A stretch of 64,000 nucleotides of DNA from NCBI GenBank assembly GCA_052168235.1, contig JBQLZK010000027.1:1-64000 (forward strand), given 5' to 3'. This stretch comes from Thainema sp. (GTDB taxonomy: Bacteria; Cyanobacteriota; Cyanobacteriia; Phormidesmidales; Phormidesmidaceae). Of the stretch, positions 1-64,000 are shown piece by piece. The notes below the pieces were generated by a model, which was given only the letters and a program-made list of their open reading frames with translations, was not told the DNA's origin and did no database searches. Made by a program: the position numbers and the translations under genes. How positions within the stretch are numbered: the first letter of the stretch is position 1; each line of letters starts with the position of its first letter.

Positions 1-119
1 ATCCCACCTTATGATCTCATATTGAGATCGTTCTGGCTATTTTTCGAAGTGCCCTGATGTTTTTTTAACACAGTAGGGGCTTGGCAACTACTAAACCCCT
101 ACTGATACTATTCACGTTC

Positions 120-488
120 CTAATGAGACTCAGCATCAGTCGGCGCATCCGTGCTCTCTGTCTCTTCGGAGCCGGACTGGATTTCGACATCGTCATCGTC
201 TGTCAAGCGCTCGATTTCATACGGTGAGAGCTGTACATCTTGCTGAATCGTCAAAATGGCCGTGTCAGAATCTTCCTGCTGTAGAATGCGGATTTCTTGC
301 TCCAGCTGATCTAAGCCATCTTCAAAGAAGGTCTGGGACGGCAAACTGCGATCGCGTCCCAATCCCCCAGGCGTCGTTTGAGCGAATACCGGATGATTTA
401 TCCAGGACATCATCAGACCAGCGACTAGACTGCCAGAGAAGAGTACAGCAAGCGACAATGGATTAGCAAACACACAGCGATAGCGCAT
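120..488 (-). CDS. Hypothetical secreted/membrane protein with acidic C-terminus
   Basis: 122-aa ATG ORF, hydrophobic N-terminus ending in AQ, GAGGT SD upstream. Confidence 0.7.
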   Translation of the reverse strand: MRYRCVFANPLSLAVLFSGSLVAGLMMSWINHPVFAQTTPGGLGRDRSLPSQTFFEDGLDQLEQEIRILQQEDSDTAILTIQQDVQLSPYEIERLTDDDDVEIQSGSEETESTDAPTDAESH

Positions 489-670
489 AGCAACCTCCTA
501 CATAAAGCAAGAACTCGTTCAATTAAGCCCCAGCCCACTCATTCATTGTTCACCCATAGCAGAACAGAGTTGAAACGGATTCGTTCCAACTCTGCCTCGC
601 GCTTTTATCCAAGGTGTGCGATTTTAGGATTTACGCTTCATGTACCTGCGATCTCAGTGCATGCGCAATC

Positions 671-1270
671 CTAGCGCACATTGGTATTGGGCTGATACAG
701 CGACGGAGAGTTGGAATCAGCCGTTGGTGCTTTGGGAATTTCGATGATCGGCTTGTCTAAGGCGATTTGTAGTCCTTCTGTCGAAACGCCAAACTCAGCA
801 TCGGTGGCGATTTCGCTGTCCGGGCCGGATCGCTCTGCAAATTGAGGTGTGCGGGTCGGAGACCCAAAGACAAACGCGGATACTGTACCCACCACGACGG
901 CTGCGATCGCACCCCCTGTTAGCACAAGGCGGCGAGATGGCCGATTCGCGCGACGCACCACCTGATCAACCATTGCATCAATATCAATCGATGTCTCAGC
1001 GACAGGAACCTGGATAGACTGAAATCCCTGACGCAATAGCAGCAGCCGCTGATAAAGCTTTTGCACCGTGGCATCGTTATCCAGCCAAGTTTCAACCTGA
1101 CGGCGCTCATCGGCTGTGACTTCGCCATCAAGATAAGCACTGAGTAATTCGAAGCGATCGCGTTTCATAACGTCCAGAGCCTCCCACGAACGGCAGTCAT
1201 CCTGATCTCCAGACGCCCAGCCTGGAGCCGATTGGTCGCTATTACGGTTTGAAGGAAAATCAGGGGTCAT
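671..1270 (-). CDS. Transmembrane anti-sigma factor
   Basis: FELLSAYLDGEVT..ERRQVE..L motif plus one TM helix; directly downstream of an ECF sigma gene. Confidence 0.85.
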   Translation of the reverse strand: MTPDFPSNRNSDQSAPGWASGDQDDCRSWEALDVMKRDRFELLSAYLDGEVTADERRQVETWLDNDATVQKLYQRLLLLRQGFQSIQVPVAETSIDIDAMVDQVVRRANRPSRRLVLTGGAIAAVVVGTVSAFVFGSPTRTPQFAERSGPDSEIATDAEFGVSTEGLQIALDKPIIEIPKAPTADSNSPSLYQPNTNVR

Positions 1271-1665
1271 CTCAAAAATGATATATGGAGAATTAATCGT
1301 TTAGACCAAATACGAAACAAGCGCTGGCATCGTGATCTTAGTGATTCTAACGATAACTAAAAGCAGATACCGTCAAGCTGAGTTAAATCGTGTCAAAGCA
1401 GATTAAGTTATTTCAAAATCATATCCGAACTACTCTAGAACACAACTCACCTTTTGAGGCACTTTTGTTTGAATTTAAACCAATCACCTCTTTCCAAAGG
1501 GTGGCTGGAAATTTTGGCGAAAGTGAAGCGTATGTTTGACTGAGTGTGCTAACGATTCTATCCGGGTTTGCTGCTCGCTAACTTGATCGTCACTAACTTG
1601 ATCGTAATAGACGCGAGGTCAATAAACCGATAAGGTAGCCTGCTGACTCAATCACTATGCAACTG

Positions 1666-2340
1666 CTACAGAAAAGAACCTCCATCTAGGTACTTCTGAA
1701 GCTGGCTTTGGAGGCGCTGACGGGCGCGGGCAATCCGAGATTTCACCGTACCCAGAGAGACATTGGTGATTTCGGCAATTTCTTCGTAGGCCATGCCCTC
1801 AATTTCGCGCAGCACGATGGTTGTACGGAATACTTCCGGTAAATCTGCGATCGCATCATGGAGGCGGTCATAGAACTCGCGAGTTGCCAAATCCTCATCG
1901 GGGCCAGGCGTATCAGCAGCTACATCCCACTCCATTTCACCATCATCTAAGCGGCGAGGCGCATCCAGGGAAAGAGGTCGCCGAACCCGCTTGCGCTTGC
2001 GCAGTTCGTCATAAAACAAATTGGTCGTAATCCGACTGAGCCATCCCCGAAACTTAACCGGATCATTCAGCTTGCGGATATTGCGGTATACCCGAATCCA
2101 GACTTCTTGAGCCAGATCGGCCCGATCTGACCAGTCAGGTGCTAGGTGGTAGAGAACCTTGTCAACATGGGATTGATGCCGACGCAGCAGTTCCGCAAAT
2201 GCCGCTTTGTCAGGACGGAGGCCGGCCTGACACTGCAAAATGAGGTCGTAGTTGGAGAGCTTTTCGGGTTGCACAGTTGCCTGAGGAACGGTATTTTGCA
2301 CCGTTGACCAGGATGCGGGTAGAGAATGAGTCATTAGCAC
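1666..2340 (-). CDS. sigG: ECF RNA polymerase sigma factor (cyanobacterial SigG/RpoE type)
   Basis: Region 2 DLAQEVWIRVY...FRGWLSRI and region 4 YEEIAEITNVSLGTVKSRIARAR. Confidence 0.9.
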   Translation of the reverse strand: MLMTHSLPASWSTVQNTVPQATVQPEKLSNYDLILQCQAGLRPDKAAFAELLRRHQSHVDKVLYHLAPDWSDRADLAQEVWIRVYRNIRKLNDPVKFRGWLSRITTNLFYDELRKRKRVRRPLSLDAPRRLDDGEMEWDVAADTPGPDEDLATREFYDRLHDAIADLPEVFRTTIVLREIEGMAYEEIAEITNVSLGTVKSRIARARQRLQSQLQKYLDGGSFL

Positions 2341-2435
2341 AACTTGCCTGAACGTCTCGTCACTAGGGAACGGAATTCATGAGAACCCGCTTTTTTCAGT
2401 GCGGGCTTCACTAAATTCGTGTCGCTAGTCTCAGA

Positions 2436-2461
2436 GACGGGGCAGGTTCCACCAAAGTTCC
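2436..2461 (-). promoter_or_regulatory. Putative ECF-type autoregulatory promoter GGAAC-N17-CGTC
   Basis: Minus strand reads ggaac tttggtggaacctgccc cgtc, about 95 nt upstream of sigG. Confidence 0.55.
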
Positions 2462-2525
2462 CACCGAATCCAAAAATCAAAACTGGATAAAGCAGCTTCA
2501 TCCTAGCTCAACGGCTGTGAGTATT

Positions 2526-2626
2526 CTCACATCTTGCACTAAAACCTAGGAGGGTTATCTTACCCCCGCATTGCGGCAGCAAAACAATCGCTTTGGGGTT
2601 TCAATTTGAGGGTGCAAGACAGTAAG
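2526..2626. mobile_element. MITE family B, degenerate copy
   Basis: Ends ctcacatcttgcac...gtgcaagacagtaag, TATT on both flanks, central ccgcattgcgg hairpin. Confidence 0.65.
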
Positions 2627-2776
2627 TATTACTAATTACGCGGTGAGTGAACATAATCCAGGAACAATTCTGCATTCCCCATCCTACAGCGATTTCAATT
2701 TGCCAGCGATTTCGATTTCTCACACTGATGGAACGTTTTCAGAGTTTTCCAGCGTCCTAACTAATGTGACTCCTGC

Positions 2777-4138
2777 TTATAGGATTTGCGATCGCAGTGA
2801 AAGAACATATACCCCAGCCAGCATCAACCAGTTCAGCGCATTGATCCGAGCGTCGTAAAACGGCAGGTCTAGCATGGAAAATAGGATAAATCCGCCAGTG
2901 GCTAACAAATAGCCAGTCAGCACCATTCGATGCGGATTGTCCCGACGCTGCTGTAAACAGGTGTGTACCCCGCGATAGCAAACATAGCCAATGGCAAGGA
3001 GCAAGCCAAGCGTCAACACAACTCCCGCTTCTGTGAGCATCAACAGTACAAAATTGTGGGTATGAAAGACATGGGAATACAGTTCATGTGTGCTGCGGGG
3101 CGGATACAGAAATTTGAAGTTGCCCAATCCCCAGCCAAACCAGGGGCGTTCAACTGTCAGATCCCAAGCAATCCGCCAAACGCTGGAACGGGGGTCGCGA
3201 CCGAAGCCAGTCAGGACGCTCTGGAGCGTGATATAACGGCCACCAATGCCACCAATCAGTGCGCCTAGACTCAGCGCAAATATGCCAGCTAGTCCGGCCC
3301 AGAAAATCAGGCGCTGCCGCCGCCCCAGCCAGATGAAAAGCGCCAGTTGACACAGCCCAATGGATAGTCCATTGCGCGATCCAGCACAGAAAATGCCAAC
3401 ACCAATCAGCGCGATCGCCAGATATAACAGCCGCCCAGAATAGGGCTGAATTTGATGAATTTGATCACTTAGATGGCGATCGGTTGGGTGACGCTCGGCG
3501 CTATCGTCGGTTTGAGCGGTAATCGTCGGCTCAACGTGCTCAACGTACTGTTGCCGAACAGAGCGGTTGCGATCGCAGGTATCCAGCAGCAGCAGCCCAA
3601 GTCCCAAACCAAAAATCACCACCAGATAACTCACGTAGGTATTGGGATGACCAAAAAATGAGTTGGCGCGGTGCCCGTAGTCGTTGCGATAAAACCAGTT
3701 CAGGATTGACCAGTCGGCTAGAGATGAAGTTGCGATCGCGGAACTTTTCAGCCAGTACTCGAAAACCGCCACCAGGTTCATGGGAATTGAGGTGACAACC
3801 AGAAGATAAGCCAACTGGTAAAGCTGTTTAGGGCTACCCAAGGTTTGAATCAGCACCGCAAACAGCAGGAAAAACGGAATAAAATTCGTCAGCTGCAGAA
3901 AGGCCTCTGGGCGATAGAAGGCAATGCTGGCGTTGAAAATTAGGCCAATTGCGATCGCGCTTAATCCCCTGACCATCGGTGGCTGGAATAAGCGCCAGCC
4001 CAACTGCCAAATACGTGTAACGAGAACGACAAAAACTCCCACAAATCCGACATAGCTGACGTAGGGCATAACAATGAAGCCCGCTTGCAGCAATGTCCAT
4101 AGCGGAGACTGAGTTTTTAGATACTTGGCAAGAGACAC
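2777..4138 (-). CDS. O-antigen ligase (Wzy_C)/IctB-like membrane protein
   Basis: RANSFFGHPN, GSRNG, RPWFGWGLGNF and HTHN motifs; many TM helices; GTG start inferred. Confidence 0.8.
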   Translation of the reverse strand: MSLAKYLKTQSPLWTLLQAGFIVMPYVSYVGFVGVFVVLVTRIWQLGWRLFQPPMVRGLSAIAIGLIFNASIAFYRPEAFLQLTNFIPFFLLFAVLIQTLGSPKQLYQLAYLLVVTSIPMNLVAVFEYWLKSSAIATSSLADWSILNWFYRNDYGHRANSFFGHPNTYVSYLVVIFGLGLGLLLLDTCDRNRSVRQQYVEHVEPTITAQTDDSAERHPTDRHLSDQIHQIQPYSGRLLYLAIALIGVGIFCAGSRNGLSIGLCQLALFIWLGRRQRLIFWAGLAGIFALSLGALIGGIGGRYITLQSVLTGFGRDPRSSVWRIAWDLTVERPWFGWGLGNFKFLYPPRSTHELYSHVFHTHNFVLLMLTEAGVVLTLGLLLAIGYVCYRGVHTCLQQRRDNPHRMVLTGYLLATGGFILFSMLDLPFYDARINALNWLMLAGVYVLSLRSQIL

Positions 4139-4140
4139 AC

Positions 4141-5583
4141 CTAATAGGCTCCATCCCCAACAATGACCACCCAAATTGTGCGCGCCATGATGTAGATGTC
4201 AAGCCACACCGACCAGTTACGCACATAGTAGGCGTCCAGATTCACCCGTTCTTCGTAGGTCGTATCATTTCGACCCGAAACTTGCCACAGTCCGGTAATG
4301 CCGGGTGACACCTTTAAATACAGCTTAAATCGTTCTGCGTATCGCCAAACCTCTTCATCCACAATTGGTCGTGGTCCTACCATGCTCATTTCGCCCCGCA
4401 GCACGTTCCACAGCTGAGGCAGTTCGTCTAAGCTAGTACGGCGCAAAACCCTACCGACACGGGTGATCCGAGGATCATCCTTCAGCTTATGATCCTGCTC
4501 CCAACTGGACTTTAGCTCCGGATGCAGTTGCAGATAGTGAGCCAAAATTTGCTCAGCATTTTGCTGCATCGTGCGGAATTTCCAGGCTTTGAAGTAGTGA
4601 CCATCGCGACCAATCCGAGTTTGGGCATATAACACTGGCCCCGGCGAGTCTAGCTTAATCAGCAGCGTGATTAGCCCAATCAGCGGCAATACCAGCAATC
4701 CTAAACCGACCGTCAAAACAAATTCCAGCAAAAACTTAGTAGCCCGTGGCCCTGGCAGCAAAAGCTGCTGCCGCACTTCTAGCCCAAGCACCCCGCCTAG
4801 ATCTTTGGCTCCGACCCACAAACTAGAAAAGCCAAACAAATCCGGAATGATAAATAGATGTGCAAAGGTTTGTCCGTATCGTTCAAGCAGCTCCAGCAAT
4901 CGATGGCGAGGTACTCCTGGCATCGCCACAATCGCATAGGGAATTTGCAGTCGTCGGGCTAAACTGGGCGCTAGGGACAAGTTACCGACAACTGGAACAC
5001 CTTCAACTGAGCGCTGTTTGTTGGGATCGTCGTCCAAAATCAGAATTGGCTTAAGCCCCAAACTGGGATTACGCTTGAGGGTACGAACCACCATTTCACC
5101 CGTTTTTCCTGCACCCAAGACCATCACGGGATAGCCCCACCAACCTTGTTGTGCCAAAAAATGTCGCAGAACGACGCGCCCCATGAGCACCAGCAGGATT
5201 GAAAGGGGCCAAACCATCAGAAACACGCCCCGAGAGTATACTTCGCCCTCCCGAAACAGGAAAATTACGGCAGCTAAAGCCAGATAAGTCAGTGTAGTGG
5301 TCATAGTCGTGCGCCGTAGTTCCTCGACGGGACTCATGCCAATACCGGGATATAGCCCAACCGTAGCGTAGGCCAACAGAAATAAGCCTAAGATTGGCCA
5401 GAGCTGCCAATAAAGCTCTGGTTCATACTGTCCATTGAACCAAAGCCGCACCATGACGCTGATGTATCCCGCAGCTGACAGCATTGCCAAATCAGTGCCA
5501 GCGAGACATGCAATCGTCGGCCAGGGACGAGTTGTCACTTTTAGAGCAGTAATGGCGGGCCGCAGAGTACGCTGGAGCTGCAT
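4141..5583 (-). CDS. wbaP: Undecaprenyl-phosphate galactose phosphotransferase WbaP
   Basis: KFRTM, DDPRITRVGRVLRRTSLDELPQL, PGITGLWQVSGRND motifs. Confidence 0.9.
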   Translation of the reverse strand: MQLQRTLRPAITALKVTTRPWPTIACLAGTDLAMLSAAGYISVMVRLWFNGQYEPELYWQLWPILGLFLLAYATVGLYPGIGMSPVEELRRTTMTTTLTYLALAAVIFLFREGEVYSRGVFLMVWPLSILLVLMGRVVLRHFLAQQGWWGYPVMVLGAGKTGEMVVRTLKRNPSLGLKPILILDDDPNKQRSVEGVPVVGNLSLAPSLARRLQIPYAIVAMPGVPRHRLLELLERYGQTFAHLFIIPDLFGFSSLWVGAKDLGGVLGLEVRQQLLLPGPRATKFLLEFVLTVGLGLLVLPLIGLITLLIKLDSPGPVLYAQTRIGRDGHYFKAWKFRTMQQNAEQILAHYLQLHPELKSSWEQDHKLKDDPRITRVGRVLRRTSLDELPQLWNVLRGEMSMVGPRPIVDEEVWRYAERFKLYLKVSPGITGLWQVSGRNDTTYEERVNLDAYYVRNWSVWLDIYIMARTIWVVIVGDGAY

Positions 5584-5666
5584 AGATGCTACATGGACGA
5601 CGAAAAAGCAAAGATAGACTGCAATATTTCTCCTCCTGAGAGGTTACAGGACTCTGCTCACTACGT

Positions 5667-6791
5667 CTACTCTTTACGGCTTTGAACGGCGAATTCCGAC
5701 CAAGTTTGCTGGACAAGTTGCAAAAAGTTACTGCGAAATTGATCGTCAGAAAACCGTTCGGCCTGCTGTTTAATAGCAGCAGCAGGCAGCAAGTTTGGAA
5801 GCGCCTCAAATTCTTTTACAGCAATAATTAGGCTTTCTACAGTCTGTGCGGGAAAGAAAAGTCCTGTTTTGTCAGGAATGACTGTTTCGACTGCGCCACC
5901 TCTGCCATAGGCAATCACTGGAGCGCCTGCGGCTTGGGCCTCAACGGGAGTGATACCAAAGTCTTCCTCTGCTGCAAAGATCAAGGCTTTACAGCGCTGG
6001 AGATAGTCGGTCACCACTGCATCGGCTTGGTGACCCAGTAGCGTGATGTTAGGCGTAGCGAGGCGACGCATGCGATCGCAATCTGTCCCATTACCAATTA
6101 CGACGAGGGGATATCCCAATTGGGCAAAGGCTTCAATAATTAAATCAACCCGTTTATAGGGCACAAATCGTGCGATCGCTAAATAAAAATCTTCGCGAGG
6201 CCCATCGGCTCGAAATCGCTGCACGTTCACGGGTGGGTAGATTACGCTTGCTGAACGCCGGTAAGTTTTCTGAATGCGGCGGGCAATGTAATGAGAATTT
6301 GCCACTAGCACATCGGCTCGATTCGCACTGGCTAAATCCCACAGCCGCAGATAGTGCAATGTTAAGCGAGCGATCATCCCCTTCAATCCCCAGCCGAGTT
6401 TAGACTGCTGGAGATACTGATGCTGAAATTCCCAGGCATAGCGCATGGGAGTATGAATATAGCTGATGTGCAGCTGATCGGGTCGGGTAATCACGCCTTT
6501 CGCTACAGCGTGGCTGCTGGAAATAATCAGGTCATAGTCAGATAGATCAAACTGCTCAACCGCAAACGGCATTAAAAGCAAATACTGACGAAAGTGCCGT
6601 CGGGCAAATGGTAAGTGCTGAATAAACGAGGTTGTGACTGGTTTGTGCTGAATAAAGCCACGCTGATCTGGATCTAGAAAATCCACTAAGCTGAACAGGT
6701 CAGCATCGGGAAACAGCGTCAGGATTTGCTCCACGACTTTCTCCGACCCAGCATGAGTCACTAACCATTCATGCACAACCGCGACTTTCAC
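5667..6791 (-). CDS. Glycosyltransferase family 4
   Basis: MKVAVVHEWL..AGSEKV N-terminus and EEDFGITPVEAQAAG motif. Confidence 0.9.
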   Translation of the reverse strand: MKVAVVHEWLVTHAGSEKVVEQILTLFPDADLFSLVDFLDPDQRGFIQHKPVTTSFIQHLPFARRHFRQYLLLMPFAVEQFDLSDYDLIISSSHAVAKGVITRPDQLHISYIHTPMRYAWEFQHQYLQQSKLGWGLKGMIARLTLHYLRLWDLASANRADVLVANSHYIARRIQKTYRRSASVIYPPVNVQRFRADGPREDFYLAIARFVPYKRVDLIIEAFAQLGYPLVVIGNGTDCDRMRRLATPNITLLGHQADAVVTDYLQRCKALIFAAEEDFGITPVEAQAAGAPVIAYGRGGAVETVIPDKTGLFFPAQTVESLIIAVKEFEALPNLLPAAAIKQQAERFSDDQFRSNFLQLVQQTWSEFAVQSRKE

Positions 6792-7314
6792 AGGTGTTCA
6801 AGATTCCAGGACGACTGCCATCAAATCATAAAGCTCATAAAACGCGACGGAATATCCGTTAGATATCCCTCTAGGGGATAATAGCCAAATTTTGCCGAAC
6901 GAGATACAAGGACAGAGGTGGTTTCCCCGCAATGTGCTTCATCAGTGTTGCATCTGAAATTCACCTATATAAATGAAGAAAGGCAAATTCATTTGAACTT
7001 GCGGCCTGTACTTTGGCATTTATGATGATTTCGCTTTATGCTCTAGCTGGATAACATTGAATCTATTAATCAAAATTAATCAGAACCAGTTTTCGTTTTC
7101 GTGAACGCACCAGCATACAGCCCGTACTTTTACAAAAACGATTCTAGGATTTTTGTGCTGAATTGCATGTTATACCCAATTGGTGTGTAAGAACCCCATG
7201 ATTATTTACGAATGGTCTGTAATGCAAACCATTCGCAAACATCACTATGGTTTTCAACCAAATTTGGATGTGTGATGTGCGAATCAAGCTGTTCCGCCTT
7301 CTAATAATTGTGAA

Positions 7315-9585
7315 ATGCCAAAGTTTTCCTTCAAGCAACTGATACGGCCTGCTGCCAACTCAGGAGAATCGGATTCGACCGAAAATAGCTCAAAGCTGGG
7401 CACCTTTGGTGGAGTATATACCCCTTCTATCTTGACCATCCTGGGCGTGATTATGTACCTGCGCTTTGGTTGGGTTGTAGGCAATGTGGGGCTGTTCGGC
7501 ACTTTAGCGATTGTCACGCTGTCAACAGCGATTACTTTTTTGACCGCTCTCTCCGTATCTGCGATCGCAACCGATCAGGTAGTGCGAGCTGGCGGAGCTT
7601 ACTACATGATCAGCCGCTCTCTGGGTATCGAAACCGGAGGCGCAGTCGGCATTCCGCTGTATCTAGCTCAGGCATTTTCCGTGGCACTCTACACGCTCGG
7701 TTTTGCCGAAAGCCTGAAGGAAACGTTTCCGGTTCTGAACCTAACGGTTGTGGCGCTGATTACCACGGTGTTAGTCGCGGCGCTGGCAATTCAGTCGGCC
7801 AATATTGCGATTAAGGCCCAATATTTCATCATGGCTGCGATCGTAATCTCGTTGCTATCGCTGATCTGTGGTCATGCGATTGAGCCTTCGACGATTGAAC
7901 CTTTTGGTGCAGCTCCAGCCCGATCAGAAGGGTTTTGGAAAGTGTTCGCCGTCTTTTTCCCCGCCGTGACGGGCATTATGGCGGGTGTCAACATGTCTGG
8001 GGATTTGAAAGATCCCACCAAGTCACTCCCTTGGGGCACCTTGGCGGCAGTTGGTACAGGCTACGTCATCTATATGGTGCTGCCCATCATCCTGGCTAGT
8101 CGAGCAGATGCGATTACGCTAATTGAAAACCCGCTGATTATGCGAGAAATGGCGCTCTGGGGTGACGCGATTCTGCTTGGCGTTTGGGGCGCAACTCTAT
8201 CTAGCGCTATCGGTTCAATCTTAGGCGCACCAAGGGTCTTACAGGCTCTAGCGCGGGATGGTATTCTACCCCGACCATTGCGCTGGCTGGGACAGGGTCA
8301 TGGCCCTGGCGATGAACCGCGTTTGGGAACGTTCTTCACGCTCGGTATTGCGCTGGCCGTGGTGACAATTGGTGACTTGAACCTGATTGCGCCCGTTCTG
8401 ACCATGTTCTTTCTCACCACCTACCTGGTGTTGAACGTGACGGCAGGCGTAGAAAGCTTTCTCCAAAGCCCCTCCTTCCGCCCCGCGTTTAAAGTTCACT
8501 GGGCCTTGTCGCTGCTAGGGGCAATCGGTTGCGTTGCCGTCATGTTTTTGATTAATCCAGTGGCAACCGTGATTGCGGCAGTGATTGTCCTGGGGATCTA
8601 CATCTGGCTGGAGCGACGAGAACTGGAAAGCACCTGGGGCGATGTGCGTCGGGGTTTGTGGATGACGCTGGTGCGGGCGGGCATTTTACAGCTCGATAAT
8701 TCTCCTGATCCGCGTAACTGGCGGCCCAATATTCTGGTTTTATCCGGTGCGCCGACCAAGCGCTGGCACTTGATTCAACTGGCTGATTTTCTGACTCATA
8801 ATCGCGGTTTAGTGACCGTTTCCAGCGTTTTACCCAGCGGTTCCCGCAATGTTTCGCAGCAGGCCAAGCTGGAATCAACGATTCGCGATTATCTCAACCG
8901 ACGCGGCATTCAAGCACTCGTACGACTAATTACCGCACCCGAACCGTTTAAGGGGGCAGAGAAACTGGTGGAAACCTACGGGTTTGGCCCCTTGGTGCCT
9001 AACACCATTCTGCTGGGCGATACGGAAAACGAAGCCAGTCGCGATCGCTATTGCCAGATGATCACCAGTTTCCATCGTGCCCAGCGCAACGTGGTGATCT
9101 TTCGCGAAAACCCTGACGCGCCCTTGGATAATGACAAGCCGGGTCGCAATCGGCGGATTGACGTGTGGTGGGGCGGTTTGCAGCACAACGGCGGACTGAT
9201 GGTCATTTTGGCTGACCTGTTGCGCACCAGTTGGAAATGGCGCGGAGCCGAGATTCAGCTCAAGCTGGTCGCACCGAACTCAATGGCCGCAGAGGCAGCG
9301 GAAACTAATCTCGAATCAATGGCGAAAAGCCTGCGGGTCGAGGCCACCTCGAAAGTTCTTGTGGCAGAAGGCCGCACGTTCGATGAAATTCTCCAAGAAT
9401 CCTCGCAGAATGCTGACCTCGTGTTCTTGGGAATGGCGACGCCGCAGGATGACCTAGGGCAGTCAGAAAACTATTGCCATTACTATCAGCAAGTTCAGCA
9501 GCGCACAGCCGATCTACCAACAACCGTATTGGTGCTAGCTGGACAAAACGTTGCCTTCTCTGAAATCTTGCAAAAAGATGGATAA
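7315..9585 (+). CDS. Cation-chloride cotransporter (SLC12)-like amino acid permease
   Basis: LGTFGGVYTPSILTILGVIMYLRFGWVVG, GGAYYMISRSLG, FFPAVTGIMAG, NWRPNIL motifs. Confidence 0.9.
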   Translation: MPKFSFKQLIRPAANSGESDSTENSSKLGTFGGVYTPSILTILGVIMYLRFGWVVGNVGLFGTLAIVTLSTAITFLTALSVSAIATDQVVRAGGAYYMISRSLGIETGGAVGIPLYLAQAFSVALYTLGFAESLKETFPVLNLTVVALITTVLVAALAIQSANIAIKAQYFIMAAIVISLLSLICGHAIEPSTIEPFGAAPARSEGFWKVFAVFFPAVTGIMAGVNMSGDLKDPTKSLPWGTLAAVGTGYVIYMVLPIILASRADAITLIENPLIMREMALWGDAILLGVWGATLSSAIGSILGAPRVLQALARDGILPRPLRWLGQGHGPGDEPRLGTFFTLGIALAVVTIGDLNLIAPVLTMFFLTTYLVLNVTAGVESFLQSPSFRPAFKVHWALSLLGAIGCVAVMFLINPVATVIAAVIVLGIYIWLERRELESTWGDVRRGLWMTLVRAGILQLDNSPDPRNWRPNILVLSGAPTKRWHLIQLADFLTHNRGLVTVSSVLPSGSRNVSQQAKLESTIRDYLNRRGIQALVRLITAPEPFKGAEKLVETYGFGPLVPNTILLGDTENEASRDRYCQMITSFHRAQRNVVIFRENPDAPLDNDKPGRNRRIDVWWGGLQHNGGLMVILADLLRTSWKWRGAEIQLKLVAPNSMAAEAAETNLESMAKSLRVEATSKVLVAEGRTFDEILQESSQNADLVFLGMATPQDDLGQSENYCHYYQQVQQRTADLPTTVLVLAGQNVAFSEILQKDG

Positions 9586-9698
9586 ATGTGCCTGTCTTTG
9601 GGCGTAGGGGGAACGGCACACTTTCCGTCTTGCTGTTGATGAGTCATGCGCCACTAATCCGTAAGGTAAAAGTAAGCATGTATTCACCCAAGGTATTT

Positions 9699-10106
9699 AT
9701 GGTCAATCAGCCTAACCGTTTAGACGATTCTACTCACACAGCTCAAGATGAACTTCTTGATCAAGAGATAGAGATTTCAGACAGTGATCGTCCTGTTTCT
9801 CGGTCTGAACTGAGCGATCGCAACATTGGCACGGGTGAGCGAGTGAATCGCACGACCAAAACCAGAGCGACAGGTAGCGTTCCAACTGCTGGCGATATTG
9901 ATGCAAATGCCTATCAGGCTCAAGTCGTCGGTGAGGAAGCAGTTGGCGGCACGACACCTACACCGGATCAAGACAGCACCGAAGCACTGGCTGAAGCAGC
10001 TGGGATTGAAGTCCGCGATCGCAAACCGATCCAAACCCGCGATGACCTAGAGCGCCGCGACCAAAACCGCTGGCAACTCGATCCTGACTCTGCTGCTGAT
10101 CATTGA
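9699..10106 (+). CDS. Acidic protein, DUF6335-like
   Basis: GDIDA...VGEEAVGGTTPTPDQD...RRDQNRWQLDPDSA; start inferred. Confidence 0.75.
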   Translation: MVNQPNRLDDSTHTAQDELLDQEIEISDSDRPVSRSELSDRNIGTGERVNRTTKTRATGSVPTAGDIDANAYQAQVVGEEAVGGTTPTPDQDSTEALAEAAGIEVRDRKPIQTRDDLERRDQNRWQLDPDSAADH

Positions 10107-10130
10107 AACCATTGATAAGAATCTAAATAC

Positions 10131-10220
10131 TAGACTTTATTGGAAATAAAGTTTTTGGGGTTGGAAATTGTTTTGTAGCGCGGCTCCGCCGCGCTACAAA
10201 ACAATTTCCGATAAAGTCTA
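10131..10220. mobile_element. MITE family A (uninterrupted copy)
   Basis: TIR tagactttat/ataaagtcta with a long perfect internal palindrome; same element inverted at 32995-33190. Confidence 0.8.
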
Positions 10221-10257
10221 CTAAAAGCGGGTTAGCATTGCTAACCCGCTTTTAGTA
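10219..10257. terminator. Palindrome between convergent genes, probable bidirectional terminator
   Basis: tactaaaagcgggttagc-att-gctaacccgcttttagta. Confidence 0.55.
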
Positions 10258-10272
10258 ATTGGGTGCTTTAAC

Positions 10273-10731
10273 TTATCTGATGAACTTGTGCTCCAGCGTT
10301 CTCAACACGCTGAGGGTAAACCAAGCAAGTAGTGTACCGACGAGTACCATGCGTGAAAGTCCGCAACCAGCGGCCAGCCCAAGTGCAGAAGAAACCCAAA
10401 TTCCCGCTGCAGTGGTCACGCCTCGCACTGAAGGTTTATCTTTGTGCTCGTTATACCAAATGATGCCGCCGCCAATGAATCCCACTCCGGCTACTAATCC
10501 TTGAATTACCCGCACAAAATCACCTGGATTATTTTGTGCAATCCCCAGTTGAATAGGGACAAGGACAAAAAACGCAGTGCCCAGACTAACTAACATATAG
10601 GTTCTTAGACCAGCCGGTTTATCATGGGATTCTCGGTTATAGCCCAATAGCGCACCAACAGCTAATGCCATGACCAGACGACCAATCAAATGCCAAAGAC
10701 CAACCGGGTTTATTAAATCAAGATTGTTCAA
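10273..10731 (-). CDS. MgtC/SapB family membrane protein
   Basis: RE...KPAGLRTYMLVSLG, GVGFIGGG, VRGVTTAAGIW. Confidence 0.9.
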   Translation of the reverse strand: MNNLDLINPVGLWHLIGRLVMALAVGALLGYNRESHDKPAGLRTYMLVSLGTAFFVLVPIQLGIAQNNPGDFVRVIQGLVAGVGFIGGGIIWYNEHKDKPSVRGVTTAAGIWVSSALGLAAGCGLSRMVLVGTLLAWFTLSVLRTLEHKFIR

Positions 10732-10922
10732 CGGATCAATACCAGTTCGATCAGTAGGGCGACATATCTAGTCAGTGCCGAAGATTGAGTGCTGAGTACT
10801 GGATTTTAGGTTTTAGGTACTGAGGCAGGGGATTATATACTTAGTCTTTGCAGCCTTTATAGCCCTCTCTATACTCGTTACTCCTTACTCCTCACTTTCA
10901 GCGCTGAGAATAATGTGTAGCC

Positions 10923-11023
10923 CTCACGTCTTGCACCAAAACCCAGAAGGGTTATTTTGCCGCTGCATCGCGGCGGCAAAATAACTTCTTCGGGTTCTCA
11001 AAGTGCAAGATGCAAGATGTGAG
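10923..11023. mobile_element. MITE family B copy
   Basis: TIR ctcacgtcttgcac / gcaagatgtgag, flanks tagcc/tagct, central palindrome. Confidence 0.75.
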
Positions 11024-11093
11024 TAGCTCCAATTTTGAGAAATAAGATAGCTTTCACCCAAATAGTCACATAAGAATACTTTGAAAGCCTCCC

Positions 11094-11185
11094 TATAGCA
11101 CTAAACCCGAGGTAGATATTTTGCTGCCGCCGGACAGTAGCAAAATACCCACCTCGGGTTTTCGTTTGGCAAAGTTAAAGCTGTA
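11094..11185. repeat. Hairpin-core dispersed repeat
   Basis: aaacccgaggt..tattttgctg...gtagcaaaata..acctcgggttt imperfect palindrome within TATAGC...GCTGTA ends. Confidence 0.5.
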
Positions 11186-11192
11186 TGAAACG

Positions 11193-11336
11193 CTATTTGC
11201 CTTTGCGATCGCGTTCTTGACGACGGCGATCGCGCCATTCGGCAGCCGTCAGATAAGCGGCCCCGCCCGTGACGGTTACGAGCAGTCCTAGCGCTATCAC
11301 AACGAGAACACTGTACGCAGTTGTTTCAAAGCCCAT
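11193..11336 (-). CDS. 47-aa single-TM microprotein downstream of petN
   Basis: MGFETTAYSVLVVIALGLLVTVTGGAAYLTAAEWRDRRRQERDRKGK, starting 14 nt after the petN stop. Confidence 0.7.
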   Translation of the reverse strand: MGFETTAYSVLVVIALGLLVTVTGGAAYLTAAEWRDRRRQERDRKGK

Positions 11337-11350
11337 ATTGCTAATCGAAA

Positions 11351-11440
11351 CTAAAAGCCATTTCGTGCCCAGACAACGAGAGAGATGGAGAAGGTGAACA
11401 TTACCAACAGTGAAATCCAGCCAAGAGTCAAAATGTCCAT
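11351..11440 (-). CDS. petN: Cytochrome b6f subunit PetN
   Basis: 29 aa [29 protein letters not shown], typical PetN sequence (absent from ORF track). Confidence 0.95.
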
Positions 11441-11531
11441 ATTTATACGGGTTCTATACGAGTTGCAATTCAGGATGAATACAACCCTTATGATAAAGGA
11501 CGCGTGCCCCAATTTGTTCTAACTTGTCATT

Positions 11532-11620
11532 TATAGCGATAGCCATATTCGCTAGGACATTGTGGTGGCGACGTTGCGCCACCACATGTCTGTGTCCCAA
11601 CTTAGCTTGCTACAGCTATA
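11532..11620. mobile_element. TATAGC...GCTATA-ended miniature element with central hairpin
   Basis: Ends tatagcgatagc / gctacagctata; core tgtggtggcg...cgccaccaca. Confidence 0.55.
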
Positions 11621-11674
11621 CATTTTGCTCTAACCGTAAAGCGGTAATTGATTAGCAATACGCCAAGCGCGAAA

Positions 11675-12403
11675 TTATACTTTGTCTTTTGGCATTGGGC
11701 GCATGGCGTGAATCCGCTGAACATGGGGATAATAATCACGTTGGAAAGCGGTCTTTAGTGCTTGGGAGGGGGGAAGCAGATGCTGAGTAACGGGTTTGGA
11801 ACGGGTAACTGGAACAGACGAGCTGCGTCGCTGCGGCATCTGAATGCGATTTCGCTCAACGGCTAGTAAAAGAGATTTATGGGGCGGCACTAGCGGCTGA
11901 TAGACATGAGCAGGCTGATACTGATACAGCATCATTTGTGAGGCTAGCTCTTGGCGCTTACGCTGTTGGGCAGCTAGTAACAGCGGCAGGCTGTTTGCGA
12001 TCGCACCCATCAAAATGCCGCTCACCAATAGCCCAGTACCAAACAAAAACAGCGTGAGCGAGGGCTTCACCATCCAAGCCTGAGCGGTTAAAGCTGACAG
12101 CGCCAGAATAATAATACTGCCGCTAAACAACAGAATTGCGCTGGAAAAACAGAAGCGCCCCGCTTTTACTCCCCAGTAAATCCGTTTGGCAAACCGCAGT
12201 TCATACTTCAGCCGACCCACGTAGAATCGCGGTATATGCGGCTGCTGGAGCGCTTGTCGATAGCGGTGATACGTTTGCCGAATTCGGGCTAGATGACTCG
12301 GACGGGTGTAGACCAGCCCCAGCCACAATAAGGCGCAGGCCACAATCATCAGGGCAGAATTCAGCATGAGTTGGATAACTTGAGACATTTGGTAGGTATC
12401 CAT
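11675..12403 (-). CDS. Hypothetical membrane protein (DUF2721-like)
   Basis: 242 aa, three hydrophobic segments, QVIQLMLNSALMIVACA N-terminus. Confidence 0.6.
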   Translation of the reverse strand: MDTYQMSQVIQLMLNSALMIVACALLWLGLVYTRPSHLARIRQTYHRYRQALQQPHIPRFYVGRLKYELRFAKRIYWGVKAGRFCFSSAILLFSGSIIILALSALTAQAWMVKPSLTLFLFGTGLLVSGILMGAIANSLPLLLAAQQRKRQELASQMMLYQYQPAHVYQPLVPPHKSLLLAVERNRIQMPQRRSSSVPVTRSKPVTQHLLPPSQALKTAFQRDYYPHVQRIHAMRPMPKDKV

Positions 12404-12502
12404 TGAGATTCCGCCCTCAATAAATTAAGTTCAATTGTACTATGAATGAACAGAGATTGAACTTAATTTGGGCACAGATGTACGAGTTGACTCGTTGATC
12501 CT

Positions 12503-12629
12503 GTAGGTTGGGTTGACGAAGGAAACCCAACATCAATAGGTGGTTTGTTTATTTTGTAAGTTAATTGCAAATTCGGAAGATTCAACAAACCTCTACCTGT
12601 TGGGTTTCGCATTGCTCAACCCAACCTAC
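12503..12629. repeat. Inverted REP doublet (GTAG-type, REPIN-like)
   Basis: gtaggttgggttgacgaaggaaacccaaca and inverted tgttgggtttcgcattgctcaacccaacctac. Confidence 0.7.
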
Positions 12630-12775
12630 TAGCGCGGCAGGACTAAAATATTGGGTAAAGAACTTCCTCAGGTTATTGATATCTCGTTCAACAAGTATTG
12701 GATTTACCCAGCAAATTAGACTTGCCGCGCTACTACAACTACGAAGAGCCAGTAAAGCGGACGCCAAATTCTACC

Positions 12776-13834
12776 TCAGATATTTGCAGGTTTGTTTAAA
12801 AGCCGATTAATTTCTGTTTGCAGTTGCGATCGCAGATGTTGCGCCTGTTGATAGGCAGCCCGCCGCATCAGCGATTGGGCAACTTTCACATCTGGATCAG
12901 CAGCTTGAGGTGCAGCATCCGTTGAGCAGCATTGTACTGACTGGACAAAATATTGCAACCGACTTTTCGCGGCCCAAACGCCCATCGACGGAAAGAGCAT
13001 AAACAGGGGCATCAGAGGCGAAATGGGCAAAAACGGCATATTCAGCAGTCGCTGCACGGATTTGAGGTTGTAGGCGACTGGATGTAACGTTTCATTACCC
13101 ACGCAGGTAATCGGCAAAATGGGAATATCGTAGCGCTGGCTCAGTTCAACAAAGCTGGGGTGAAACGTTTGCAGTTGATAGCGCTGTCGCCAGCCTTTTT
13201 GTGGCCCCCGCAGTCCCTCCGGCGCGTAGAGCAAAATCATCCGATCTGCGATCGCAGCTTCAAAATCATCCGCCTCGGCTCGAATACCGCCCAACACCTG
13301 CGACCAACTAGGCGGCAACCACCAGATCACCCACGGATGTTCAAATAGGGACACGCCCGCCAAGGGATGCAGCGCCCAGTTTTGCTCGCGCCCCAGCAGA
13401 TAGGCCAAGCTCATAAAATCCCAGGGAAAGCACATGCCTGCATGATTCATTGCGATAATTAGCGGCCCTTGAGCAGGTAAATTTTCGACCTGGTGCAGCT
13501 CGGCTTGGAAGTAGCGCTGCACGATGGGAGCCAGCACTTCATCCCGAAAGGCGGTTTGGTAAACCGGATCAAATTCTGGTTTGACCTGTAACTTTGGCAA
13601 CCGACAGCCCAACCGCAGCCAGCGAATCAGAACCGCCACGTAAAACCCCAGTGGAATCAGAAACAGCGCGTATTCAAACCAGCGCCAGCCATCTAGATCG
13701 TCATGATAGTGCTGCCAGTGGCGATTAAAGAAAATCAGCCAAGCGGGTGGATACCAGAGGCAAAATCGATCAAACCAGCCGAAGGGATAGGAACCAGTCT
13801 GCTGAGAAGGCTGAGATGCGATCTGACTAGTCAT
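12776..13834 (-). CDS. Phospholipid/glycerol acyltransferase family protein
   Basis: NHAG...WD and LLYAPEG motifs. Confidence 0.8.
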   Translation of the reverse strand: MTSQIASQPSQQTGSYPFGWFDRFCLWYPPAWLIFFNRHWQHYHDDLDGWRWFEYALFLIPLGFYVAVLIRWLRLGCRLPKLQVKPEFDPVYQTAFRDEVLAPIVQRYFQAELHQVENLPAQGPLIIAMNHAGMCFPWDFMSLAYLLGREQNWALHPLAGVSLFEHPWVIWWLPPSWSQVLGGIRAEADDFEAAIADRMILLYAPEGLRGPQKGWRQRYQLQTFHPSFVELSQRYDIPILPITCVGNETLHPVAYNLKSVQRLLNMPFLPISPLMPLFMLFPSMGVWAAKSRLQYFVQSVQCCSTDAAPQAADPDVKVAQSLMRRAAYQQAQHLRSQLQTEINRLLNKPANI

Positions 13835-13903
13835 AGACGGGGCAATTTTAAGTCGCGTTCCTCTCTAGTGTGGCGCACAATGTTGGGAACGTTGTTGGCA
13901 ACG

Positions 13904-14422
13904 TTACTTGTAGCCCGTTAGCCAAGAAAAGACCGAGTGATGCCGGGACTCGATAAATTGATACGTCGGTAACTGCAAAAACTGGCAAATGGCATGTGCG
14001 ATCGCACTTACAGATGCTCGTGAATAAACGCCATACAGAGAAAGACGGATTACTTGATGGTTGAAACGCTCTAACTCTAATCGGTAGGTGTAAATGCCGT
14101 TACGGCGATTCCGCTGTTGCCGAACCAGCACACCCGAAATCTCCCGGAGGGGAAATTGAACAGTTTGACGACCAATCAGCCGCAGCGTCTGTTTCGTGAC
14201 CTGCCCTCCCTGTTTATCAAAGGTCGTAATCTCGATGCCACCTGTAGCGTACAGTGCAATCAACGAGCCGATGAATAAGAATCCGCTGAATAACAATTTT
14301 TCCGACTGCGTTTCACCATCCGGAAAAAAGCTCAGAGCTATCATCAGAGCGCAAAGCCCCCAAATTAGCACTGGGCGATGCACAACTTTGAGCTGAGAAG
14401 ACGATTGCTCAACGATTCTCAT
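13904..14422 (-). CDS. Hypothetical 2-TM membrane protein
   Basis: 172-aa ATG ORF; two TM helices followed by TFDK...FPLREI beta-rich domain. Confidence 0.75.
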   Translation of the reverse strand: MRIVEQSSSQLKVVHRPVLIWGLCALMIALSFFPDGETQSEKLLFSGFLFIGSLIALYATGGIEITTFDKQGGQVTKQTLRLIGRQTVQFPLREISGVLVRQQRNRRNGIYTYRLELERFNHQVIRLSLYGVYSRASVSAIAHAICQFLQLPTYQFIESRHHSVFSWLTGYK

Positions 14423-14509
14423 GGTGACAAAACGGTGTGCAGGAACAGAATAATATCTGTTCCTAGTGTGCCCGTCTGCCCAAGGAATTCATAACCAACC
14501 ACTCAGACG

Positions 14510-14860
14510 CTAATCGTCGCTGTCCTGAGACGGAATAGAATCAAAAATGTGACCTTCCAGTTCCATGCGCTGCTCCATGCGGCGCAGGAAGTAGCCCGTC
14601 ATCATGGCTGAGGCCAAGAGGCCAGCCAAATTATCGCGATCGGTAGTGACATGAACGTTGAATGCCTCTGACGGCAACATGCCCACTAAGCCTTGAACAT
14701 TTTGAGACACAATCTGCTTAATATCTGGACTGACAGATTGAGCAACCCGAGTCAGCACTTCGGGCGGTTGATTTTGCAGATACTTTAGCAGCGGATTTCC
14801 CTGATCGTCGTCATGCTCGTCACTATTGAAAAAATCTGAATTGTCAGGGCGAAAGACCAT
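14510..14860 (-). CDS. DUF760 domain protein
   Basis: TTDRDNLAGLLASAMMTGYFLRRMEQRMELE. Confidence 0.9.
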   Translation of the reverse strand: MVFRPDNSDFFNSDEHDDDQGNPLLKYLQNQPPEVLTRVAQSVSPDIKQIVSQNVQGLVGMLPSEAFNVHVTTDRDNLAGLLASAMMTGYFLRRMEQRMELEGHIFDSIPSQDSDD

Positions 14861-15030
14861 AAAGATTCTTAAACCTGCTTACTGTACATTTTACCCATTG
14901 TGGCATGTCGCCTTTGATTCATATTGTAACAAGTCATATTTAACCCTAACTTGTACTGAAGGTCGGAATTTTCCCGTCATCTAAAGGCTGAGCCAGATTT
15001 TGGCACTAATGTTTAAGATTCCCCAAAAGA

Positions 15031-15702
15031 TCAGGAAGACGTACCGTAGGGCTGCGGCAGCTTTTCAATTTCGAAATACTGGTGAAACTTGTCCGTCACC
15101 TGGAGCGAATAAGTGCGCTGCTTGGACAGTCGCCGCTTCTGCACAAAACCAAGACTGACCAGCTCATGAACGTGCTGATACGCCCCTGAACCTCTCAGGT
15201 CTACCAAATCCGTTTGGCTGAGCGGCCCCCGCAGTGCGATCGCAGCTAGCGTCCGCAGCGCCCCCACGCCCAGATCCAGCGGAATTAGATAATGAACCAG
15301 ATACTGAAACGCTTCTCGTAGCTGTAGCGCGTAGCCCTCTGAGGTTTCGACAATTTCTAATGCGCTGTCGCGGTGGGCGTAGTCGGTCATCAGTTCAATC
15401 AGCGCCTCTTCTATATCATCGCGATCGCACTGAGCATACTCTGCAATCCTGGCAATCGTCAGTGGCCGCCCTTTGAGATACAGAATCGCTTCGACGATGT
15501 TGGTCAGCGATGGCGGCACATCTGTCAGTTGAGGGGCAATTCGGGGAACATTTACATGCTCCTGCTCATCTTCTAGTTCATCTTCATCCGCTTCCCAAGC
15601 TGGCTGAACCTGCTCATCCTGTATATCAGCATCCTCGGCTGATGGCTCCGATGAACGAGACGCGGCTTGAGTGCGGACGGGTTCTGAATCGTAATCTTCC
15701 AT
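15031..15702 (-). CDS. scpB: SMC-Scp complex subunit ScpB
   Basis: VEAILY, ALRTLAAIA..GP...DLVDLRG, TDKFHQYF; acidic N-terminal extension. Confidence 0.9.
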   Translation of the reverse strand: MEDYDSEPVRTQAASRSSEPSAEDADIQDEQVQPAWEADEDELEDEQEHVNVPRIAPQLTDVPPSLTNIVEAILYLKGRPLTIARIAEYAQCDRDDIEEALIELMTDYAHRDSALEIVETSEGYALQLREAFQYLVHYLIPLDLGVGALRTLAAIALRGPLSQTDLVDLRGSGAYQHVHELVSLGFVQKRRLSKQRTYSLQVTDKFHQYFEIEKLPQPYGTSS

Positions 15703-16191
15703 AACTCACAGAAATTGGCCGTTCTAAAGTATAGATCAGCCCTTTCTTGTTCCATGCCTCAACGGATAATTTGGAAGAGCAATTTGAATCAAAAATTTAG
15801 AAGCAGCGTACCGAGTGTAACTGCGATCGCACCGGGGCAGTGACAGTTATCTAAGTTCGAGCTAAGTTTGATCGCTATACGTTACAAGTAGTTAACTAAG
15901 TAACGGGTCAGTAGCTGAGCGAACTCACTCAAATTCTTTCCAGACTAGATTTTATATTTGCCGTATCGTTGAATATGCTTAGGCTGCAAAACGCTTTAAC
16001 AGCCAGATCTTCACACGGTGATTACGGATATAGAACCTAACTTAAAGTATCAAAAATAACCAAATTCAGAGCTTTCACTGTTTGGTTTTCCTGCTCATAT
16101 TGCCAATCCTAGATGTAGAGATATTTTCCCTTGGCTGTTTGTTTAGTCAACAAACGGGCTGTTCATTCACCTATTAACTAGGAAAAGAATT

Positions 16192-16938
16192 ATGAAACGG
16201 AGTTCCATTTGCGCCGCTGTTTTTACTGGCGCTGCAACGATAGCAACAATGGGTTTGTCAATTGGTGCTGCTGAGGCTGCTAGCTTAAGCTCAACTCAGT
16301 ACTACAGCCAGCTCGGCAGCAAGAGCGGTTTGAGCTACGAAACCTGGAACTTAATCAACGACGGAATCAATGGCGAAGGACAAGCGCTGAGCAACGGTCA
16401 GCTCGTACAACTCGATACCTCTAAGTTGACCTGGCAAGCTGGCGTTAAAGACGTTGAAGTCTTCTTCATCAACGAGGGCGCTGGCTATCACAACAAGTTC
16501 TACTACTCCACCGAAGGCCGCAACGATCTGCAAACCATCTGGGAAGATGCCTCTTCCGAGTACAGCATCCTCGCCAATGGTGGGCCTCTCTCCCTGGGTG
16601 AGCGCCACGTGCTGGGCGATTTTGACGGCAATACTCGGCTGGACTTCTTCTTGCGCAATCCTCAAGGCGATCTCTTCGGTGCGATCGCAGAAGACAATAT
16701 CGACAAACTGGTACACCTAACGACTTATCAAGCTGGCGACCTGCTCGTTCTGGCTTATGAGGACATCACAGGCGGTGGCGATCGCGACTACAACGATGTT
16801 GTCATCGCTGTTCGTGGTTTGGTTGATACATCCACTGCTGATGTACCCGAACCGGCCAGCACAGCTTCACTGGTTGGACTGGGTGTTGTCGGTACCTTGC
16901 TAGCTCGCCGTAAGCGTCAAGCCGATCAGGACGTGTAA
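16192..16938 (+). CDS. PEP-CTERM exported protein with DUF4114 domain
   Basis: Signal peptide, YEDITGGGDRDYNDVV, C-terminal VPEP-TM-RRKR. Confidence 0.9.
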   Translation: MKRSSICAAVFTGAATIATMGLSIGAAEAASLSSTQYYSQLGSKSGLSYETWNLINDGINGEGQALSNGQLVQLDTSKLTWQAGVKDVEVFFINEGAGYHNKFYYSTEGRNDLQTIWEDASSEYSILANGGPLSLGERHVLGDFDGNTRLDFFLRNPQGDLFGAIAEDNIDKLVHLTTYQAGDLLVLAYEDITGGGDRDYNDVVIAVRGLVDTSTADVPEPASTASLVGLGVVGTLLARRKRQADQDV

Positions 16939-17285
16939 GTCTAAACTTTAATTTGCAGCCATAGTTGGGTAGCTAAGCCCTCCTAGATTAGGCATATTTC
17001 TTAGAGCATATTTTTTATAAAGTGCTCCAGCAAATTTAGGATCAAACCTCTCAAATTAATACCAAGCTAAGGCCAGCGTTTCTTTAATAGCGCTGGCCTT
17101 TTATCGTTAGCACTGTACGTTTGTATCACAGGTTCGCAGGCAATTGTTTATATCGCATCCTGTGATTTCAATTACTTCCGAACTTGATGGAGATCACAAC
17201 TGATCCCAAAACTCATCACGGTTATTTCGCCTAAGATTCGAAACAATAAGAAATACCCACGCCACGTCATTGCCGTAGAAGTTTC

Positions 17286-17414
17286 ATGATGCCTAAGCCC
17301 TGCCAAAAACCCCTCCGCCCTAACCCGTTCACGACCCATCGTGATCCCAAAACGGGTAAATGGTACGTCATCTTTCCTCAATCCAACTACCCTAAGCAAG
17401 AAAAGAGTGCTTAA
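17286..17414 (+). CDS. Putative 42-aa microprotein
   Basis: MMPKPCQKPLRPNPFTTHRDPKTGKWYVIFPQSNYPKQEKSA; the NPFTTxRDPxTGxW motif resembles small cyanobacterial hypothetical proteins (from memory). Confidence 0.5.
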   Translation: MMPKPCQKPLRPNPFTTHRDPKTGKWYVIFPQSNYPKQEKSA

Positions 17415-17641
17415 GGGACATTGCGCGATCGCAGAATTCTGAGTCGAGTTCTCGTGTAAGAGTGTAAGATACCTGCGATATGTGGCTCCCTTTCTAGAGT
17501 TGCCAATACCCGATGTTGCAGAATCCAACGTTACTCAAAGAAACGGCTCTCTTTCCCTTCATTGCACCTGCATTCCATCAGTGCTATGTTTCACGCATCA
17601 GCCTCTGAAACAATTTTCATGAAAGTAATAAACCCCAACAG

Positions 17642-17688
17642 GGTTGAAAAGTAGAGTTTTCCCTCAGGGAAAACTCTACTTTTCAACC
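17642..17688. repeat. Perfect intergenic palindrome
   Basis: ggttgaaaagtagagttttccc-tca-gggaaaactctacttttcaacc. Confidence 0.8.
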
Positions 17689-17789
17689 TGGATTTGGTTT
17701 AGAACAGAAGTAGGACAGAAGTAGCAAGACGCTTCGCTCGCTTGCATGAAGCCACCAATTGTTCGATGGCATGATGAGCTCTGATACTT

Positions 17790-17923
17790 TGCCAGTGATA
17801 TGGTGCGATCGCAAATTATTGCTGCAAACGAGATGGTTTGAGTGGTGGCTATTTTGCATCTCGCGCCACGAGGTGCAAAATAGCCAAGATCCTGACTAAC
17901 CTTCCGGCTGCGATGTTACTGGC
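17790..17923. mobile_element. Miniature element with TIR and hairpin core
   Basis: Ends tgccagtgatat / atgttactggca; core tggctattttgcatctcg...cgaggtgcaaaatagcca. Confidence 0.5.
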
Positions 17924-18051
17924 ACAATGAGCGGAACAACTTTACCGGGAAATACGATCTAGGTTCTGTTAACATCTAGTGGCGTGTTGACGGTTCATCT
18001 TCCTCAAACACTAGAATCAAGACGAACTAGTGCAGATTATTTGTAGGCCTC

Positions 18052-19317
18052 ATGCTGTCTTCCCCGGCCCAAATTGAATTGTTTAGGTGTTCACGGCGAC
18101 ATCACCAAGAGCATCCTTATCTCTGGCTGTGGCTGGCGTCTGGATCGGTTTTGGCTCATCTTGCGCTAATCGTTGTGCTGCGCCCTTGGATGATACAGAC
18201 TGAGATCGCACCTGTTCCCCAATCTGAGTCGGATATTGCCGCTATTCAGCTGATTGATGCTGCTTCGTTGCCAGCGGATTCAGCAACTGCATCCAATCAA
18301 GCAGCACCAGCAGCAGAAACTGGGGACGAAAAAGTTGCGATCGCGAAATCCGTTCCGTCTACAACCACACCTCAAACAGTTATTCTGCCGGAGCAACCTG
18401 CTAAGCCAACTCCAACTCCATCTGCGATCGCTAAACCAAGTCCGACACAAATACAAGAGCGTCCGATTACGGCTCCTGCGCCACCGCCTGTCCTGTCACC
18501 CTTTCCCAAAGCACCTGAACCCGATTCTGAACTCAACCCCAACAGTCCTTTACCCAGCCAAGGGCAACCTGTTCCGGCAGCCCCTACAGCGCCTATTTCT
18601 CCGACGCCGACGCCCTCCCCTGCCGCATCCCCCCTGCCACCGACAACACCACCAGCCACATCCTTACCCGTATCAACTCCAGAGGCAGTGTCGCCGGACG
18701 AAGATTTAACGAGCGAAGACACCAGCGGGCTGGATGAGCCGAGTCCATCAGCATCTCCATTACCCTCCCTCTCACCATCAATTCCCACGCCCTCAACGCC
18801 GATTCAACCCGCGCCAGATCCTGCGCCATCTCAGCCTGAGCGCCTACCAGATGTCCCAACGACCTACGACACGTCCCAAGGTTTCAACACTGCGCCAGAA
18901 CTGCCCTTAAATTCAATCCCCGTACAACCTGAAGCTGCGCCTAGTGAAGTGGTCGCTAGCATTAGCAGCACTCCCACGCCAATTACCGATACATCGCGAG
19001 ATATTCTCGATACCTATGCCGCGCCTATTCAGTCTCAAAACACCTTTCTGTTAAGTGATGTTGAGTCTTCTTGCACCCTAAGCGATCCGGCAGCTTGGCA
19101 AGTGATGGGACGATCTGTTTCTGCCCAGGTAGTTGTTGATATTTCTGGCCAAGCCGAAATTATTTCTGGCACCCAGCAAGGCACTAGTAATGCAGATTAT
19201 GATCAGTTTGCCCTTTGCCTCGTAGAACAGCACTGGCAGTTCGCACCTGCTACAATGGCCGGTCAACCTGTACCATCTGATAATTTGAGGATTGAAGTAA
19301 CGCTCAGTCGCACTTAA
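18052..19317 (+). CDS. TonB-like proline-rich membrane-anchored protein
   Basis: N-terminal TM with SVLAH motif, long P/S/T linker, C-terminal VVVD..G...WQFAPA...GQPV. Confidence 0.7.
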   Translation: MLSSPAQIELFRCSRRHHQEHPYLWLWLASGSVLAHLALIVVLRPWMIQTEIAPVPQSESDIAAIQLIDAASLPADSATASNQAAPAAETGDEKVAIAKSVPSTTTPQTVILPEQPAKPTPTPSAIAKPSPTQIQERPITAPAPPPVLSPFPKAPEPDSELNPNSPLPSQGQPVPAAPTAPISPTPTPSPAASPLPPTTPPATSLPVSTPEAVSPDEDLTSEDTSGLDEPSPSASPLPSLSPSIPTPSTPIQPAPDPAPSQPERLPDVPTTYDTSQGFNTAPELPLNSIPVQPEAAPSEVVASISSTPTPITDTSRDILDTYAAPIQSQNTFLLSDVESSCTLSDPAAWQVMGRSVSAQVVVDISGQAEIISGTQQGTSNADYDQFALCLVEQHWQFAPATMAGQPVPSDNLRIEVTLSRT

Positions 19318-19469
19318 CATCGCAGGACAGGCTATGTGGAAAAACTTGCTGAGCAAGGGTTTCACACAATAAATCGGGTTCCTATACGCTGCCTTGAGAT
19401 GAATATTATTTTGGATGAATTACCTAGTTTAGAGTGAACTGTGCTAATCTAGCTTAAGTTAAACGCCTT

Positions 19470-19540
<71 letters not shown>

Positions 19541-19567
19541 TTTTAAGCCCACTTAAAAAATATCGGT

Positions 19568-20104
19568 TTATTTCAAATCAAGTAACCCGTCCTCTTTGAG
19601 CTTGGGGTTGAAGCGAAGATCCATTTTGACTCCTCTAGCCTGAAGCTTTTCCAAAACTTTGGCTTCTACGCGACGGGCTGTTTGCTTAAGGAACTTGATT
19701 TTTCCCAGGTCGTCGAGCTGTTCAAATTGGGCTTTGTCAGTTGCGGTAAGCGTTTGTTTGGCATCAATAGGCTGATTCCACAAATGTGAGATCGCACCAT
19801 TGCCATCCGGTAGTTCACCATTTTCCTCTATCCAAGCCGATTGAATTTCTTCGAGTGCTGTGCGGCTAGGGCGTTCAATGCAGCACACCTTAATCCAGTA
19901 GCAAGCATCAGGCTGGCGCACAAGATGCTGCTTTAGGCTGAGATAGACATTGCGGGAATAGCCGATATACCGGAGCGTTTTTGCCTCATCAAAGATGGCA
20001 TAAACTCCCACTTTGCGATCAAAGTCAGTCGGAATCTGACCATCTTGTAGATAAGGAATAAATTCGAGTTCGCTCAGCACTGGAATAGTCGTTGGAGAAG
20101 TCAT
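19568..20104 (-). CDS. GIY-YIG domain protein (conserved cyanobacterial type)
   Basis: GVYAIFD...YIGYSRN motif; FNPKLKEDGLLDLK C-terminus. Confidence 0.85.
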   Translation of the reverse strand: MTSPTTIPVLSELEFIPYLQDGQIPTDFDRKVGVYAIFDEAKTLRYIGYSRNVYLSLKQHLVRQPDACYWIKVCCIERPSRTALEEIQSAWIEENGELPDGNGAISHLWNQPIDAKQTLTATDKAQFEQLDDLGKIKFLKQTARRVEAKVLEKLQARGVKMDLRFNPKLKEDGLLDLK

Positions 20105-20402
20105 AGAAGTCGAAACAGAGCCGGTTGAGAGCAATAGGGTTAACACAATTACCTCATCAGCCTACCGAGAACCGTAAGCTCTGTCAGGGCGTAGCTACAA
20201 ACAGATGCATTAGTTCACAAACTGAATTGTGACGCCACTTCTACATGAAAGCTCTGGTATGAAACACAACTGTCACTACTTTTGCTACTGCCGAACGGCA
20301 AAAAATGCGCCTTCTGCTTTTGGGGACAGGTTGTGAGTGATGTTACAGTGAGCAATATTATGCAATAACCGATAGTTTTAATCGCGAAAAGGACTGCAAC
20401 TC

Positions 20403-20522
20403 ATGCTGGAATCGTTGAAAAAGACCCTGAGCATCGTGATTAGTTTGCTGCTGCTAACATTTATTGTCGCGAATTTAATCCGCTTAGTGATTTTTAGCTT
20501 GCAGTCTGCACAGATTATTTAG
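20403..20522 (+). CDS. Possible 39-aa hydrophobic microprotein
   Basis: MLESLKKTLSIVISLLLLTFIVANLIRLVIFSLQSAQII with AAGGA upstream. Confidence 0.35.
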   Translation: MLESLKKTLSIVISLLLLTFIVANLIRLVIFSLQSAQII

Positions 20523-20527
20523 AGTCA

Positions 20528-20620
20528 TATAGTGATTCCAGTTAGGAGTGAGAAAACGAGAGAGGAGAGTGCCTCATCCTGAGGCACTCTCCTCTCTCGT
20601 TCTTATCTAGAACCGCTATA
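20528..20620. mobile_element. MITE family C copy 1
   Basis: tatagtgattc...gaaccgctata ends, long palindrome; inverted homolog at 38385-38477. Confidence 0.75.
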
Positions 20621-20659
20621 ATACGCTGATAGTAGTGCCTTTAGGAATTTTGATGCTTG

Positions 20660-21721
20660 CTAGAGATTAACGACCACTGACTGCGGTGTCTCAATCGATT
20701 GATTGGGCTGATTCCAGACTTGACCATCCAGCGCCATTTCTTCAATTAAGCTAGCTAGCCGCAGTGCTTTCAGAGCCTGCTCACCACCAACGGAGGGCTG
20801 AACGCCGCCGCGTACACAGTTCACAAAGTGCTCTAGTTCGGCGTGAAGGGGTTCAATATTGCTGGTGTAGACCTTTTCGATCAGGCCGTCTTGGCGATAG
20901 AGGACTTGGCCGTAGTCTGTCCGATAATTGGCTGTTGTTTGCCGATTGATCAAAATTTCGTTGTTGAGGAAATCTGCTTCCGTCAGTGAATTTTTGCAGT
21001 GGGCGGCAATGCTGCGAATTTTGCGGTGGGTGACTTTGCTGGCGGTTAGCGTCGCGACGATGCCGTTGGCAAAACCCAACGTGGCTGTCACGTAGTCTAA
21101 ATAGCCAGAATCTGAGGCCCGACTGCCGCTGGCCGTGAGCCGCACAACAGGACTGCCTGCCAATTCCAGCAGCAGGTCAATATCGTGAATCATCAAATCC
21201 AGCACAACCGAGACATCATTGGCTCGCTGAGAGTAGGGACTCATGCGGTGTGCTTCCAGGGCCAGCAGCTCCTCGGTCTTTAGCACTTTGCTGAGTTCCT
21301 GAAAGGCGGGGTTAAAGCGCTCAATGTGACCGACTTGAAGGATGCACTGCGACTCAGCCGCGAGATTGACTAGCGATTCGGCCTCGGCAATGCTGGCGGC
21401 AATGGGCTTCTCAATCAAAACATGCTTGCCCGCTTGCAGACAGGTCATGCCGACGGAGTGGTGTAGACGAGTCGGAACCGCAATACACACCGCATCGACA
21501 TGCTCCAGCAGATCGTGGTAATCCTCAAAGAAGCGAACTCGGTATTTGCTAGCCGTATCCAAGCCCCGTTCGACGTTGATATCCGAAACCCCAATCAGTT
21601 CAACATCTTTGAGCAAACTCAAGACGCGAGTATGGTGCTGGCCCATATTGCCCACCCCAATCACGCCAATGCGGATGGGTTCTGGTGAATTGCGATAGGT
21701 CTGAGTCTCTGAGGCAGACAT
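20660..21721 (-). CDS. Gfo/Idh/MocA family oxidoreductase
   Basis: IGVIGVGNMG, GKHVLIEKP, VGHIERFNP, DLMIHDID. Confidence 0.92.
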   Translation of the reverse strand: MSASETQTYRNSPEPIRIGVIGVGNMGQHHTRVLSLLKDVELIGVSDINVERGLDTASKYRVRFFEDYHDLLEHVDAVCIAVPTRLHHSVGMTCLQAGKHVLIEKPIAASIAEAESLVNLAAESQCILQVGHIERFNPAFQELSKVLKTEELLALEAHRMSPYSQRANDVSVVLDLMIHDIDLLLELAGSPVVRLTASGSRASDSGYLDYVTATLGFANGIVATLTASKVTHRKIRSIAAHCKNSLTEADFLNNEILINRQTTANYRTDYGQVLYRQDGLIEKVYTSNIEPLHAELEHFVNCVRGGVQPSVGGEQALKALRLASLIEEMALDGQVWNQPNQSIETPQSVVVNL

Positions 21722-22027
21722 ACTTGCACTCCTAGTTGCGTCTTGTGATGACTAATTCGGTAGGGACAGTAAGTAGTGAAATATACTTATACTGGACGGC
21801 AAATCCAACCAGATAGTATCACAACAGTTAGATATATAAAGAATCTCAAAGAATCTCAAAGAATCTTCGACCTGAGCCGAACAGGTTGTTACTCAGGCTT
21901 ATGAGTAAGCTGATTTGGTTTTGAGCGCGATCGCACTTAGCCCGCCAGCCTATCCACCCCGATCTATTGAGTATTGTGAAGGACGATCTGCTTGTCGAAC
22001 TCGTTCGTGTGGCACTTCAACAGCCGT

Positions 22028-23383
22028 CTACTGGGCTGAGTTCGCTGGGCTTAAACCCAAAAAATATCCCACCAAGTACAGAGAGCCACACAGTACCGTT
22101 AGATGTTGATCGGCATTAGGAGTTTCAATTGCGGCGTCCAAGGCAGATTGTAAATCCGCATAGGTTTGGCAACAGGCCAAGGTAGGACAAATTGAGTTAG
22201 CCAGTTCTGCCAGATGTGCGGGATCAGCCGACTGGTGGTCAGGCACGGGAACCAGGTACAGCCGATCACCGGATTGCAGCCACTCTTTGAGCATGTCTGC
22301 GTGATCTTTTGTGTCTAAAATACCGACAACCCAGGTGACAGACGGGGCGGCACGGCGCTCGCGATCGCACTTCACATACTGTCCCAAAACCTTGGCAGCG
22401 GCGGGATTGTGGGCACCGTCTACCAAAATTGGCTGGTTGCGCCAGTGGGCAATTTGGAGTCGCCCCGGCCAGCGAGCCTGCGCCATGCCCTGTTCAATGG
22501 CGTGAGCTGGAATTTGCCATCCCTGTAGCTGCAGCAGTTGTAGAGCCGCAACTGCGATCGCAGAATTGGTGCGCTGATGTTCACCCAGGAGCGACAGCGA
22601 ATACTGGACGGGTGGGCAGGAGGCTAACGATATGTGATGGGTTTTAGCTCGATCGGGTACATATTGCAGCAGTCCCGGCTCAATTTCCTCAGCAGGCTCG
22701 ATCCAAACGTTTGGGCAATTCAGCTCAGCCAACCGCCGTTCCACCACCTGCTTGGCTTCATCCGGTAACGGGCCAATCACGGCTGGACGGCTCGATTTCA
22801 AAATTCCGGCTTTTTCCCGCGCAATGTCCGCCAGGGTTGGCCCCAGTCGCTGCCAGTGTTCACGGCTGAGCGAGGTGATTACGCTGACCAAAGGGCGATC
22901 GCAAACGTTGGTCGCGTCCAGTCGTCCCCCCAGTCCCACTTCGATCACCGCAATATCCACCTGCATCTCGGCAAAGTAGAGCCAAGCGGCGGCTGTAAAG
23001 ACCTCGAACTGCGTCGGAGTGGGTTGATCTGGATCAATAGCGGCTTCAACTTGGAGGAGATGCGATCGCAACTGGTCGGTTAAAATTGGCTGTTCATTCA
23101 GACAAATACGCTCATTCCAGTTGATCAAATGCGGCGATGTGTAGCGACCAACGCGATAGCCCGCTTGAGTTAAGACCGATGACAAGTAGGCACAAACGGA
23201 ACCTTTTCCATTGGTTCCCGCCACATGCACAATCGGCACCTGGTGGTGCGGATTGCCTAAATCGGCCAAAAGTCGTTCAATCCGCTCTAAGCCCAGGTGA
23301 ACTCCAAAGCGGCCATACTGCTGGAGTATTTCGGCAGGCGTTAACGGAACCGACTGAGCCGAATCAGACAGCGGACTAGTCAT
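22028..23383 (-). CDS. folC: Folylpolyglutamate/dihydrofolate synthase
   Basis: HVAGTNGKGS, YTSPHL, EVGLGGRLDATN, DGAHN. Confidence 0.95.
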   Translation of the reverse strand: MTSPLSDSAQSVPLTPAEILQQYGRFGVHLGLERIERLLADLGNPHHQVPIVHVAGTNGKGSVCAYLSSVLTQAGYRVGRYTSPHLINWNERICLNEQPILTDQLRSHLLQVEAAIDPDQPTPTQFEVFTAAAWLYFAEMQVDIAVIEVGLGGRLDATNVCDRPLVSVITSLSREHWQRLGPTLADIAREKAGILKSSRPAVIGPLPDEAKQVVERRLAELNCPNVWIEPAEEIEPGLLQYVPDRAKTHHISLASCPPVQYSLSLLGEHQRTNSAIAVAALQLLQLQGWQIPAHAIEQGMAQARWPGRLQIAHWRNQPILVDGAHNPAAAKVLGQYVKCDRERRAAPSVTWVVGILDTKDHADMLKEWLQSGDRLYLVPVPDHQSADPAHLAELANSICPTLACCQTYADLQSALDAAIETPNADQHLTVLCGSLYLVGYFLGLSPANSAQ

Positions 23384-23395
23384 AGTAGTAGATTG

Positions 23396-24175
23396 CTATC
23401 CTTGACTATTCTTAAACTGCAACTCGTTAATCAGGACCATCGCGCGCGGCTCAAACCCTTCCGTATATTCAATCGGATAGTGGCTCAAGATGTAAAAGCC
23501 CTGTCCTTCGTGCTCCCCAATCAAGATTTCCCCAGCACTATTTTCATCTGCGTCACTGCTCAGATAGTGAATATATTCTCGCGCCCAAGGCCACACCACG
23601 ACATCTGTGCGATCGGTGATCTGCCAGCTTTGGCTCGCCAGCAAGCCTTCCTCTCCCAGAATCTGTTCCTGCAGTGCTTCTACAGTGGTAGGACGCTTAG
23701 GTAAGACCATGCGAATATAGGCATTTTCATTGAGCGTACCGCCAAAATTGGCATAGTGTGTCACAACCGTGACTTGGTCGGTTTCTTGAATATCCGTGAC
23801 AAATTCATCAATGGGCACATAGGTTGAGTAGGGCAATTCTGGCTCGGTAAACAGCTTCAGCGTCAGTTCAGTTGGCTGCCCCTCAATCTCAATTTGCTCC
23901 GATGAAAACTCAGGTCGCTGCGGAGCTGAATTATCGCCTGAATTATTGTCTGAATTTTCTGAGCCACCACCTGCATCACTAGAGGATGGCTCCTCCGAAT
24001 TATCCTCTCCAGTATCTGTACTTGAATCCGATTCGGTCGGTGATGTTGGCAATGCTGAATCAGTGGCTGAATCTCCCGAATTTCGATCCTGTATCCAACC
24101 ATCACAAGCTGTTAAGCTTACCAAACTAATTGTTAAACCCAGTGATACCAACCTGGCCATGCGTTCCCTTTTCAT
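23396..24175 (-). CDS. Hypothetical lipoprotein
   Basis: Lipobox LTAC, S/D-rich linker, HYPIEYTEGF.PR C-terminal motif; start inferred. Confidence 0.75.
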   Translation of the reverse strand: MKRERMARLVSLGLTISLVSLTACDGWIQDRNSGDSATDSALPTSPTESDSSTDTGEDNSEEPSSSDAGGGSENSDNNSGDNSAPQRPEFSSEQIEIEGQPTELTLKLFTEPELPYSTYVPIDEFVTDIQETDQVTVVTHYANFGGTLNENAYIRMVLPKRPTTVEALQEQILGEEGLLASQSWQITDRTDVVVWPWAREYIHYLSSDADENSAGEILIGEHEGQGFYILSHYPIEYTEGFEPRAMVLINELQFKNSQG

Positions 24176-24283
24176 TCCTCGTACCCCAGTTTGGAGCCGT
24201 GTTCTATGCTGTAACTCTGTACAACAAGAATCCATCCCGGCTGCAATCGTTCCCGATACTGACAAATAAAATCATGGTGTTGG

Positions 24284-24383
24284 CTCACGTCTTGCACAAA
24301 ACTCAGGAACTTATTCGGCTGCCTGATTGCAGCGACGAAATACCGATACTGGATGCTAGTTTGGCAATGTGCAAACTGTATGA
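24284..24383. mobile_element. MITE family B, strongly degenerate copy
   Basis: ctcacgtcttgcac left end, gtgcaaactgtatg right end, same length as other copies. Confidence 0.5.
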
Positions 24384-24502
24384 AACACAACTTTACATGA
24401 GAGCATTTGTTCAGATCATGATTATGACAGACGCCATGATCGTTTGGGGCGCTTGCGGTCTGGACTCTTGTATCTTTTGTATCTTTCGATGTAGGACTCG
24501 TT

Positions 24503-24769
24503 ATGACTAAACCGACTCAAGCCCATCTACCTAAAACCGTCAGTGCTAACCAGTCTGAGTTTTTTAAGCAGCGCACTAAAACTCAGATGGAATACTACAT
24601 GCGGGCAAAATTGGTTGAGGTGGGTGTTGATCCCAATGTTGCGGTTTACCGCTGGAAGGTTGAACCCAAGGGCAGCCAAGAAGTATGGACCTATAGCGCT
24701 TATTGGGATGATTCCAAAGACAAACTGCTGCAAGAAGAAGCGAAGGATACCTTTGAAGCTGAATCTTGA
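24503..24769 (+). CDS. Hypothetical protein
   Basis: 88-aa ATG ORF with AGGA SD. Confidence 0.7.
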   Translation: MTKPTQAHLPKTVSANQSEFFKQRTKTQMEYYMRAKLVEVGVDPNVAVYRWKVEPKGSQEVWTYSAYWDDSKDKLLQEEAKDTFEAES

Positions 24770-24998
24770 TGTGCTGACTACGCTATCTTCATGAACATCT
24801 CTGCCCACAGGAGTTAGCATCATCAGTCTAGATATCCATACACTAAAGCTTCATATCAGTTTTAATTCTATTGGCGCACTAGTTCAGAGCACGCAGTGAA
24901 ACTTGGATGAAAGCTGATTGCATTTTGGCAAATCACGTTTAGACCAAGCATGGCAGTTTAAGCCTGATTCATAACAATAGATGCAAAAGGAGAAGAAT

Positions 24999-25538
24999 AT
25001 GGGTCTTTTTGATCAAGTCGTTAGTGCTTTAAATAATCCAAATCAACAAGCAAACCCAGGCCAGTTGAGTGGCATCTTGGACACAGTGCAGCAGGTGATG
25101 AATGGACAAGGCATGGATGCTGCAACGTCTCAGACCTTGCTTTCAGTGGTTGGCAAGCATGTGCGTTCGGCCTTACAGGAAAAGCGCACCACTCAGGGGG
25201 CCAGTCAAGTAGAAGATTTGGTGAATCAATACAGCGGCACTGGAGCCAATCCATCAGCAGTCCCATCGATCTTTAATCCTGAACAAGAGCAGCGGACGGT
25301 AGAAGATTCCGCACGGGCTACCGGCTTAAATGCTCAAACCATTCAGTCTTTGCTGCCGATGTTGATTCCGATCGTGCTCCAGTTCTTGCAGTCTGGTTCA
25401 GCCAAACAGCCCAGTGCCCGAGGAACTGGTGGCTCAAATTCAGTGCTAAATGCCTTCTTAGACTCCGATCGGGATGGCGATGTGGATATGGGCGATGCGC
25501 TCTCTGTTGCAGGTCAATTTCTGCGATCGCAACGCTAA
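24999..25538 (+). CDS. DUF937-like protein
   Basis: MGLFDQV...SLLPMLIP...FLDSDRDGDVDMGD. Confidence 0.8.
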   Translation: MGLFDQVVSALNNPNQQANPGQLSGILDTVQQVMNGQGMDAATSQTLLSVVGKHVRSALQEKRTTQGASQVEDLVNQYSGTGANPSAVPSIFNPEQEQRTVEDSARATGLNAQTIQSLLPMLIPIVLQFLQSGSAKQPSARGTGGSNSVLNAFLDSDRDGDVDMGDALSVAGQFLRSQR

Positions 25539-25652
25539 GTTCTCGCTCAATATTTCGCTCAATATTTCGCTCAATTGTTGATTGGTTGCTAAACGCCTGA
25601 AAGGGTTATGTTGCTGCATGTCGCACTAACATGACCCTTCTTGATTAGGAAA

Positions 25653-25764
25653 TACAGCATTGTAGCTTTACGTTATCAGGTTAAGACAACTGTTTTTTTG
25701 AGAAGCTGCGCTCCGCCCGGCTTCTCAAAAAACAGTTGTCTGCTTCTAAGCGCACAGCGCTATG
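25653..25764. mobile_element. Miniature element with long hairpin core
   Basis: tacagc...gcgcta ends; agacaactgtttttttgagaagc...gcttctcaaaaaacagttgtct palindrome with gctccgc loop. Confidence 0.6.
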
Positions 25765-25886
25765 TGCAACACGGCAAGATCCAACAAAACTGTAAAACAA
25801 GCTAACAGAACGTTTTAATGAATGGGTCTGACAGTACAATGTGGCTCTGTGAAAGGTCCTGAAACGGTCAGTGAAAGGTTTGCTCT

Positions 25887-26714
25887 ATGACTTCCACCAC
25901 TCGTCGGTCGCCCCAAGTTTCTGCTGCTGCGCCCACTGCGGAACCGCAGCAGGTTGATGCCTCCACTCCAGCTCAACCATCTTCCTCTCAGACACATTCA
26001 ACACCCACTAATTCAACGCAGGCTAATTCGCGATCGCACCAGAAGGGCTTCATTGTCCAGTTTGATCAGGTGAGCAAAACCTATCGCAATCAGACCCAAG
26101 CGTTAGAAAACATCAACTTACAGGTTCGACAAGGAGATTTCTTGTTTATCACTGGGCCATCCGGTTCGGGCAAATCGACGCTACTCAAGCTGATGTATGG
26201 TCAAGAGCGAGCCACCAGCGGCGAAATTAAAGTACAGAATTACGATCTGAAAAATCTGCGGGGGCATCAACTGGCTCAATTACGTCGTCGGATTGGGATT
26301 GTGTTTCAAGATTACAAACTAATTCCGCGCCGCACGGTAATGGAAAACGTCGCGTTTGTACTGTGGGCACAGGGATTTACGCGCAAAGAAATTCAGCGCC
26401 GCCTAGAGCCAACGCTAAAAATGGTGGGTTTGTATCATAAGGCTAAATGTTTCCCAGATGAGCTATCGGGAGGTGAACAGCAGCGGGTTAGTATCGCCAG
26501 AGCGGTGGTTGGAACGCCACCTTTACTGCTAGCGGATGAGCCGACCGGGAATTTAGATCCCGATAATTCTTGGCAGATTATGAAAATTCTCAAGAAGCTC
26601 AATTCAATCGGTATCACGGTGATTGTGACAACCCATGATGAACATTTGGTGCGCTTATCGAATCAGCCTGTGATGCAGTTACGACACGGCCATTTGTTAC
26701 AAGTGCGGTGCTAA
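25887..26714 (+). CDS. ftsE: Cell division ATP-binding protein FtsE
   Basis: GPSGSGKST, LRRRIGIVFQDYKL, LSGGEQQRVSIARAVV, ADEPTGNLDP. Confidence 0.9.
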   Translation: MTSTTRRSPQVSAAAPTAEPQQVDASTPAQPSSSQTHSTPTNSTQANSRSHQKGFIVQFDQVSKTYRNQTQALENINLQVRQGDFLFITGPSGSGKSTLLKLMYGQERATSGEIKVQNYDLKNLRGHQLAQLRRRIGIVFQDYKLIPRRTVMENVAFVLWAQGFTRKEIQRRLEPTLKMVGLYHKAKCFPDELSGGEQQRVSIARAVVGTPPLLLADEPTGNLDPDNSWQIMKILKKLNSIGITVIVTTHDEHLVRLSNQPVMQLRHGHLLQVRC

Positions 26715-26920
26715 GCGATGGTCAGCGCACCTGAACGCACTTAAACAAAGAAGTATCTTTTATTACTAGGGAGTAACAAGTATTTCCTGATTTTTAGTTC
26801 ATTCATCAAGAAATGATGAGCAAATAGACAAATCATTTTGGATTGGTCTAGAGCTAGATTAGTGTGTAGGAATCTCCTGTATATGCGGGTGGTTAGTTCA
26901 GGCAACGCGACGGGTTTCGA

Positions 26921-28189
26921 TTGTCTAGCTTCGGTTTTGTCGTGGCTCATCTTTTTACTCACTCTCTACAGCGAATTCATCTCTTATCTGGTGATACCTT
27001 GTTTCAAGAAGGGGAACAGGGTGATTTTGCTTATATTTTGGAAGAGGGTGAGATCGACATTATTGCCAATATTCATGGCAAAAAGCACACGTTGAACCGA
27101 CTCGAAACGGGCGTTTTATTTGGTGAATTAGCGCTGATTGATGGTCGTCCTCGTTCGGCAACTGCGATCGCACGTACAGATTGTTTGCTGACTGTCATCA
27201 CGCCGGAGCAGGTTGAACGACGGTTGCTGTCGGCTGATCCGGTTTTACAAATGCTGTTGCTGAGCGTGACTCGCTATTTCCGCTCGGAAGCAACTCGCCG
27301 CATGACGCAGGGCTCGCTGACTGCTGACGCCGTTATTCCCAATGTGGCAGATCCGGTCGTTGAGACGATAGAAGCTCGGCTGCTAGCCGCTGTTGATTTG
27401 ATTCGCTTGGAATGTGAACTGCGATCAGCGATTGAACAGCAGCAGTTTCAACTGCATTATCAACCGATTGTGCAACTGGCAACTGGGCAGGTGAGCGGAT
27501 TTGAAGCCTTGATTCGCTGGCAGAGCCCGACTCGTGGATTTGTGCGGCCCGATCGGTTTATGCCGCTGGCTGAAGTCACGTCGCTGATTTTGCCGCTTGG
27601 GGAATGGGTGATTGCAGAAGGGTGCCGGGTGCTGCAGGACTTGCAGCGCTGTGTATCCTATCCCCTGTTTATCAGTTTCAATATTGCAAGTCAGCAGATT
27701 CAAGACCCCAACTTTATTCCCTTTTTGCGGAAAGTGGTGGATCGATATCAGCTACAGCCTAAGCAAATCAAGCTGGAGATTCTAGAACGCAGCCTGGTCG
27801 ATAGTGACGAAGCTATTGCCTGGATTGAGGAGTGTCAGGCGGATGGATTTGCGATCGCACTTGATGATTTTGGCACGGGGTACTCCAGTCTAGAATATTT
27901 GAAGCTTTATCAGTTTAATACGCTCAAAATCGACAAAACCTTTGTGCAAGACCTGTGCGACAACACGCGAAGTCAGGGACTCTGTCAGGTGATTATTCAG
28001 CTCGCTCATACATTAAATATGACGGTTGTTGCCGAAGGCGTTGAAACCGAAGCTCAGCAACAGTGGCTGACTCAATTGAACTGCACGTATGGTCAAGGTT
28101 ATCTCTTTTCAAAAGCTTTGCCCCATGAACTGCTTAAGCCGTATCTACAACAGATGGAACAACCGCTGTCTTTGCAACGACCGCTGTGA
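26921..28189 (+). CDS. cNMP-binding + EAL domain c-di-GMP phosphodiesterase
   Basis: FGELALIDGRPRSATA; YQPIV..FEALIRW; LDDFGTGYSSL; VAEGVET. Confidence 0.9.
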   Translation: MSSFGFVVAHLFTHSLQRIHLLSGDTLFQEGEQGDFAYILEEGEIDIIANIHGKKHTLNRLETGVLFGELALIDGRPRSATAIARTDCLLTVITPEQVERRLLSADPVLQMLLLSVTRYFRSEATRRMTQGSLTADAVIPNVADPVVETIEARLLAAVDLIRLECELRSAIEQQQFQLHYQPIVQLATGQVSGFEALIRWQSPTRGFVRPDRFMPLAEVTSLILPLGEWVIAEGCRVLQDLQRCVSYPLFISFNIASQQIQDPNFIPFLRKVVDRYQLQPKQIKLEILERSLVDSDEAIAWIEECQADGFAIALDDFGTGYSSLEYLKLYQFNTLKIDKTFVQDLCDNTRSQGLCQVIIQLAHTLNMTVVAEGVETEAQQQWLTQLNCTYGQGYLFSKALPHELLKPYLQQMEQPLSLQRPL

Positions 28190-28221
28190 CATCTTTTCTA
28201 CGTTTTATAGCTCTACTAACA

Positions 28222-28254
28222 CTAAAAAGCCGGGGTCATGCCCCGGCTTTTTAG
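28222..28254. terminator. Terminator hairpin downstream of sbtB (second copy)
   Basis: ctaaaaagccgggg-tcatg-ccccggctttttag; homologous hairpin near 30346-30378. Confidence 0.7.
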
Positions 28255-28271
28255 ATCGATGCTGTCTCAAT

Positions 28272-28694
<423 letters not shown>

Positions 28695-29885
28695 TTAGCC
28701 GCCCCCCATCAGCACCTGGGCGAGTTCAGTGAACAGGGGGATTCCCAATGCGATCGCAACTGGCGTGCCGAGAGCTGTGGACGAGCCGATGTAAGCAGAG
28801 GGATTTGCTGACGGAATGCCAGCGCGTAACGTAGGCGGGCCTGAGATGTCTGAGTTGGAGGCAGCAATAACGGCCAAAATTACGACGCCGCCAGGGCTGA
28901 ATCCTGTGACGTAGTGAGCAACCATGCCGAGCCCAAAGCCGATGAACCCATGCAACAGCGGTGCCGCGAAGGCATATAGGGCATACCACTGAGCCACCTT
29001 ACGCAGCTCATTGACCCTTGACCAGGCTTCCATACCCATGACCAGCATCAGGATCGACAGTAGACCACGGAAGAGGGGATCGTAGAAGCTCTCAAAGACA
29101 CTTTCCGGCTGGGTTAGCAGACCTAGCACAATGCCGAGCAGCAGTGCTGAGAGGGCATAGCCCTGGAGGCTTTCTTTCACAATGGGCCAGATCTTGACCC
29201 GTCCGCCTGCGCTACCACTCGACTCGCTGGCAGACCTACCTGCGCCACCACCTGGCTCGCCGGAATATCCACCTGCCGTACCGCGTTGGCCACTACCGGG
29301 ATACCCGCCTGCGGTACCGCCCTGCTCAACAGGATATCCGCCTGCGGTAACGGTCTGCTTGCTAATATAATTCTCATTTTTGAGATACTTTGCGCGCTTC
29401 TGCTTACGGGTATAAATGCTAGCTAGGACGATTGCCGTTACAAGCGCTGGAATATCCATGAAAGGATAGAGTGCAGGAGACCAAGCCTCGTAGAACGTGC
29501 CTTGCGCTTCCAGGGTGGATATGGCGGCGGCGAGGGTAGAGCCACTTACGGCCCCGAACAAGCCCCCAGTCGCCAGGGCATCCACGACTCTGATGCTTGG
29601 CAGCCTGGCCAACGTGAAGTTTGCGATAAACACGATCAGAATACCAATTCCCACGGAGAACACCGCAGGCAACAGCATCTCCGCCAAATTGGCCTCACGG
29701 ATCGAAATGCCGCCCTCTAAACCAACTGTAATGAGCAGCATAAATACGATGAATTTATAGATCGCATCGGGAATTTGCAGTCGGCTACCGAGAGCAGCAA
29801 TGAACACACCAGCCAGTAGAAAGCCGAGGGTTGGGGACTGCAACTGCGCCACGAAGCGCTCTAATAAATGGGACAAAAAATCCAC
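28695..29885 (-). CDS. sbtA: Sodium-dependent bicarbonate transporter SbtA (copy 2)
   Basis: QLQSPTLGFL, GAVSGST, MDIPALV, SDISGPPTLRAGIPSANPSAYIG. Confidence 0.95.
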   Translation of the reverse strand: MDFLSHLLERFVAQLQSPTLGFLLAGVFIAALGSRLQIPDAIYKFIVFMLLITVGLEGGISIREANLAEMLLPAVFSVGIGILIVFIANFTLARLPSIRVVDALATGGLFGAVSGSTLAAAISTLEAQGTFYEAWSPALYPFMDIPALVTAIVLASIYTRKQKRAKYLKNENYISKQTVTAGGYPVEQGGTAGGYPGSGQRGTAGGYSGEPGGGAGRSASESSGSAGGRVKIWPIVKESLQGYALSALLLGIVLGLLTQPESVFESFYDPLFRGLLSILMLVMGMEAWSRVNELRKVAQWYALYAFAAPLLHGFIGFGLGMVAHYVTGFSPGGVVILAVIAASNSDISGPPTLRAGIPSANPSAYIGSSTALGTPVAIALGIPLFTELAQVLMGGG

Positions 29886-30080
29886 GAAAACCTCCTTCCA
29901 CCTCCTTTAATAAGGGTGATTATTGTGATTCAGTGAGCTTGAATAAGTTGAACAAAACAAGGGTGAATCAATTCACCTCTACAGCACACCTACCCATAAG
30001 AACCTGTTGATAGGGTTTGTTCAGAAATGACTACTCTCTGAACGGTCTTACAAGGCGATCGCTGTTCTGTATCACCTCAT

Positions 30081-30128
30081 ATAGATTAAAATCTATCAAG
30101 GTTTAAATCTTCATGTGTTTAAGTCTAT
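30081..30128 (-). promoter_or_regulatory. NdhR/CcmR-like LysR boxes upstream of sbtA copy 2
   Basis: ATAG-attaaaat-CTAT plus ATGT-N8-CTAT 32 bp away; same layout at 32601-32648. Confidence 0.65.
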
Positions 30129-30399
30129 CATTTGAAGCAATGTTTTTTGCGCCTCGGTAGCACAGATTTGAAATAAAATGTCAAATCTAAATCATAAGTT
30201 TTTCTTTTGATCTTTGATTTTCAGCATATTTTTGGCTGATGTGAGATGTGAGTTTGCGATCGCAGATCCACACTCCTGTCTGATATTGTTCATGAGGTTC
30301 CTTGTGCTATCTGTGTCAATGTCTCGTGGACAAGAAATATGGCCACTAAAAAGCCGGGGGCATGCCCCCGGCTTTTTAAGTCTGTGTCGTCTCGATTTA

Positions 30400-30816
<417 letters not shown>

Positions 30817-32031
30817 TTAGCCACCCGTCATCGCCTGGGCTAGCCCAACGAAGAGCGGTATGCACAGGGCAATAGCAACTGGTGTGCCGACAGCTGTGGA
30901 TGCGCCGATATAGGCGGAGGGATTGGCGGAGGGGATACCAGCCCGTAACGTGGGCGGCCCTGAGATGTCTGAACTGGAGGCGGCAATGATGGCCAGGAGC
31001 GCGACGCCGCCAGGGGTGAACCCCGTAGCGTAGTGGGCAATCATGCCGAGACCGAAAGCGATAAACCCATGCAGAAAGGGTGCGAAAAAGGCATACAGAG
31101 CGTACCACTGGGCCACCTTGCGCAACTCATTGAGTCGTGCCCAGGCTTCCATTCCCATAACCAACATCAGAATTGAAAGCAGACCGCGAAAGAGAGGCTC
31201 GTAGAAGCTTTCAAAAACGCTTTCAGGCCGGGTGAGGATGCCCAGGGCAAGACCGAGCAGCAGTGCCGATAAAGCAGATCCCTGAAGGCTTTCCTGAACG
31301 ATGGGCCAGATCTTGACTCGCCCACCTGCGGAACCGCCTGGTTCGCTGGAATATCCGCCTGAGCTACCGCCGCCGCCGGAATATCCACCTACAGTACCAC
31401 CCTGGTCAATGGAATATGCGCCTGTGGGAACTGCGGGAACGGGCTGGTCGATGGGAGTCCCGACTGCAGGAACTGCGGGAACGGGCTGCTTGCCGAGATA
31501 CTCATCCTTGCTGATATAGGCATCATTTTTATATTTGTTGCGCTTCTGCTTGCTGGTATAAATGCTGGCCAAGACAATCGCAGTCACGAGTGCTGGAATG
31601 TCCATGAAGGGATAAAGTGCGCCAGCCCAGGCCTCGTATTGAACGCCTTGCCCTTCCAGTACTGTGATGCCAGCGGCGAGGGTAGAGCCACTAACGGCTC
31701 CGAACAGGCCCCCGGTCGCCAGGGCATCTACGGTTCTAATACCCCGTAGCTTAGCTAGCGTGTAGCTGGCAACGAATACAATCAGGATCCCCGTTATCAC
31801 AGCGAACAGCGCGGGCAGCAACATTTCCGCCAGGTTGGCATTGCGAATCGCAATGCCGCCGCTCAGGCCAACTTTGATGAGCAGCATGAAGACAATAAAC
31901 TTATAGATTGCATCGGGAATGGCCAGTTGGCTACCGAGGGCGGCAATAATGATACCGCCCATCAGAAAACCAAGCGTTGGGGACTGCAACTGCGCCCCGA
32001 ATTTTGTTAAGAAATCTGACAAGAAATCCAC
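30817..32031 (-). CDS. sbtA: Sodium-dependent bicarbonate transporter SbtA (copy 1)
   Basis: Same motifs as copy 2; GTG start with GGAGG SD. Confidence 0.95.
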   Translation of the reverse strand: MDFLSDFLTKFGAQLQSPTLGFLMGGIIIAALGSQLAIPDAIYKFIVFMLLIKVGLSGGIAIRNANLAEMLLPALFAVITGILIVFVASYTLAKLRGIRTVDALATGGLFGAVSGSTLAAGITVLEGQGVQYEAWAGALYPFMDIPALVTAIVLASIYTSKQKRNKYKNDAYISKDEYLGKQPVPAVPAVGTPIDQPVPAVPTGAYSIDQGGTVGGYSGGGGSSGGYSSEPGGSAGGRVKIWPIVQESLQGSALSALLLGLALGILTRPESVFESFYEPLFRGLLSILMLVMGMEAWARLNELRKVAQWYALYAFFAPFLHGFIAFGLGMIAHYATGFTPGGVALLAIIAASSSDISGPPTLRAGIPSANPSAYIGASTAVGTPVAIALCIPLFVGLAQAMTGG

Positions 32032-32144
32032 TTTGTAATTCCTCCTTAATTTGGATGTTAGGGGTCAGGACGGCAGCTAAGTATGGCCTCGAATCCTGAG
32101 TGGCGGCTCTGCGCATCCGGGTGAGCAGCGAGTTAAACCGCCAC

Positions 32145-32410
32145 TCTATTGCATCTGCATTCCGGTGCGTCATGGGTTGAATGGACGACCCGAAGTATCC
32201 AGCACCGAGCGATTAACGTTGAAGCCATTCAGGTTAAACGCCATCGCATTCACTCCCAGAGCTGCAAACCAGATGCAGACTGCGGGAAACACGGCCAACG
32301 AGAGACGAAGATGGGGCTGACTGCGAAAGCCCCTGCAATGTACAGAAAGTTCCGACAAGTTATGCAAGAGAAATTTGCCATAAGTACCTCCTTCCGACCC
32401 CCAATCAAGA
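32145..32410 (-). pseudogene. psbA: Decayed psbA (PSII D1) C-terminal fragment
   Basis: [34 protein letters not shown] aligns with D1 [35 protein letters not shown]. Confidence 0.8.
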
Positions 32411-32600
32411 GGAACGGTCAACTTATTTTTGTAGGTGAACAAACTTTTATGAGCCAGTAAAAACCAGTGAAAAAAGCAGGGGTGAATGAATCACCCCCAC
32501 AAAACACAGGTTTTGAGAGAGCTCTTAACCAATAGGCTGTTCGGAGTATCCGCTTCCGAACAGAAGGATCTGCGATCGCATTTGATCCATGTACGAGTCC

Positions 32601-32648
32601 ATAGATTTGACTCTATGTAGAACCGTTTCTACATGTGCTTAAGTCTAT
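32601..32648 (-). promoter_or_regulatory. NdhR/CcmR-like LysR boxes upstream of psbA fragment-sbtA copy 1
   Basis: ATAG-atttgact-CTAT plus ATGT-N8-CTAT. Confidence 0.65.
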
Positions 32649-32994
32649 CTTAAAAAATCCTGGAATTGAACCCTTTGTAGGGCAAAGTACGAATGGATTG
32701 TTAAATTCCAGATATAAGTAAAACTTGTAAATTTGTAGTTTTGTTATTTTTAGGGCTAATGATCAATTGTGACCAAAGATTTCACTCAATGTTTTGTGCA
32801 GCTAAGTCAGTGGAATGAAATTCATCATTTCGACTAAAAACCTCGCGATGTAAGGCTTTCAGTCTGAAGGATGAAGGCTAGCACTTAAGCGGATCGCTTC
32901 AGTTATGGAAGCCCAATATCTGCCCAATAGCTCAAGAAATACGCTCTTTTATATTTCATTGGATATTTCACCTCGTTCACCTCGTAGATGGCAT

Positions 32995-33190
32995 TAGACT
33001 TTATCGGAAATTGTTTTGTAGCGCGGCGGAGCCGCGCTACAAAACAATTTCCAACCCCAAAAACTTTATTTCTCACATCTTGCACCTTGCAAACCAAAGA
33101 CCCAGAAGGGTGATTTTGCCGCCGCGTCGCGGCGGCAAAATCACCTCTTCGGGTTTGAGTGCAAGATGTGAGTATTTCCAATAAAGTCTA
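32995..33190. mobile_element. MITE family A interrupted by a family B insertion
   Basis: Reverse complement of 10131-10220 with an extra 33072-33172 and duplicated TATTT. Confidence 0.85.
33072..33172. mobile_element. MITE family B, intact copy
   Basis: Perfect 14-bp TIR ctcacatcttgcac/gtgcaagatgtgag, 5-bp TSD TATTT. Confidence 0.85.
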
Positions 33191-33209
33191 TTGATTGGGA
33201 GGATTAGAC

Positions 33210-34080
33210 ATGGCTGTATTAACCCGATGGATATGGGTTCTGGCCTCGTTAATGGGCAGTTTGAGCGTATTGGGTGCGTTAGCATTCGAGAATGGGCGCT
33301 CAAGTCCTCCGTTTCAAACCTTTGCTGCACCGTGTGGGCCGCATCAAGAGCAGATTTCTCCTGATGCGGCCCACACGGTGCAGCAGTTGCTGTCTGTAGC
33401 GGGTACGAGCGACTGTACTGAAGCCGAGGCGTTGCTGAATCAGGAGACAGCTCTCGTGCTAGAACGACTACAGCTCAAAGATATTAGCCCTCTAGCTACG
33501 CTGGATCAACTGCAGTGGCTTTCGCTTAGCGTTAATCAAATTGAAGATGTGTCGCCGCTGCGATCGCTAGCTAACCTGGAGCATTTATTTCTCGATACCA
33601 ACCAAATTTTTAATCTGCGCCCACTGTTACGATTAAGTAATACGATTAAGTAACTTGAAAACTTTATCGCTCTATGATGATGAGATTAGCGATATTACGC
33701 CCTTAGCTCGGCTGTCTAATCTCCAGCAGCTCTCCCTCTTCGACAATCAGATTGAGGATATATCGCCGCTAGCCAGCCTTAACTAGCTCGTCAACCTATC
33801 GCTGTTTGACAATCAAATTCAGGATCTATCACCGCTGAGCGGATTGGAACAGCTCCAGTACCTAGCTTTGGGCCGCTCACAACCGTTGCGCCTCTCCAGC
33901 AGCTGACTCAGCTATCCTGGCTAGACTTATATCAAGCTCCGGTAACGGACGCCGAGAAGCTCTCGACGTTGCCGCAACTGGTGCGATTAGATTTGCGCGG
34001 CACCGAAATCCGCGATCGCACTTGTCCGGTGCAGCCTGCAACAGTTTGTCTGTTTTCTCCGCTCGATTCAACGAATTTAG
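33210..34080 (+). pseudogene. Internalin-like leucine-rich repeat pseudogene
   Basis: Repeats of L..L.L..NQI.D.SPL continue past a 13-bp tandem duplication frameshift (33628-33653) and an in-frame TAG. Confidence 0.8.
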
Positions 34081-34092
34081 AACCCGCAAAAA

Positions 34093-34197
34093 TATAGCGC
34101 TTCTTGCGCTGATAAAGGGGAGGTTATTTTTTGAAAGCCGCGCGGAGCGCGGCTTTCAAAAAATAACTTGCACCTCAGTAGATCAGGAAAGGCCATA
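34093..34197. mobile_element. MITE family D copy 1
   Basis: tatagcgctt...aaaggccata ends, central palindrome; inverted homolog at 43504-43610. Confidence 0.8.
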
Positions 34198-34257
34198 ATA
34201 TAGCTAGAGCTAACGTTCACAAAAGATAATTCGGGCTCTTTCTAGTCGGAGTCGCGA

Positions 34258-34491
34258 TTAATCGACTCCTAACAAAGGAGTTTCAGTGGTTGGAGTTGAG
34301 CGAATCTGGTGCTCAGTAGATGAGGGCGGAAACAGATTGAATAAAGCAATGGCTAAAATTAACCCAAACCCACAGCCCAGCAAGAAACTCCAGCCATGAG
34401 AGGGTTCCAAGGCACACAGCAATCGACGATTGCGCCCATAAACATGCACAATCCAACCTTCATCGACGATGGGCTCTGCTTGTTTTTTCAT
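34258..34491 (-). CDS. Small single-TM protein downstream of flv2
   Basis: 77 aa, AAGGAG SD, VYGRNRRLLCALEPSHGWSF followed by a TM helix. Confidence 0.75.
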   Translation of the reverse strand: MKKQAEPIVDEGWIVHVYGRNRRLLCALEPSHGWSFLLGCGFGLILAIALFNLFPPSSTEHQIRSTPTTETPLLGVD

Positions 34492-34554
34492 GATTCATAC
34501 TCCTTTAGGCGTTAGCGAAAACTATAAGCATCACCGTTAGTAACGACCTCAAAA

Positions 34555-36315
34555 TCAATACTGGCTGCCGGACTTGCGATGTTGAATGGCAGTTACACCT
34601 GAGGGATCAAGCACATTGCCATCGTTGACTGCGGTATAAATCAGCCAGTGATCGCCACACTGCATCCAGTTTTGCACCGTACATTCAAGATAGGCAAGCG
34701 CCTCTTCGATAATCAGACAGCCGTTTTCAGCCTCTCGATGGGCAACGTGAGCAAAGGGCTGATCGCCCGGCTGGGGTTGATAGGAAAAATGCCGCCGGAT
34801 GGTGCGCCCTTCCTTGAGCAGATTGAGCACAAACGTTGCATTCGGATGCAGCAAATGGCTGGCTGCCGAATCAGCTGCGATCGCAATCATCAGTCCAGGT
34901 GGGCTAAATGAAGCTTGGGAAACCCATGAGGTTAGTGTGCCGCTATGGTGATCGCCTTGCCGAGTCGTGATCACACCGATAGAGCCAATGATCCGGCCAA
35001 CCGCTTGTTCCGTTCGGTCAGTGTGAGTTTCAGTCGCAGCTTGACGCGGTAAGCGACGCTTCTTTTGTTTTCTCAACTGCTGGGCAAAGATGGCACCAGC
35101 CTGTTGACACATTGCCAACTTGGCTTGGTCAGGACTAAACTGAACTCGAATTGTGTCAAACCCAAGCCGATAGTTGTTGATCCGCAGCTTGTCCTCAATT
35201 AAATCAATTGCTTCTCCGCTCCAGCCATAGGAGCCAAATACGCCTGCCAGCTTTGTTTGGATCGCTGAGGAGAGCACAATTCCAAGCGCGGTCTGAATTT
35301 GAACGGGCGCATGGCCGCCCAAGGTCGGGGAACCAATGATGAAGCCATCGCTGGCCACCACAGCCTCTGCCAGTTCTTCTGGCTCGGTTAGCTCGCAGTT
35401 CAGGGCATCAACTGCAATACCAGATTGAATTAACCCCTGTGCGATCGCATTCGCTAGAGTGGCTGTATTTCCATAAGCCGAGGTATAGATCAGCGCCACT
35501 CGTAAGGTCTGCTGTGCCTGCTGCTGGCACCACTGGCGATAGTCCTTCTGAAAGCGGCTGAGGCTGTAACGGACAAGGGGGCCATGTCCCGGAGCGAGAC
35601 ATTTCACGGGTAAAGGTGCAATCTGATCTAGTGCCGCTTCGACTTGCTTGGTTTGCGAGGCGTGTAAACAGTCGAAATAGTAGCGGCGATCCACCTCTAA
35701 TCGTCGCCATTCTTCATCAAACACGGCATCGCCACAGACATGTGCCCCGAACAGCTTATCGCTAAAGAGAATTTGGCTGACTGGGTCGTAGGTGCAAAGC
35801 CCATCGGGCCAGCGGGGAGTCGGGACGGGCAGCAACTGGAGCTGGCGGCCCTGTCCCAGATCCAAATAGCCTTGGGGCGGGCAGATGATATATAGCCGAT
35901 CGCTCCAGTCTGGAAAAGCCGCTTTTAGAGCTTGAGCCGCTGGTCGGGAACAGACAATCGCAACTGTCGGTACTCGTTCCACTAAGGCCGCCAATGTCGC
36001 CATCCGGTTGGGGTTGACGTGGCTAACAACCACATAATCAAGCGTTGTTTCTGCTAAATAGGGCTGTAGGGCTTCTAGGTAAATCTGAGTAAATGATTCG
36101 CCCGGTGGATCGATCAGCGCCGTGCGATCGCACCGAATCAGATACGAGTTTGCTGTCGTTCCTTGGCGGCGGTTGTACTCAACTTCAAACTTGAGCCGCT
36201 CCCACGTGCGCGATCGCAAAACAGTGATGTTTGATCCAAGCTCTGCAATCTGCACATCGCGAGGACGAGATTCAGCGAGTGGTAGTTGATTTGGAGGAGA
36301 GTAGCTTTGGGTCAT
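34555..36315 (-). CDS. flv2: Flavodiiron protein, Flv2 type
   Basis: RPRDVQ, non-canonical HVNPNR site, CSRPAA..LKA.FP.W; flavodoxin and flavin-reductase domains. Confidence 0.8.
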   Translation of the reverse strand: MTQSYSPPNQLPLAESRPRDVQIAELGSNITVLRSRTWERLKFEVEYNRRQGTTANSYLIRCDRTALIDPPGESFTQIYLEALQPYLAETTLDYVVVSHVNPNRMATLAALVERVPTVAIVCSRPAAQALKAAFPDWSDRLYIICPPQGYLDLGQGRQLQLLPVPTPRWPDGLCTYDPVSQILFSDKLFGAHVCGDAVFDEEWRRLEVDRRYYFDCLHASQTKQVEAALDQIAPLPVKCLAPGHGPLVRYSLSRFQKDYRQWCQQQAQQTLRVALIYTSAYGNTATLANAIAQGLIQSGIAVDALNCELTEPEELAEAVVASDGFIIGSPTLGGHAPVQIQTALGIVLSSAIQTKLAGVFGSYGWSGEAIDLIEDKLRINNYRLGFDTIRVQFSPDQAKLAMCQQAGAIFAQQLRKQKKRRLPRQAATETHTDRTEQAVGRIIGSIGVITTRQGDHHSGTLTSWVSQASFSPPGLMIAIAADSAASHLLHPNATFVLNLLKEGRTIRRHFSYQPQPGDQPFAHVAHREAENGCLIIEEALAYLECTVQNWMQCGDHWLIYTAVNDGNVLDPSGVTAIQHRKSGSQY

Positions 36316-36470
36316 GATCTGTGACTGTAATTGGGTTTGCTGGGTTGGGTGGGAGGGTAAGAGGTAGGAGGGTGGGAGAGTAGGAGAGTAGGGGCGATAT
36401 AGAACCGAAATGAGATTGGCACGATTGCAGTGAATTGCTCCTACGCCATGATGAACTTGGAGATTTGTAG

Positions 36471-38207
36471 CTAATAATGATTACCAACCTTGCGGTGGTG
36501 GACGGCGGTGAGGCCGTCGCGTTTGGCGACGCGTCCGGTTTGGACAGTGGCGTAGATGACCCAGTGATCGCCGCAGTCGAGCCGACTGGTGATGTGGCAT
36601 TCCATATAGGCTAGGGCCTGAGCGAGAATTGGCGATCCGTTTTGCGCGGCATAGGTGGCAACGCCGTCGAACCGATTGGCTCCGGGTGGAAATCGCTTGA
36701 GGAAATGCTTCATCAGCGGCTGATAGTTGCTTTCTTCCAGCACGTTCAGCACGAAGCTGTCGCCGATGTGCAGCAGGGATTCAATAGCTCGATCTTTGGA
36801 AACTGCGATCGCAACTCCGAGCGGTTCAAAGCTGGCTTGAATCACCCAGGAGGCCAGCATGGCGCTCGACACATCGCCCTTTTTAGCCGTAATCAGATAT
36901 AAGCCGCTGCTGATTCGGCCCAAGGCGCGGTCGAGATTGGAAGCCAGCGATTTGCTTTGCTTAATCGTTTGATCGCGGTTTAGGTACTGCCCTAAATCGA
37001 TTCCGGCTTCATCACAGAGCTGATCGGTGACTTCGTTAGGGACTGACTTAATTAGAATCGGCGGAAAGGCTTCCCGCAAGCCCAACTCCTGAAGCTGTGC
37101 CCGCAGCGGATAGATCGGTTCATCCTGGCCACCCCCTGTTTCAAATAGGCCGAATGTCTGTTTATTCGACACGGTGGCTAGTATAGTTCCCAAACCCGCA
37201 TGGGTAGAGGTTTGTGAGGTTTGGGGCGGCATCCCCATCACAATGCCCGCCGCGCAGTTGACAAGTTCGCGAATTTCGTGCGGATCGGCCACGGATAAAT
37301 CCACCAGTTCAACTGCAATCCCTGTTTTAGCAATGCCGTCCGCTACCGCCCGCACAATGCGATCGCTATAGCCATACTCATCGGTGTAGAACAGCGCCAC
37401 AAAGGTTTCGGCCTGTGCCTGGTTTTGGCTCCAGGTGCGGTAGCGCTCCACCCAGTCAGTGCGATGATGCTGCAAAAGCGGCCCGTGCCCAGTGGCAATC
37501 AAATCTACGGTAAACGGGTCAATCCGCTTCAGCGCCATCAGCACCGAGCGGGCGTTTGGCCCCATCAGGCAGTCATAGTAATACTGAAAGTCCGTCTCTA
37601 GCAGATGCGGCATTTCATCAAACAGACAATCATCGCAGTAGTGCATACCAAACACATCGCAGGTAAATAGCACCTGCGTCCCGGTGTCGTAGGTGAAAAT
37701 TGTGTCTGGCCAGTGCAAATTGGGGGCAGAAACAAACTCTAGCTTGTGCCCATTGCCCAAATCGAGCGACATGCCGCTCTTCACCACTAACGAGGTAAAG
37801 GGCTGATGCACCATGTTTTCTAAAAACTGAATGGCGACTTTCGAGCCAACCACCGTAATTTGGGGAGCTTGTTCTAAAATCTCTCGCACTAACCCGCTGT
37901 GATCCGGCTCCGTGTGATTCACAATCAGGTAATCCAGCTCGGCCAAATTGACTTGTTCGGTCAAACAACTGAGATAGAGATCCTGAAACTTGCGGTGGGA
38001 CGTGTCTACCAGCGCCGTTTTCTCACCGCGAATCAGAAATGAGTTATAGGTCGTGCCATTCTGTAGCTCAAATTCAATATCAAAGCGATCGCGATCCCAA
38101 TCGAGACAGCGAATGGCCAAAGTATCAGATGCGATCGCAGCGGTTTGCAGCGTCAGGCGTCCGGTTGGACGCGGTGATTGAGTGGGGGAATCAACCAGTA
38201 CAACCAT
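36471..38207 (-). CDS. flv4: Flavodiiron protein, Flv4 type
   Basis: IRCLDWDRDRFDIEFEL, canonical NHTEPDHSG, APNLHWPD, HHRKVGNHY; start inferred. Confidence 0.8.
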   Translation of the reverse strand: MVVLVDSPTQSPRPTGRLTLQTAAIASDTLAIRCLDWDRDRFDIEFELQNGTTYNSFLIRGEKTALVDTSHRKFQDLYLSCLTEQVNLAELDYLIVNHTEPDHSGLVREILEQAPQITVVGSKVAIQFLENMVHQPFTSLVVKSGMSLDLGNGHKLEFVSAPNLHWPDTIFTYDTGTQVLFTCDVFGMHYCDDCLFDEMPHLLETDFQYYYDCLMGPNARSVLMALKRIDPFTVDLIATGHGPLLQHHRTDWVERYRTWSQNQAQAETFVALFYTDEYGYSDRIVRAVADGIAKTGIAVELVDLSVADPHEIRELVNCAAGIVMGMPPQTSQTSTHAGLGTILATVSNKQTFGLFETGGGQDEPIYPLRAQLQELGLREAFPPILIKSVPNEVTDQLCDEAGIDLGQYLNRDQTIKQSKSLASNLDRALGRISSGLYLITAKKGDVSSAMLASWVIQASFEPLGVAIAVSKDRAIESLLHIGDSFVLNVLEESNYQPLMKHFLKRFPPGANRFDGVATYAAQNGSPILAQALAYMECHITSRLDCGDHWVIYATVQTGRVAKRDGLTAVHHRKVGNHY

Positions 38208-38384
38208 GAAAACAGCCTCACTAAACAACGGAATCGTTAATTGAATCTGTTTTTATGGTGAACTGCATACCAACCAAAGTAAAATGTCAATTCTGAAATT
38301 GATTTATAAACTATTGATATATTTAGTTGTTTTTTGATTAGTCCAGATTATTCTCAATGGATGGTGTTGAATAATTCACGTAAA

Positions 38385-38477
38385 TATAGCGGTTCTAGAT
38401 AAGAACGAGAGAGGAGAGTACCTCAAGATGAGGTACTCTCCTCTCTCGTTCTCTCACTCTTAAATGGAGTCAGTCTA
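38385..38477. mobile_element. MITE family C copy 2
   Basis: Inverted homolog of 20528-20620; followed by another palindrome at 38478-38522. Confidence 0.75.
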
Positions 38478-38539
38478 AAACCGCAGAAGAGAGTGTCGGT
38501 TGGCTACTCTCTTCTGCGGTTTGGAAATGGTGTATCAGG

Positions 38540-39886
38540 CTATTCGATCCGTGAAGTAGCTGAGCTTTCTTCGGCTGGACGAATCAGCGGAAAAGCAACC
38601 TGTACCCGCTCACCAATTGAATTGGTAATGGGCATTGAGTGAAAGGTCATTGAGGAATCCGCATCATCGAGAATAGACAGATTCAGTTTCTCGATCTCGC
38701 TTTTATCCGATGAGCTGGATGGTTGCGTGAATGAGACTGGAGACTCGGTGGGAGAGCCGTCCATTTCCTGCTGAGCGAGCTGCATCTGCTGCTCAAGCTG
38801 TTCAGTGGACGATACTAAATTGCTAAATCCGTAGATTAAGTCGCGGATGTTATCCCGCAGTTCCGGATCACCCGTTAGTTCGTCCAGATCTGCCGTGATT
38901 TTTTGCATATTCTGGAAAGTGGCGCGAGCCGAATCGAGCGTCTGCTGCAGCATGAGGATTGTCGTGGGATCGCTGAGGGCACTGGTCAGGTCTTCCAGGT
39001 TTTCAGCTGTAGCTGCCGCATTGGCCGTTAGCACTTCTAAGTTCTGCACAAGCTCTCCTTGACTGGTTGCTAGCGGTTCAAATCCCTCTAGCAGAATTCG
39101 GACTTGGGTGCTGGTGGCGCTGATATTGTTCAGCGTGCTAGTTAATGCTGCTTCATTGGCATCCAGTAGCGCATTAGTGCGATTGGCGGTCGTGCTGATT
39201 TCGTCGGCAGCACGGCTCACCGAGTTGGCAACCGTGATGGCCGAGTTAGACAATGGGCCGAGTTCGGCCTGAAACAATTTGACCAGGGTGGTGACTTCTT
39301 CGGTCAGTTGGGCGACTTCTTCGGCGGCGTTGGAGGAGTTGCGGGTGAGATCCTGGATGTTAGCAAACAGTTCTGGATCGGTAAACTGATTAGATAGCGC
39401 AATCGTGGAGCGAATCAGCTCATTGAAGTTGACGCCCGGATCGCCCGGTTGAACATCGCCTGCACAAACCAGCACGTTGCTATTGCAGTCTTCATCCAGC
39501 GGATTATTTAGCGCAATCTCCGTGTCGGTCAGCGATGCCCCCATGCGCGGATAGATGTCGATAGAGGTTTCACCCAGAAAACCAGCCTGATTGGCCTGAA
39601 TGGACACATCATCAGGGATGTGGAGCTGAGGATCTTCGATTTCGATTTGAACTTCCACTCGGTTGGACTGGGGCTGGATGGCGGTTACTTTTCCAACGGG
39701 AACGCCACGATAGCGAACCGGCGCACCTTCTTGCATGCCAACGGTATCTTCAAACAGCACCCAAAACCGATAGCTACGGTCGTTAAAGTCTATTCCTTGA
39801 ATCCACATAATCAGGAATCCAATGAGTCCTAAACCAAATAGGATAAGTAACCCAACCGATCCCTCTCGAATGGTGCGTGCTCGCAT
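38540..39886 (-). CDS. MlaD/MCE family lipid transport protein (Ycf22-like)
   Basis: REGSVGL, GAPVRYRGVPVGKV, GFLGETSIDI.P, coiled-coil C-terminus. Confidence 0.9.
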   Translation of the reverse strand: MRARTIREGSVGLLILFGLGLIGFLIMWIQGIDFNDRSYRFWVLFEDTVGMQEGAPVRYRGVPVGKVTAIQPQSNRVEVQIEIEDPQLHIPDDVSIQANQAGFLGETSIDIYPRMGASLTDTEIALNNPLDEDCNSNVLVCAGDVQPGDPGVNFNELIRSTIALSNQFTDPELFANIQDLTRNSSNAAEEVAQLTEEVTTLVKLFQAELGPLSNSAITVANSVSRAADEISTTANRTNALLDANEAALTSTLNNISATSTQVRILLEGFEPLATSQGELVQNLEVLTANAAATAENLEDLTSALSDPTTILMLQQTLDSARATFQNMQKITADLDELTGDPELRDNIRDLIYGFSNLVSSTEQLEQQMQLAQQEMDGSPTESPVSFTQPSSSSDKSEIEKLNLSILDDADSSMTFHSMPITNSIGERVQVAFPLIRPAEESSATSRIE

Positions 39887-39923
39887 AACCGCTGTTCTCC
39901 ACTGGCGTTCCTAATGCTGATGA

Positions 39924-40022
39924 TATACAGGTTCATGTATAAGAACCCAATCTATTTTTGTGAAATGCTTGCGCCACAAGCATTTCACAAAAAAGAATCA
40001 TGGGTTTTCAACCGGACTAGTA
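39924..40022. mobile_element. MITE family E copy 1
   Basis: tgtataagaaccc...palindrome...atgggttttcaacc; inverted homolog at 63155-63259. Confidence 0.7.
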
Positions 40023-40164
40023 ATAAGCTGGGCTGAAGCCAACGTTGATGATCTTACCCAGGATAGCCTTGTTTCGCGATCGCAAATTTAGATTCCTCTA
40101 TGCTGCTAGTCCAACCAGCATCAATCTTGCAAGACGGTGTTCAAATCGGCCATTTGTGACCACC

Positions 40165-41799
40165 TCAGCTTTGCTCGATTTTGCTTAATTCCGCATCTTG
40201 TCGGTAAAAGTGGCTGATATCGTCAAGTTGGCGAGTTTTAATGTAGTTCGCCTCCAGTTCGGGCTGCAGCGCTGGTCGAACTGTCTCAAATCGGCCTAGA
40301 ACCACCTGCTCAGGCGCATAATCGCTCAAAATGGTTTGCAGTTGAGACGGCGTGAGGCTACCGGACAGAAAGCGCTTCGTCGAAAAGACCGCAATCTCCG
40401 GCGGAATTTTTAGATCGCTATAGAACCCAAAAATCAGGGTGTCGGTAAACAGCCATTCCGTTTGACTATTGTAGGGCTGCATATGTTCCAGCATGGCAAA
40501 CGGAGCCTGAGATTTATCCAGAAAGCGCTGTGTCGTATGGTTGAGCAGCGCTAGCTTGATGGGGAGTCCGACGAGGAGGGAGAGGGCAAGGAGGCTGGCT
40601 GTGGCGATGGTGAGGAGTGAGGAGTGGGGGGTAGATGGGTGGATGGGTGGATGGGTGGATGAGTAGGAGGGTGGATGGGTGGATGAGTGGGAGGGTAGAT
40701 GGGTGGGGGATGAGGGGAGGAAGCGGTGCAGTTGTTGGTGCCAAACGGTGAGTGCTGGCTGCGCACCATAGGCGGCGAGCCAGGTGAGGGGAAGTGAAAT
40801 CAGCAGGTAGTAGTGATACCAGATGGGGCGGTGCCAGGCGAGTACCGTTAAGCTGGCTAGCAGCCAGAGGAGGGGAATGCTGAGTCCTGATCGGAGGGTG
40901 TTGAGAAAGTGCGATCGCACGTTGCCAGCCCATAATCCCCATAGGCCCAAGCCTGCCAAAATCCAGTAGTCTGGGTCTTTCACCAAAAAGTTGAGGTAGC
41001 CGCCCCAGCTATTTTGCCACTCGACGGCGGCGCGGATGTTGGTGTCAAAGTGGCTGAGGGTGGACTGTTCAAGGCTTTGGGAAGGAAGGAGAAAAAGTGC
41101 GATCGCGGTTGCGATGCCGAAACCGAGTGACCAAACTGCGCCGCGTTGGAGCGCTGGCTGAAGTTTCCCGGTAGCGGCCCTGTCGCTGGTTGGTAGAAGC
41201 AGTAGCCCCAGCAGCAGCACGGGCAGCAGAAACAGCGTGTAGGCTTTGATTTGCACCGACAGCGCTAGCCAGATGCCGGAGAGCAAGAGCCAGCCAATTT
41301 GAGCCGTGCGCTGGTAAACCAGCAGGGTATACATTGCCAGCACGGCCAGAGACAGCGAGGGAATTCCCATCATCACTGCCGCACTAAACTGCACAAAATG
41401 GCTCGATATCACAAGCAATACGACGCCAATCAGCGCCGCAGGCGCACCGACGGTGAGCCACATGCAGTGCCCCAGTGCCCAGACCAGAACCGTGGCAAAG
41501 CCGAGCGTTAATAACCGTGCAGCCAAGACAGAATGTCCAAACAGCTGTAGCCACGCTGCCCACAGCACCGTCGGCAGCGGTGGCTGGTCGCTCCAAATTT
41601 CGCTGTAGAGCTGAAAGCCGCGCAGATACAAATCCGCCTTGGTCAGCTCAATCCCCTCATCCGGATCAAACTGAAACACATCTGCGATCGCAGTCCAGCG
41701 ATAGGCCAGCACCACAAACGCCAGCGGCACAATCAGGTTAAACACCCAACCCCAATACCGCCCCTGTCGCTCCCACTCATCCACCCATCCACCCCCCAC
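40165..41799 (-). CDS. ArnT/PMT-like (GT-C fold) membrane glycosyltransferase
   Basis: DPDEG, WSDQPPL, AARLL motifs, many TM helices; start uncertain because a repeat overlaps it. Confidence 0.75.
   Translation of the reverse strand: MGGGWVDEWERQGRYWGWVFNLIVPLAFVVLAYRWTAIADVFQFDPDEGIELTKADLYLRGFQLYSEIWSDQPPLPTVLWAAWLQLFGHSVLAARLLTLGFATVLVWALGHCMWLTVGAPAALIGVVLLVISSHFVQFSAAVMMGIPSLSLAVLAMYTLLVYQRTAQIGWLLLSGIWLALSVQIKAYTLFLLPVLLLGLLLLPTSDRAATGKLQPALQRGAVWSLGFGIATAIALFLLPSQSLEQSTLSHFDTNIRAAVEWQNSWGGYLNFLVKDPDYWILAGLGLWGLWAGNVRSHFLNTLRSGLSIPLLWLLASLTVLAWHRPIWYHYYLLISLPLTWLAAYGAQPALTVWHQQLHRFLPSSPTHLPSHSSTHPPSYSSTHPPIHPSTPHSSLLTIATASLLALSLLVGLPIKLALLNHTTQRFLDKSQAPFAMLEHMQPYNSQTEWLFTDTLIFGFYSDLKIPPEIAVFSTKRFLSGSLTPSQLQTILSDYAPEQVVLGRFETVRPALQPELEANYIKTRQLDDISHFYRQDAELSKIEQS
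40605..40720. repeat. Short tandem repeat tract (GGGTGGAT/GTGAGGA) in frame inside a CDS
   Basis: Repeated gatgggtg units encoding THPP/SSTH low-complexity sequence. Confidence 0.85.
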
Positions 41800-41839
41800 T
41801 CCTCACTCTTCACTCCTCTCGCCTCTCGCCTCACTTTCC

Positions 41840-42532
41840 TCACTCCCCCACCGTCACACCTGCCCGCAGCAGCATCACCTGACGGCTATCGACAATCATG
41901 GCGGCAAAGTTGCGATCGCTGAGAATTTTGAGCAGGGCGCTGGCGGATTGAATATCGGGCGTATAGAGGGCGAGTAAGTAGGGATCTTGCCGATAAGCGG
42001 CTACGCCAACTTCACGGGAGATGGCTTGCTGTACGTCTAGAGCCACTTCAGGTCGATTTTCGTAGTCCACTAGGACGGCATAGCCGACGCCGAGCGGTCG
42101 CGGCTGATAGGTGCTGGGGTTCGTGGCAGGCAGAACAGCCGTAGGTGGACGGGCAACGAAGGTTTGAATGTCGTTGACCTCACCACCCAAGTACTGGGCC
42201 CAAGCACTGGCGGTTTCCAGATTGGTAAAACCACCAATGCGGACGACTGGATCGCCAAAGTAATCACAAACTGCGATGGTTGTGCCGTCAGGTACAAGGG
42301 TTTGCACCTGCTGCCGCTGCTCTGGCGTTTCGCCAATTACCAGCAGTAGATATTCATTGGTATTGGGCGGCTGGCAGGGCGGAAATTCTTGGGCTTGAGC
42401 CGAGTAGCCAAGGCAGACTGTGCCAACCAGACTCAGTCCACCTAGCAGGAAGCGCAGTCCCCGATGCCGCACATACCGCCGCACAGATCGACGAGATGGC
42501 GTGATTTGACTCTGACTCTGCCGCTGTTCCAT
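41840..42532 (-). CDS. Hypothetical exported protein
   Basis: Signal-like segment, PPCQPP..NEYLLLV, YQPRPLG.GYAVLVDY; start inferred. Confidence 0.75.
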   Translation of the reverse strand: MEQRQSQSQITPSRRSVRRYVRHRGLRFLLGGLSLVGTVCLGYSAQAQEFPPCQPPNTNEYLLLVIGETPEQRQQVQTLVPDGTTIAVCDYFGDPVVRIGGFTNLETASAWAQYLGGEVNDIQTFVARPPTAVLPATNPSTYQPRPLGVGYAVLVDYENRPEVALDVQQAISREVGVAAYRQDPYLLALYTPDIQSASALLKILSDRNFAAMIVDSRQVMLLRAGVTVGE

Positions 42533-42617
42533 TCGATTCGCCCTCACAGAAACACCGAACATTTTGCCACGAGTCTTGCCGAAGTGGCCAAAACGATGAA
42601 GTTCTTTAAGGCTTGAA

Positions 42618-43250
42618 CTAGCGATCGCGCAACTGCGCCTCCAAACCCGCCACATCTTCCGGCAGCAAAACGATCATCCGTCCGCTGTAGTTGACGCCAG
42701 CCGGATTGCGCGCAACTTCGACCCAGTAGGCGTAGCGATCGCCCTGACGCAGTTCACCTTCTAGGAACGTTAATAGCGGTGAATTGCGGGACTGGCGAAA
42801 GGTATCGGCATTGGGATAGGTATAGACGGGTTCGGCTTCCATATAGTCGCGATAGAGATCAGCGCCATAAATCACCCGCAGCGTTTCTTCGAGGCGTTCA
42901 CGGGTGACGCCGTTGATGATGTCGAATAGCTCAATTTTTTCGGAGCGGATTTCGCCGACGACTCCGGGTTCTAGGGGACGTCCAGGCGACAGGCGCGAGG
43001 CTTCAAACAGGAATCGCTGAGCAGCGGTGTCGGTACGCTGTACGCGCAGGCGTTCGCCGAGTTCAGGCTGCAAGGTGGGGTGGGCTTGAATCCAGGCGGC
43101 AACATCGTCGGCTTTTTGTCCGGGTAGGGCTGCGGCTGGCTGGCTGGTTAGCGTTTCAGTCGCGGTGTAACCCAGGAGTAAAAGTGCGATCGCACCTCCG
43201 ATTTTTCTCCCTTGCCGCCCCAATCGTTGATTGTTCCTGTGCTGACCCAT
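42618..43250 (-). CDS. Hypothetical exported protein
   Basis: AAALPGQ..DDVAAWIQAHPTL motif after a signal peptide. Confidence 0.75.
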   Translation of the reverse strand: MGQHRNNQRLGRQGRKIGGAIALLLLGYTATETLTSQPAAALPGQKADDVAAWIQAHPTLQPELGERLRVQRTDTAAQRFLFEASRLSPGRPLEPGVVGEIRSEKIELFDIINGVTRERLEETLRVIYGADLYRDYMEAEPVYTYPNADTFRQSRNSPLLTFLEGELRQGDRYAYWVEVARNPAGVNYSGRMIVLLPEDVAGLEAQLRDR

Positions 43251-43324
43251 ATTCCTTTCCTCCAACTCCGCTCCTCATTATGACCATCTCAACGATAAAA
43301 CGAACATCTTCAACAATTTGTTAA

Positions 43325-43424
43325 CTCACAGCTTGTACCCAAATTCAAAGAAGTAATTTTGTCGCCGCATTGCGACAGCAAAATTACTTCTTTAGGTTCA
43401 GTTTTGAATAGGGCAGGCTGTGTC
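43325..43424. mobile_element. MITE family B, degenerate copy
   Basis: ctcacagcttgtac...gcaggctgtgtc ends; aagaagtaattttg...caaaattacttctt palindrome. Confidence 0.6.
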
Positions 43425-43503
43425 TTGACTCAGGTTGAACGGGGCTGCAATGGCGTTAATATCGCTGAGTAGATGGAACAGAACGTCATCCCAATCAACT
43501 GTT

Positions 43504-43610
43504 TATAGCCTTTCCTGATCTACTGAGGTATAAGTTATTTTTTGGAAAGCCGCGCGGAGCGCGGCTTTCCAAAAAATAACCTCCCCTTTATCAGCGCAAT
43601 AAGCGCTATA
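43504..43610. mobile_element. MITE family D copy 2
   Basis: Inverted homolog of 34093-34197. Confidence 0.8.
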
Positions 43611-43747
43611 AACCTCAGTGGTGATGTGTTGCTGATTCGCTCAATTTTTGTTCAAACTCGGCTGAATTTCGCTGCGCTAAGCTTAAGTTAGGCTTAAACA
43701 ACCGAAGCCTAATCATCGAATACGTATCTATCTCGCACTAAACGCCA

Positions 43748-44848
43748 ATGAAGACTGCTAGCCAATCGACTCCTGAACAGGACTCCACCCCTAAAAACGG
43801 AACCTCAAAACAGACCTCGACGGGCAAGACATCGTCACTCACACCGCTGCATCAGTATGCCCATGAGGCGATTCGCAAGCACTTCAAGAAATCGACCAAG
43901 TATTTGGATGATGTACTGTGCGATCGCGATCCAGAAGATGTGCATCAGATGCGGGTTGGCATGCGGCGGCTACGGACGGCGCTACAGGTCTTCGAAGGAG
44001 TCGTTGTGCTGCCGTCTGGGCTGAGTATTAAGAAAATTGGCAAGCTGGCTAAAGCACTGGGCAACGTGCGGGATTTAGACGTGATGCTGGAGTGGTTGCA
44101 GTCTTATTTGGAAAAAGCTGATCCTAAAGTGATTGGGGCGCTGGCACCGGTGATGGAGCGGGTGCAGAAGAAGCGCAAGAAGTGCCGCAAGCGGCTGCGG
44201 AAGGTACTGAAAGGGAAGCAGTATGCCGCGTTTGAGCAGGGTTTTCAAACTTGGCTAGAGCAGCCAAAGTATACGCCAGTGGCCGAATTGCCGCTGGAGC
44301 AGGTTTTACCCGACTTGCTGCTGCCGCTGATTAGCGAACTACTGCTGCATCCGGGTTGGTTGGTGGCGACTAGCAGCACAAAACAGAAGGGGATTCAGCC
44401 GACCAAGCGACTGAACCAAACACAAATTCATCAGGTGCTAAAGCAAGATAGCGACGATCTACATGACCTGCGTAAACAAATGAAGCGGGTACGCTATCAG
44501 ACTGAGTTTTTTACCGAGTTTTATGGCGATAGCTACCAGGCTCAAACGGAGGAGTTTCGAGTGATTCAGGATTTGCTCGGTCAGCTCCAGGATGGGGCGA
44601 TTTTGAGCGAGTTTTTAGCGGATGAACTCGATGCCGATTGGCCCAAGCAGCTACCGGATTTACACCAGCAGCTCCAGCAGGAGCAAATTGACATTTGGCG
44701 ACAGTGGCAGCCAATTCAAGCGAAGTATCTGACCGCTGAATTCCGGCAGCAGTTGCGCCAGTTGGTGTTGACGCCTGGTGCTGCACCTACAGCCAGCCCC
44801 GCAGCCGATAAATCACCAGCCCCAGATACTCCTTCAGAATCCGAGTAG
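43748..44848 (+). CDS. CHAD domain protein
   Basis: DPEDVHQMRVGMRRLR, LGNVRDLDV, LHDLRKQMKRVRY, QDLLGQLQD. Confidence 0.9.
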   Translation: MKTASQSTPEQDSTPKNGTSKQTSTGKTSSLTPLHQYAHEAIRKHFKKSTKYLDDVLCDRDPEDVHQMRVGMRRLRTALQVFEGVVVLPSGLSIKKIGKLAKALGNVRDLDVMLEWLQSYLEKADPKVIGALAPVMERVQKKRKKCRKRLRKVLKGKQYAAFEQGFQTWLEQPKYTPVAELPLEQVLPDLLLPLISELLLHPGWLVATSSTKQKGIQPTKRLNQTQIHQVLKQDSDDLHDLRKQMKRVRYQTEFFTEFYGDSYQAQTEEFRVIQDLLGQLQDGAILSEFLADELDADWPKQLPDLHQQLQQEQIDIWRQWQPIQAKYLTAEFRQQLRQLVLTPGAAPTASPAADKSPAPDTPSESE

Positions 44849-45578
44849 TCTGCGCTAGATTTTCGGCGCTGGGCAAAATACCCAAGATGCGACCTTCCAG
44901 GCTGCTGGTTAATTCGGCGTAGCTCTGTTCCGACACCATAAAATCGGTCGGAGCTGCGATCGCAGTTATCCCCTGTTTCTTGAAGATCGCCAGAGCGCGC
45001 GGCATGTGTAGCGCAGAGGTCACAAGCAGCACCTGATCGAGATCCCGCTGCTCTAGAATCTGCTTGACGTTGATGGCGTTCTGGTAGGTATTTAAGGACT
45101 CTGGATCTTGCAGAATCGCGTTGGGGGCAACGCCCATCTCAACGGCAATTTGAGCCATATCTGCCGACTCAGATGCACCGCCATCTTTCCAGTCAATTCG
45201 GCCACCGCTGAGGATCAGCCAGGGCGCTTTGCCTGCGTTATACAGACGGGCACCGTGCAGAATGCGATCGCCCGCTTCCATTACGTCTACCCAGGGTCGG
45301 GGCGCAATCTGGGAGCGCGTGGCACCACCGAGTACAACAATGGCGTCAGCGTTCGGTAAATTGGCAGGCGGTAGGTTTTGCCATTCCAAGGACTGCGTCA
45401 ACCCAGTGGCGACCCAAGCGTTGCTGCCCAGCCATAAAACTGCGATCGCACCTAACAGCAAACTCGCCGCCGCACGGGGTCGTTTCCAAAGCAGGAACCA
45501 GGCCAGCGCAATCAACAAGCAGCCCAGTCCTAGCGGATAGACGAATAGGGGCAACAGTTTGGACAGGAATAAAAACAT
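44787..45578 (-). CDS. YdcF/ElyC (DUF218) family protein
   Basis: DAIVVLGG, LILSGG, SLNTYQNA, LLVTSALHMPRA. Confidence 0.9.
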   Translation of the reverse strand: MFLFLSKLLPLFVYPLGLGCLLIALAWFLLWKRPRAAASLLLGAIAVLWLGSNAWVATGLTQSLEWQNLPPANLPNADAIVVLGGATRSQIAPRPWVDVMEAGDRILHGARLYNAGKAPWLILSGGRIDWKDGGASESADMAQIAVEMGVAPNAILQDPESLNTYQNAINVKQILEQRDLDQVLLVTSALHMPRALAIFKKQGITAIAAPTDFMVSEQSYAELTSSLEGRILGILPSAENLAQTTRILKEYLGLVIYRLRGWL

Positions 45579-45601
45579 GGTGGTTGGCAGGCTGCTTTTG
45601 A

Positions 45602-45934
45602 TTACTCATTGCGCGAGTCAATCCGAGACTCACCCCGAGAGCGACGACGCTGATACACCGATGAGCTAGGCCGAAACCAGCGATTGCGATTACCCTGACG
45701 GGCGCTGCGCCAGAGCGAGATCCGACTGCGTAGGCGACTGATGGCTGTTTCAGGTATGGCTTCAGCTTGATTGGGCGAAGTTGGCGCTTGCCACCAGGTA
45801 ATAATCAGACTGGCCGCAATCCCTGCGGCTGCTCCTAGGCATAGGCTGAGGGGAATCGGATAATCCAGCAAAACAAAGCAGACGAGAAAAAACAGCCAGA
45901 GCTGTAAGCCAATCGTAATCCCTTGGTCGCTCAT
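45602..45934 (-). CDS. Hypothetical membrane protein
   Basis: Two TM helices followed by an Arg-rich tail. Confidence 0.65.
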   Translation of the reverse strand: MSDQGITIGLQLWLFFLVCFVLLDYPIPLSLCLGAAAGIAASLIITWWQAPTSPNQAEAIPETAISRLRSRISLWRSARQGNRNRWFRPSSSVYQRRRSRGESRIDSRNE

Positions 45935-46143
45935 AATCTTGTTCAGGTATACCTCCAGAACTCAAGCATTTCTGTTATACAGCAATCGGGGTGAGGAGTG
46001 AGCGTGAGGCGTGAGGCGTGAGGTCTGTAAAAAAATACTAACAGTGGTTGACTTTTTGATCGAAATTGGGAGCGCTGTGCTAACTTTATCAGCCAGTTTA
46101 AGTCTTAAGCAGTGTTTTTCGGTGTGCTTGGAGTAAGTGAGTT

Positions 46144-46488
46144 ATGACTATTCGATTGAAGACGTTAAGGAATGTCTTGGGGTTTGGTGCGATCGCAACT
46201 TTAACTCTTATGAGTAGCTTGATGATTACCGCATCGCCTATGTTGGCGGATCGTCCCGGTACGTCGCGTCCGCCTGCGGCCAGTAACGCAACGGCTCGCG
46301 CTACGACTAATGCGACTGTCTATGCTTCACCCAATTTGAGTTCTGCAAACATTGTCGGTTCAATTCCCAGCGGCACGGCTGTACAGGTGTTTGATGCGAT
46401 TGGCGTTTCGAGCACGATGACGATGTATTACGTCGATAGTGGTGTGGTGCGGGGCTGGGTGCGGCAGTCTGATCTTGTTTTTCTCTAA
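46144..46488 (+). CDS. Secreted SH3b-like domain protein
   Basis: Signal peptide; VYASP....IVGSIPSGT.V...YYV....RGWV. Confidence 0.7.
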   Translation: MTIRLKTLRNVLGFGAIATLTLMSSLMITASPMLADRPGTSRPPAASNATARATTNATVYASPNLSSANIVGSIPSGTAVQVFDAIGVSSTMTMYYVDSGVVRGWVRQSDLVFL

Positions 46489-46597
46489 TTTTCGCCAGTT
46501 CTCTCCAAATCGATATTGGACAGATCCCCCAACGGTGTCATGTCAAGCCCCTAGAATAAGAAGTAATATTTTGTAACAGGATGAGTTGGAGGTCGGC

Positions 46598-46867
46598 ATG
46601 GCGGCAAATATTGAAATCTATACCTGGAGTAGCTGCCCGTTTTGCATTCGGGCGAAGGCGCTGTTAGATAAAAAAGGTGTTGACTACACTGAACACCAAA
46701 TTGATGGTGATGAAGCAGCTCGGTCAAAAATGGCAAAGCGGACGGGTGGGCCACGTTCGGTGCCCCAGATTTTTGTGAATGATCACTACGTTGGGGATTG
46801 CCAGGGCATTCATCAGCTTGATGCCCAGGGCAAGCTTGACCAAATTTTACAGGGCGGCGCAGCCTAG
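46598..46867 (+). CDS. grxC: Glutaredoxin 3
   Basis: CPFC active site, SVPQIFVN. Confidence 0.92.
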   Translation: MAANIEIYTWSSCPFCIRAKALLDKKGVDYTEHQIDGDEAARSKMAKRTGGPRSVPQIFVNDHYVGDCQGIHQLDAQGKLDQILQGGAA

Positions 46868-46872
46868 TTGTT

Positions 46873-46919
46873 TAAACGAGAATCCCCCTGCCGCATCGCG
46901 GCAGGGGGATTCTCGTTTA
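46873..46919. repeat. Perfect palindrome between convergent grxC and dps
   Basis: taaacgagaatccccctgccgc-atc-gcggcagggggattctcgttta. Confidence 0.8.
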
Positions 46920-46930
46920 GCAAGTATTAA

Positions 46931-47464
46931 CTACTTCGCGTCGCCTTTCTTGACCAGGTGCGCTTCGAGGAACCAGAGGCGCTTGTCAACGGTGCGAGAT
47001 ACTTCCGTGTAGAGGTCAGCCGTATCGGCATCGCCCAGATCATCGGTGGTATCAATTGCTTCCCGGACGTGCTTAGCATAAGCGGCAAAGCGCTCAGCCA
47101 GGGCTGTGACGTGCTCTTCACCCGTGACGGCTTCTAGGTCGTACTCGGGCAGAATCGATTCAGCCGCAGCGAGGCGGGCGGTGCCCATAGCAGTGCCACC
47201 CAGGGCAGTGACGCGCTCGGCCACCATGTCAACGTACTCTTCTAGTTCACCTGCCATTTCATCAAACAGCTCATGCAGTTGATAAAAGTCCATGCCTTTG
47301 ACGTTCCAGTGAGCCTGCTTGGTCTGGGTTTTGAGATCTAACGTGGCGGCTAGGGTTTGGTTGAGGATTTCGGTAACCTGCGATCGCACATCCTGCGGCA
47401 AATCGATCCGAGTGGGATAGAAGCGGCGATTTGATTTGGATGGACGAGATGTTGTGGCTGTCAT
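46931..47464 (-). CDS. dps: DNA starvation/stationary phase protection protein Dps
   Basis: KQAHWNVKG..F..LHELFD, D.VAER. Confidence 0.95.
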   Translation of the reverse strand: MTATTSRPSKSNRRFYPTRIDLPQDVRSQVTEILNQTLAATLDLKTQTKQAHWNVKGMDFYQLHELFDEMAGELEEYVDMVAERVTALGGTAMGTARLAAAESILPEYDLEAVTGEEHVTALAERFAAYAKHVREAIDTTDDLGDADTADLYTEVSRTVDKRLWFLEAHLVKKGDAK

Positions 47465-47871
47465 AAATTTAAGACTCTCCTAGTGTGAGTAATGCGAAAA
47501 ACTTAGGCTAGTTGGAAAAACGGTAAATAAGGGGAAGCTGCAATTCAAGCAGTTGACTTTTCGGTGATAGCGCAAGTTTTCCAGTCTGCAATCAAGATTA
47601 ACTTCAATCATCGATTCCAACTGAGCGATCAGCCGAAAGGAATTCAACTGTAGACTACCGCAACTGTGAAGACGCATCGTACCTCTGCATACCGTTGAAT
47701 CGGATTGTTAAACCTAAATTACATCAGTCTCACGATTGCTACTCCTAAAGTGTACTCATAATGACTTCGACTTGACAACCCCTTCTTTAAAATTCCGCAA
47801 AAAAATTAGTAGAAGATCCTAAGGTACATGACTCGTTTGAGTTTGGATTCTGCCAATGGGCTAAGATTACA

Positions 47872-47972
47872 GAGCGCCAATCGGCCAAGTTTGTCGGCAA
47901 GGTAGGGAAAATCCGGTGTAAGTCCGGTGCTGTGCCGCAGCTGTGAAAGCCAGAATGCCTACTAGCTGATGC
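47872..47972 (+). promoter_or_regulatory. Cobalamin riboswitch (compact form)
   Basis: GGGAA.atccggtgtaagtccgg.gctgtgccgcagctgtg..AGCCAGAATGCC upstream of cbiX. Confidence 0.85.
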
Positions 47973-48012
47973 TGATGTTTATTCTCCTGCGTTGCACAGG
48001 AAACTGATTGTC

Positions 48013-49119
48013 ATGTCTACTACACCGCTCAATTCGAGTCGTTTAACTGTTGCGTCGATTGAGGCGTTTCAGACTGAATTGCTGGCTCAAGAGGCAACTG
48101 CGATCGCGCAGCTAGAGCTACCTCCGCTTCCCATCAAGCGACCTCTCCTGATGGTGGGGCACGGTAGCCGTGATGCCGATGGTCGTCAGCGCTTGCTAGA
48201 TTTCGCCCATATTTACCAATCTTTAGATCCGTCCCGACCCGTTTTGCCCTGCTTTCTCGAGCTGACAGAACCGTCGATTCAAGACGGCGTTGATCAGTGT
48301 GTGGAGCAAGGCTATACGGATCTGTCGGTGCTGCCGATTTTGCTATTTGCGGCGCGCCACAATAAGTTTGACGTGACAAACGAGCTGGATCGCGCCCGTC
48401 AGCGTCACCCCCAGCTCAAGTTTCACTACGGTCGCCACTTTGGGATTACGCCTGAAATTTTAGATCTATGGCGCGATCGCTTGGCGCTACTGGATACGCC
48501 GGAGCATAATCCCTATGGGATTGAGCGCAGCGAGACAGTTTTACTCTTTGTGGGACGCGGATCGAGCGATCCAGATGCCAATGGTGATGTTGCTAAACTG
48601 GCGCGTATGGTGTGGGAAGGCAGCGGCTATCACACGGTTGAAACTTGCTTCATTGGGATTACGCATCCCCGGTTGGAGGAGGGTTTTGAGCGGGCAAGGC
48701 TTTATCGACCTAAGCGGATTGTAGTGCTGCCCTACTTCATGTTTACAGGGGTGCTGGTCAAGAAAATTTTTGATATCACCGCGCAGCAGCAGGCTCAGTT
48801 CCCCCACATTCACCTGTCTTGCCTGCCGGAGATGAACATTCATCCCCAACTGTTAGCAATTCTGCGCCGTCGTGAGCTAGAAACGCAGATGGGCGAAGTG
48901 CAAATGAACTGTGAAATGTGTAAGTTCCGGTTAGCGGCCAAGTCGGGTGATACTCATGGCCACTCCCACGGTCATGATCATGGGCATTCACATCATGATC
49001 ATAGTCATGGCCACAATCATGGTCACAGCCACGGGCATGGGCATGATCACAGCCATGAAGCTGTCGATCCTTATGCCAAACCTGCCGATTATCACGACCG
49101 AGTTTGGCAAGTTCCCTAG
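48013..49119 (+). CDS. cbiX: Sirohydrochlorin cobaltochelatase CbiX (long form)
   Basis: [28 protein letters not shown] and His-rich tail. Confidence 0.92.
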
Positions 49120-49136
49120 CTTTACCAACCTCAAAC

Positions 49137-49171
49137 GAGCAGTGGCTGCCGCGATGCGGCAGCCACTGCTC
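49137..49171. repeat. Perfect palindrome downstream of cbiX
   Basis: gagcagtggctgccgc-gat-gcggcagccactgctc; same core as 46873-46919. Confidence 0.75.
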
Positions 49172-49295
49172 ATTTTGGGATCTTTTGCAAATCTTGAAGT
49201 GGAAGGAGTCAAATTTAGTTGCTAAATCGGTAACTGCAATATTCAGCATCATCAACCAGCGATAGAGTTAAAACGTTGGTGAAGAGTGAAAGAAC

Positions 49296-50624
49296 ATGAA
49301 AACAATCGTTGCGTTAGCCCTCGGCGCTGGATTGGGTTGGTCAGGATTGAGCCATTTGGCAGTGGCGCAAACGTCGCTCGATGAATCTCTAGATCAAAAC
49401 TCAGATAAAGCTCCAACTACTCAAATTGCTGCACCAGACGACGAGCCAACTTGGTATAACTGCCTGACTCGTGAAGTCTGGAGTCCTGAGAAGCAGGCAT
49501 GGTGCGATCTGCTCCGCACGATGCAGGGCTTGGAGTACACCGTTCCCTACTATGGCGCTGTTGTACTGAACAATGGCTTCTATGAAAATACAGAGCAGCG
49601 CTGGCAAGTTAGCTTAATTAATCAGGCCGGACTGATTGACTTTGGTGATTTGGATGGGGATGGAACAGCGGATGATGCGATCGCACTTTTATTAGTGAAT
49701 TCAGGTGGTTCGGGGCAGTTTGTTTATCTTGCGCCAGTTCTGGATGTTGCAACTGATCCTCAGCCATTGGGTACGGTATTTCTGGGCGATCGCGTTCGGG
49801 TCAATGCCGTGGGTATCGATGACGGACAGGTCACACTGAATATGGTGACGCAGGATGCAGATGATCCGCTTTGCTGTCCGACGTTAGAAGTCACGCAGGT
49901 GTATCAGGTGCAGCCGGCGCTGGTGCAGGTAAGCGGTGATTTGCTGGCACCCATGACGCTGCCGGGGCCGCTGCCGGATCGGTCGGAAACCGATGAGTTT
50001 CCAGACAAAGTAGAGGGCGAAATCCTGATTCAGCTAGACACAAATGACTACATCGTTCGCGTGTATCAGGAAGACGAACAAACTAAGATTGACTTGTATA
50101 ACAAGGCTAGTCAGGGGTTAGACCTGAACGGTGTGCCCGTAACGGTGGAGGAAACGCCGGAGGGAACGAGTTATCTATACGAAGGCGAGCTAACGGTGCG
50201 GGTATTTGATTCAGCGTATGGCAAGGATAGTTTGGTGATTAATGGCGATGTTCAGCCGGATGATCAGACCAGCAGCGATTTAGCCACCATCACGGGCACG
50301 GTCGCCTATCGGCAGCGGATTGCGCTACCTCCCACTGCGATTATTGAGGTTCAGCTTCAGGATGTGAGTTTGCAGGATGCCGCGGCTGTTATCTTGGCCA
50401 GCGAAACGATTGAATCTGACGGTCGCCAAGTGCCGATTCCGTTTTCCCTCTCCTATGATGCCGATGAGATTAATCCCCGTCATACCTATGCGGTGCGGGC
50501 CAGCATCTACGTGGATGATCAGCTCCGGTTTACCAGTACCACTAGCTACCCAGTGATTACCAACGGCAATCCCCATCAAGTAGATATTATCGTTGAGCCA
50601 GTGACGAGTGCCGGGAATCGATAG
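49296..50624 (+). CDS. Exported protein with C-terminal YbaY-like domain
   Basis: Signal peptide; ITGTVAYRQRIALPP...DVSLQDAAA...GRQVPIPF. Confidence 0.85.
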   Translation: MKTIVALALGAGLGWSGLSHLAVAQTSLDESLDQNSDKAPTTQIAAPDDEPTWYNCLTREVWSPEKQAWCDLLRTMQGLEYTVPYYGAVVLNNGFYENTEQRWQVSLINQAGLIDFGDLDGDGTADDAIALLLVNSGGSGQFVYLAPVLDVATDPQPLGTVFLGDRVRVNAVGIDDGQVTLNMVTQDADDPLCCPTLEVTQVYQVQPALVQVSGDLLAPMTLPGPLPDRSETDEFPDKVEGEILIQLDTNDYIVRVYQEDEQTKIDLYNKASQGLDLNGVPVTVEETPEGTSYLYEGELTVRVFDSAYGKDSLVINGDVQPDDQTSSDLATITGTVAYRQRIALPPTAIIEVQLQDVSLQDAAAVILASETIESDGRQVPIPFSLSYDADEINPRHTYAVRASIYVDDQLRFTSTTSYPVITNGNPHQVDIIVEPVTSAGNR

Positions 50625-50646
50625 CTATTCCTAAAATTGCGAGATT

Positions 50647-51471
50647 TTATTGATACCGCTCTAAGAAGTCCAATGCCTCATTGCGCAGTTCGTAGTACTC
50701 TCTAGACTCGCGCAGCTCATGACTATTACGGGGACGGGGCAGAGGAATATCGAGTATCTGGCCGATTTTAGCGCCAGGGCCGTTAGTCATCATCACCACG
50801 CGATCGGACATAAAGATAGCCTCGTCTACATCATGGGTAATCATCATGACGGCCTGGGGATGCTGTCCCCAAATCTCCAGAACGTCTTGCTGAAGCTTGG
50901 GCCGAGTCAAGGCATCCAGTGCGCCAAAGGGTTCATCTAGCAGCAGCATCTTGGGCCGAGTCGCCAAAGCCCGTGCGACTCCCACCCGCTGCTTCATGCC
51001 GCCTGATAGCTCATGGGGATATTTGTCGGCGGCAGCAGTGAGCTTCACCATCTCAATATGCTCATTCACAATTGAAACTTTGTCAGCTCGACTGGTAGTC
51101 TTGAACACTTCATCGACGGCCATGCGAATATTTTCTCGCACCGTCAGCCAGGGCAAGAGAGCATAGCCCTGAAATACCATCATCCGCTCTGAGCCCGGTT
51201 TACGAATGGTTCTGCCTTCCAGAATTGCTGCGCCAGCGGTTGGTTTTTCTAGGCCAGCCACAATTCGCATCAGAGTTGATTTGCCACAGCCAGAGTGCCC
51301 AATCACAGAGACATATTCCTGTGCGCCAATAGTCAGGTTGATGCCGTCCAGGACAACAAACTGGCTGCCATCTGGCTTACGAAAAGACTTGACTACGTTT
51401 TCAATGGCGAGAAAGGGTTCGGTTTGGGTAGGGTAAGCGCCGTTTGGCGTGACTGATCGCATAAAGGACAT
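50647..51471 (-). CDS. NrtD/CmpD-like ABC ATP-binding protein
   Basis: IGHSGCGKST, LSGGMKQRV, LDEPFGALDALTR, MMTNGP. Confidence 0.9.
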   Translation of the reverse strand: MSFMRSVTPNGAYPTQTEPFLAIENVVKSFRKPDGSQFVVLDGINLTIGAQEYVSVIGHSGCGKSTLMRIVAGLEKPTAGAAILEGRTIRKPGSERMMVFQGYALLPWLTVRENIRMAVDEVFKTTSRADKVSIVNEHIEMVKLTAAADKYPHELSGGMKQRVGVARALATRPKMLLLDEPFGALDALTRPKLQQDVLEIWGQHPQAVMMITHDVDEAIFMSDRVVMMTNGPGAKIGQILDIPLPRPRNSHELRESREYYELRNEALDFLERYQ

Positions 51472-51620
51472 GACAAATTCTCCCAGGTGTAAGGGTTAAG
51501 TCGTTTCGCTTCGGGGTGGTATTGCGGTAAGGCAGGTTGGTTAGGACATTGGGGAACGTCGGAACGTTGGAACGTTTAAACGTCTGAACGTGGAATCTCG
51601 TGGCTGTCTCGACAGAGTCC

Positions 51621-53051
51621 TTAGCTCATGATTTTTGGGACTACTTGCGTTTGGCTCAGGAAAAAGGTTTGGGGTGCGTTGGCGCGAATGTCAAAACTCT
51701 TGAGGTAGCCCGCTGGATCGCTTGGATCAAAGGATTTGCCATCGATAAATGCTTCCCCTGGTTCCACTTTGTAATCCTCTGCTGGACAGGCAATGTCCAT
51801 TTCGGCTGCAATTTCGCGATAGAGGTCTGTCTTCCAGGCTTGCCGAGCAATCTGATCGGCATTTTTCGGCAGGTCTGGAATTTGTCCCCAGCGGGCCGCT
51901 TGGGTCATCAGCCACAGGCTTTCGGACTGCCAGAGGAATGTGGAATGGTCGTTAGCCACAGTGGAGACGGAATCCGGCATGTCGAAAAACAGGGTTGTGT
52001 CTGGACTGTTTTTGATCCGAGATTTCCCGTCAAAGCCGCCGTAGCTGTAATTGCCGACGATGCCGGGTTGGGTATATTTGACGGCAGCTCCGGTAAATGA
52101 GCGTTGTGAGATGATGATGGCGACTTCTTTGCGGTTGGCTGGATCGCTACAGTACTGGCAGGCTTCGATCATGGCTTTAACCAGTGACCGATAGGTTTTG
52201 GGATAGTCCTGGATGAACGATTCGCGGACTGCAAGCAGGCGATCGGGGTGGCCGCGCCAAATTTCTCGTCCCTGTACAAAGGTAAAGCCAATGCCTTCGT
52301 TGCCGGAGATGGCGCGGGTGTTCCAGGGTTCTGCCACCATGTAGGCTTGCATCGCTCCAATGCGGGTGTTGCTCACCATCTGGGGCGACGGGGTAATAAT
52401 CAGCCGCAGGTCGCTCATGGGGTTGATACCCACAGCGGCGATTAGGTAGCGGACAAAGTATTCATAAATGGAGGAACTCAGGACGACAGCCCACACTCGG
52501 CTATCTAGAGGAGTGCTTTCCCAGTAGGTGCGCAGGTCGCGACCAAATGCCTCTAGGTCTCCGGCGTAGGTGTGCCAGGGTCTAACGCCGCCCTCCCAGA
52601 GTTGCCGATTCATGGTGAGGGCATTGCCGTGACGGTGGATCGTCATAGCGGCGCAGAGGGGAAACTGCCGTGCTCCTTCGGCTCCGGTACGCGCATTGGT
52701 GACGGCTCCAGAAACGACAGGTGAGGCATCCAAACGGCCAAAGATGATGCCGTCGCGGGAGTTGCCCCAACTGGCTTCGCGGCTGAGGGTGACGTTGAGG
52801 CCGTATTTGCGGAAGAAGCCTTTTTCCCAGGCAACGGCAAAGGGGGCACAGTCGTTAACCGGAACAAAACCGACGGTGATATTGGGTTTTTCTAAACTCG
52901 CCGGATCGATTACAGGCTCCATTGCTAGAGCGGCTTGGGGTAGACCGATTGGATTGTGAGTTTGGGTTTTACCACAGGCTGAAAATGCGATCGCAGTCGT
53001 CGTTGCGCCCATTCCTTGCAGGAAGGAACGCCGAGTCCATAGCGTATTCAT
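51621..53051 (-). CDS. NrtA/CmpA family substrate-binding lipoprotein
   Basis: Tat signal TRRSFL, lipobox FSAC, GFVPVNDCAP, AEPWN, WRGHP. Confidence 0.9.
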   Translation of the reverse strand: MNTLWTRRSFLQGMGATTTAIAFSACGKTQTHNPIGLPQAALAMEPVIDPASLEKPNITVGFVPVNDCAPFAVAWEKGFFRKYGLNVTLSREASWGNSRDGIIFGRLDASPVVSGAVTNARTGAEGARQFPLCAAMTIHRHGNALTMNRQLWEGGVRPWHTYAGDLEAFGRDLRTYWESTPLDSRVWAVVLSSSIYEYFVRYLIAAVGINPMSDLRLIITPSPQMVSNTRIGAMQAYMVAEPWNTRAISGNEGIGFTFVQGREIWRGHPDRLLAVRESFIQDYPKTYRSLVKAMIEACQYCSDPANRKEVAIIISQRSFTGAAVKYTQPGIVGNYSYGGFDGKSRIKNSPDTTLFFDMPDSVSTVANDHSTFLWQSESLWLMTQAARWGQIPDLPKNADQIARQAWKTDLYREIAAEMDIACPAEDYKVEPGEAFIDGKSFDPSDPAGYLKSFDIRANAPQTFFLSQTQVVPKIMS

Positions 53052-53065
53052 GGTTTCCTCCAAGC

Positions 53066-53911
53066 CTAAGAGCGGGATGGACGGTGAGTAACTGCGGTCT
53101 GCAAACTAGCAAGGGCATAGTCCAGAATCAGTCCAGTAATGCCAATGACAAAGACCGCTAAAAATACAGAACTCACGTTTAAACGGTTCCATTCGTCCCA
53201 GACGAAAAAGCCAATGCCAATGCCGCCTGTGAGCATTTCAACGGCCACAATGACGAGCCAAGCAATGCCCAAACTAATGCGTAATCCAGTAAAGATATAC
53301 GGCAAACTAGCAGGCAAGATCACCTTGACAAGCTGCTTCCAGCGCGGCATTTCTAGCACCTGGGCGACTTCTAGATAGTCTTTCGGCACATTGCTGACGC
53401 CTTCAGCGGTATTGATAATGGTTGACCAGAGGGAGGTGATAAAAATGACGAAAATAGCCGACGGTTCCGCTGAGTTGAAGATGGCCAGCGCAATGGGCAA
53501 CCAAACGAGCGGGGAAACGGGCTTGAATACTTGAATAATTGGGTTGAGAGCTAACCAAGCATTGTGAGATAAGCCAATCCAGACGCCGACGGGAATCGCG
53601 ACGACTGCGCCCAGCAAAAAGCCAATGCAGACGCGACGTAAACTGGCCAGTAGCAACCAGCCCAAGCCCAAGTCGCCAGGGCCGCGATGGTAGAACGGGT
53701 GCAGGATAAAGTCTAAGTTTTTCGCCAGTGCCTCGGGTGGGGTGGGCATCATTTCGTGCCGGAACAACGCAATAATCCACCAGACGACGATTACGCCGAC
53801 AAACCCGACGGTTGGTAGCAGAACTTCTGGCTTTAAGAAGCCACGAAACAGCCGCATGACAGAGCGGTTGGCGTTCATCGCCAAACTCATCAAAATCATG
53901 ATTGGTTGCAC
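53066..53911 (-). CDS. NrtB/CmpB-like ABC permease
   Basis: PFY..GPGDLGLGW, PVSPL.WLP, LPYIFTGLRISLGIAWLVIVA.EM. Confidence 0.9.
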   Translation of the reverse strand: MQPIMILMSLAMNANRSVMRLFRGFLKPEVLLPTVGFVGVIVVWWIIALFRHEMMPTPPEALAKNLDFILHPFYHRGPGDLGLGWLLLASLRRVCIGFLLGAVVAIPVGVWIGLSHNAWLALNPIIQVFKPVSPLVWLPIALAIFNSAEPSAIFVIFITSLWSTIINTAEGVSNVPKDYLEVAQVLEMPRWKQLVKVILPASLPYIFTGLRISLGIAWLVIVAVEMLTGGIGIGFFVWDEWNRLNVSSVFLAVFVIGITGLILDYALASLQTAVTHRPSRS

Positions 53912-54019
53912 CTTATTTTGAGTTGGACTTTATACCTGAGAGTCCAAATAAGAATCCTGCTTAATCGGCATAATCTGCCCAAATCGTTCGGCGATTTGCC
54001 CGACAGATTGCCGTATCAC

Positions 54020-54170
54020 AGTCTTCTCCCAATGCCGACGAGGTTAGCTGACGGGCTAGGGCTGAGAGATGCCCTTTTTCAGAATGTCACGCTGAAAATA
54101 CGCCCCGGTGCTCCTAAGAGCTTGGTTCCCCCGCTTTTCGCTGCTGCTGTATCCGATAGGATTAGACAAA
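54020..54170 (-). promoter_or_regulatory. c-di-AMP (ydaO/yuaA) riboswitch upstream of the Nrt-like ABC operon
   Basis: Minus strand: CTAATCC...CGGGGGAACC...GGGGCGTAT...AGGG..CTCTCAG.CCTAGCCCGTCAGCTAACCTCGTCGGC. Confidence 0.88.
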
Positions 54171-54451
54171 CACAGCGAAAACTAGGCTGACTTACTCGGT
54201 ATTCCAAAATTTGTAGCACTACTTTTCTAAAACTGTCAACAAAGATCCTGCCGTGTTGCTTGGGATGAGATTAGGTATGAGAACTAACGTTTAAACGTTC
54301 GAACGTTTTTAGCGTTTCTCAATGTCATAAAAAATTAAAACCGTTTACTTTTGGAATTTGCATCAATCAAACGGTAGATTTATGTAAGTATTTGCTGACT
54401 CAAAATAGGCCAAATTAATTATGCAAAACTACAGATTGAAATAGTAATTAA

Positions 54452-54467
54452 TGTAGCGTAAATTACA
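54452..54467. promoter_or_regulatory. Putative NtcA box
   Basis: TGTA-gcgtaaat-TACA, a perfect GTA-N8-TAC, in the divergent promoter region. Confidence 0.5.
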
Positions 54468-54516
54468 TATTGACACTTTTATTTATTTAAATCTAAGCTT
54501 TAGATATCGAACAAGT

Positions 54517-54678
54517 CAGCCTAATCTAACTGCACGGCCTTGTGCATTGCTGTTAGAACGGGGGAACCATTGAAGGGGCGTATTTCTGATTTCTTGATAC
54601 CCAAATGAGGGTAATCAGAAAGGGACATCTCTCAGTCCTAGCCCGTCAGCTAACCTCGTCGGCATTGGGAGGAGATTG
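54517..54678 (+). promoter_or_regulatory. c-di-AMP (ydaO/yuaA) riboswitch upstream of usp genes
   Basis: CTAATC...CGGGGGAACC...GGGGCGTAT...AGGGAC..CTCTCAGTCCTAGCCCGTCAGCTAACCTCGTCGGC; TTGACA-N18-TAAGCT promoter just upstream. Confidence 0.88.
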
Positions 54679-54770
54679 AATCGTCAGCATTTTTGCATGA
54701 CTGTTTCAGTGTCCTAAGTCGTGTCACCACGACTCGTTCGCTGTTCATGTCTGGGCTCTAGGAGGGTCTC

Positions 54771-55361
54771 ATGCAGCTTAAATCACATGCTCATATTCCT
54801 GCCCAAAAGGGGCAGGCTATTTCTGTAGCCAATATTCCGTCAACTGGCGACGGCCAATCTTCGCTAAAACCGATGATTATGCGGTTAGAAACGGCTTTAG
54901 GTCGTCGCAATTTGGATGAAAGTCTAATTTTATTGTCCGGGCCACCCAAAGCACCTGTTGAGCTTTTTTCAAAAACTAAAGTTACAAACTTGGTGGTGGG
55001 TTACAGCGGTTCCGCTCATAGCCAAGCAGCGCTTGATTTGGCGCTGTGCATCGCGCACCAGACTCGTCTGGTCAAGCCCGATCCAGTGGTGGTGCATGTG
55101 GTGTACGTGGTTGATCAAACGCGTCCGAAAACGATTGCGAATGCCGATCGCATTCTTTGGCAGGCTCGCTGTTTGGCTAGCGAATGGCGCGGTTCGTTAC
55201 ATGCCCATTTGCGGGTGGGGCATGTGGCAACGGAACTCAGCCTCGTTGCGGAGGAAATGGAGGCGGATGTGTTGCTATTGGGCTGTTACACCTCGAACCA
55301 TGCTTTGGTGAAGAAGTTGGCCGCTCAAACCCCCTGCTCTGTGCTGGGCTTGCCGCATTAG
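54771..55361 (+). CDS. Universal stress protein family
   Basis: LVVGYSGSAHSQAALDLA...VHVVYVVD...ADVLLLG...PCSVL. Confidence 0.8.
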   Translation: MQLKSHAHIPAQKGQAISVANIPSTGDGQSSLKPMIMRLETALGRRNLDESLILLSGPPKAPVELFSKTKVTNLVVGYSGSAHSQAALDLALCIAHQTRLVKPDPVVVHVVYVVDQTRPKTIANADRILWQARCLASEWRGSLHAHLRVGHVATELSLVAEEMEADVLLLGCYTSNHALVKKLAAQTPCSVLGLPH

Positions 55362-55367
55362 GAGGGG

Positions 55368-55889
55368 ATGATGAAATTCCAAAAAATTCTGGTTGCTCTC
55401 AATGATCCGGAGCAGGATCAGGTGGTATTTAACCATGCCCTGAGCTTAGTGCAACCCGGCGAAAGTCATCTGAAGCTGGTGCACTGCTTAAGCTTGGATA
55501 TTTACAAAAACCTGGGGTCGATGATGGATGCTGGAGCGGGATTGCGATCGCGCTCTGAGGTGCTGGAGGAAAATGAGGCAGATCAGCTAGAACAGGTTCA
55601 GGCGGCCCAGCCGTGGCTGGAAGACCTGCGCGATAGAGCTGTGAATCAGGATATTGCGGCAGATTTTGTCTGCGAAGTTGATGATCCAGGTCGATTGATT
55701 TGTCGCTTGGCACAAGACTGGAACGCTGATGTGATGGTCGTTGGCAATAGCGGCAAGAAAGGCTTAAAGCGGCTCATGCTGGGCAGCGTTAGCAACCACG
55801 TGGTCAAACATGCCCCCTGCTTGACTATCGTGGTGCCTTGGGATGGCAGTTCACCGATTGAGTATTCGCCTGGAGAGGCGACGGAGTAA
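55368..55889 (+). CDS. Universal stress protein (UspA)
   Basis: FQKILVAL, ADVMVVG..G..GLKRLMLGSVSNHVVKHAPC. Confidence 0.9.
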   Translation: MMKFQKILVALNDPEQDQVVFNHALSLVQPGESHLKLVHCLSLDIYKNLGSMMDAGAGLRSRSEVLEENEADQLEQVQAAQPWLEDLRDRAVNQDIAADFVCEVDDPGRLICRLAQDWNADVMVVGNSGKKGLKRLMLGSVSNHVVKHAPCLTIVVPWDGSSPIEYSPGEATE

Positions 55890-55942
55890 TTTGGCGTTAG
55901 ACCCGGAGTAGTGAGTTGTTCGTTGTGTAGCAGCGGATGTGT

Positions 55943-56047
55943 TTAGGATCGTGAATTAAATAGCCTGTCAATCATTCCATCTGTAGGGACACGGCATTGC
56001 CGTGTCCCTACCCCAAAGATTTCACCTTATTAAATTCATGTTCCTTA
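55943..56047. repeat. GTAG-type REP palindrome within inverted-repeat flanks
   Basis: gtagggacacggc-att-gccgtgtccctac (55983-56011) inside aggatcgtgaatt...aattcatgttcct. Confidence 0.7.
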
Positions 56048-56063
56048 GCGTTAGGCGTATGAT

Positions 56064-56152
56064 GCCCTCATCCCCCAACCCCTTCTCCCACAGGAGAAGA
56101 GGAGCCGGATCGGTAATCCTTCTCCTGCGGGAGAGGGATTTAGGGTGAGGGC
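56064..56152. repeat. CCCTCATCCCC...GGGTGAGGG inverted dispersed repeat
   Basis: gccctcatcccccaaccccttctccc ... gggagagggatttagggtgagggc. Confidence 0.7.
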
Positions 56153-56161
56153 AAGACACAC

Positions 56162-56875
56162 TTACGGATTGGCTAGTTGCGTGAGTCCTTTGCGATCGCA
56201 CACTTTAACTGTTGTTCCTTCAACTTCAATCAGGCCCGCCTGACTGAGTTTGTAAAACGTGCGGGACAGGGTTTCGGGAATGGTGCCCAGAAGGGCGGCC
56301 AGTTGGCCTTTGGGTAAATCAAGCTGAATGGTGTCTACCGGAGTTGAAAATCCGTTGGCGTCATCTGTGTGATCGCATAAATCAAGCAGATACTGCGCTA
56401 AGCGCTGGGGCACTTCGGTAAACGAAAGGGTATCGACTAAACTCGCCAGTCGTCGCAGGTGACGGGCGAAGTTGCTTAACAGTGAGATCGCAAGTTTAGG
56501 CTGCTGTTCTAAGACCATCAAAAATGCGGCGCGGGGTAGAAATAGCACCTGTGTCGGTTCCAGTGCCGCAGCCGAAGCAGGAAAGCAGCCGCCATCAAGG
56601 GCGGGCACCTCGGCAAAATATTCGTTTTCGCTAAAGATATGCAGAATTTGCTCTTTGCCGTTGGGCGCGAGTTTAAAGACTTTTACCCGTCCCGATTGGA
56701 TGACAAATAGACCCGTTCCTTCATCTCCTTGCCAAAACAGCGTGTCGCCTTTGCCGTAGGTTTGGGGAATGATGATATTGGCTAAAGAGAGCAACTGTTC
56801 AGGCTCAATTCCTTGAAACAGCGGCGTTTGCTGGAGGAATGCTTGGACGGCTTGAATGCGATCGCTGACGCTCAT
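56162..56875 (-). CDS. Crp/Fnr family transcriptional regulator
   Basis: cNMP-binding fold and HTH LAALLGTIPETLSR. Confidence 0.92.
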   Translation of the reverse strand: MSVSDRIQAVQAFLQQTPLFQGIEPEQLLSLANIIIPQTYGKGDTLFWQGDEGTGLFVIQSGRVKVFKLAPNGKEQILHIFSENEYFAEVPALDGGCFPASAAALEPTQVLFLPRAAFLMVLEQQPKLAISLLSNFARHLRRLASLVDTLSFTEVPQRLAQYLLDLCDHTDDANGFSTPVDTIQLDLPKGQLAALLGTIPETLSRTFYKLSQAGLIEVEGTTVKVCDRKGLTQLANP

Positions 56876-56888
56876 GAAAATCTGTACT

Positions 56889-57470
56889 CTAACCTGCACC
56901 CGCTTCTTTTAACATATCTACCACCGCATCGTGATTCACCTCTGGATCAGATGCTGCGTTTAAGCTGCGGCATTCTTCGTCCTGCGCCTCGCTCAAGGCC
57001 GTGGCTCCATCTTGCGTCGTTGAGTTCACATCTGCCCCAGCCGTGATCAGGAGTTGAGTATAGTCGGGTAGCCCATAGCAGGCTGTAACCACCAGCGCCT
57101 CATTGAGCGTCGCAACGTCCGCCTTGCCCATTAGATATGTCGCTATTTCTTGATGCCCCAGCGTAATGGCAGTGACGAGCATACTGTCATTAAAAACCGG
57201 ATCAAAGACCTGATTGGGATTAACCCCTTTCTGCTCAACTAAATTCTGTACCTGCTTCAGTTCATTATCAATCACCGCATCATGCAGCATTTGATCCGGA
57301 CTCGCAGCTCGGGAACCACTATCCGACTCCGGCAATGATTTATTGGCCGCTGATACAGGTATCTCATCAGCGCTTTCGGTTGTGGGCTGGGATGCGCGAT
57401 CGCAACCGGACAGGAATGTGACGGAGCTAATAAGTGCGATCGCAATCAACAGGGATTTTTTGACAGTCAT
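56889..57470 (-). CDS. Ankyrin-repeat lipoprotein
   Basis: Lipobox LSGC; LLITAGADVN...GATAL. Confidence 0.8.
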   Translation of the reverse strand: MTVKKSLLIAIALISSVTFLSGCDRASQPTTESADEIPVSAANKSLPESDSGSRAASPDQMLHDAVIDNELKQVQNLVEQKGVNPNQVFDPVFNDSMLVTAITLGHQEIATYLMGKADVATLNEALVVTACYGLPDYTQLLITAGADVNSTTQDGATALSEAQDEECRSLNAASDPEVNHDAVVDMLKEAGAG

Positions 57471-57529
57471 AGGATTTTGGTCAGGTGAGGGTAGGGAACG
57501 GGTACTGTTTGTTGTTAATGTACCGATCT

Positions 57530-57808
57530 GAGGGGGAGGGGAGTAGGGACTAGGGATCTTTACCTGTAGCCACGATTAGAGGTTGGGTATCAGGAGCAGG
57601 GGGGCAAGGGGGGCAGGGGAGCTTTTTTACTCATAGTCTCGACCGAGAGATCAGTGTTACCCCAGTTGACGCAGCAACCCTCTTCCATGTTTCAACAACA
57701 CTGATTCAATTTCCCCTTTCTCCCCTGCTCCCCTTACTCCCTCTACAGCCCTTTACAGCCTCAAAACCCTTTACATCCCTTCACTCCTCACTCCTCTCGC
57801 CTCACTCT
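57530..57808. repeat. Purine-rich/pyrimidine-rich short tandem repeats in inverted arrangement
   Basis: gagcagggg units opposed by cccctgctcccc units, plus ctcactc heptamers. Confidence 0.6.
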
Positions 57809-59296
57809 CTACCGATGCCACTCCGTCACTCCACCAGGTTTATCAATCAGCGTAATTCCCTGAGCTTGTAGTTCGTCTCGAATGCGATCGCTTTCGGCAA
57901 AGTTCTTCGCCTTGCGTGCTTCCGTGCGCTGTTGAATGAGCGAGTCAATATCGGCATCACTGAGATCGGAGGTGGATGTAGATTGCGATCGCGTATTGGG
58001 GTCAGCCTTTAATCCAAGTACCTCTGCTAAACAAACTAACGTTTGCCAGTGTTGCCGCAGGGTATCCGGATCACCATCGGTTTGGCCTTGGTGGGTAATC
58101 ACGTTGCCTTGACGACGCAGTTCTTTAGCCAGTTCAAACAGAACGGCTAAGCCTCCCGGCGTGTTGAAGTCGCTGTCCATTGCAGATTGGAACCGCTGTA
58201 CATAGTCGCTGTCGCGGTCAATCCGCATCGCTGCCGGATCACCAAAGGCGGTATCCTGCACGTCCGGCCAGCCCAGCTTCTCGCCGAACTCGTAGCCAAA
58301 CAGCAGTCCGTCTTGCAGGGTTTCCCAACTATTGTGGGCAGAGGTCATTGACTCTTCGGTAAAGTCAATTGGCTTGCGGTAGTTGCCTTGCAAGACAAAT
58401 AGGCGCACGGCCATTGGATCAGGGCCGTTGGGCGCATCCAGTAAATCCCGGATCGTGGTGAAATTGCCCAAAGATTTGGACATCTTTTCGCCGCCGACGT
58501 TGACCATGCCGTTGTGCATCCAGTAGGTCGCGAGGGAATGCCCGGTTGCCGCCTCTGACTGAGCGATTTCGTTTTCGTGGTGAGGAAAGACTAAATCGCC
58601 GCCGCCCATGTGAATGTCTACGGTGTCGCCAATGCGATCGCGGATCATGGCGGAGCATTCAATGTGCCAACCAGGACGACCCGCACCCCAAGGCGATTCC
58701 CAGGAAGGCTCGCCGGGTTTTGCGCCTTTCCAGAGGGCAAAGTCAAACGGGTCTTGTTTTTTGGGCGCATCTGGATCATCTGACACCCGACCACTGGCTC
58801 CGGCCTGCATGTCATCCAGCTTGCGACCTGAAAGCTTCCCGTAAGGGTCAAACTTACGCACGGAATAGTAAACATCTCCGGCTGAAGCGTAGGCATAGCC
58901 TTTTTGCTCTAGCTCGTGAATGAGCCGCTGAATGCCATTGAGCGTATGAGTGGCGCGGGGATATTCGTCCGCTTCGAGGACGTTGAGTCGCGCCATATCT
59001 TCTAGATAGGCTGCGGTGTAGCGCTCCGCCACCTCTTGCATAGTGGAGCCTTCCTGCTGTGCCCGATTGAGAATTTTGTCGTCGATATCGGTGAAGTTCT
59101 GCACATAATGCACATCGTAGCCGCGCCACATCAGATAGCGCCGCACGGTGTCCCACACGATGTAGCAACGGGCATGACCCAAGTGTGAATAGTCATACAC
59201 GGTGACGCCGCAGCAGTAGATCTGCACTTTGCCCGGTTCCAGGGTTTCAAAGGGTTCTTCGCGACGGGTAAGCGTGTTGTATATCGTCAGAGCCAT
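57809..59296 (-). CDS. cysS: Cysteine--tRNA ligase
   Basis: CGVTVYD..HLGH, GRPGWHIECSAM, FPHHENE, KMSKS. Confidence 0.97.
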   Translation of the reverse strand: MALTIYNTLTRREEPFETLEPGKVQIYCCGVTVYDYSHLGHARCYIVWDTVRRYLMWRGYDVHYVQNFTDIDDKILNRAQQEGSTMQEVAERYTAAYLEDMARLNVLEADEYPRATHTLNGIQRLIHELEQKGYAYASAGDVYYSVRKFDPYGKLSGRKLDDMQAGASGRVSDDPDAPKKQDPFDFALWKGAKPGEPSWESPWGAGRPGWHIECSAMIRDRIGDTVDIHMGGGDLVFPHHENEIAQSEAATGHSLATYWMHNGMVNVGGEKMSKSLGNFTTIRDLLDAPNGPDPMAVRLFVLQGNYRKPIDFTEESMTSAHNSWETLQDGLLFGYEFGEKLGWPDVQDTAFGDPAAMRIDRDSDYVQRFQSAMDSDFNTPGGLAVLFELAKELRRQGNVITHQGQTDGDPDTLRQHWQTLVCLAEVLGLKADPNTRSQSTSTSDLSDADIDSLIQQRTEARKAKNFAESDRIRDELQAQGITLIDKPGGVTEWHR

Positions 59297-59463
59297 GATG
59301 CACAGTCAGGGAGAACGTGTTCTATTTTTACTCATATCTGGCGCGAATACCTAATCGTGGCGTCAAGTCTAATGGCAAGCGCTATTCTGATGATAGTGAC
59401 TGTTGCGGGCTTAGAGATACTAGACATCGACGGGATATCGGCGGCTTTTGAAGGAGGAGGGAC

Positions 59464-60048
59464 ATGCCAGTAAAGGGGGATCTGCAAACGATTCTGAAAG
59501 AGAAATATGGCATTAACAAGAACATCAGCCAATCCTTGTCTACAGAGGATTGCGAAGCCATGCTGCTGCTATTGCAGAATCAGCCGAGCGCCCAAAAGCT
59601 AGTTGAATCCTTCATTGCCAAGAATGAAGAACTGAGCCGCAATAACCGTAACTTTGGTCAACAGCGCAGTCGAGCCGAGCAAAAGCTGAAAGATCTACAG
59701 GTTGAACATGAGAAATTGGAAAGTGCGATCGCAGCTTTAGAAAAGACCAATGCGTCACTGGGCAACCGTCGCGGTGAGTTATCGCAAGAGCAGCAACAAC
59801 TAGAAGCCCAAATTCAGCAGTTAACCTCGCAAAATCGAGCATTGTCGGGCAGGGTACAAAATCTTACGACGCAAAATGATGAGCTGATTGATGCCAACGA
59901 AAAGCTGAAGAAAGATAATAAAGACTTGAAAAATATTGTTGACCAAATTCGCTTGCGGTTGGCGAGAGACACCAAAATGCTGCTGGAATATGAAGACAGC
60001 GAAATTCGCAAAGCGTTGATTCGGCTCTTCCGCTGGACTCTAGGATAG
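59464..60048 (+). CDS. Coiled-coil hypothetical protein (gene 1 of HNH operon)
   Basis: GGAGGAGG SD; long heptad-repeat region. Confidence 0.85.
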   Translation: MPVKGDLQTILKEKYGINKNISQSLSTEDCEAMLLLLQNQPSAQKLVESFIAKNEELSRNNRNFGQQRSRAEQKLKDLQVEHEKLESAIAALEKTNASLGNRRGELSQEQQQLEAQIQQLTSQNRALSGRVQNLTTQNDELIDANEKLKKDNKDLKNIVDQIRLRLARDTKMLLEYEDSEIRKALIRLFRWTLG

Positions 60049-60060
60049 AGAGCAACTGCT

Positions 60061-60486
60061 ATGGCTAGTCAAAAACGCCAACGCCGCACATTCAGCGGCA
60101 TGAGCTATCGCGAAGTGCAGCGTTCCAATTCAGTCCGTCGCGATCAGCTGCCCAAGGCTGATCAGGCTTGGCTCAAAGCGCATGATTTTAAGAATGTCGG
60201 CTGGGATAATGTTATTCGGCTCTACCAAAAAATCAATGAGCTATTTGCTCAATCGAACGACGACGATTTGAGTTTAGAAGAACTATTTCTGAAAGCCGAT
60301 CAGATTGGTCAAACGTATCAAACATCTGCAGAAATTGCCGCCTTTAATCAGCAAATGCAAACTGAGGTCAGCGCCATATCGGATTTAATCGATCAACAGT
60401 TTCCGGAAACAGAAATTGAGATAGTAGATTACAGTAAATCTGCCCGTTCTCCCATCAAGAATCAGCGGAAGAAGAACCGCCGGTAA
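60061..60486 (+). CDS. Hypothetical protein (gene 2 of HNH operon)
   Basis: 141-aa ATG ORF 12 nt after gene 1; basic termini and acidic core. Confidence 0.8.
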   Translation: MASQKRQRRTFSGMSYREVQRSNSVRRDQLPKADQAWLKAHDFKNVGWDNVIRLYQKINELFAQSNDDDLSLEELFLKADQIGQTYQTSAEIAAFNQQMQTEVSAISDLIDQQFPETEIEIVDYSKSARSPIKNQRKKNRR

Positions 60487-60490
60487 GCTT

Positions 60491-60946
60491 ATGACGCGAC
60501 CCGACAAAGATCTAGAAGACCTATTTAAGCTAGCGGACAAGATCGGCAACAAGCGATATAACCGACTCACTCGCCAGGACTTGGCGGACTATCGCAAGTT
60601 TGACCATTGGCGCTACGTCAATGGCGATATGGAGTGTGGCACGACGCAGGAAAGCAAAGATTGGGCCAGAGATAATTCAGACTGGCACTGTCCAATTTGC
60701 GCTGCACGATTTAGCGATGTGGGTGGTCGAACAATTGATCATAAGCTGTCGCGTTCCCAATACCCGTGGCTTTCGCTAGACTTCAGAAATTTGTGGGTGA
60801 TTTGTCGGGCCTGCAATCGAGAAAAGGGCGAGATGCACTGGTACGAGTATGAGCATTATGTTTTTGTTAACTACCCTGAGCGCTATCGAGATATTTGCCT
60901 TTATCGGCCAACTCACTTAATTAAAGAACTGAGATCTAAGAAATAG
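60491..60946 (+). CDS. HNH endonuclease
   Basis: CPIC...TIDH...SQYPWL...NLWVICRACNREKG (Zn-binding HNH). Confidence 0.9.
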   Translation: MTRPDKDLEDLFKLADKIGNKRYNRLTRQDLADYRKFDHWRYVNGDMECGTTQESKDWARDNSDWHCPICAARFSDVGGRTIDHKLSRSQYPWLSLDFRNLWVICRACNREKGEMHWYEYEHYVFVNYPERYRDICLYRPTHLIKELRSKK

Positions 60947-61028
60947 AAAGCGCGATCGCACCACCTGCATCGTAAATAAAATGGCACAATAAAGGACTGC
61001 GGTTTATTGAGAAGAGGCAGATTTCCCC

Positions 61029-61664
61029 TTGGCACCTGTTCGAGTTCGTCAGCATGTTAATCCCCTGAGCGCCGCCTATCAGCGACCGATTGAGTTGCCG
61101 GATTGGTCAGTTTTGTATGAGAAACCGGATCGTCCGCTGCACGTCGATATTGGCTGTGCGCGGGGCCAGTTTTTGCTGGACATCGCTCAGCAGCAGCCGG
61201 ACTGGAACTTTTTGGGGCTGGAAATTCGGGAGCCGCTGGTGCATCAGGCCAATGAGTTTCGGCAGTCGCTGGGGCTGACAAATCTGTATTTTCTGTTTTG
61301 CAATGCCAATGTGTCGCTGGGGCAGATTGCTCAAACTTGGCCGACGCAGCGGGTGGATCGGGTGTCGATTCAGTTTCCCGATCCGTGGTTTAAGAAACGC
61401 CACCAGAAGCGGCGAGTGGTGCAGCCGGAACTGGTGGCGGATTTAGCGGAGTATTTGGTGCCTGACGGCATTGTGTTCTTACAGTCCGACGTTGAGGAAG
61501 TGGCGCAAGAAATGTGCGATCGCTTTTCGGAGCATCCGGCATTTCAGCGCTCATCTGAGGACTGGTTGCCGGACAATCCCCTGGGTGTTTCAACGGAGCG
61601 GGAAGATTTGACCCTGTCGCGGGGAGATGCGGTGTATCGGGCCATTTTTACAAAGGTTGCCTAG
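61029..61664 (+). CDS. trmB: tRNA (guanine-N7)-methyltransferase
   Basis: RVRQHVNP, DIGCARG, GLEIR, FPDPWFKKRH.KRR. Confidence 0.95.
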   Translation: MAPVRVRQHVNPLSAAYQRPIELPDWSVLYEKPDRPLHVDIGCARGQFLLDIAQQQPDWNFLGLEIREPLVHQANEFRQSLGLTNLYFLFCNANVSLGQIAQTWPTQRVDRVSIQFPDPWFKKRHQKRRVVQPELVADLAEYLVPDGIVFLQSDVEEVAQEMCDRFSEHPAFQRSSEDWLPDNPLGVSTEREDLTLSRGDAVYRAIFTKVA

Positions 61665-62467
61665 TGAGACGGTCGCTTACTGCGATCGCGGAATAGAGCC
61701 ACAGCCCAGATGATTAATAATATGGCGGCCAGCACATAGGCAGTAATGCTGACGCTTGCGGTCGCTGCACTTTGGGCAACGGCGATGGCAATTAGTGCCC
61801 AGATGATGACGCCTGTAAATACGGTGTCGAGATATTGAACGGCCAGGATCGCACCAATAACTGTGGCAATTGCCATCATGATAATCGTCCAGGTTTCCGG
61901 TGCGAGTCCCCAGCCGTTCCAGTTGATGGTAAAAAGTGCGATCGCAACATTGACGATGGTGGCGACGGAAATCCAGCCCAGGTAGAGGCTGAAGGGTCGC
62001 TGGACGCACCATTTCTCGGTGCGGGTGAAGCGCCGCTGATTAGGTCGAATTTGCAGGTAAGCCACAATCAGCGGCACTAGGATTGCCAGCATGGCGATCA
62101 CCGACAGCCAAAACTGCTCGTAAAGGAAGAGGAAAATCCAGGCAATTTGAGCAATGCAGGCCACAATTAAGCTGTAGTCAACCGTTCGAAGAATCGGTCG
62201 ATCTCGCTGCGTGACGCGGAGCTGGTAGATGCCGTAGGCGACTAGTCCGAGGTAGATGAGTCCCCAAATGGCAAAGGCGTAGTTGGCGGGAATAATCAGC
62301 ACATCGCGAAAAACGGTGTTAGCTAGGTCTCCTACCGTTCGGCCTTGGGGTGGGGCGAGGTTCGACCAGGTATTGACGATGAGGGTGCCGACAATGGCTG
62401 CTAGGGTACCCCATTGCAGAGCTGGGGATAGATCAGAAGTCGAAGAATGAGAAGAATCAGAGGTCAT
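61661..62467 (-). CDS. TspO/tryptophan-rich sensory-like membrane protein
   Basis: PANYAFAIWGLIY, PFSLYLGWISVATIVN. Confidence 0.8.
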   Translation of the reverse strand: MTSDSSHSSTSDLSPALQWGTLAAIVGTLIVNTWSNLAPPQGRTVGDLANTVFRDVLIIPANYAFAIWGLIYLGLVAYGIYQLRVTQRDRPILRTVDYSLIVACIAQIAWIFLFLYEQFWLSVIAMLAILVPLIVAYLQIRPNQRRFTRTEKWCVQRPFSLYLGWISVATIVNVAIALFTINWNGWGLAPETWTIIMMAIATVIGAILAVQYLDTVFTGVIIWALIAIAVAQSAATASVSITAYVLAAILLIIWAVALFRDRSKRPSH

Positions 62468-62615
62468 CGTTTGAATAGGAATGAGTATAGAGAGTGGGCT
62501 TTATGTTCAGAGCTTTTTGAAGAGATGAGTGAGGGGGAAAAGAGTGGGAGGGTGGGAGAAAGGGAGCCTTTTCATTTTGAGGTTTAGTTTTGAGTGTTTA
62601 GTTTTGAATTCACTC

Positions 62616-63125
62616 ATGACTTTACTTACGTCTGAATTTTATCGTTCTCCTTTGACTGATTTCCTATTCCGTAGGCACGAAAATTTAGGCGGCAATCTGA
62701 TCGTCTTGGGGTTCAGTGGAGTCATCGAGATGGGTGACTATGCGCGATCGCAGTTTCCGTTTCATCGGTTGGCACAATCTGCTTGCTGGCCGGACGTGCG
62801 ATCGCAGCCGACGTAACCGAGTGTACGACGATGGCGGCTGAACCCCAAGAGCATTACTTACCTGTGAATGCCGCTAATGTTCACTGGGGGTATTTCAGCC
62901 AGTCCCTAGAGCCACGCTTGGTGATTAATTCCGGTGACGTGATGACTGTGGAAACCCTAACCCACCATGCCAATGACGACGCATCGCTGCACGGTTGAGC
63001 AGAACTATGATGTGTTGGAAGGGGTGCAGGTACCGATTCGACCTCACTTTGGCGTGATTGGCTTGGCTCCAGCGGAAGCGGATTTTGTCGATTCTGTTCC
63101 TCCCAGCTATTTCGGTGGCAATTAG
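62616..63125 (+). pseudogene. Acetamidase/formamidase remnant
   Basis: NVHWGYFS..LEP..INSGD..TVETL joined out of frame to VPIRPHFGVIGLAP...SVPPSYFGGN*; internally deleted and truncated. Confidence 0.8.
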
Positions 63126-63154
63126 CGGCTGAATCAATCGACGAAAACTAGTTT

Positions 63155-63259
63155 TATATCAAGTCGGGTTGAAAACCCATAATTTATTGTTTGTGAAACG
63201 TTTGCGGAGCAAACGTTTCACAAACAATAAATCGGGTTCTTATACACAGATTTGATATT
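63155..63259. mobile_element. MITE family E copy 2
   Basis: TIR tatcaagtc/gatttgata; perfect palindrome with gcggagc loop. Confidence 0.75.
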
Positions 63260-63341
63260 AGTGCTTGGGCAGCATGTAATACCTGCTGTTCAAGCATTAT
63301 TCTGGGGTATTGATCCCTCAATTTGCCAAAGGGCGGAATAC

Positions 63342-63686
63342 ATGTTGAAGCCCATTATCCTGCTGACGATTTCCAATGTCTTTATGACGTTTGCCTGGTA
63401 TGGGCATTTGAAAAACATGAGCAGTGCGCCGCTGCTAGTTGCGATCGCATCGAGCTGGTTGATTGCGTTCTTTGAATATTGCTTTCAAGTGCCAGCCAAT
63501 CGGCTCGGGGCCGAGTTTTTCAGTTTGCCGCAGCTCAAGGTGATGCAGGAAATTATTACGATGCTGATCTTTGCCGGGTTCAGCGTGTCCTACATGAAAG
63601 TGCCGCTGACGCGCAATTACTTTTTGGCCGCCATGCTGCTGGCCGGAGCTGCCTACCTGATTTTCAGTGAAAAAGCCCCATCGTGA
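63342..63686 (+). CDS. DMT family small membrane protein
   Basis: SNVFMTFAWYGHLK, SW.IAFFEYCFQVPANR, QLKVMQE. Confidence 0.9.
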   Translation: MLKPIILLTISNVFMTFAWYGHLKNMSSAPLLVAIASSWLIAFFEYCFQVPANRLGAEFFSLPQLKVMQEIITMLIFAGFSVSYMKVPLTRNYFLAAMLLAGAAYLIFSEKAPS

Positions 63687-63747
63687 GCTGTGCGACTGAT
63701 TCAGAAACCGAGCTTCTTGGGCTATTTCTCGGGCTAGGTGTTTACGA

Positions 63748-64000
63748 TTAGCTACCCTGCTTGAGAAACCCGGTTTCTATTCGGCGGACAAGTGGTAGTC
63801 CAACATAACTAATCAAATCTAGTGCCAGTAACCAGCCCACCAGCGTGAGCAACGCCGTGAGGATGAAGGCCGTTCTGCTCGTGGCAGATTGGGCAGCTTC
63901 TAGCGTTGACCAGGATGGCCAACTCGGTAAGTAGTAGACCGTGACGGTGTCGCCTTCTTGGATGCTGGCGTAGTACCTGGCCTTAACCGAGGCTCGTTTC
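63748..64000 (-). CDS. 3' end of a membrane protein (DUF3592-like), cut by the window edge
   Basis: Open frame ...GDTVTVYYLPSWPSWS followed by a TM helix and stop. Confidence 0.55.
   Translation of the reverse strand, partial: KRASVKARYYASIQEGDTVTVYYLPSWPSWSTLEAAQSATSRTAFILTALLTLVGWLLALDLISYVGLPLVRRIETGFLKQGS

Follow-up and report, generated by a model that had tools for sequence, protein, structure and literature searches.

The window analysed here, 64,000 nucleotides of the Thainema sp. contig JBQLZK010000027.1, contains a compact run of three genes, called g1, g2 and g3 in the following, whose predicted products are a coiled-coil protein, a small two-module protein and an HNH nuclease (Table 1). 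As the first-pass annotation of this DNA had noted, these genes are tightly spaced between cysS and trmB, with gaps of 12 nt and 4 nt according to the ORF coordinates, and Pfam matches identify both flanking genes. The strong Shine-Dalgarno sequences that it ascribed to the run hold in part: a strong GGAGG-type Shine-Dalgarno sequence is visible before g1 only. Promoter or terminator signals at the operon were nothing notable. RefSeq records give 'HNH endonuclease' for one product of the triad and call the other two hypothetical proteins. DNA homology to a genome of the same genus, G001, ends at about 59359 and picks up again at about 60952. In G001, cysS and trmB enclose a different filler of 1066 bp and the triad is absent. 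Direct or inverted flanking repeats, transposon ends and target duplications were looked for at the ends of the cassette and none were found.

Table 1. Features of the triad locus and its flanking genes, in window coordinates
Feature	Position	Strand	Extent	Basis or remark
cysS, cysteinyl-tRNA synthetase	57809-59296	-		PF01406, 1.1e-130
Cassette	59360..60951	+		Bounds set against same-genus genome G001
g1	59464-60048	+	194 aa	ORF
Predicted tag-helix docking platform	59872..60045	+	g1 residues 137-194	Complex-model interface and invariant alignment columns
g2	60061-60486	+	141 aa	ORF
g2 N-module (G.sYRe.Q.rNS...GYrNVGWDnV), three-helix bundle	60073..60255	+	g2 residues 5-65	
g2 C-module	60256..60441	+	g2 residues 66-127	Profile and model evidence
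g3	60491-60946	+	151 aa	ORF
Helical hairpin	60500..60613	+	g3 residues 4-41	AF2 helices H4-23, H28-41; the first carries tag LEDLFKLADKIG
Zinc-finger HNH core (CPIC ... DH ... N ... CRACN)	60680..60838	+	g3 residues 64-116	
trmB, TrmB-type methyltransferase	61029-61664	+		PF02390, 3.4e-51

The g3 protein passes the Pfam HNH model PF01844 (29.2 bits versus a cut-off of 21.4, residues 67-113), and C67, C70, D83, H84, N100, C105, C108 and N109 are invariant among 66 relatives. Its structural model has a beta-beta-alpha core, for which Foldseek returns the HNH domain of Cas9, Cap5 and McrA with weak E-values. Judged from the sequence, the active site and the zinc ligands are complete, and the output that we propose on this ground is cleavage of DNA (or RNA). 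Residues 6-31 were also considered as a DNA-binding motif of the SAP/HeH/Rho_N type (Pfam Rho_N, E = 0.12). This reading was dropped because AF2 gives one continuous hairpin helix there and the complex model described below uses this segment as a protein-protein interface.

In g1, a small conserved N-terminal domain (YGINKN) precedes a coiled coil whose sequence varies, and this is followed by a C-terminus that is near-invariant and ends in LFRWTLG. A length of exactly 194 aa is found in most relatives. Family searches (Pfam, NCBIfam, PADLOC and PHROGs) returned generic coiled-coil matches only, among them a weak one (7.7e-4), within the coiled coil, to a head scaffolding family of PHROGs, and no P-loop family match. 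In hhalign comparisons, g1 has no similarity to either g2 or g3.

The g2 protein is composed of two modules, which are independent in the profile search, and a basic tail at its end. The pLDDT of its AF2 model is 78 for the whole chain and about 91 over residues 10-60. The N-module is common to the middle proteins of the sister triads of types C and D, whereas the C-module bears a helix, LEELFLKADQIGQTY (60274-60318), that we call the tag, together with an acidic stretch, DQQFPETEIEIVDYS. No match to g2 was found in Pfam, NCBIfam, PADLOC or PHROGs. The BFVD fold search with the g2 model stayed at chance level (best E = 0.09), VIA-align against 48,161 chains returned generic helical bundles (Z ≤ 5.3), and ESM Atlas look-ups led to cyanobacterial 'hypothetical protein' clusters only.

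The second and third genes share a motif, LE[ED]LF..AD.IG, that was noticed in the first-pass annotation and lies where it was reported: LEELFLKADQIG at residues 72-83 of g2 (60274-60309) and LEDLFKLADKIG at residues 8-19 of g3 (60512-60547). The local BLOSUM62 score of g2 versus the N-terminus of g3 is 42, reached by 6 of 1000 shuffles. When a profile of 70 g2 members was aligned with a profile of 66 g3 members by hhalign, residues 66-96 of g2 matched residues 2-38 of g3 with a probability of 87.7% (E = 3.4e-6), and in the relatives of both proteins the motif residues vary little or not at all. At the sequence level, the likeness thus exceeds chance.

Sister triads provide a further view of this likeness. 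In types A, B, B2 and D, the best match of the middle protein is the N-terminus of its own HNH protein (scores of 42, 36/45, 40 and 42, respectively, each reached by 2 to 17 of 1000 shuffles), compared with scores mostly of 18-30 and at most 36 for non-cognate pairs of middle and HNH proteins. In type C triads, the common piece is the C-terminus of both proteins, and in 4 of 6 main-clade loci none of 1000 shuffles reaches the score. In divergent sister triads, the helix differs in sequence and even in position, yet it is common to the cognate middle and HNH proteins. Several tag subtypes occur side by side in single genomes (G044, G359 and G368). In G313, an apparent 1-kb insertion with another tag-bearing ORF had been considered as an effector swap; it consists of a stretch of N between duplicated sequences and was set aside as a scaffold gap.

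Structure prediction suggests a partner for the tag. In an ESMFold2 complex of two g1 copies, g2 and g3, with g3 as the scored partner, the ipSAE values were 0.79, 0.79 and 0.66, and the best of three controls gave 0.00. Among solved complexes, 116 of 157 attain the calibration mark for this score, and among mismatched pairs 2 of 215 do; the present job, with its custom alignments, does not resemble this calibration set. The runs, all from a single prediction job, share at least 24% of contacts, and the pLDDT of the partner is at least 68. The modelled interface places residues 6-30, 116-127 and 141-148 of g3 against residues 137-169 and 188-194 of both g1 copies; most of it is contributed by g3 residues 6-30, and the g1 residues involved are the most conserved part of that protein. 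In the model, the motif helix of g3 thus appears to dock on the near-invariant C-terminus of a g1 dimer. The control in which g2 was kept and g1 replaced, at 0.00, says nothing either way on binding between g2 and g3. The original suggestion that the motif is a docking helix for the coiled-coil scaffold therefore gains two independent supports, namely the co-varying tag of the sister triads and the placement of the g3 helix on the modelled g1 dimer. The same suggestion held that g2 may compete with the nuclease; two symmetric sites on the g1 dimer, one each for g2 and g3, would fit equally well.

The three genes travel together. In all 37 genomes with an extracted locus, they stand next to each other in one fixed order, as expected from the first-pass proposal of an operon. 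The same holds for each of 21 neighbourhoods of about 16 kb, at most 5 of which have any other gene cluster in common. Of 401 sampled genomes of the class, 67 have full-length g3, 69 have a g1 match and 67 have the g2 C-module, and g1 accompanies full-length g3 in 65 genomes. The triad is therefore carried by about 65 of the 401 cyanobacterial genomes, or roughly one in six, usually in one copy, and 176 matching stretches were confirmed when 185,579 species genomes were scanned for its pattern. Two of the 67 genomes, G260 and G320, have an intact g3 and only a fragment of g2, and g1 is absent, which argues against the HNH protein being lethal on its own. The apparent converse in G021, g1 without g3, was discarded since the contig ends inside g2.

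A patchy distribution, which the first-pass annotation had proposed to look for, was found: the triad is absent from the same-genus genome G001 and is unevenly spread within genera, for example in 5 of 29 genomes of genus g23. None was detected in the sampled genomes of families f2 (0 of 39) and f18 (0 of 39). Sequence identity is 60-75% across families. When 37 triads were concatenated and a tree was built, 15 changes of family label were required on it, compared with a minimum of 6 and a shuffled mean of 22, and its starred branches imply no fewer than 5 origins for family f16. A 394-kb Acaryochloris plasmid carries one copy, close to transposases, and the surroundings of the triad differ from genome to genome. 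On our reading, the cassette belongs to the accessory genome and moves horizontally.

The flanks were surveyed by a Pfam scan of 86 of the 122 flanking ORFs at 21 loci, the scanned set being the longer ORFs. About 11 of the 86 proteins, in 7 of the 21 loci, are mobile or defence-like (DDE transposase, Uma2, PIN, C5 methylase, baseplate, AAA_35, RecD2-like and SMC_N), and the rest are housekeeping proteins. At this frequency, the defence-island context that the first-pass annotation had proposed to look for is not seen.

The g2 C-module recurs in phages. The module forms the C-terminal extension of portal proteins of the Mu type and of the Phage_portal_3 type (P0402, P0403, P0408 and P0416). 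It is also present in a 2420-aa SNF2 plus N6-methylase protein, and in the viral contig L072 it adjoins ParB_N, Mu F and virion-morphogenesis genes. No g1-like protein is encoded in the phage contigs L072 and L073, no relatives of g1 or g3 were found in 2.9 million viral contigs, and none of g2 in 50,697 phage records. Among the 401 cyanobacterial genomes, the C-module is found in g2 only. Portal/MuF 'polyvalent' fusions have been read as virion-packaged cargo that is injected, and cyanobacteria are described as poor in such proteins, in the part of PMC5512222 considered here. The portal proteins described above resemble g2 in their C-terminal, tag-bearing C-module; in contrast, g2 and g3 are chromosomal, stand-alone proteins, and that part of the source names no comparable domain (PMC5512222).

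No described system was found to match the operon in PADLOC, NCBIfam or the titles and abstracts of literature outside subscription journals, as the first-pass annotation had supposed. It had also likened the nuclease to the HNH partners of Septu and retron systems, a comparison that stands for the HNH core and fails for the family models. PADLOC PtuB models match residues 33-140 of g3 at down to 7.4e-10, whereas the NCBIfam model of Septu PtuB, NF041761, scores 12.5 bits versus a cut-off of 150 and the retron-associated HNH model TIGR02646 scores 14.1 bits versus 52.15. PtuAB of Septu and of retron Ec78 resembles our reading of g3 in that a small HNH protein acts only in complex with an upstream-encoded partner. 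Those systems have an ABC-type or AAA ATPase and, in retrons, a reverse transcriptase and msr/msd RNA, whereas the predicted partners here, a coiled coil of 194 aa and an adaptor of 141 aa, belong to no known family. Profile searches agree with the earlier remark that neither enzyme is encoded in the operon: a PtuA-type ATPase is found neither in g1 and g2, nor in the flanks (cysS and trmB), nor conserved beside the 21 triads, and no reverse transcriptase is found among the operon or flanking genes. The top PADLOC match of g3 is component B of the candidate system PDC-M01 (1e-10), which comprises components A and B, the match spanning only the HNH core (g3 57-128) of models of about 280 positions; PDC-M01 models are absent from the best 25 of the 32 PADLOC matches of g1, and g2 has no PADLOC match. 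In concept, Lamassu and Wadjet likewise use a coiled-coil protein as a platform for a nuclease effector, and g1 weakly matches coiled-coil parts of JetC and LmuB (7.6e-6 to 4e-5). Their SMC-like proteins have ATPase heads. In contrast, g1 is headless and five to seven times shorter, and its matches are confined to coiled-coil positions inside models that span 565-1473 positions, with no SMC/ABC head among them.

Taken together, the triad is conserved as a unit and patchily spread, its two smaller proteins share a co-varying tag, and its HNH residues are intact. We consider the chances about even that the operon is a scaffold-tethered nuclease module of the accessory genome, new to description, which probably acts as a conflict system in defence or addiction; the defence or toxin role itself we infer from these properties. 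In such a module, g1 would be a parallel coiled-coil dimer whose C-terminal 55 residues form the docking platform, and the tag helix would be presented by the N-terminus of the g3 nuclease and by the C-terminal half of the g2 adaptor. Since a homodimeric platform has two equivalent grooves, the simplest assembly would be g1(2):g2:g3 with the tags side by side; the alternative would be competition for one site. This stoichiometry, like regulation by g2, we infer from the shared tag. The basic three-helix N-module and the acidic stretch of g2 would probably serve in nucleic-acid binding or in gating the nuclease. Cassette subtypes would carry orthogonal tags, and the whole could serve in defence against phages or mobile elements or as an addiction module.

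Some observations fit this conflict reading poorly. The flanks are mostly housekeeping genes, conservation is high for a defence system and the g1 C-terminus is nearly invariant. There are no transposon ends or target duplications, and G260 and G320 keep g3 without its partners.

Several of these points would be natural if the triad were instead a housekeeping DNA-processing complex that serves repair, recombination or the handling of chromosomes in cyanobacteria with large genomes, most of them filamentous, and that is inherited mainly vertically and often lost. The housekeeping neighbours, the usual single copy, the strong conservation with g1 fixed at 194 aa, the partial clustering of family labels on the tree (15 changes versus a shuffled mean of 22) and the blanks in the sampled f2 and f18 (0 of 39 each) all agree with it. 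We nevertheless regard it as improbable: the clean replacement at the locus in a same-genus relative, the patchiness within genera, the clash of the starred branches with family labels, the plasmid copy near transposases and the existence of decayed copies speak against it, as does the coexistence of tag subtypes in G044, G359 and G368, which is usual for conflict systems. Somewhat less probable still is an addiction module of the toxin-antitoxin kind, in which g3 would be the toxin and g2 an antitoxin that mimics the tag and keeps g3 off a g1 platform needed for activity (or on it, if docking inactivates). Co-variation of the mimicked tag across subtypes, the small and tightly coupled genes, the mobile and patchy distribution and an acidic stretch that could mimic DNA are in keeping with this. 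However, 2 of 67 genomes retain an intact g3 while lacking g1 and all but a fragment of g2, which argues against strong toxicity, and classical type II pairs include nothing that corresponds to g1.

Phage HNH proteins act with terminase and portal in DNA packaging, and accessory packaging proteins of the HK97 gp74 type are small HNH proteins with a functional link to both. The triad might accordingly be pictured as a domesticated or remnant phage module, with the tag as a docking element of head assembly or portal and g1 as a scaffolding-like protein. The fusion of the g2 C-module to Mu-type and Phage_portal_3 portals, its position beside Mu F genes in L072 and the weak head scaffolding match of g1 point in this direction. 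However, unlike the gp74-type genes, the triads have no terminase, portal or capsid genes beside them in any of 21 neighbourhoods; viral contigs and phage records hold no relatives of g1 and g3 or of g2, respectively, the C-module is confined to g2 among the cyanobacterial genomes, and the PHROG match lies within the coiled coil. We hold this origin to be very unlikely. The least credible reading of all is that of a selfish cassette whose homing endonuclease cuts empty sites and so lets it spread. It would account for an HNH enzyme at variable locations and for the clean presence or absence between cysS and trmB. Homing HNH genes are normally free-standing or within introns, whereas here two further conserved genes accompany the HNH gene, the empty site of the relative holds other DNA rather than a simple gap, and the ends are without repeats.

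Returning to the scaffold-tethered nuclease, a bolder version, to which we give only a small chance, may be put forward. The triad could represent an NTPase-free class of immune or conflict systems built on a 'twin tag' principle, in which identical helices bring a regulator and a nuclease to a homodimeric coiled coil and orthogonal subtypes arise as the tags diversify. The type-A tag would have been taken up by phages, which would carry it at the C-terminal extension of their portal and could package and inject it with their DNA, so occupying the host platform and either disarming or triggering the nuclease. If this were true, a mimicry arms race would be centred on a helix of 15 residues.

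If the scaffold-tethered reading is right, a common docking tag on a dimeric coiled coil would provide a simple and evolvable control of a nuclease that needs no NTPase. The co-varying tag would be a ready specificity code that can be tested by tag swaps, and the portal fusions indicate a concrete counterpart in phages. The triad would also give the immune repertoire of cyanobacteria, of which little has been charted, a tractable new member.

The coiled-coil scaffold gene (g1), the two-module adaptor gene (g2) and the HNH nuclease gene (g3) all lie between cysS and trmB, separated by 12 nt (g1-g2) and 4 nt (g2-g3). Their proteins g2 and g3 share a short LE[ED]LFxxADxIG helix, hereafter the tag, at residues 72-83 and 8-19, respectively. 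The ORFs, gaps and motif positions are as reported in the first-pass annotation; of its strong ribosome-binding sites, the one upstream of g1 (GGAGG type) stands, and none is obvious for g2 and g3. The g3 protein scores above the Pfam HNH cut-off (29.2 bits vs 21.4). Against Pfam, NCBIfam, PADLOC and PHROGs, g1 has generic coiled-coil matches only and g2 has no match.

Table. Coordinates of the cassette and neighbouring features in the window
Feature	Position	Strand	Description
g1	59464-60048	+	194-aa ORF, between cysS and trmB
g2	60061-60486	+	141-aa ORF
g3	60491-60946	+	151-aa ORF
cysS	57809-59296	-	PF01406, 1.1e-130
trmB	61029-61664	+	PF02390, 3.4e-51
Region upstream of cysS	56165-57470		Crp-family regulator (cNMP_binding + HTH_Crp_2); ankyrin-repeat protein with lipoprotein-like N-terminus
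HIP1-type palindrome (GCGATCGC)	59723-59732		Within g1
HIP1-type palindrome (GCGATCGC)	60952-60961		Exactly at the cassette's right-hand breakpoint

By tblastn, g1, g2 and g3 are adjacent and in the same order at every locus with a full-length g3, and there are 37 complete triads when one locus is taken per genome. Comparison of the window with 20 regions of ~16 kb bears out the proposed three-gene association: only g1, g2 and g3 are common to all 21 neighbourhoods, the next commonest cluster being present in 5. In 401 evenly drawn genomes of the class, the g3 profile (E <= 1e-10) matched 76 genomes, 67 of them at full length; g1 matched in 69, the tag-bearing C-module of g2 (residues 66-127) in 67, and g1 together with full-length g3 in 65. 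In G260 (L161, C63) and G320 (L162, C33), g3 is intact and full length, g1 is absent, and g2 is reduced to a C-terminal piece of 39 or 74 aa upstream of g3; these two loci are decayed operons. Fragments of g1 are found in G059, G127 and G274, and a contig end falls within g2 in G021. When 185,579 species genomes were scanned with a pattern, 176 matching stretches were confirmed; among the 80 loci kept, 78 have cyanobacterial names (carriers include Coleofasciculus, many Nostoc, Leptolyngbyaceae, Oculatellaceae, Chroococcidiopsidaceae and Xenococcaceae) and 2 are 'uncultured bacterium'. Source annotations of the triad relatives are 'hypothetical protein', 'HNH endonuclease' or generic COG-style labels. 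What looked like an insertion and an additional tag-bearing ORF separating g2 from g3 (L062 8270-8870, G313:C1) was rejected as a scaffold-gap artefact because of a run of N and duplicated flanks. The 194-aa library protein P0415 is a chimera of the first ~140 g1 residues and pieces of g2, probably a deletion or assembly artefact in one metagenome.

The tag is kept in both families: L72, L75, F76, L77, G83 and Y86 are invariant in 70 g2 relatives and L11, F12, G19, Y23, L26, T27 and D30 in 66 g3 relatives, and the two family profiles match each other (probability 87.7%, E 3.4e-6). Stronger evidence for the shared motif than this within-family conservation is given by sister triads, which were located via weak matches to the HNH protein or to the g2 N-module (residues 5-65) and carry type labels of our own, the window's triad being type A. 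In types B (L154, L158) and B2 (L155) the first gene is g1-like, the middle protein (137-140 aa) is unrelated and an HNH gene completes the triad; in types D (L156) and C (L159 and 11 further loci) the middle protein has the g2 N-module and a different C-terminal part. At all 11 further loci an HNH gene is directly 3' of the N-module gene, and at 10 a same-strand ORF of 148-221 aa precedes it; at the eleventh, L166, which spans 2386 bp, the sole upstream ORF called on that strand is 102 aa long and close to the locus end. When each middle protein of types A, B, B2 and D is aligned locally to six HNH N-termini, the one of its own type scores highest. These cognate scores (A 42, B 36/45, B2 40, D 42) are reached by 2 to 17 of 1000 shuffles, and non-cognate scores are mostly 18-30 (maximum 36). 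The tag helices are wholly unlike between types (LEELFLKAD, EILxEHxxF, AxKxxxANxxFxxTA, QLxxKAxRL). Local matching of the type C middle protein found no shared piece at the HNH N-terminus; instead, a common tail ends both proteins (...L.KYQLL and ...L.RYPLL). Its cognate score was reached by 0, 0, 0, 0, 1 and 26 of 1000 shuffles at the six loci of the main clade and, more weakly, by 2, 66, 129 and 310 at four others. Since tags differ by type and type C shares a tail, the rule that middle protein and nuclease bear the same short helix outlasts a change of helix sequence and even of position, which strengthens the case for a docking helix. Two types reside together in some genomes (A and B2 in G044; A and C in G359 and G368). 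Directly 3' of the type B triad in L158 (4480-5730, G040:C9) is a 416-aa Schlafen/AlbA_2 domain protein (PF04326, 1.1e-13); in L154 an unrelated ORF of 190 aa occupies this place.

The AF2 model of g3 (pLDDT 80.6) consists of an N-terminal helical hairpin (H4-23, H28-41) and the HNH core, and that of g2 (pLDDT 78) begins with three confidently modelled helices, the N-module, and continues with H72-86 (the tag) and H89-113. Conservation of g1 peaks at the C-terminus, where residues 138-194, which end in LFRWTLG, hardly vary; a further conserved stretch is the N-terminal 'YGINKN' region. The central coiled coil is variable in sequence, yet the length is nearly always 194 aa. Length variants of 187, 166, 145 and 243 aa are multiples of 7 away from 194, and those of 148, 155, 176 and 248 aa are not; some variants may be start-codon miscalls. 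This pattern suggests a constraint on length or register. In a single complex-prediction job (two g1 copies, g2, and g3 as the scored partner), g3 docked with ipSAE of 0.79, 0.79 and 0.66 vs 0.00 in all three controls (contact agreement at least 24%, partner pLDDT at least 68). The tool's mark is attained by 116 of 157 solved complexes and 2 of 215 mismatched pairs, counts that hold only roughly here, with our own alignments supplied and a job unlike the calibration set. The confident interface joins g3 6-30 (the tag hairpin), 116-127 and 141-148 to g1 137-169 and 188-194 of both copies; contacts of g2 to g3 are limited to residues 68 and 82. The model supports docking of the g3 tag on g1, and the docking helix is the best-supported part of the earlier interpretation.

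In G001, a genome of the same genus, cysS and trmB (88% and 91% DNA identity) flank a different 1066-bp filler, homology being lost at ~59359 and regained at ~60952, so that the breakpoints hug the operon. This gap (L050, G001:C107:13500-17000) contains, in place of the triad, a 96-aa ORF at 1098-1388 whose N-terminus resembles a signal peptide and which has a GWLGLLGLIGLAGL stretch. No terminal repeats were found at the cassette ends. The patchy distribution that the first-pass annotation had named as a check is seen both between families (f16 22/39, f14 13/39, f10 7/17, f5 8/39, f2 and f18 0/39 each) and within genera (5/29 in g23). When the 37 triads are concatenated for a quick maximum-likelihood tree, the family label has to change 15 times on it (minimum 6; shuffled mean 22; 0/200 shuffles as low), and the starred branches give f16 at least 5 origins and split the two g126 genomes apart; together these indicate a mixed, vertical and horizontal descent. 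A plasmid or defence-island context had also been envisaged. One copy is indeed plasmid-borne (Acaryochloris, 394 kb) and has transposases close by. Among the flanking ORFs scanned (86 of 122, short ones omitted), about 11 are mobile or defence-like, confined to 7 of the 21 loci, and the others belong to ordinary metabolism, translation and photosynthesis, which counts against a defence island.

Searching 1.84 billion representative proteins with a g2 profile yielded 107 matches, which are either proteins of 100-150 aa with the N-module only or matches to the C-module alone. P0393 carries the C-module in tandem and P0404 has it joined to a coiled coil; it is further present in small membrane proteins, in P0396 (2420 aa, SNF2 + N6-methylase), and C-terminal to portal domains of the Mu type or of Phage_portal_3 (P0402, P0403, P0408, P0416). 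The IMG/VR contig L072 encodes a 989-aa Mu-type portal with the C-module at ~720-780 from the called start, followed by a ParB_N protein, Mu F and virion morphogenesis genes. Portal and MuF fusions are interpreted, in the polyvalent-protein paper (PMC5512222), as cargo packaged and then injected. No relatives of g1 or g3 were found in 2.9 million viral contigs, and none of g2 in 50,697 phage records. In the 401 cyanobacterial genomes the C-module is found in g2 only, plus one 81-aa ORF. Ahead of the tag module, P0397, P0398, P0400, P0402, P0403, P0408 and the L072 portal have a cysteine-rich motif (C..GLSCGG.CI....C or similar), and behind it P0397, P0398, P0402 and, in part, P0400 have an 'LP..vs.llKPKKFD' motif.

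The anatomy of the triad fits a scaffold-tethered nuclease. The dimeric coiled coil of g1 would offer a conserved C-terminal platform, to which the same tag would recruit two clients, the adaptor or regulator g2 and the HNH protein g3; twin tags on a symmetric dimer would account for the two helices staying alike and changing together. This structural part taken alone, docking of the shared tag on g1, we consider quite probable. The triad is not Septu, a retron module or Lamassu, because the ATPase or reverse transcriptase that defines these systems is missing and the scores against their curated models fall below the cut-offs. The triad matches none of the described systems compared, and full-text literature, with subscription journals outside its coverage, yielded no printed description of the operon.

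A housekeeping role is kept alive by the housekeeping genes of the neighbourhoods, the strong sequence conservation and the survival of an intact HNH protein without g1 in two genomes. The accessory and horizontal behaviour, the subtypes with orthogonal tags, the decayed copies and the phage-borne tag speak for a conflict system; 'defence' or 'toxin' is still a hypothetical label. In our estimate the chances are about even that the triad acts in genetic conflict, as a scaffold-docked HNH module belonging to the accessory genome.
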